From Octopus sinensis (taxonomy: Eukaryota), in contig NW_021831967.1 of assembly GCF_006345805.1 (NCBI RefSeq), forward strand, positions 1 to 33,823: 33,823 nucleotides of DNA. Reading direction: 5' to 3'. Of the stretch, positions 1 to 33,823 are shown one piece after another. The translations under genes were made by a program, and so were the position numbers. Position 1 is the first letter of the stretch. Each line of letters begins with the position of its first letter. Under the pieces are notes generated by a model, which searched no databases, was not told where the DNA came from, and saw only the letters and a program-made list of their open reading frames with translations.

Positions 1-299
1 TATGGCAATTATTCGTTGCTCAACATATTTATCCTTCAATAATCCAAGAATATTTCCCCTTTGTCAGTCCCCAAAAGTTAGGGTTATATGCTCTGCACGC
101 GGAGAGGTTTATATGGATTAAGTTCCCATGAGATGTGTTATATTTTATTGATATGTTTCAGCTTTCTATTGTTATTTTCTATAAATATAATGTATAAGGA
201 AAATACTTTCACAGCTATTTCTTTCCATTGTTTGTTATATGGGTATACAGGTATAGAAGGTAGAGAAAGGAATGCAAAGTTCGTTATCAACTTTGGCAT

Positions 300-644
300 T
301 ATTCATATGTATATAAACATGCATAAATATACATACGCATATATACTAATACATATATATATATATATATATATATGTATAATATAATATATCATATACA
401 TACATTTATGCATACATACATATATATATATGTATAGAAATATATGTATATATATATACATATATTTATATGTGTGTGTGTGGGTGTGTGTTTGCATGTG
501 TATTTGTATATATAGCCGCCTGGCGTTGACGAGCCATATTTCTATAAGAAGTATACAAAACTATGAGTTGCAGCATGCTGCCGAATGAATCACTTTTAAG
601 TAATAATGTATGTAACTCCTACGATGCATTTACATTAAACATAT

Positions 645-691
<47 letters not shown>

Positions 692-843
692 GTTGTGTTG
701 TGTGTATGTATGTATATACACACACGTATGCATATATATGTATATGTATGTATGTATATATATTTTATATTAAGGCCATTATTAAACATAAATACCTCAC
801 GCTAGGAGGGACTCTTAAAGCAAATACTACCATAATATATATA

Positions 844-874
<31 letters not shown>

Positions 875-1010
875 ATATATTAATATATAATATAATATAT
901 ATATATATATAATATATATAATATACTATATATATATGTGTATAATATATATATACATATATATATATATAATATATATATTATATATATATATATATAT
1001 ATAATAGATA
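300..1010. repeat. (TA)n/(TG)n/(TATG)n microsatellite blocks
   Basis: Long dinucleotide runs at about 300-520 and 630-1010, separated by a short unique spacer. Confidence 0.95.
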
Positions 1011-1172
1011 TGTTATAAAAAGAAAATAGAAACTACTCGTGGAAATGTAAGAGGAAAGTAAGAAGAAGAAGAAGTGAAAGTGCACATTGGAAATCAAAAA
1101 GTAACGAGAGATATATACAATTAGATGAACTAAGGTAGGAATAAAAGTAATAAAACTCATTATTGTGAATTG

Positions 1173-2177
1173 TTAAAGAGATTTAAAGCATACCGGTTTC
1201 CTAAAAACACTAATCATTGCTTTAGTATTTCGTTTGGCTTCCCTTAATGTTCGTATATCCATTTCCTTAGCTCGTTCAATGCCATCAGCTATTAATGATA
1301 TAGGGTAATGTCTTTTGATTAGTATTGATCTGAGTTCAAGGAGTCTTCGTTCACGATTATAGGTATCCGAAATTATGGTACAGATTCTTTTAGCTAGATT
1401 ATAAACGATATTAATTTTTATGTGTTTGGGGTGGTATGAGTTGAATAATAAGTATTGTTTAGTATCTGTGGGTTTATAGATGTCTTTTTCGATGTGGTTA
1501 TTGACTATTTTAATTGGGATATCAAGAAAAGGGAGTTGTTTACTACTGTGCTCCATGGTGAATTGTATGTTGCTATTGATATTGTTAAACATTATTTTGA
1601 AATCGAGGAGTTTGCCCATGCTGTCTTTCCAAAGTATAAAGTAATCATCCAAATACCTCTCTAGTTCTCCTTTAAATTGCGATGAAATGCGGTGCCATAT
1701 TCTGTAGTGAATATTGATGTATTTTAAGCTTTTACAAGGTTCGCAATCACTGCAGCAGCTAGGGTTCACATTGCAATTCCACATTTTTATCGATAGTAAA
1801 ATGTATCGAACATGAAATAGCTGTTCACTAGGATGAATCATGAATCTGTGGTTGATGCGTCCTGGGATCACTTCTGGGTATTTTTCTAGCCAGAAGGTGA
1901 TCGCTTCTATACCATAATCGTAGGGGATATTGCTGTAGAAATTCACCACATCGAATAATACTAATAGGGTTCCGTCATTTATTGTCTTTGGGAGGTGGTT
2001 GAGCATATCTAAGTCATCCCTGATAAAGCTTTTCACATATTTTAGAAACGGTTTAAGATGTCGAGGAAGTTGCTCAAACGGTGGGTTTCACAATCAGAGC
2101 CAGCAATGATGGGTCTCAGTTTGAGGTCAGTAGGTGGGGAGGAATATTAATACATAGGCTTGGAGAATCTTTGGAAG
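1173..2177 (-). mobile_element. Penelope-like retroelement RT fragment, decayed
   Basis: Minus-strand translation gives LRPIIAGSDCETHRLSNFLD, FDVVNFYSNIP, a broken GIAM*T motif in a shifted frame, RYLDD, QFTME..LPFLD and DIYKPT..YLLFNSYHP. These match the Penelope RT/thumb motif series. Frameshifts and stops are present and no GIY-YIG domain is seen. Confidence 0.85.
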
Positions 2178-2198
2178 GTTTACACATATATATGCATG

Positions 2199-2242
<44 letters not shown>
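2178..2242. repeat. (TA)n microsatellite abutting the 5' end of the Penelope fragment
   Basis: Direct reading of the sequence. Confidence 0.95.
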
Positions 2243-2245
<3 letters not shown>

Positions 2246-3344
2246 GTTATTGATATATGTATACTGGAGCGTGACAATGCATATCTTTCTTGTAGCGAGC
2301 ATGGACACATATGTGCGTACCAGTGAAAGACATTAATCGTGGAAAATATCGTCTGGCGTCAGCTACCCTTGTACAAACGAGCACACTAGGTTGCATTCCC
2401 TATCATTAGTGGTTGGCTATTCTCTGTTGACCTATGAAGTGTTGCATTTTCGGTGTGTTGTTACTTACATCTCTCGTCTTAAAAGAAGATAATTCCTTTT
2501 CTGATTTTAGTATTTGGTTTTACAACATTCGTAATGGGAAGTCGCGTGTTGTGTAATATTCTATTATACCTCGGGAGAGTCAGTATCCTATGCTAAACGT
2601 ATGTCCTTGTCCCATCTGTTTTATGTATTTGTCAATTGCGTTACTATTTAATCGACTGTTTGATTAATCATTCGACAAATCTATCAGTCAAGTACCATTC
2701 ATCGCTAGTCGTGAACTTGACTTCGTGTAGAATAGGCTTCTTACATATGAAGCGGTGAATGACGACGAAAAGTGTTTAGTAACTGAGTTATTAGCTGAAC
2801 GATTAATCAATCCATTTTCTTTTAGTTCTCTCTATATTTGTATTCACATCACGTGCTTGCGAATTTGTAATAAACATAGCAGAAGCAGTGTCGGGTAACT
2901 GTGAAAGGGAGTATTATTAAATTTGAATCAATGGGACTAGAGAAACACATTAATGAGCACACACATATATACACACACACGTATTCCACGCCAGAACCAC
3001 CTGTCATACACTATTCTGCTTCTGAATACATAAATAAGCCACAACAAAATTACTTTTCCTTAACACGCTCTGCTCTATTTTAAGCAAATCAAAAGAAGCA
3101 AACATCACGTGACATTCGAAGGATATCTCCACAAGTTTCTTCCAGGGATAGTAGAAAGACCACCTATATCGGGGTGCATCTCGGTCAAAAACTTCCCTAC
3201 TTTAATGGGCCTTGATACAACAAAGGTCACTTAAAATAACCTGACAAATCCTACCAGGTGCTGCTAATAACCTAGGCTAATATTTGACAGGAACAAACCT
3301 AAGTTGATCTAAGTGTATGTGTGTGTGTGTGTACACACATAAAT

Positions 3345-3810
3345 ATATAGGCGCTAACATGGCTGTGTGGTGTGGTATGAGGCTTGCTTCCCAATCACAG
3401 GTTCCGGATTCAGTCCCACTGCATCGTGGCACCTTGGGTAAGTATCTGCTATACTCTCAGGCCGACCTAAGCTTTGTGGATGGATTTCGGAGATGGAAAC
3501 AACTGAAAGAAGCTCCTCGTGTATATATATATCTGTGTGTGTGCGTCTGTGTGTGTGTATGTATGTATGTATGTATGTATGGATGGATGGATGGTTGCGT
3601 GTGCGACTTTGTATTTGTGTCTCTCCCCCACTCACCGGTTGACAACTGGTTTTGGTGCGCCTACGGCCCCGTAACTTAGCGGTTCGGTAACAAGAACCGA
3701 TAGAATAAGTACTAGGGTTAAAATAAATCTTGGAGTCGATTTGTTCGACTACAACCCTTCAAAACAGCGCTCCAGCATGGCTGCAGTTAAATGAGTAAAA
3801 CAAGTATAAG
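3345..3810 (+). mobile_element. tRNA-headed SINE, family B, with internal microsatellite
   Basis: Head GGCTGTGTGG...GGTTCCGGATTCAGTCCC has A/B-box-like motifs. The body segment GTAACTTAGCGGTTC...CCGATAGAATAAGTA...CCAGCATGG recurs at 31430-31565 and 32345-32750. Confidence 0.75.
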
Positions 3811-3814
3811 AATA

Positions 3815-4012
3815 TATATATGTGTGTGTGTATGTTTGTGTGTGTGTATGTGTGTACGTATGTATGCATATACACACGCGTATATACGTACATATAGATA
3901 TGTGTCTGTCTATCAATGTGTCTCTCCTGGTATCTGTTTACACACATAACACACACTTATATTCAAACACACACACACACATAGTTATATTCACACACAC
4001 ACACACACGTGT
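3815..4012. repeat. (TG)n/(CA)n/(TA)n compound microsatellite
   Basis: Direct reading. Confidence 0.9.
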
Positions 4013-5423
4013 ATAAAGAAATAGCTCTTGGTCCTTCTGGGGAAGATGTAATTAAGAGTCATTAAACTGCTCTACGCATTTCAGATTAGAACTTTTTATT
4101 TTATTTTCGCCTAAAGCATTGATTTTAAATTTCTCGTCCAACAATATAAAAATTAGTTTTCTGACTTAAATAAATAAACAAAAATCTAACAACACCATTC
4201 GAATTTGTTATCATTCCCATAGCATTGTAAACTCGTATTTACAATGATTATATTTCGTGACTAATCATCATTTTAGCTTTAACTATTTTAGAATGATTTA
4301 GGACAATTTGAACTTTTTATATATTTTCTGTCAGCATAAATAATTTTTTTCTAATTTTGGTACAATCAATCAATCTTGAGAGGAGAGGACAAGTCGATTA
4401 CCTTGTCATCGGTACTTGATTGGAAACAATTTATCTATGTCTCGAATGTCTGAGAAGCAAAGTTGCATTTCAACTCAGAACTTAAAAAAGCGAAAGAAAT
4501 CTTGCTAAGAATTTTGTACGAGCATTAAATATTTTGCCGCCTTGCCGCCTTGGTAATGCAAATAGAACGAAGTAAGTAAGCTATTGGAGTTCACAAATCC
4601 ATGGTAAATGGATCTCTCTTATCTTTGCACATATTTTTTATATTCATATGTGTGAGTGTGGTAGTATCTGACCTTTGGCTATTTACTGTTAAGTATGCCT
4701 TCGGAACAAATCAGAACATTACGTATGCTTGTAGTATGTTTTCAGATATCTTCTTCCTTCTGGGTCATTTCCTTTAAAGTCTTTTAGCCAAACGAACAGG
4801 CTTCAATATTTATTTTCTTCTTTAAGCCTGGTACTTACTCTTTCGTTCTCATGCGCCGAACTGTTAAGCCACAGTCATGGAAACACTACAACACATATTG
4901 TCAAGCAGTAATGAGGAACAAACACACACACAAATACATACTTACACATATACGACAGGCTTCCTTCAGTTTCCGTTAAAGAAATCCAGTCACAAGTCAT
5001 TGGTCGGCCCGTAGCTATAGTAGCTGCCACGTATATGGAATTATTTTGAGAACAATTTGAACTTTGACAAATGAAATCCGTGAACGTTAGAGTTCTGGAA
5101 CCTCGAGACGTTTCAAACAAAAGCTATATCCCCTTTAGAGTCCTTCGACCTCTTGGAGTTACTAGTGAAATTCTAAGACAATTACAATATTATATCCAAA
5201 GGAAGTACACACATAAATAATGAAAAGATGATGATTGGAATGCCTCAGCCCTAATGCCTCATCAGTGCAGATACAAGTATACTCAACAGCAACAAAATCT
5301 ACAACAGTCGCGTCATTTTGTCTAATGAAGTTATTTGTATTTTTTATATTTTTTGTTATTCTGTTTCGCTTTAAATTTTGGGGAAATATTTCAATGAAAA
5401 TTCTAAATGAAAATATCACTCAC

Positions 5424-5652
5424 CTTTTCCTGATACACTAGAAATAGGAACACCTTTTTCATGAGATATACATCCAAGGATAGAGAATACAATGCAACCG
5501 ACAAATATACTTGTTGCACCATTTATTAATGTCAGAAGAATAGAGTCTCTCAAGCAATTATTTTTGAACTTGTTAAAACTTGATAGTGTTATTAAACCAC
5601 CAGTACCCGTGCTCAAAGAGAAAAATATTTGAGTCGCTGCATCGCTCCATAC
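5424..5652 (-). CDS. SLC6: SLC6 transporter exon (TM6-TM7), 229 nt, phase 0 to phase 1
   Basis: Encodes VWSDAATQIFFSLSTGTGGLITLSSFNKFKNNCLRDSILLTLINGATSIFVGCIVFSILGCISHEKGVPISSVSGK-G. Acceptor tttctgttgtAG at 5654-5653 and donor GTGAGT from 5423. VW-DAA-QIFFSL and N-xx-TS-xF-xG are SLC6 signatures. The symbol is family level only. Confidence 0.93.
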
Positions 5653-5758
5653 CTACAACAGAAACATAACAAAGGTAAGTGAATAAAGTAAAATTGAATT
5701 TGCACAGAAATATTTATTTCTACCAAAATAAAACTGCAATCAACTTATGTATATAATA

Positions 5759-5971
5759 CAGCGTTACCCAAAAGTGGGTTTGCAGTTATTCAACTATCTC
5801 TTTCCCATTTATATATCAATACCTTAAAGCTTCATTATAACCAGAATATGAAACCATTAAACTATTATAATTTAGATAATTGTAAGATAGAAATTTGAAT
5901 GTAATAAAACGTTTTAAAAGTAATTTAAAGTGCCTAGGTGATAACCGTAAAGCTACTTTTGGGACACCCTG
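5759..5971. mobile_element. Candidate Tc1/mariner-type MITE, 213 bp
   Basis: Left end CAGCGTTACCCAAAAGT versus reverse complement of right end CAGGGTGTCCCAAAAGT (14/17 identical, weaker match continues inward). TA flanks at 5757-58 and 5972-73. Confidence 0.6.
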
Positions 5972-6799
5972 TATACTTTTGTATTTGAAGAATTGAATGA
6001 GAATATACGACGCAATTGATGCAATTCAGAATTTATTTATATCATTGTAGTAGATATTATATTTACTAGGTTCATTGCACTTGCATTCTGTGGAGATAAG
6101 TTTTGGGGACCTCTTTAGGTGATGGTTTTCTTGCTGGTCAGCCCGGATAGAGTAAATCACCGGCACTGCTACCAACAACAATATTCTAGCCATGACAGTA
6201 TTTTATATATTTGTTTTTGCCATTAGGAATTGTTTTTTTTCCTGTTCGTCCTTTCTTTCTTAAGATAGTAGACTGTAATCTACGGGAAATTTGACTGATA
6301 TTTCTAGCAAGTGAACTTATTAGGGTGTTGAATCTCCTTTTTACTAAAACCTAGTTTCCATTAATCCAGCTCTATTATATATAAGCACGTTCCGTGTTCT
6401 GGAACTGCTGCAGGCCTGAAAACTTTGGCTTGATCGAAGGATGCTCTTATCACGAAATCAGTTTTCAGTTTAAATTCCATGCCAAACGGAAATCAAAGCA
6501 TATGCAGTCCATGAAACAAAAAAATGTTTTTGGCCGGAGAACTCCAAGTAAAACTGAGAGTTCCAAGATTGCAATGTTTCTCCAACGTGGGTGCAGGAAA
6601 TTTTTGTTACTTAAGAAAAAACAAAATCTGACCCCAAAAGATACAGAGTGAAAATTTTTCCATCCGCAACCATCCTGTTTCAAACGTTGTTAATTCGAAG
6701 CCTCTATTAATTTATATGTCCAATTTTATGACGGTAACTTTGTAACTTGGGGGAATTGTCACTGTTATGTCAAGTATACATAGTGAAATAATCCAAACG

Positions 6800-6960
6800 C
6801 TTTTGCTGAACTCGCTGCCGTACTCCAATTCCAGTGGCAAGGATTTGAACGGCTCGGGGTTAGAATAGAAAACAATTGCCCAAGGTGCCGCCAAATGATA
6901 CTGAACCTGGGACCATATAGTTGGGAAGCATATTTCTAACTACACAGCCATGCCTGCACA
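6800..6960 (-). mobile_element. Degenerate SINE family B head
   Basis: Reverse complement resembles the 3345 head (GGCTGTGTAGTTAGAAATATGCTTCCCAAC...GGTTCAGTATC...GGCACCTTGGGCAA). Confidence 0.55.
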
Positions 6961-7077
6961 TGTTATTAATAATGCTATTCTTAATGAATAACAGCACATG
7001 AACAGTAAAAACCCTGCTTGTTTCTGATTTCTTCAACGTATGTTGTCAAAAATGTCCTGTAATATATAATGGCGAAT

Positions 7078-7725
7078 AAGGCGGCGAGCTGGCAGAAACG
7101 TTAGCACGCCGGGCGAAATGTTTAGCGGTATTTCGCATGCATTTGCGTTCTGAGTTCAAATTCCGCCGAGGTCGACTTTGACTTTCATCTTTTCAGGGTA
7201 GATAAATTAAGTATGAATTGGGTAGTGGGGTCGATGTAATCGACATAATCCCTTGCACTTGTTTATCCCCTCTATGTGTAGCCCCTGGTGGGCAATAAAG
7301 AAATAAGAAACGTTAGCACGCCGGGGGAAATGCTTAGAGGTCTTTCGTCTGTCTGCGTTCTGGGTTCAAATTCCGCCGAGATCGACTTTTCCTTTCATCC
7401 TTTCGGGGTCGATAAATTAAGTACGAATTGCGTAGTGGGATTGATCTAATTGATTGGCACCCTACCCCAAAATTTCGGGCCTTGTGCCTAGAGTAGAAAA
7501 GAATATTTCAAGGCGGTGAGCTAGCAGAAACGTTAGGATGCCGTTCGAAATGCTTCGCAGTATTTCGTCTGCTTTTACGTTCTGAATTCAAATTCCGCCG
7601 AGGTCGACCCTGCCTTTCATCCTTTCGGGGTCAATGAATTTAGAACCAGTTGCGTACTTGGGGTCGATCTAATTGACTGGCACTCTCCCCCAAAATGTCG
7701 GACTTTGTGCCTAGAGTAGAAAATA
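7078..7725 (+). mobile_element. Tandem array of three SINE family A copies
   Basis: Repeated unit (GGCGAGCTGGCAG)AAACGTTAGCACGCCGGGCGAAATG...GTTCAAATTCCGCCGAG.TCGAC..TTCATC.TT.C.GGGT at 7078, about 7308 (5'-clipped) and about 7510. Pol III A/B-box-like head. Confidence 0.85.
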
Positions 7726-8147
7726 ATATGTAATAGCGAACGTTCAACTTCTCCCAATTTGGTCAATTTATTTTACAAGATGATATCCGGGGCAATGTTT
7801 TCACCTCCCATGTATTCGCTGTCCATTCCTAGGTTGCCTAAGCAATATAATTGTCGTCGAAACGTAATAATTTGTTTTTAAGCATTCATACATAAATGTT
7901 TTATGCCCTTAAAATTAATTGCTGCAAAGGCATATCAACATTTTTGTTGACATGTAGAAGGGCCTGTGTAACATTTAAATAAATGAGAAAGAAGACAATG
8001 GTATACAATGGTATCGTATGCTTTTCATTTCAGAAATTAACTGCTGTATTTAAGCGCTTGTAGAATACATGTTATTTATTGACAGCTAATTATGTATTTT
8101 CTGCAATCTGAAATAAGTATAACAATATGAATGAAGATGACGATTAT

Positions 8148-8166
8148 ATTATCATCATCATCATCA

Positions 8167-8233
<67 letters not shown>

Positions 8234-8250
8234 CATTATTATTATTATTA
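8148..8250. repeat. (ATC)n(ATT)n microsatellite
   Basis: Direct reading. Confidence 0.95.
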
Positions 8251-8739
8251 GCTATTAAACCAAAATGAGGCGTAGTAAAAGCAGTGTAAATATGAACGAC
8301 AAGCATTTATGAAATTTTAACAAATCGTGAAAGAAAAATGAAGCAAATGGCAAAAGTGTATTTTCCAGAATATATTAATTCCTGTAAACAACATGAAAAA
8401 TTAGAAAATACATAAATTAACATGATATAAACGTACGTAAATGAAGAGATAGATCCAGAAAAATGAAGAACGAAAATGGAAAACAATATGCATAACGAAG
8501 GACGTATATAAATATGTAACGCATAATGTTTTGTTTTTTTTTGCCTTTCGGATAGAACCTATATTATATATAATTCAAATATTGAAGGGTTTCTGTGGAA
8601 AAAAATAGATTCAAAACTCTGGAGTTATTTCAGAACATAATATCATGAAATACATAAAAATTGTAGTCAACAATATCGACAAACACATAGTACTGTTTTT
8701 ATACGTTATCTCACACTCTCTCTATTCCCCCCTCTCTCT

Positions 8740-9207
<468 letters not shown>

Positions 9208-9532
9208 AAAAGCCGACAAGAAGATCTAAATCAAAACAGAATGCAGAGTAACTTGTACGCTTTTCCATCAGAAATGTTTTAATCCACAATTCACGGAGAA
9301 TTTAATAATAGTTTATAAACTACAATCCATCTGACGCGATAATTTTTTTAAGCATATTTAAATATGTATTCAGTATAGTGATGCATGTAAGAAAGAAATT
9401 ATATCTGCAATGCAAGGAATGGAAAGTGGAATGTTTACATCCCATTTTGTATTAAATAATAATAATTCTAATAAAATTATATAAAATCACTACTGATTGC
9501 CCTTTGGCTCTGTATCAATTTATACTAATGTC

Positions 9533-9611
9533 ATTATAGTATAGAAGACTATACTATAATTATAGTATAGAAGACTATACTATAGAAGACTATACTATTG
9601 AGTATAGAAGA
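9533..9611. repeat. Short tandem array of a palindromic unit (TATAGTATAG-AAGA-CTATACTATA)
   Basis: Perfect 12-bp-stem inverted repeat at 9533-9560, a second copy 26 bp later, then two partial copies. Confidence 0.8.
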
Positions 9612-10035
9612 TATCTACAATATGGCGATGTAACAGCCTTGTTTTATACGTCAACAACGTGTAGTCTTGTACATTTACCAAGCGCTTCCTTCTTCATAGT
9701 TTCGTAGGTAGGATTAACTTTGTTTTACTGTTGAGACTATTTACTGTTTACGACAGCACAACACGATAAAATCATAAGTTGGTTGTCGTATTTGTGCATA
9801 AATTAAACCTCTATGATTCATAATATCTTTTATCTTAATGTTTTTCGTCATGCAACTGAGGAAATATCTAATTAAAATTGTCATCTGTGTGTCATTTTTA
9901 ATGTATACACTTGTCGATAGGTCAGTTGCGATATTATTTGTCTGATATAACATCTCTTACAGACTTGCTGTGTTAAAAAACAAAATAAATATCAGAGTGA
10001 GGTGAAAATTCGTCCCAGCAGCGGCGGCGGTGAGG

Positions 10036-10078
10036 GCGCCAGATGCGTTTCGACCGTTTTGAGCCTTTTCAATGGCGC
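10036..10078 (-). ncRNA. Candidate minimal type I hammerhead ribozyme (Penelope-LTR type, U3-A8 core variant)
   Basis: Minus strand reads GCGCCA-UUGAAAA-GGCU-CAAAAC-GGUC-GAAA-CGCA-UC-UGGCGC: 6-bp perfect stem I, 4-bp stem II (two G-U pairs), GAAA, short stem III loop and a UC cleavage site. Confidence 0.5.
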
Positions 10079-10784
10079 ATATTCGCCAACAGTCACATCC
10101 TTCTTCATGAATGTATATTTCAAATTAACTTTTTAATAGTCCGTGCATTAAATAAGCCAAGAACAATGTTAGCTTTGAAACCAAGAATTATGAGACTGAA
10201 TATTATATTTTTTTTTAGAATATTTCTCTTATCACATGTTTTAAAAATATTATTCAAGAATTTCTCTTTCGTGGACAGTAAGTTCATAACTAGTTATAAC
10301 CAATCAAGAATAAGAAATACTGCGCCGATAATATTTATGAAGAAACTCAATTTTTTTGTACAAAGGAAAGTAATTGAAGTTTGCAGAGTAGAAAGTACGA
10401 ACAATAATTCATATAAGACACCAATATTTTGCAGAAACAGAATTGATTCTTTGTATGAAACTCTCTATTCAAAATTTATACATGAATTATTTTCTTACAA
10501 ATGAACCTGTCAGATAGCAGCCTACAAACAAGAAATACTTACAGAAAATATCAGTTCATTAAGAGGAAGGATATTGAAAATAGAAATACCAGTGACAGGA
10601 TTGATAAAAGAAATATAAATAAAGTAAGTAATGATGACAGACATTTCCTTCATGACCAAACTCTCATTGACGTTTTCAAATTCTATTTGGTAAAAGAAAA
10701 AAGAAGTCGGAAAGTGAGGTGCTGCAACAGAGTGAACATAGCAACAGAATGCGAGCGAATGAACGAGCGAATGTTTTATGTAGT

Positions 10785-11012
10785 CGGCGAGCTGGGAGAA
10801 ACGTTAGCACGCCGGACGAAATGCTTAGCAGTATTTCGTCTGCCGTTACGTTCTGAGTTCAAATTCCGCTGTGGTCGACTTTGCCTTTCATCTTTTCGGG
10901 GTCGATAAATTAAGTACCAGTTACACACTGGAGTCGATGTAATCGACTTAATCCCATTGTATGTTCTTGCTTGTCCCCTCTATATTTCGCCCCTTGTGGG
11001 CAATAAAGAAAA
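10785..11012 (+). mobile_element. SINE family A, near full length
   Basis: Same head, body and GGGCAATAAAGAAA tail as the copy at 7078. Confidence 0.85.
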
Positions 11013-11239
11013 AAGAAGATTAGAGAGAACAGAGAAGCATTCGTCACAGCACTTCTGGTGAGCAGGATGACCCAAGTTTTGTAGGATTCTTTGTTGCCCC
11101 TGAGTGTTGGTTTCCCTCATTGGGCAATTTTCGTGTTAATTATTATTGTTTTGAATCGCTTACTGAAGATTCCAATAGTCATTTTGTCGGTATTGTTCTA
11201 AATATTTTTTGTAGCTCTTCTCTCCAATAATGAAATCTT

Positions 11240-12020
11240 TGTTATTAATATCTCTTTATCACAGGTTTTGTTGGAGCTCCTGGAGTCATGCATTCGTAGC
11301 GGGCCTGCAACATGCAGCCCATGGTACTATGCTGCGTGTTCTTTTCGACTATCTAGTACTTTCCCGATTATTCTGGCCGTGCCAAGGAGGCAAAACTTTT
11401 ATAACAGTTCTACTGGGCACTCTTTTCCAATATCCTTGATATACCTCGTGAACCCTTTTGATACTGTTCGCAAGCAACCAACACTAATTGGCACTATCTT
11501 CACCTTCTTCATTTTCTATAACCTGACCATTTCGTACTTAAGAGGGTTGTATTTATCTACTTTTTTGCCTTCCTTCTTGACTATTCGTGAGTCAAAGGAG
11601 CATGCAACATCAACTATAGAGCACATGTTGTGCATCTTGTCGACCACTACTAGATCCAGCTTGATATGCTCTAGCATCTGATCAGTTTTGATTGGGAAAT
11701 CCCAGGGGATTTGCTAGTCTCCACTCCGCCACTTTCTGTTCTCATACCACTTCTTGCTCTCTAGCACCCACAGTTTCCAATGTAGCATTTTCGCTACCTT
11801 ATCGTGTAGCCACAACTTATAGTGGTTTTGGGCAAGTTTAGGGCATTCTTTCGTGATATGGGCAATATTTTTGTCAACTCTATTACAGATGCGGCACAGA
11901 GGAGATACTCGCTCATTCCTAATGTTGATCCTGCAATTCATGACCAAAGCTTGCTCATGCGCTGCCACTATAGTGCTCCCAGTCTGTTCCTTTTTTCAGC
12001 CAATCTCACTTATATTTTCC
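11240..12020 (-). mobile_element. R4/Dong-like RLE non-LTR retrotransposon 3' fragment (copy A)
   Basis: Minus translation: AAHEQAL, zinc knuckle CRIC..NIAHITKEC, HDKVAKMLHW, WDFPIKTD, IVDVACSFD..KKEGKKVDKY and LLGTARIIGKVL. This is the CCHC plus PD-(D/E)xK endonuclease end, with stops and frameshifts. Confidence 0.85.
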
Positions 12021-12029
12021 ACTTGTGTT

Positions 12030-12193
12030 GTTGCCGCTGTTATTATTATTTTTATTATTGTTGTTGTTATAATTATTACTATTTTTATCTTTATTTTTAT
12101 TTTTATTGTTGTTGTTGTTGTTATTATTATTATTATTATTTTTATTGTTGTTGTTGTTGTTCTTCTTTTTATTATTATTATTATTATTATTTA

Positions 12194-12267
<74 letters not shown>
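12030..12267. repeat. (TTA)n/(TTG)n array, i.e. (AAT)n tail of RLE copy B on the minus strand
   Basis: Directly follows the 3' UTR of copy B and precedes the 5' junction of copy A. Confidence 0.9.
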
Positions 12268-12269
<2 letters not shown>

Positions 12270-14095
12270 TAGCCGTATTTTTATCACTTGCTTTCACCAC
12301 ACTACCATGCATAGCTCTGTGTGCCTCGGCTTTGTGCTGTGGTGTGTTGTGGTGCTCTTACCGTCATTGTATTTAAAGTGTTTTAGGTAGGATGTGTGCG
12401 GTACCTAGTAGTGCTATTTTCTGTAAATCGTATACACTTATAAGTCCTGGTGTTTTGCTTATGTATTTGTCTGAATGTTTTTTATATCATACTTAATACA
12501 CATACTATCATAAGAATTGTTTCTGTTTTTAGGCTCTACATTCGAGTTACTTCTATTTCCAGATCTTTGTATGTTGAAAGATTATAAACGTTTTCATCTG
12601 TTGGCATTGATACATCAGTGAAGGCGCGTGGTTTAGTGGTTAGTGCATTTGACTCACGAGCGTAAGGTTGTCAGTTCAATACCCAACGACGCGTTGTGTC
12701 CAGGAGCAAGACACTTTATTTCACGTCGCTCCAGTCCACTCATCTAGCAAAAGTGAATGATACCTGTATTTCAAAGGGCCGGCCTTGCGACACTCTGTCA
12801 CACTGAATCTCCCTGAGAACTGCGTTAAGTGTACACGGGTCATGCTCAGCGACATGCATTTTAGGAGCAAGCTGTTCCGTTGATCGTATTAGCTGAAACC
12901 TTCGTCGTCGTAACCGACGTAGTGCCCCTCATTGATACATCGATTAGAAGGCATTCTTTCCTTAGTGATCACTGTCACCTATATTCGGTATGTTAGCCTT
13001 GATTTCTCTATCTGTGTGTATTGGCATATCCCAGATTATGGTTGCTTTCTCATTTTCTGTGACCCTTTCTGGGGTGTGCCTATACTGTCTCTTTTCTGTT
13101 GTCATTTCATAGTGTTTGCATAGCATCCAGGGTATATAGGTCCCAACTCTTTCATGTCCGTGAATATTTTCTTTCTTAGCCAGGACTCTGGGCAGCCAGA
13201 GACAATATGATTTATTGTTTTTTCTCCATCCCCACATATTCTGCAGTTACGTGTTGTATTTGTTTACATTTTGTATTTTGATGATTTCTGATGGGAAGAC
13301 TTTGATCTTGTGCTGCAATTAAAATTCCTCCAGTCTCTGATTTCAGTCCTGAGCTTCTCAACCAACGTCGGGATTTTGCTTTGTTTATTATTTATCTATT
13401 TACCTAACCCAGTATTTGACATGTAGGGCCTTTTCTTGCCATTGTCTTATCATGATACGCTGTTGTACCAGTTTTAGTATGGATTGTAGCTGTTCTACAG
13501 ATTTCGTTGTTTCTTCTTTCCTTCAATGACTTCTCTTTTGTATTTTTCAGCTTCCTCAAAGACAGAAAACAGATTTTTGGCTTCGTATTTTGTGGCTTGT
13601 TGTGTCAGTTTTCTTTGCTTCTGAAGTAGCTATTTGTTTAATTCTATGGTGGTTATTTTAGTTTTCTAGCTGTATAAGGCTTCTATCACCTTCAATATGT
13701 TAAATATATATAACTTTTCTACGTCAGATTTTGGGTGGTGCATCCTAAAATCTGTCATCATTTTTCTTGTTTTCCTATTTTGATTAGTTCATTTAGAGTC
13801 CAGTTAAGAACATTATAGCTATACCTTACAACCGGGACGGTTAGAGTGTTGATACCTATTATCTTGGTTTTCGCATTGAGATCTGCTTTAATCTAACACG
13901 TCTATAGTATTCCTTTCTTATCTTCTCTTTCATTTTTGTGTGTTAAATCGTATCTAGTTCATCGATTCCTAAATATTTGTATGTCTGGCTTTGGTCTAAT
14001 TCTCTTATTTCATTTGCTTTATCTAGTGTGATGTTGTTACTCTTTACTAGTTTTCGTTTTATTAAAGGTTACTTTGGTACATCTTTTCATCATCA
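12268..14095 (-). mobile_element. R4/Dong-like RLE retrotransposon, 5'-truncated (copy B), interrupted by a SINE
   Basis: Minus translation gives YKYLGID, INTLTVPVVRYSYNVLNW, VLAKKENIHGHERVGTYIPW.LCKHY, TENEKATIIWDMPIHTDREIKAN, LLIDVSMPTD and LQKIALLGTAHIL, then a 3' UTR and (AAT)n. Confidence 0.85.
12617..12929 (+). mobile_element. tRNA-headed SINE, family C, with 12-bp TSD
   Basis: Head GGCGCGTGGTTTAGTGGTTAG...AGTTCAATACCC. Flanking direct repeat CATTGATACATC at 12605-12616 and 12930-12941. Confidence 0.85.
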
Positions 14096-14231
14096 ACATC
14101 ATTGAGGATAATGATGATGAAATTAACAACAAAAATGATGATGATAATGATGATGATGATAAGAAGAAGAAGGAGGAGGAGGAGGAGGAGGAGAAGAAGG
14201 AGAATAAGAAGAAGAAGAAGAAGGAGGAGGA

Positions 14232-14278
<47 letters not shown>

Positions 14279-14370
14279 AGAAGGAGAGGAGGAGGAGAAG
14301 AAGAAGAAGAAGAAGAAGAAGAAGAAGAAGAAGAAGAAGAAGAAGAAGAAGAAGAAGAAGAAGAAGAAGA
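14096..14370. repeat. (GAT)n/(GAG)n/(GAA)n purine-rich compound microsatellite
   Basis: Direct reading. Confidence 0.95.
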
Positions 14371-14762
14371 ATGCTGTGCATGTCTGAGAGAAATGGAAAA
14401 ACTAGGAAAATAGAACTATCGAGATAGATAGCAATCTGGAAATCGATTTAACTAGAATGCGATGTTACTCTACTCTACTCGCTGTTTTAGATAGATTGTA
14501 CATATGCTGATGATGCAGATGGTGGAACTATGACCTTATACATACACACAAGCCGGATAGTCTAAGTATAGGTTTTCCTCATGTTAGTCGTAGTATTTTC
14601 GGTAAAACTAGAAAATGAAAAAGAGAAAATGCACGTACTGAAGAAGGACATTACTTCATTCTGCTATGCAGTGTAAGGAACTGGAATATTTTTTCGTAAC
14701 AAAAAAAAAATCAAAAAATAAAGGAACCGAAACATTGAATGATGTATTGAAGTTATACTTAC

Positions 14763-15030
14763 TTTTGTTTTTAAGAGATGCTTAAAATCAGGCTTCAGGA
14801 AAAAGATGATGCCGTTTAAAGAACCTTCTAACGTGACACCTCTTACTAAGAGTACCGTCAGCATGAAATATGGAAATATCGCTGTGAAGTAGACTATTTT
14901 GCCGAGTGACTGTATTCCTTTGAAGAGACATACTAATATAAGTAGCCACGAAAGGAGAAGACAAAGAACCAATAACCAGTTGGGCGATCCAAATTCGTTT
15001 ATCGTTGGTTTCTGTTGTAGAAGCTGATGT
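14763..15030 (-). CDS. SLC6: SLC6 transporter exon (end of EL2, TM4-TM5), 268 nt, phase 2 to phase 0
   Basis: Encodes (R)HQLLQQKPTINEFGSPNWLLVLCLLLSWLLILVCLFKGIQSLGKIVYFTAIFPYFMLTVLLVRGVTLEGSLNGIIFFLKPDFKHLLKTK. Acceptor tttttAAG at 15033-15031 and donor GTAAGT from 14762. Joins in frame to VWSDAATQ of the 5652 exon. Confidence 0.93.
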
Positions 15031-15055
15031 CTTAAAAACAAAAACGAGAAAGAAA

Positions 15056-15075
15056 TAATAATAATAATAATAATA

Positions 15076-15149
<74 letters not shown>

Positions 15150-15185
15150 GCAATAATAGCGTTTAGAACAACAGCAACAACAATA
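15056..15185. repeat. (AAT)n(AAC)n microsatellite directly upstream of the SLC6 acceptor
   Basis: Direct reading; begins 26 nt from the splice acceptor. Confidence 0.95.
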
Positions 15186-15199
15186 AGCACAGGTGCCGA

Positions 15200-15706
15200 T
15201 GTAATCGACTAGACAACTCCTCCTCCCCGAAAAAATTCAAGCCTTGTGCCTTTAGTAGAAATAATTTTTATTACTTTATCAACCCCGAAATTATGAAAGG
15301 CAAAGTCGGCTTCAAAATGTAAAGATGGACGAAATACTCCAAATCGACAACATTCGTAATGTCGATGGATGGGATAATTCGATTACATCGCCCCTTGTGT
15401 TAACCTTTTATCGACTACGGAAGGACAAAATGCTAAGCAGACTGCAACATAATTTTGGCTCGGACATAAAGACGGACGAAACACCGCTAAGCATTTTGCC
15501 CGGCTTACTTAACGATACTGCCACTTTCATGATGACCATAACGAGTATATCGACCCCAGAGTTTCACTGGTACATATTTTACTAACCTCGAAAGGATGAA
15601 AGTCAAAGTCGAACTCAGTGGAATTTGTACTCAGAACGTAGCGACATGCGAAATTCCGCTAAGCATTTCGCCCAGCAAGCTAACGATTCTGTCAGCTCGC
15701 TGTCCT
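15200..15706 (-). mobile_element. Cluster of degenerate SINE family A copies
   Basis: Reverse complement of 15545-15706 gives AGGACAGCGAGCTGACAGAATCGTTAGC...GGGCGAAATGCTTAGCGG...TTTCATCCTTTCG. More degraded pieces lie at about 15200-15530. Confidence 0.7.
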
Positions 15707-15949
15707 CATAATATGTCAAGAAAATATTAAGAATTGCTCAATGAGATCGAAAAATGTGGCATCTCAAGACGGTTAAAATGACAGTGAATGTAGGAGAACG
15801 CTGGAATGGTAAAAAAATGGTGTTGAAAATTGTTTGAGATAAGCAACCCCAGCAAGAAGAGGTCCAATCCAAATTGAAACGGCTAATAAAACAACCACGG
15901 TAGGACAGAAGATGTACATCTAATGTAACGCTAACTGGATGATACGGCT

Positions 15950-16900
15950 GGTAAGACACCAAAATCAGGATAAGAAACTGAGCTCAATCTTAAACGGGAT
16001 GCATAAATAGAAGCGAGAGCTTAATTTCTCTAGTTATAGTGATGATAATGAGGACTTTAGGCAACAAAAGGCAACAAAAAAGGTCACTAAGGCAACGAAA
16101 AAGTGTAAAACAATAGCCACGCAGGAAACATTGAAGGAAATGTCGAGACCGTTGCAAGAAAAACTATTAGTTTGGCAATGCCGCAAATGAGGCCGGGAAG
16201 CTGATGTAGTTAAGAAAAGCACCCATCAGTGGTGCAGATCACTAGTTTGAAAACTAAAACAAAAGAATTCATCCTAACGGTTCAAGATCTGAGCCTACTA
16301 TCAAGCTGGTGCCACGCACAATGGAGCAGAAATAAAGTGTAGACTCTGTGATGACAAGCTTGAGAGCCTTGACTGAAAAGTTACCAGCCGTTTAGTTCTA
16401 GCCCCCACAGAATATAAACTCAGGCATGACCGAGTTGGTCAATAATTGCACTTGGAGCAAATGCCGTCACTATGATATCCTGCACTCTAAGAACTGGTAT
16501 GAATACCATCCAGTATCAGTCACGGAAGGGAAGAATGTTACCATCCTATGTGATTATGTGATGCATACAGGCAGACAAATAAATGATAACAAGTCAGACA
16601 TCATCATCAAAATCTAAAACATTACTGTTAATTGATATGATGGTACCTGCTGATAGAAAGATCTCAGCAAACGAATTCGAAAAACTACCGAAAACAATTC
16701 CTGCTGTAGGTGCCATAGGAATGACGAAGAAAGGGCACCGACAAACGTGTTGACCAGATTCCAGGAAAACCAGCATTCTACAAAGTTCAAAAACTTGCGC
16801 TGACATCAACCGCTCACATTCTCAGGAGGTTTATCGCCATTTAATATATGCGTACCATAGGACTCTGGTTGAAACCCGGCCGGAAGATGAAATAAAATGG
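15950..16900 (+). mobile_element. R4/Dong-like RLE retrotransposon 3' fragment (copy C), heavily decayed
   Basis: Fragments NGAEIKCRLCDDKLE, APTEYKLRHDRVGQ, KNWYEYHP..VTEGKNVTILCD, IIIK, LLIDMMVPAD and TAHILRRF. Confidence 0.75.
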
Positions 16901-16944
16901 AAATCAAACGATTTTCATTATGAATTTATTGCAAAAAAGAGACG

Positions 16945-17110
16945 GTGGTGATGATGATGACGATGATCATGATGATGACGATCATGATAACAATGATGAT
17001 GTTGATGCTGACGAAGACGACGATGATGAAGGTGATGATGACGTTGGTGATAACGATGATGATGATGACGATGAGGTTATTGATGGAGTTGATGATTCTG
17101 ATGACTCATG
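16945..17110. repeat. (GAT)n imperfect microsatellite
   Basis: Direct reading. Confidence 0.9.
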
Positions 17111-17589
17111 GCATTCAAACGAATGTGGCGTTCGTACATATAGAAATATTTAATTAGATAGTTCGGTAGATAAATGCGTTTATATTCCTCACAACAATGA
17201 TACGGTAGCATCTCTTTTCCACCTTTAGCAAAGTTCGTTCCGTGGCAGTAATATCCAGCTAGAGATAGCAGAGAACTGCAACATATTTCAAAAGATTTTT
17301 CGCTAAGCTATTACGCAGAATAGCAAGACCTAATGGATCCCGTAATGGTCGGTGTTACTATGGTATTAACACAACACGCGGCCATGTAAACACACAGAGA
17401 CGAACTGATGTAGAGACGTATATGCACAGATACCCAGACATACTCAGGCACGAACACGGACACAGATTCACACATACACACATACAAAACACACATATAC
17501 ACACATGCGCGCAATTGTATATTCTCTCTCTCCATCTACATATTTACCAGTTCATTTGTCTATCTACTTATCTATCTCCCAAGTACTAT

Positions 17590-17756
17590 GTTTACGTGTG
17601 TGTACACACACTCACATACAAACACTCATATACATATATATATACATATATATATGCAAATATATATGTATATAAATATGCATATATATATATATATATA
17701 CATATATATATGCATATATATATGTATATAAATATGCATATATATATGTATATATA

Positions 17757-17792
<36 letters not shown>

Positions 17793-17895
17793 TGTATGTA
17801 TGTATTATGTATGTATGTATGTATGTATGTATGTATATATATATATATATATGGAGAGAGAGAGAGAGAGAGAATGTGTGTGTGTGTGTGAAAGA
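17590..17895. repeat. (TA)n/(TATG)n/(GA)n/(TG)n compound microsatellite
   Basis: Direct reading. Confidence 0.9.
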
Positions 17896-18466
17896 GACCT
17901 TACACACAGGGGCATACTCATATACTCATATAGTTGCAATTTCCAGGAAGTTTTCGTTGTGAAGAGTACAAAACTACAATGGGTATTTTTTCTAATTCCC
18001 TACGCTTTTTTTTTTCTGTATCGGATAAGTGCAATATTCCTTCCTATGTTATTACGCATTCATACTTTTCTCAATAATTATGCTTGCGGATACAGAAAGA
18101 TTTGGGAAAAATAGTTGCGAGCAGAAGTACTACACTTAGAGGCTTTCTTTTTTTGCCATTGTGTTATAGACATCGCCATTTACAATAACTTAAATAATAT
18201 GTCACACGCGGCTTAGTCGTTAGGTGTCAAGCTAAAACCGCGGGATATATTTAAAGCACAACACTATTACCAGCTCCAGAATTTGCACGATGATGTCATA
18301 ATGATATAGTTGCCAAATACTTTTGAATCAGTAATTTTCTGCATGAAATAATGTGGTAGCGCAGTGATGTAAATGGTTTTCATTTGGTACATACAATCAT
18401 ACAAGTTTGCCCATAGAGAGCGGCAACGATGTATTTCTGTCTGTCTATCTGTCTATGTGTGTTGGC

Positions 18467-18467
<1 letters not shown>

Positions 18468-18564
<97 letters not shown>
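18468..18564. repeat. (TATC)n array, left flank of the Tx1-like element
   Basis: Pure TATC run ending at the element junction ATCT|TCTGGA. Confidence 0.95.
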
Positions 18565-18565
<1 letters not shown>

Positions 18566-21534
18566 CTGGATGTTGACGGCAGCAATGGGTGCGCTTTTCG
18601 ACTCGTATCAGTCTACGCACCGCCCTTAACAGGTCGGGCGGATTTCTTTCGACGTCTAGAAGTATTCTTGGGAACGTCTCGTCCTTTACTCTTAGTGGGG
18701 GATTGGACTGCTACCTTGGACACGCATGTAGACTACGTGGGTAGAGACAGAAACAGAAGGGGATGCAAATGCCTCAGAGACCTGCTCAGACGATTCCAAC
18801 TGTCTGACAGGTACCGACTCGACCACCCAAATGCACCAACGTGGACATGGAGCAACCGCAGTGGGTCGTCGAGATCGTATCTAGATAGGATACTGTGTAG
18901 GACAGTAGACAAGGATAACTTAGGATGTCCACAATTCCACACAGTCAGCTACACGGATCACAAATTGGTGACGTGTACGCTAGACTTAGATAAGGCACAT
19001 AGACAGGGTCCTGGGTACTGGAAACTGAACGCATCATTCCCGTCCAGACAAGTTTTCAGAGACCGGATTAGCACACTAGTAAAGAGGGCTTTGACGGGAG
19101 CCATCATCAACAACAAATGGTGGTTTGCCCTCAAGAGAGCAGTAAAAGCAGAAGCGATTAGGTACAGCAAAGCACTAGCCATAGATAGAAATAGAGTAGA
19201 GGGTGAGCTAGTTAAGAAGCTAGAAGAGGCAATTAGAAGCGGCATCGCATCCGACGTTTTGGCGGCGAGGTTGGCCCTCGACCAACACTTCAACGCCAAA
19301 CACGAAGGATGTGCTGTCAGAGCTAGGATGCGTGCTCTAAGGAACGAAGGTGTTGGAGCCGCGAGAGAGGCCCGGGTGGCAGAGGCGCAACAGGGCAACA
19401 AAGCCACCATTCGGTCACTGGTAGATGAACAGGGGCGCGAATTGCTCGAGCCAAGTAAAATGTGTGAGGCCTTTCAGCAGCATTTTGCCCGACTGTTCGG
19501 GACGAGTGGAGGGCAAGAACGTAGGGTAGACTTCAGTGCCTACCTACATAGCCTGCCACGACTCTCGACAAGAAAGGCAGGGTGCTGCGAAGGTGCCATC
19601 ACGGCGGCGGAAGTGCGGGAAGCGATGGCAGAATGCTCGAGGGACAAATCACCGGGTTTGGATGGTCTACCCTACGAATTTTACTATTGTATGCCAGACT
19701 TGTTTGGAGACGTCTTGGCAGCGGTATACTGCAACTGGCAGCAAAACGGGAGCATACCCGGTTTTGTGAGTCGAGGAGCTGTAACTCTGCTGAAGAAAGA
19801 TCCAAACAAGGGAAACATTATAGATAACTTTAGGCCAATCACTCTGCTCAATGCAGACCTGAAAATTTTGACAAAGGTGTTAGCCAAGAGGTTGGCGCTT
19901 GTCATGGAGAAACTGGTCGACAACGCACAAACGTGCGCCGTGCCGGGCCGGAGCATCCATGACAACCTCCATCTGATGCGCTACATCATAGACAGGGTAG
20001 TTAACGAACCTGGCATGGGTGGGGCCCTGATCAACTTGGATCAATCGAAAGCCTTTGATAGGGTAGACCATCGATACTTGGAGGCAGTCCTGAGAGCGGC
20101 TGGTTTCGGTCCCGTCTTCCGCGGCTGGATAGCTGCCTTGTACAGGGGCATCCGTTCGGTAATTCGCGTAAATGGACATCTATCGAGACCCTTCGACATT
20201 GCACGTTCGGTCCGTCAGGGATGCCCCCTCTCGGCGCTTCTATACGTATTGACTCTTGAGCCACTACTGCGGAAGCTGGCGACTCTGAGGGGCATCCCGC
20301 GAGAATTAGGATGAGGGACGAGCGTGTCTGCATACGCGGACGACGTCACCGTCATAGTGTCAAGCCACGAGCACATCGAGCGGGTCGGCGAGACACTGAA
20401 AGACTACGAAGCGGTGACAGGAGCAAAAATCAACCGGGAAAAGTCAGTGGGCTTGCGGCTCGGCACCTGGAGAAGCAAGCCCATGCCGTCCACCAGTACC
20501 TCCGTCGTGGGACGCTGGACAGACGGCCCGGTTGAGTTGCTCGGGGTCTGGTTCGGTCCGGACCTCCAAATGGAGAAGAACTGGAACGAGATAACGAGTA
20601 GGGTGGTCACTCTCGCCCAGCAATGGGCCGAGAGGAAACTGTCCCTAAAAGGTCGGGCGGAGGTGGTGAACGCGTACATCGCGTCCATCATCTACTACCG
20701 CCTGACCGTCGTACCTTGTCCCGACCCTACCATCACCAAACTAGAACGCATCCTCTTCCGCTTCTTGTGGAAAGGATGCGTCCCGATGGTCAGGCGATCC
20801 ATTTGCTGTCAACACCCGTTAAAAGGAGGGCTGGGCATGCCGTGGTTGATGATGCGCAGACACGCGCTGAGACTGCGACATCTCCGGCTCTATGTAGACG
20901 ACGGTGAACAGGTGTGGTCACCGTTTGTGAGGCACGCATTCCCGCAACTCGTCTCCATGACCGAACTACAGTCGTGGATCAAAAAGAGGCCGAAGAAGGG
21001 CGAATGGCACCGCGAGTGTCGCGTTGCTCTCAAGCAACTCTGCCGTCCCGGGTCGACCTTGAGTGACTTCAACACAACCAAAGCATTCTATAGGGGATTA
21101 GTGGAGGGGAGGTACGACGACGAGCTCGGGGCAAACCTGGGCGTCGACGAGGAATACCTGACCCGCCTGTTTCAAACGAATTTCGGCCCGGGACCTATGG
21201 ACAATTTCCAGAGATCCCTGGCCTGGCGGTGCTACCGAGAAGCGCTACCCGTTCGGGATAAGCTCTATAGGCATGGCTCGAGAAACACGGGGCCGACCTG
21301 CCCGAGATGCGGGCAGAGCGACGAAGCCGCTCTGCACGCAATCGTGCAGTGTCCAGCAATTTCCCACCTGTGGGCTTATGTCGAACAACTGCTGTCACGT
21401 GTGGGACGTGTCGGTTTATCAGCCGAGTCTATCGTTAATATCGTTTTGTCTAGTGAATTTTTAAAAAAAGATGGGTGAATGTAGCAAGGATGGCACGTAT
21501 GAATGACGAAGCCACCTTGACTATGATTCTATGA
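18565..21534 (+). pseudogene. Tx1-like ORF2 (EN-RT-Zn), interrupted by one nonsense codon and a C-terminal frameshift or deletion
   Basis: ORFs 18407-20314 and 20324-21478 share a frame (LG*GTSVSAYADD). An L1/Tx1-like C-terminus FKKRWVNVARMARMNDEATLTMIL* lies in another frame at 21460-21534. Confidence 0.85.
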
Positions 21535-21938
21535 ACCGTAAAAATTAATACAGAGAGTTGCTTATTTGCAAAAAAAAAAAAAGAAATATAACATGTGACT
21601 TCATTGACCGAGGTTACCGTGGTCTTTTCCGTAGGCTTTTCTTTCCATGGGTAAACCTCACCTGTCCTCCCCTTTACACTTCATATTGACATTTCTGTGA
21701 TAACGATCCCTATTGATCAATTTTTTTTCCTCTCCCCCCTTTTTTTTTACCCCCCCCCCTTTTTTTGTCCTCTTTCTCTCCTTTTACGATCCCTTTTGAT
21801 CGATCCCCCCTTTTTTATTTTATTTTATTTGTTATTTTATTTTATTTATTTATTTTTTTTTTTAAACCTTCAAAAGAAAAGCTCTACCTTGTAATTTGTT
21901 CTATCTGTGTGCAGCCCTGTGTGGCTAATAAAGAAACA
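18565..21938 (+). mobile_element. Tx1-clade (L1 group) non-LTR retrotransposon, 5'-truncated in the endonuclease
   Basis: One reading frame from 18565 to 21478 with a single TGA at 20312-14. It contains partial APE (VYAP, VGDW, WTW..SYLDR, TDH), RT (DKSPGLDGLP, FRPITLLNADLKI, LDQSKAFDRV, VRQGCPLS, YADD) and CPRC-x8-H-x4-C. A 3' UTR with AATAAA at 21927-32 follows. Clearly more GC-rich than the host DNA. Confidence 0.9.
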
Positions 21939-22325
<387 letters not shown>

Positions 22326-22359
22326 CTATTCCTCAATTTGTACATACACTCGCATGCAC

Positions 22360-22456
22360 GCGCGCACACACACACATATGAGTGTATGTTAACAGAGAGA
22401 TAGAGAGTGATTAATAAAAAGGTATCTACGAATATATATATATATAAATATGTATG

Positions 22457-22506
<50 letters not shown>

Positions 22507-22580
22507 TAAACAGATAAAGATATGTATATACAAACATAAATACACGCGTGCACACACACACACATACATACATAATATAT
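22360..22580. repeat. (CA)n/(TA)n microsatellites
   Basis: Direct reading. Confidence 0.85.
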
Positions 22581-23038
22581 AAATATTCCGTTTTCGCTTT
22601 GACACAGCTAGTCGTGTTCTTGGAACTCAATATGCTTATGACAGAGTAAAATGACAGAAAATGTGCAGAGCATAATATTAATGACTGGCAGCAGAAGAGG
22701 CGTGACATATTCATCTGCATCAGCTTAATTCTATCAGAAGCAGGCTTTTAGGCATGGACAGAGAACTATAGCCATGTTTGTCCCTGATTAAAACTTTATT
22801 ATGATTTGACAAATGAATTCTGGTAAAAATACTGAGAAACACTTGTTTCTAGACAGTAATTTGTAATGCAGTCACGTGCATGGATGTTGTGGTAAGGTAT
22901 GAAATTTTAAGTTATCGTAATTACACGCTTAGCAAAGGAACAGTGCGAACTTGTATTTAAACAAATTGGATCTCGATTATAATATCGTTGGCTTGATTCT
23001 CGGTCTGGCAAAAGTATCAAGTGTTTCACTAAAATATA

Positions 23039-23564
23039 TTTGGTTGTCCGGAAAGTTCGTGCTTTCCTTTCCACTTATTTTAGAACATGGTTGAACACCT
23101 CCATTTAGAGCACAGTTTAAGCTATTCGTGGAAGAAGGTTTATTTTCCTATAACATGTGTTAATTCTGTAACCCTTAAAAATGAAAGATAAGAAAGTTTA
23201 TTTTCGGCACTTGATGCTTTGGGAACCAGACAAAAAATTGCTGTAGCTCGGCTGGGATGTGTTACCCCACCCTCCATATTCACTAGATATTGTTCCTTCG
23301 GATTTCCACTTACTCAGGCCTCTGCAGAATAGTCTTAATGGTAAAAATTCCAATTCCTTGGATGACGTAAAAAGATACCTTGATGAATTCTTTGCCATGA
23401 AAAAACCTCAATTCTGTGAAGAGGGTATTTTCACGATAAGAAAAAACGGAAACGCATTGTGGAAAAAAATAGTTCATATTTGGCTGATCAAAAGTGTAAT
23501 GGCAAGTATTTATTGACCTTTTTCTTTCCTTTAAATATCGGCACGAACTTTCCGGGCAACCCAA
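23039..23564 (+). mobile_element. Internally deleted mariner element with both TIRs and TA TSD, 526 bp
   Basis: 24-bp TIRs TTTGGTTGTCCGGAAAGTTCGTGC and TTGGGTTGCCCGGAAAGTTCGTGC (2 mismatches), TA on both sides. Internal MKDKKVYFRHLMLWE is joined to GWDVLPHPPYSLDIVPSDFHLL (YSPDLAP-D motif). Confidence 0.9.
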
Positions 23565-23889
23565 TATTACTTCCTGTTACTTCAGTTCATTCATCCTGTT
23601 ATACTGAGCATTACGACATACGGTGGCTCTAATCAACAACATGTAAGAGTGGTGGTGTAAACTTGTAACCAACACAACTGAAATCCGTTACGTGTGAAGA
23701 GAAACATGTCTAGTATTGGCAGGTCCAACACTAGTGGTAACTTATATATTTACGCTTTACTTTTAGCGTACTTAGATAAGAAACAACAGTCTTATTTTAA
23801 ATTATTAATTCTTGTAAGGAAGGTAGGTTTCCTATTTTTGAAGTGTATTGATACCAGTGAATTAAAACTAGAATATGTCCATTTTCCAG

Positions 23890-24075
<186 letters not shown>

Positions 24076-24444
24076 TACCTACTCCACTGCCACAAAGGGA
24101 AATAATAAATCGTAGAATATTACATAAATAAAGTGAAATACAGACTGTTTAACTCCCAAGTGTAGTCTAGGTTATTTACGCAGCCATGCTGTCTCAAACA
24201 ATTTAGCTTTTCTCCTCCTCTGTCTTTCTTTGTCACTTATATCCTATATGTATTTAATTAAATTCGTATCCTACCCACTTCCATATTCATTAGATTCACG
24301 TTGGCTCTACCTGTCGGCACGAGATCCGTCTATTTACAAAACGTAAGCAATTCACTTGATTGTAAGATTCACAAGCAGAGAATCACTCTAGATAGATACA
24401 CAGTTATCCGCATGCACATGCATGAAAAATATTCATCTATATAC

Positions 24445-24510
24445 ATGTGTGTATGAGTCTGTGTGCGCGTGTGTACGCGTGCGGTTTCTGTGCGTCTGTT
24501 TGTGTGTGTG

Positions 24511-24583
<73 letters not shown>

Positions 24584-24655
24584 AATTTATATTTATATTT
24601 ATATATATTCTTCTCTTGTTTATCAGACATGCAACTGCAGTCATATATATATATA
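24445..24655. repeat. (TG)n(TC)n(TA)n microsatellite
   Basis: Direct reading. Confidence 0.9.
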
Positions 24656-24860
24656 ACGTGGCATTCCGTCGGTTACGATGACGTGGGTTTCCGATGCAGT
24701 GATAAATAGAACAGCCTGCTCGTAAATTTCACGTGCAAAGCACCACACAGGCACACGTACCCTTAAAGTAGTTCCCAGAAAGATTCAGTATGAGTCAAAA
24801 TGTGACAAGGTTGGCCCTTTGACAAACAGGTACTACTCATTTTTACCAGCTGAGTGAACA
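24656..24860 (-). mobile_element. SINE family C 3' part, inverted
   Basis: Reverse complement matches the 3' half of 12617-12929 (CAAAGGGCC..CCTTG..ACA...CTGAATCT..CTG.GAACT.C.TTAAG.GTAC...TCGTAACCGACG). Confidence 0.65.
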
Positions 24861-25355
24861 AGGGCAATATGCTTTAATTATTGCAGCTGTAATTTCTGAT
24901 TTTAGAATGTGCAGCGCCACCTTGTTTATTTTATTTGGTTATTTTAATAACACTCAAGAGTAGAAACGATCATATTTGAAGCTTTTGATTAAAACTGAAT
25001 TTAACCGTTCGTTAGGTGAGCAGTAATATTATTCCCGTCGTCTCTACGATTTTCCCTGATGTCACTTCACTGTCAATAAAAACGGAGATCCTGTCGAGAG
25101 AGTAAAATGTAATTCTCCGAACACTTTTACCCATGCCTAAAATGCATACCACAAATTTTGTTGGATTATCTGGTTTGATGTTACAGAGTCTCTGCAAATC
25201 TTGACAATATGTACACCCATCGAAGCTGCTGAGGCAAAAGGACATGAATGGAATGCCTCACGTATATGTTTCCGATTACAGTTTGTGCAGTGTACGCAAG
25301 CTTTACCCAATGAATAATAGTTGTATATTTTCGTTGGAAGAGAAAGATATCTATA

Positions 25356-26113
25356 TTGGGTTCGCATCAGTTCCCACCGTTTTTTTTTTTTAAATTTTGG
25401 AATCTATTGCGTTTGCAAATTTTGGAATCTATTGTGTTTCGAGAATTTTATTTCTGAATAATTTTGGAATCTATTTTGTTTTGTTTCGTTTTTTATAGTT
25501 AATTTTGGCTAATTTTGGTTTATTTTCAGATCATTAAAATGGAATGTCGAGTTAAGAAAAACGAACATCTTCGACACCTCCGTCTTTTTGCTTTTCATCA
25601 AGGTTCTAAGGCCGCAAAAGCTGCTGACGGTATTTGTGCTGTATATGGAGAAGGCGCCATAACTGAAGGAACCGCTCGTGATTGGTATGCCAAGTTCAAA
25701 AATGGAAATTTTGACCTCAAAGTCGCACCTCGTTCTGGCCGTCAGGTTGAGTTCGATGAAGAGCAATTAAACCAACTTTTGCCCGAAGATTCTCGTCAAA
25801 CGACAAGGGAACTGGCAGAGAAAAGGGCATGCTCACACACTGCTATAGAGAAACATCTTCACTCGATGGGAAAGGTTCAGAAGTATGGAGCATGGGTTCC
25901 GCATGCTTTAAGTGACAGCAACAGAAATCAACGAGCCACAATCTCCGCTGGTTTGCTTGCTCGTCACCGCTCAACTGATGGACACAAGCAACGATTTCTT
26001 TACCGTATCGTTACTGGTGACGTAAAATGGTGCCTCTACATCAATATGAATCAACGTAAGGAATGGCTTAACCCCGGTAAACAAGCGATTCCGCACGTAA
26101 AAGATCTTCACCA
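25356..26113 (+). mobile_element. Mariner transposon 5' half (TIR, N-terminal transposase), 3'-truncated
   Basis: TA-TTGGGTT... terminus. ATG at 25539 gives MECRVKKNEHLRH...WYAKFKNG (HTH)...PRSGR...WVPHAL...IVTGDVKW (first catalytic D), ending at KDLH where SINE sequence starts. Confidence 0.9.
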
Positions 26114-26405
26114 GCTGCGTTCTAAGGTCGATCTAATCGACTCGCTCCCTCCCCCAAAAATTCGGGCCTTGTGTCTCGAGTAGAAAAGATTATTCAAGGC
26201 GGCGAGCTGGCAAAATCGTTAGCACACCGGGCGAAATGCTTACCACTATTTCATCTGTCTACGTTCTGATTTCAAATTCCGCCGAGGTCGACTTTACATT
26301 TCATCCCTTCGGGGTCTATCATAAAAGTACCACTTGAATTCTGGGGTGGATGTAATCGACATAAATCCTCCCATGTAATTGCTGGCCTGAAACCAATATT
26401 TAATC
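26114..26405 (+). mobile_element. SINE family A 3' half followed by a full copy
   Basis: GGTCGATCTAATCGAC...CCCCAAAAATTCGGGCCTTGTG..GAGTAGAAAAGATTATT, then AAGGCGGCGAGCTGGC at 26196. Confidence 0.8.
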
Positions 26406-26608
26406 TCACTCAGTAGAGGGTATTTTGCTATCGGTCCACCTTATAAACGATTTCTTCTATAAGCTACATATTCTTGTACGTGAGCTTTTGAAAATATTTA
26501 TATGCAAATGATTAAAACGTATAGACATATTGATAAACACACCGATATATACATAACCCATTCAGAAACGTTCTCTATATATTAAAAATGTGTGTAAACA
26601 TAATTACA

Positions 26609-26658
<50 letters not shown>

Positions 26659-27129
26659 GTATCGATCAGCGTCTAGACAGACGTCACCGGTATTATTTTT
26701 ATTGAGATAATGCGGACAAAGTTCACATCTTTTAACTTCAGTCTAGTATCATCGGTATTCAATCAACGATTTGATGACCTTTCCAATATTATATGTTACC
26801 ACTGATTGAACAGAAGAAGAAAAGGGGGCGCTTTCTCAATGTATTTATCCCATTGAATATTATTCATATATTTCCTTTCACATTTTATATTTAACATAGA
26901 TTTTCTGTATATTTATTGTTGATACAAAATATTTAGATCCTTTATATTGATGTCTTGTATTTCCCTTTCATCATTATCATTTTCTTTTTCATTTTGACTT
27001 CCTTCTAACCTCTATGCATCCTCCCTACCTGCACTGGCAATCATATATCCATACATACTTACGTTTTGTTTGTTCTTTTATCTTATTAGCTCCGTCTCTC
27101 TTACTTTTCTCTTACAACCTCAATTTCTG

Positions 27130-27630
27130 TCTGTGTCTCTGCACACCCATACAAACACACACACACAGAGGCACACACCACACACGCACACACACATACA
27201 CATATACAGTTACACATTTATGTATACATATATGTATGTAGATATACATATATATATATATACATACATGTATATAAATATAGGCATATATATATATACG
27301 TGTGTGTGTGCGTGTGTTCGTATATATATATTAATATTATATATATATATATATATATACATACATATATATATACATACATACATATATATATATACAT
27401 ATATATATGCATATATATATATATATGCATATATATGTATACATACATATATATATATATATATGCATATACATATATATGTATATATATATATATATAT
27501 ATACATGTGTATGTATATACGCACACACACAATATGTATTATGCATGTGTGCTTGCGTACGTGCATGTGGCAGTGCTGTGTTTGTGTGTCTGTGTATTTA
27601 TTCGTGTGTTCATGTGTGTGCATCCGTGTG
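27130..27630. repeat. (CA)n/(TA)n/(TG)n compound microsatellite
   Basis: Direct reading. Confidence 0.9.
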
Positions 27631-27964
27631 TCTATAGCGTGAAATTTGTGTTTGCTTTCATGTTTTCACAGAACTTTTTGCTAACATAAATAGCATTTGT
27701 GAAACGAGAACAGTTTTTTATTGCCTAAAACATAAAAGAATAGAAATCTGACAATAAGTTATGCCAAAGATTAGATACTTCCACAGATAAAATTCGGTGC
27801 TTTCATCAGCTGCGTGGAAAGTTTCAGGCTGATCACCATATTTTTACAACATATCTCCCATCTTAATAAATATATGCCTGTCACGTGACAGTAACAGACA
27901 GTGACGGCTAAGTATTTGTCTGACTTCAAGCTCTACAGCCAATTGCCACCCTTCCCTACTTTTT

Positions 27965-28036
27965 CCTCCTCATTCTACTATTACTACTACTATTACTACT
28001 ACTAGTACTACTACCCCCCCACTACTACTACTAATG

Positions 28037-28074
<38 letters not shown>

Positions 28075-28085
28075 TATTATTTTAT
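27965..28085. repeat. (TAC)n/(TTA)n microsatellite
   Basis: Direct reading. Confidence 0.9.
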
Positions 28086-28110
28086 TTTTATTTCAATTTT
28101 TTGGCCACAG

Positions 28111-28146
28111 TGTGAATGACGAGTGGGACAATCCAGAGACCGAAGA
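28111..28146 (+). CDS. Possible 36-nt frame-preserving exon of an unidentified plus-strand gene (VNDEWDNPETE)
   Basis: Acceptor ttttttggccacAG and donor GTAAGT at 28147. Only one of three frames is open. No homology recognised. Confidence 0.25.
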
Positions 28147-28250
28147 GTAAGTACACATTGAAAAAGAAGAGACATACGCATAGCTTTCAACAGTCAAAAA
28201 CAAAATGGTGGGGTGGGTGATACATGTGGCCCGCCTGATACAGGAAAGCC

Positions 28251-28252
<2 letters not shown>

Positions 28253-28315
<63 letters not shown>

Positions 28316-28574
28316 TGATAATAATACTACTACTAATAATAATAATATAACTAATGATAATCCATTCTACATTAGGCACAAGGCCTGCAATTTGGGGGAA
28401 GGGGATAAGTCGATTACATCGACCCCAGTGTGTGACTGGTACTTAATTTATCGTCCTGAAAGAATGAAAGGCAAAGTCAATCTCGGTGGAATTTGAGCTC
28501 AGATGGAGCTAGCTGCAAGCGGAATACCAGCGTGCTAACGATTCTGCCAGCTGACTGCAATAATAATAATAATG

Positions 28575-28639
<65 letters not shown>

Positions 28640-28640
28640 T
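28253..28640 (-). mobile_element. Inverted SINE family A copy (about 28375-28560) between two (AAT)n arrays
   Basis: Reverse complement matches family A. (AAT)n lies at about 28253-28355 and 28560-28640. Confidence 0.7.
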
Positions 28641-28869
28641 AGTATCTGAAAGATATCTGAGCTTCTAGGCTTCTGGTCTGAAAACAAAGCCATCAAATAT
28701 CCCCAATATAACAAGGTAGTGTTGCAAGTATGGACAGGCGCATTAGATTATCTCATGATACATTGGATTATCTCGCATTTGTTATACAGATATACGGCCT
28801 CGTTTTGTGCATATTTGACCAAGTGAATATGAGATTTGTATCGAAACGCAGTGAAGCAGCCATATCGTC

Positions 28870-29053
28870 ATGATGAAAATTATGATGCTGCTGCTTTTGT
28901 TGCTGTCGCTGCTGCTGCTGCTGATGACGATGAGGATTATCATCATCATTGTCATCGTCATTATAGTATTAATACAACTATCACCACCGGTATCAACCCC
29001 CATCACCACCACTATCACCACACTATTACAACTACTGCTACTGCTGCTGCTGG

Positions 29054-29104
<51 letters not shown>

Positions 29105-29150
29105 CATTACTACTACCACTACTACTGCTGCTGCCACTGCCGATGCTACT
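28870..29150. repeat. (GCT)n/(CAT)n/(CAC)n/(ACT)n trinucleotide mosaic
   Basis: Direct reading. Confidence 0.9.
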
Positions 29151-29444
29151 TAATTGATTTAAATGAAAAGTTTGATTGAGCAAATTGCGCAATAGTGTAC
29201 ATTAAACAATAACACTCATGCATTGTTTCTTTTTCTTTCTATGCTAGCGGCATTGAGAGACAATGAGCAGAATCTCTGAATAATTCGATCGGAGAATTTT
29301 GTCACTTATTATTACATCGACTCATGTAGAATACTGTACGTTAATTTGATGATTGTCTCATCACCCCTTTAACAAGTTTGCACGAAATTTATATTATTTT
29401 CTAAGTCCGAAATATTCAAAGTCCGAAATATTACAGGAGGGGCT

Positions 29445-29600
29445 AGTCGATTAGATCGACCCAATTATGCAACAGGTATTTAATTTATCGACCTTGAAAG
29501 GATGAAAGGCAAAGTCGACCTCGGCGTAATTTGAACTCAGAATGTAACGGCAGACAAAGAACGAAATTTATATTCTTTTCTACTCTAGGCACAAGGCCCG
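29445..29600 (-). mobile_element. SINE family A fragments, inverted
   Basis: GTCGATTAGATCGACCC...GAAAGGATGAAAGGCAAAGTCGACCTCGGCG.AATTTGAACTCAGAA is the reverse complement of the family A body. Confidence 0.75.
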
Positions 29601-29609
29601 AAATGCAGA

Positions 29610-30503
29610 TGAAATGATGGGCAAGGAAAAGTTTAACCAAAGAGCAGAGTAAAAACGAGAAGACGTTCTTGAAATGAAAATGGATGGACAATTTGAAAGG
29701 AATACATATGACGTTAAGGATAGTACAGCATCGTTGGCATGGCTTGAGCGAGATGATTTGAAGCTTAGCACCGAAAACCTGATCATTGCTGCACAAGGCC
29801 AGGTTCTCGCTACCAATTCAGTGAAGTATAACATCTATAAAACTTCTGACACCCATAAATGCAGATTCTGTGGAAAGAGCATTGAAAATGTGACCCACTT
29901 GGTAAGTGGATGTGAGAGCCTTGCACAAAAATAATACAGGCGCCGCCACGATAAAGTGTGTGCGTATCTTCATTGGCTCTTATGCCGCAAATACCAATAT
30001 GAAGTAACAGAGAACTGGTATGAGCATGTACCAAGTTAAGTTATGCAGGAGGATGGAAAAGTAACGATACTCTTGGACTATGATTTTCAGAAGGATCGTG
30101 TAATCAAACACCGTCGGCCAGATATTGTCATATTGAGAAAGAGAGACAAATACTGTCAGATCATCGATTTAGCCATATCAAATGACATGAATGTTGCAAG
30201 TAAAGATGTTGAAAAAGTCACCAATTACTCCGAATTGAAAATGGAAATAGCAAGACTGTATGGAATGTGAGAGGGTAGTATAAGAGTGATACCAGTGGTG
30301 ATCGGAGCGTTTGGCTCAATCATATTGAAACTTCAAAATTTCTCAAGGCAATTGGAAATCCCATGCATCATTGATGTCTTGCAACCACAGCCTTATTGGG
30401 TACAGCGCACATCTTAAGGAAAGTATTATCTGTCTGAGGTCCTTGTTGTGACTTGACAGGTGACTAAAGACTCCGCATTTTTACCTGCACTGTTTTACAG
30501 AGG
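29610..30503 (+). mobile_element. R4/Dong-like RLE retrotransposon 3' fragment (copy D)
   Basis: WLERDDLKLSTENLIIAAQGQVLATN, CRFCGKSIENVTHLVSGC, RHDKVCAYLHW, HRRPDIVI, IIDLAISND, VIPVVIGAFG and LLGTAHILRKVL, then a 3' UTR ending TTTTACCTGCACTGTTTTACAGAGG-AATAAT. Confidence 0.88.
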
Positions 30504-30519
30504 AATAATATCAATAATA

Positions 30520-30900
30520 GTCCTTTCTACTCTAGGCACCGGCCTAAACTACAACTTAATTTATCGACCGCGAAAGTGTGAAAGGCAAAGTCGACCACGG
30601 TGGAATTTGAACTGAGAATGTAAAAGCATACGAATCACGAAATTTATATTCCAACGAGGTGGCATAATAACTCCGAAATATAGCCGACGTTTTCTATAGA
30701 ATTTGCATCATGATTGAAATGATATTGGTTTCAAATTTCGGCAAAAGGCCAGCAAGTTCGATCCCAGTGCTCACCACGTAATTTATTTAATGGTCACTTT
30801 TCAAGGATGAAAATCAAATTTGACCTCGGCAGAATTTGAACTTGAAATGTATAGACAGAGAAAATACCGCCCAGTATTTTATCCGGCATGCTAACGGTTT
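30520..30900 (-). mobile_element. Degenerate inverted SINE family A fragments
   Basis: GAAAGGCAAAGTCGACCACGGTGGAATTTGAACT and GACCTCGGCAGAATTTGAACTT...CCGGCATGCTAACG. Confidence 0.65.
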
Positions 30901-31048
30901 TAAAATCTCCCCGCTTTAACGATTAAAATGATATAAGTTTATTTCCGTTTTGTATTTGGCTTGCAAAATTCTTGATGTGAACTCGTGTGTTGAAAATATA
31001 TTGTTTATGACTATAATAAACACACGCACTTTTTCTATTTGATTCCTA

Positions 31049-31049
<1 letters not shown>

Positions 31050-31086
<37 letters not shown>

Positions 31087-31310
31087 TATTATTATTATTA
31101 TTATTATTGTTGTTCCTCCGTAACACAGTGCAGGTAAAAATGCACCGGGTCTTTAGGCGTCTGTCAAGTCGCAACAAGGACCTGAGACAAGTAATACTTT
31201 CCTTAAGATGTGCGCTGTGCGTAATATATCTGTTTTTATTGCAAGACATCAATCTTGCATGAGATTTCCAGTTGCCTTAAGAAGTTTTGAAGTTTCAATG
31301 GGATTGAGCC
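31050..31310 (-). mobile_element. RLE 3' end fragment (copy E, same family as D) with (AAT)n tail
   Basis: Reverse complement of 31115-31310 closely matches about 30330-30503 (CATTGAAACTTCAAAA..., ACAGCGCACATCTTAAGGAAAGTATT, TTTTACCTGCACTGTGTTACGGAGG). Tail (AAC/AAT)n at 31050-31114. Confidence 0.85.
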
Positions 31311-31429
31311 CAACGTTTATGTACATGTATTTACTAGATTGCTAACATTTAGCAATGTTTTCACCCATTGTGCTGATGCGGCGTTTATCATTAATAAAAT
31401 TGTCAGCCAGTTTTGCCAAAATGCTAATT

Positions 31430-31565
31430 GTAACTTAGCGGTTCAGCAAAAACAACCGATAGAATAAGTAGTAGCTTTTCAAAATTTGTCCTGGGGTCAA
31501 TGTTTTCGACTGCCCCAGCATGGCCGCAGTCAAACCACTGAGACAAGTAGAGGATAAAAGACAAA
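31430..31565 (+). mobile_element. SINE family B 3' segment
   Basis: Nearly identical to about 32610-32750. Confidence 0.75.
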
Positions 31566-32069
31566 ATAAGTGAAATAGAATCAGGGCATGTGTATATATT
31601 ATTGGTACAATGACCCTCCGGAGAAACAATAAATTAATAATAGTCTATCCTATGAAATATTTGTTGCTCAGAATAACAAAAATATTTCATAAATACAGCC
31701 TTCTTACTGTATAGCATTAGTTATAAAAAATAATATCAATAACGAAAGGTCTTAAAACTTTATAGAATTTATTTTGCAGATACATTTGGACATGTGTAAA
31801 GTATTTTGATGTTTTCTTTTGCATTTGGTGATGTCAATGAAATTTCTTTCAACTTGAGTTCGACGCAATATCACGGTCTCTTTGTCTAGTAAGTTGTATC
31901 ACGGTGTCATTTCATTGTGCTTATGATAACTAGTATAAATATTATCATATATATTACTTTATTTTATTGGTATGCTTTTCAGAGAAGCTCTGTAGGAGTT
32001 CAGACAATACAAGAAGAAATATAATGTAGGTATCTGCATTCTGCTATGAAGAGAGGAACTAATCTTTTC

Positions 32070-32079
32070 TTTATATATA

Positions 32080-32163
<84 letters not shown>

Positions 32164-32167
32164 ATAA
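32070..32167. repeat. (TA)n microsatellite
   Basis: Direct reading. Confidence 0.95.
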
Positions 32168-32344
32168 TGTTATTCGCCATGATAGATCGGTAGCCACTAC
32201 ACACATTTTTTTGTCTCCTTGTTTCTCTCCTTGTTTCTTTCTGTGTTCCTTTCTGTAGAAGAGCGTAAGCTCGAAATGTTAAAGACTTTTTCAATTCCCG
32301 AGCCTTATACTAATACATCTTCATTTAAAAACTAAGTTGTGGTT

Positions 32345-32750
32345 AGGTGCAGGTGTAGATGTGTGCTAAGAAGCTTGCTTCCCAACCAGATGGTTGCGAG
32401 TTCAGTTTTACTGCGTGGTACCTTGGGTAAATCTCTTCTTACTATAGACTCATGCCGACGAAAGTCTTGTGAATTGATCTGGTAAACGGAAACTAAAAGA
32501 AGCCTTTCGTATATATATATACATATATGTATATGTTTACGTGTGTTTGTGTGCGTGTCTTCATCACCCTACCACCGCTTGATCGTCGGTGCTGGTGCGT
32601 TTACTTCCACGTAACTTAGCGGTTCAGCAAAAACAACCGATAGAATAAGTAGTAGCTTTTCAAAATTTGTCCCGGGGTCAATGTTTTCGACCGGCCCCAG
32701 CATGGCCGCAGTCAAACCACTGAGACAAGTAGAGGATACAAGACAAAAGA
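32345..32750 (+). mobile_element. SINE family B copy
   Basis: AAGAAGCTTGCTTCCCAACC...GTTCAGT...GGTACCTTGGGTAA...GGAAACTAAAAGAAGCC, matching the 3345 copy, followed by the shared 3' segment. Confidence 0.75.
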
Positions 32751-32958
32751 GAAGTTAGAAAGCAATGCCCGATACCTTTAAGAGAATCTCCAAGAGACTG
32801 TTGGAACAAGAAGTTTGTTCCTATGTACGTGAGCAGGATTTTAGACATCCTTTCGACGCATTTATGCATCCACTCAAGTATGCGTGTGTCTATACATTTG
32901 ACGGATATTTATCCTCATCTTGCCCGCGCGCTTAACCATTACGCTATATGCCCGCATT

Positions 32959-33031
32959 TGGCGTAGTGGTTAAGCGCGCGGGCTACCAACACCAAGATTC
33001 AGAGTTTGATTCCAAGCAGTGACCTGAATAT

Positions 33032-33064
<33 letters not shown>

Positions 33065-33081
33065 ACACACCACTACCACAT

Positions 33082-33121
<40 letters not shown>

Positions 33122-33158
33122 GCTACGACTACTACTACTACTACCACCACCATCACCA

Positions 33159-33212
<54 letters not shown>

Positions 33213-33823
33213 ATAATAATAATAATAATAATAATAAATGCCCTGATGCAGTCCCAGGCAGTGGCTCTCGTGGCTTCTGATCTTAATTAATTGGAAGTGT
33301 TATCATGTACATTGTATTGTCTTAGTATAAAAGATGGGCTACAGCAAATATTCTGCTCAATACCACAGATTTGCTTGTCAGTTATTGGACCTTAATCAGT
33401 TGAGCATGTCCTTTAGTGGCTGACGATATGTGCATCTCTGATCACGAGCAGAAGTAGTGGGGGAGAACCATAGCCATGTGTTGAGAGGAATTCTTTGGAG
33501 TTTGAATAATTCACCTCTGGAAATATGGGTGTTTCGTTCAACATCCTTAAACAACCCTTATTCAGGGACCTTTTGAGCGGGATGTGTTACTCAACCAGAA
33601 GAAAACTCTAATTGGGTCCCACTAGCAAGTTCATGTGCTGTTTATCTTGATATGAGATCACCATGTCGCGCATATATGGTTGTGATGCATGTGCCTAGTG
33701 TACCCTTATCAGACGGGTAGTCATGATGGGTATACTGGGCTTCGTATATTTTAACTCAGTGTCACTTTGATGGCATGCGCTGATCTTTCACCCAATAATA
33801 ATAATAGCATCGAAAAAAAATTA
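32959..33823 (+). mobile_element. tRNA-headed repeat with internal (ACT)n(AAT)n tract and long body, running off the window
   Basis: A box TGGCGTAGTGG (32959-69) and B-box-like GAGTTTGATTCC, trinucleotide tract 33030-33238, about 550 bp body, then (AAT)n. Confidence 0.55.

What the first reader, a model, noticed from the sequence alone, without database searches (positions are those of the whole stretch)
10036..10078. Hammerhead-ribozyme-like fold with compensatory U3-A8 core on the sense strand of an SLC6 intron
Seen on the minus strand, the same strand as the SLC6 exons: stem I GCGCCA/UGGCGC, core UUGAAAA, stem II GGCU/GGUC, GAAA, CGCA loop, then UC. Established: the C3-G8 pair in the CUGANGA core can be replaced by U3-A8, and minimal type I hammerheads with a palindromic stem III (GAAACGCGUC) occur in Penelope-like LTRs and can act as dimers. 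Here both C3 and G8 are changed together, while the palindrome has one change (ACGCAU). Inference: a Penelope-LTR relic or active variant that could cleave the transporter pre-mRNA between 10042 and 10041.
Basis: partly seen in the sequence, partly recalled or inferred. Interest (0 to 1): 0.72.

Follow-up and report, generated by a model that had tools for sequence, protein, structure and literature searches.

The report
Lone hammerhead-like motif in octopus intron
A 43-base stretch inside an intron of an octopus glycine-transporter-like gene really does have the layout of a hammerhead self-cutting RNA, but it looks like a lone, weakened leftover of the ribozyme-carrying mobile elements common in animal genomes, not a working regulator of the gene.

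Summary
The motif is at 10036-10078 (-) exactly as described, mid-way in a verified 9.1 kb GT-AG intron of a partial GlyT1-like SLC6 gene on Octopus sinensis contig VCDQ01001242.1.

It is more than chance. It has the published canonical metazoan type-I geometry: helix I 6 bp, helix II 4 bp closed by G10.1-C11.1, helix III 1 bp plus a tetraloop. Expectation is about 6e-6 per window. Same-composition decoy cores on 167 kb of octopus DNA almost never score. Loop 2 (CAAAAC) resembles the HH9 model's CAAAAA.

It is weak evidence for a working ribozyme:
- Rfam gives only 14.7 bits to HH9 (cut-off 52).
- Fold z-scores are -0.2 to -1.0.
- Helix II is worth -0.8 kcal/mol.
- Helix III cannot form alone.
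- The non-palindromic CGCA loop cuts dimer pairing from -8.9 to -2.3 kcal/mol.
- No second copy exists in the window or in 133 kb of other octopus DNA.

The U3-A8 core is already documented in Schistosoma Penelope-like elements. A Penelope origin could not be tested, and the geometry fits canonical retrozyme-type hammerheads better than PLE minimal ones.

Verdict: probable solo hammerhead relic, probably inactive; a new member of a known kind; low interest.

The parts
10073..10078 (-). Helix I, 5' strand GCGCCA (positions 2.6-2.1)
   Evidence: Pairs with 10036-10041 by six Watson-Crick pairs. Only about 29% populated in a +-100 nt ensemble.
10066..10072 (-). Core box UUGAAAA: U3 U4 G5 A6 A7 A8 A9, in place of the consensus CUGANGA
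   Evidence: The U3-A8 covariation is documented in Schistosoma Cercyon PLE hammerheads (PMC4209133).
10052..10065 (-). Helix II GGCU/GGUC (G10.1-C11.1 plus two G-U pairs) with 6-nt loop 2 CAAAAC
   Evidence: The hairpin alone is worth -0.8 kcal/mol. Loop 2 aligns with CAAAAA of the Rfam HH9 consensus.
10042..10051 (-). G12 A13 A14, A15.1, loop 3 CGCA, U16.1, C17. The predicted scissile bond lies between 10042 and 10041.
   Evidence: Helix III has zero probability in the monomer. The dimer helix III is -2.3 kcal/mol, against -8.9 for the palindromic CGCG version.
10036..10041 (-). Helix I, 3' strand UGGCGC (positions 1.1-1.6)
10079..10088 (-). 5' side of a possible internal loop 1 (AAUAU) and closing stem (UGGCG). 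The same UGGCG can instead pair with CGCCA of helix I, forming a competing hairpin.
   Evidence: The MFE of the 71-nt segment shows closing stem, internal loop and helix I. The HH9 model alignment spans it. The alternative pairing wins in three of four longer contexts.
10025..10035 (-). 3' side of the possible internal loop 1 (CCUCAC) and closing stem (CGCCG)
9985..10110 (.). GC-rich island (51% GC) in an intron of about 34% GC that carries the motif. Presumed remnant of the inserted element. Unique within the window.
   Evidence: Composition. No self-similarity elsewhere in the window. No Pfam match in any frame.
5653..14762 (-). Host intron (GT-AG, phase 0, 9,110 nt) of the partial GlyT1-like SLC6 gene model

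Best explanation
The motif is a solitary copy of a metazoan type-I hammerhead ribozyme carrying the known U3-A8 core variant. It most likely arrived with a hammerhead-bearing retroelement (retrozyme-type or Penelope-like; which one cannot be told here) and now lies by chance in sense orientation in the middle of an SLC6 intron. In principle the intronic RNA could fold into the three-way junction and cut itself after C17 (base 10042). As it stands it should be very slow or inactive, for four reasons: helix II is marginal, helix III is a single pair, the tetraloop is no longer self-complementary so the dimer route used by such hammerheads is crippled, and no second copy is nearby. No effect on the transporter mRNA is expected. 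Shown: the sequence match, its rarity, its context and its energetics. Inferred: the retroelement origin and the lack of activity.
For: - Exact match to the published canonical type-I geometry (helix I 6 bp, helix II 4 bp, helix III 1-2 bp capped by a 2-4 nt loop; PMC4209133, PMC7229834), with G10.1-C11.1, GAAA, A15.1-U16.1 and C17.
- Expected 6.5e-6 times per window. Decoy cores on real octopus DNA: mean 0.008 hits against 1.
- The best Rfam alignment is to type-I Hammerhead_HH9 across the whole model, including loop 2 CAAAAC against CAAAAA.
- Canonical-core hammerhead motifs are also enriched in other octopus DNA: 2 hits against a decoy mean of 0.0125. So such motifs are a normal part of these genomes.
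- The U3-A8 core occurs in about 1,300 Schistosoma motifs.
- Weakness as a ribozyme: helix II -0.8 kcal/mol, helix III probability 0, dimer helix III -2.3 against -8.9 kcal/mol, helix I 29% populated, a competing hairpin, fold z-scores of -1.0 and -0.2.
- No partner or tandem copy.
- Monomers of single-pair helix III hammerheads cleave poorly even when intact (6% for the axolotl monomer; PLE motifs show no detectable monomer activity).
Against: - Rfam gives no hit at gathering scores, and none at E<=10 on 701 nt. The HH9 match is only 14.7 bits against a cut-off of 52.
- No related copy was found in 167 kb of octopus DNA or in JGI metagenomes. Family membership therefore rests on one sequence.
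- My narrow descriptor was fixed after seeing the candidate, although it follows published criteria.
- The loop 1 nucleotides do not match the HH9 consensus.
- No flanking retroelement sequence, tandem unit or target-site duplication was recognised.
Confidence: 0.62

Rival explanations
1. Chance resemblance. A GC-rich patch of unknown origin happens to contain an inverted repeat (GCGCCA/UGGCGC) flanking A-rich sequence that can be read as a hammerhead once two core mismatches are excused as a covariation.
For: - No Rfam significance; 14.7 bits only.
- Fold energies are indistinguishable from shuffles.
- Two of the invariant core bases differ from consensus, two of the four helix II pairs are G-U, and loop 3 is not palindromic.
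- It is a single copy.
- A loose descriptor is expected 0.02 times per window, roughly 1,500 times per genome. A scan over many windows will therefore meet chance hits.
Against: - Chance hits of this quality are far rarer: 6.5e-6 per window for the canonical geometry and 7e-9 with a CAAA loop 2.
- No Markov hit with helix I >= 6 in 60 Mb.
- Only 2 of 239 same-composition decoys score at all on real octopus DNA.
Confidence: 0.2
2. A Penelope-like element pLTR relic specifically: the motif is what remains of a PLE terminal repeat.
For: - PLE terminal repeats always carry hammerheads, and the U3-A8 core was first seen in a PLE.
- Some PLE hammerheads (Drosophila, rotifers, shrimps) have a small palindromic helix III rather than none.
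- PLEs are present in this genome and in this window (1176-2087).
Against: - Min-HHR hallmarks are absent: no extra nucleotide between A9 and 10.1, helix II of 4 bp not 6-8, helix I of 6 bp not 4-5, and 15.2-16.2/loop 3 not palindromic.
- There is no PLE coding or repeat sequence around it.
- The window's PLE fragment is 8 kb away, across an exon.
- The octopus PLE copies fetched contain no similar motif, but the one inspected (L003) is truncated, so this last point is uninformative.
Confidence: 0.15
3. A functional, domesticated intronic ribozyme that cleaves the SLC6 pre-mRNA co-transcriptionally, analogous to the amniote HH9/HH10 intronic hammerheads.
For: - It is on the sense strand, mid-intron.
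- The best Rfam alignment is to the intronic HH9 family.
- The 71-nt MFE reproduces closing stem, internal loop, helix I and helix II.
- All stem departures from G-C pairing keep pairing (G-U), and the core change is compensatory.
Against: - The predicted folding is weak and contested.
- There is no stable helix III, whereas the HH9 model has 9 nt where this motif has 4.
- No conservation data are available.
- The host gene model is a partial, chimeric annotation on an unplaced 33.8 kb contig, with its last 'exon' taken from a transposon ORF.
- Sense orientation is a 50% prior.
Confidence: 0.04

Closest known systems
Canonical metazoan type-I hammerheads of non-LTR retrozymes and satellite DNA (newt, axolotl HHR_Amex1, Schistosoma, coral, mussel)
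   Same: Type-I topology; helix I 6 bp; helix II 4 bp with G10.1-C11.1; helix III a single A15.1-U16.1 pair capped by a tetraloop; GAAA and C17; an internal loop plus closing stem beyond helix I.
   Different: U3-A8 instead of C3-G8; a non-palindromic tetraloop (CGCA); two G-U pairs in helix II; loop 1 nucleotides unlike the consensus; not in a ~150-400 bp tandem repeat; single copy in the window.
Minimal hammerheads (min-HHR) of Penelope-like element pLTRs, including the U3-A8 Cercyon variant of Schistosoma mansoni
   Same: The U3-A8 core covariation; very short helix III implying action as a dimer; often found as dispersed single motifs from truncated elements.
   Different: No unpaired nucleotide between A9 and 10.1; helix II 4 bp (not 6-8); helix I 6 bp (not 4-5); 15.2-16.2/loop 3 not palindromic; not inside a recognisable pLTR.
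Amniote intronic hammerheads HH9/HH10 (Rfam RF02275, RF02277)
   Same: Type I, on the sense strand of an intron of a protein-coding gene. HH9 is the best-scoring Rfam model, aligned end to end, with a similar loop 2 (CAAAAC against CAAAAA).
   Different: 14.7 bits against a gathering score of 52. HH9 has a canonical core and a longer helix III (9 nt against 4 in the alignment) and is ultraconserved. Here conservation is unknown and the core is variant.

Membership tests
Hammerhead ribozyme (class) | Three helices around the core C3 U4 G5 A6 N7 G8 A9 / G12 A13 A14 / A15.1-U16.1 / H17 | tested here: inconclusive
   All positions are present except C3 and G8, which are replaced together by U3 and A8, a documented natural covariation. 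The strict consensus is not met; the covariant consensus is met.
Hammerhead ribozyme (class) | Site-specific self-cleavage 3' of position 17 | not testable with these tools
   Needs in vitro transcription or RNA end mapping. The energetics predict poor activity as a monomer.
Rfam hammerhead families (clan CL00010: Hammerhead_1, _3, _II, HH9, HH10) | Score at or above the family's gathering threshold | tested here: not met
   No hit at gathering scores. No hit at E<=10 on 701 nt. HH9 scores 14.7 bits against 52 on 76 nt.
Canonical metazoan type-I hammerhead (retrozyme/satellite type) | Helix I 6 bp, helix II 4 bp, helix III 1-2 bp capped by a 2-4 nt loop | tested here: met
   6 bp / 4 bp / 1 bp plus a 4-nt loop, against the definition in PMC4209133 and PMC7229834.
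Canonical metazoan type-I hammerhead (retrozyme/satellite type) | Palindromic loop 3 allowing a dimeric helix III | tested here: not met
   ACGCAU is not self-complementary. The self-duplex is -2.3 kcal/mol against -8.9 for ACGCGU. Being one change from a palindrome is true of 37.5% of tetraloops.
Canonical metazoan type-I hammerhead (retrozyme/satellite type) | Conserved loop 1 / loop 2 nucleotides for the tertiary contact | tested here: inconclusive
   Loop 2 CAAAAC resembles CAAAAA in the HH9 consensus. Loop 1 (AAUAU/CCUCAC) does not match UUAC/UAC. Mussel retrozyme hammerheads also lack most of these nucleotides.
Canonical metazoan type-I hammerhead (retrozyme/satellite type) | Located in short tandem repeats (~150-400 bp units, dimers to multimers) | tested here: not met
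   No repeat of 9600-10500 anywhere in the window. No second motif.
PLE minimal hammerhead (min-HHR) | Unpaired nucleotide between A9 and 10.1, long helix II (6-8 bp), short helix I (4-5 bp) | tested here: not met
   No bulge, helix II 4 bp, helix I 6 bp, against the hallmarks listed in PMC4209133.
PLE minimal hammerhead (min-HHR) | G10.1-C11.1 pair | tested here: met
   G at 10065 pairs with C at 10052.
PLE minimal hammerhead (min-HHR) | Lies in a pLTR flanking a PLE RT/GIY-YIG ORF, or belongs to a multi-copy consensus family in the genome | tested here: inconclusive
   No PLE sequence is adjacent; the nearest RT fragment is at 1176-2087. There is no copy in 133 kb of other octopus DNA. The whole genome could not be searched, and the inspected PLE copy (L003) lacks terminal repeats.

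The most novel reading that the evidence does not exclude
The motif is a working, domesticated U3-A8 hammerhead kept in the sense strand of a cephalopod neurotransmitter-transporter intron. There it would cut the nascent transcript and tune splicing or transcript yield. That would be an invertebrate counterpart of the amniote HH9/HH10 intronic ribozymes, and the first natural U3-A8 hammerhead tied to a host gene.
Probability: 0.04. Interest if true: 0.7.

Novelty: new member of a known kind. Interest (0 to 1): 0.25.

Why it matters
If it is real, it adds one degenerate example to the tens of thousands of type-I hammerhead motifs already known in animal genomes, and hints that octopus genomes carry a U3-A8 core family like the one in Schistosoma. 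That is useful for repeat and ribozyme annotation of cephalopod genomes but not surprising. It would matter only if the motif proved active and conserved in the orthologous intron. It would then be a rare case of a ribozyme co-opted by a host gene outside amniotes. Nothing found here points that way.

Tried and rejected
1. Is the GC-rich island a missed SLC6 exon or another coding exon? No Pfam match in any frame, and homologues align contiguously across the two flanking exons. Rejected.
2. Finding other copies through a 156-aa ORF overlapping the island. The protein search and the exact look-up found nothing.
3. A second assembly of the locus via the annotated protein. Only this contig carries it.
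4. The homologous intron in a paralogue (P0008). The gene is an intronless ORF on an unrelated metagenome contig.
5. The Penelope hypothesis via octopus PLE copies. Six loci were fetched. None has a motif like the candidate or a copy of the island and Rfam found nothing on the four scanned. The one copy inspected (L003) ends in microsatellite after the RT thumb, with no terminal repeat, so the test is uninformative.
6. A sensitive Rfam scan of three loci. It was swamped by microsatellite-driven miRNA false positives and was uninformative.
7. A DNA pattern scan of JGI metagenomes for the helix II/loop 2 core in both core versions. Zero hits, as expected for a non-octopus collection.
8. A CpG-decay argument for CGCG>CGCA. 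The window shows little CpG depletion (o/e 0.88; island 1.2-1.5), so neither age nor deamination can be inferred. Dropped.
9. Thermodynamic z-scores as support. -1.0 and -0.2, no signal.
10. Two key papers (PMC5785218 on PLE dimers, PMC2933863 on intronic HH9/HH10) are not held. I relied on reviews instead.

Full report
**What is there.** On the minus strand, 10078 to 10036 reads GCGCCA-UUGAAAA-GGCU-CAAAAC-GGUC-GAAA-CGCA-UC-UGGCGC. In hammerhead numbering:
- Helix I is six Watson-Crick pairs (10078-10073 with 10041-10036).
- The core box is U3 U4 G5 A6 A7 A8 A9.
- Helix II is G10.1-C11.1, G-U, C-G, U-G, with a 6-nt loop.
- G12 A13 A14 follow, then A15.1 and U16.1 around the tetraloop CGCA.
- C17 is base 10042.

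**Where it is.** The window is the whole of contig VCDQ01001242.1 of the Octopus sinensis assembly GCA_006345805.1.
- Two exons match the Pfam SNF family: about 14990-14763 and 5652-5422, both on the minus strand.
- Homologues align without a gap across the junction, so no exon is missing between them.
- The intron is canonical: AAA|GTAAGT at 14762 and TTGTAG| ending at 5653, 9,110 nt, phase 0. The motif lies near its middle, on the sense strand.
- The NCBI model (P0001, 'glycine transporter 1-like, partial') takes its last exon from a transposon ORF at about 1433-1194. The host gene annotation is therefore partial and chimeric.
- The motif sits in a 126-bp patch of 51% GC (9985-10110), inside an intron of about 34% GC. 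The patch is unique in the window and has no Pfam match in any frame.

**Is it more than chance?**
- Curated models say little. There is no Rfam hit at gathering scores and no hammerhead at E<=10 on 701 nt.
- When only 76 nt are scanned, Hammerhead_HH9 (RF02275) appears at 14.7 bits against a gathering score of 52. That score alone would be reached by chance many times per genome.
- Fold energies are ordinary: z = -1.0 for 56 nt and -0.2 for 71 nt.
- Motif statistics tell a different story. A loose type-I descriptor with the U3-A8 core (helix I >= 3, helix II >= 4) occurs 17 times in 60 Mb of first-order Markov sequence. That is 0.02 per window and about 1,500 per genome, with none reaching helix I >= 6.
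- The candidate meets the much narrower geometry that the literature gives for canonical metazoan type-I hammerheads: helix I 6 bp, helix II 4 bp, helix III 1-2 bp capped by a 2-4 nt loop (PMC4209133; PMC7229834).
- With local composition, that geometry with G10.1-C11.1 and a U3-A8 core is expected 6.5e-6 times in this window, about 0.6 times in 2.7 Gb. If loop 2 must start CAAA, as in the HH9 consensus, the figure is 6e-4 per genome.
- As a control that keeps the hairpin content of real DNA, I permuted the letters of the two core boxes and scanned 167 kb of octopus DNA on both strands. The 239 decoys of U3-A8 composition gave a mean of 0.008 hits (two decoys with one hit each), against one hit for the true boxes. 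The 719 decoys of C3-G8 composition gave a mean of 0.0125, against two hits for the true boxes.

I conclude that the sequence is very probably descended from a hammerhead, and that hammerhead motifs are a normal component of octopus genomes.

**Which kind of hammerhead?** The HH9 alignment runs end to end, from 10090 to 10020. It covers a closing stem, an internal loop, helix I, the core, a 4-bp helix II with loop CAAAAC (model CAAAAA), GAAA, a shortened helix III (4 nt against 9) and UC. The 71-nt minimum-energy structure reproduces closing stem UGGCG/CGCCG, internal loop, helix I and helix II.
- This is the canonical type-I layout found in satellite and retrozyme hammerheads and, in domesticated form, in amniote introns.
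- It is not the PLE 'min-HHR' layout. That layout has an extra nucleotide after A9, a helix II of 6-8 bp, a helix I of 4-5 bp and a palindromic 15.2-16.2/loop 3.

**Would it work?**
- Helix II alone is worth -0.8 kcal/mol.
- Helix III has zero probability in the monomer.
- The dimer route used by hammerheads with one-pair helix III needs a self-complementary 15.1-16.1 segment. ACGCAU gives -2.3 kcal/mol, where ACGCGU would give -8.9.
- 'One change from a palindrome' is not evidence of ancestry, because 37.5% of tetraloops have that property.
- In +-100 nt of context, helix I is only 29% populated. In three of four contexts its 5' strand is taken by an upstream hairpin, UGGCG-AAUAUG-CGCCA.
- No second copy, intact or degenerate, exists in the window to act as a partner.
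- Published data set the expectation. An intact axolotl monomer of this type self-cleaves about 6%. PLE minimal motifs show no detectable monomer activity and low dimer activity.

I therefore expect at most trace activity, and no consequence for a 9-kb intron that is removed anyway.

**Origin.** I could not search an octopus genome at the DNA level.
- Indirect routes failed: an ORF overlapping the island, the annotated protein and a paralogue.
- The window has a PLE RT fragment at 1176-2087 (-). Its homologues carry RVT_1, and one carries GIY-YIG.
- I fetched six octopus loci with related copies. None contains a copy of the island or a motif like the candidate, and Rfam found nothing on the four loci scanned at gathering scores. 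The one copy inspected in detail (L003) breaks off after the RT thumb, with no terminal repeat.
- Some cephalopod PLE lineages (Naiads) are reported to lack canonical hammerheads.
- The Penelope-relic idea therefore stays open but unsupported. Geometry favours a retrozyme-type source, but no tandem unit is present.

**Verdict.**
- It is a new member of a known, very abundant kind.
- Probabilities: hammerhead-derived solo relic 0.62 (origin left open, so the 0.15 below lies within this figure), coincidence 0.2, PLE relic specifically 0.15, functional intronic ribozyme 0.04.

Noticed in passing
L007:69-111 (-) and L007:481-523 (+) (O. bimaculoides CM046618.1): Two copies of a canonical-core hammerhead-like motif: UGAAC CUGAAGA UUGCA-UAAA-UGCAA GAAA GUAUAC U A GUUCA. 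The 15.1-16.1 segment is a perfect 8-nt palindrome (AGUAUACU). They lie in the ~110-nt inverted arms (1-115 / 477-561, 92-97% complementary) of a 560-bp element next to a (TA)n tract. 10.1-11.1 is U-A, not G-C. Rfam does not recognise them.
   Followed up: partly
L007:19983-20027 (+): A third canonical-core motif: CUCAUA CUGAGGA UGGGU-AACC-ACCCA GAAA CCUAUG U C UGUGAG (helix I 6 bp, helix II 5 bp). It lies in non-coding sequence, antisense to an Snf7-family gene model. Together with the pair above, the true core boxes beat 718 of 719 decoy boxes.
   Followed up: partly
window 1194-1433 (-) and 1176-2087 (-): The NCBI model for the GlyT1-like protein (P0001) ends in about 80 residues taken from a Penelope-like element RT ORF, so the annotated protein is a chimera. 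The PLE fragment's homologues carry RVT_1, and one carries GIY-YIG, although Pfam does not hit the window ORF itself.
   Followed up: partly
window 18368-21475 (+): A GC-rich (50-57%) non-LTR retrotransposon with two long ORFs interrupted by a single in-frame stop. RVT_1 and zf-RVT domains are confirmed. The N-terminal part looks like an AP endonuclease by eye.
   Followed up: partly
window 7079-7678, 10776-11017, 15271-15711, 26197-26364, 28399-28503, 29445-29558, 30554-30899: At least eleven copies (70-86% identity) of a ~170-240 bp SINE-like repeat on both strands. One copy lies about 700 bp from the hammerhead motif but does not include it.
   Followed up: partly
window 25503-26180 (+): A mariner/Mos1-type transposase fragment (HTH_48 domain, E = 4e-17).
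   Followed up: no
window 10073-10088 (-): UGGCG-AAUAUG-CGCCA forms a hairpin that competes with helix I of the hammerhead fold. With UGGCGCC at 10035-10041, the element GGCGCC occurs three times within 55 nt.
   Followed up: yes
L003, L004, L005 (whole loci): In permissive Rfam scans, octopus (TA)n/(CA)n microsatellites produce hundreds of sub-threshold matches to miRNA families (mir-297, mir-3149, mir-1277, mir-466). This is a systematic false-positive source for such genomes.
   Followed up: no
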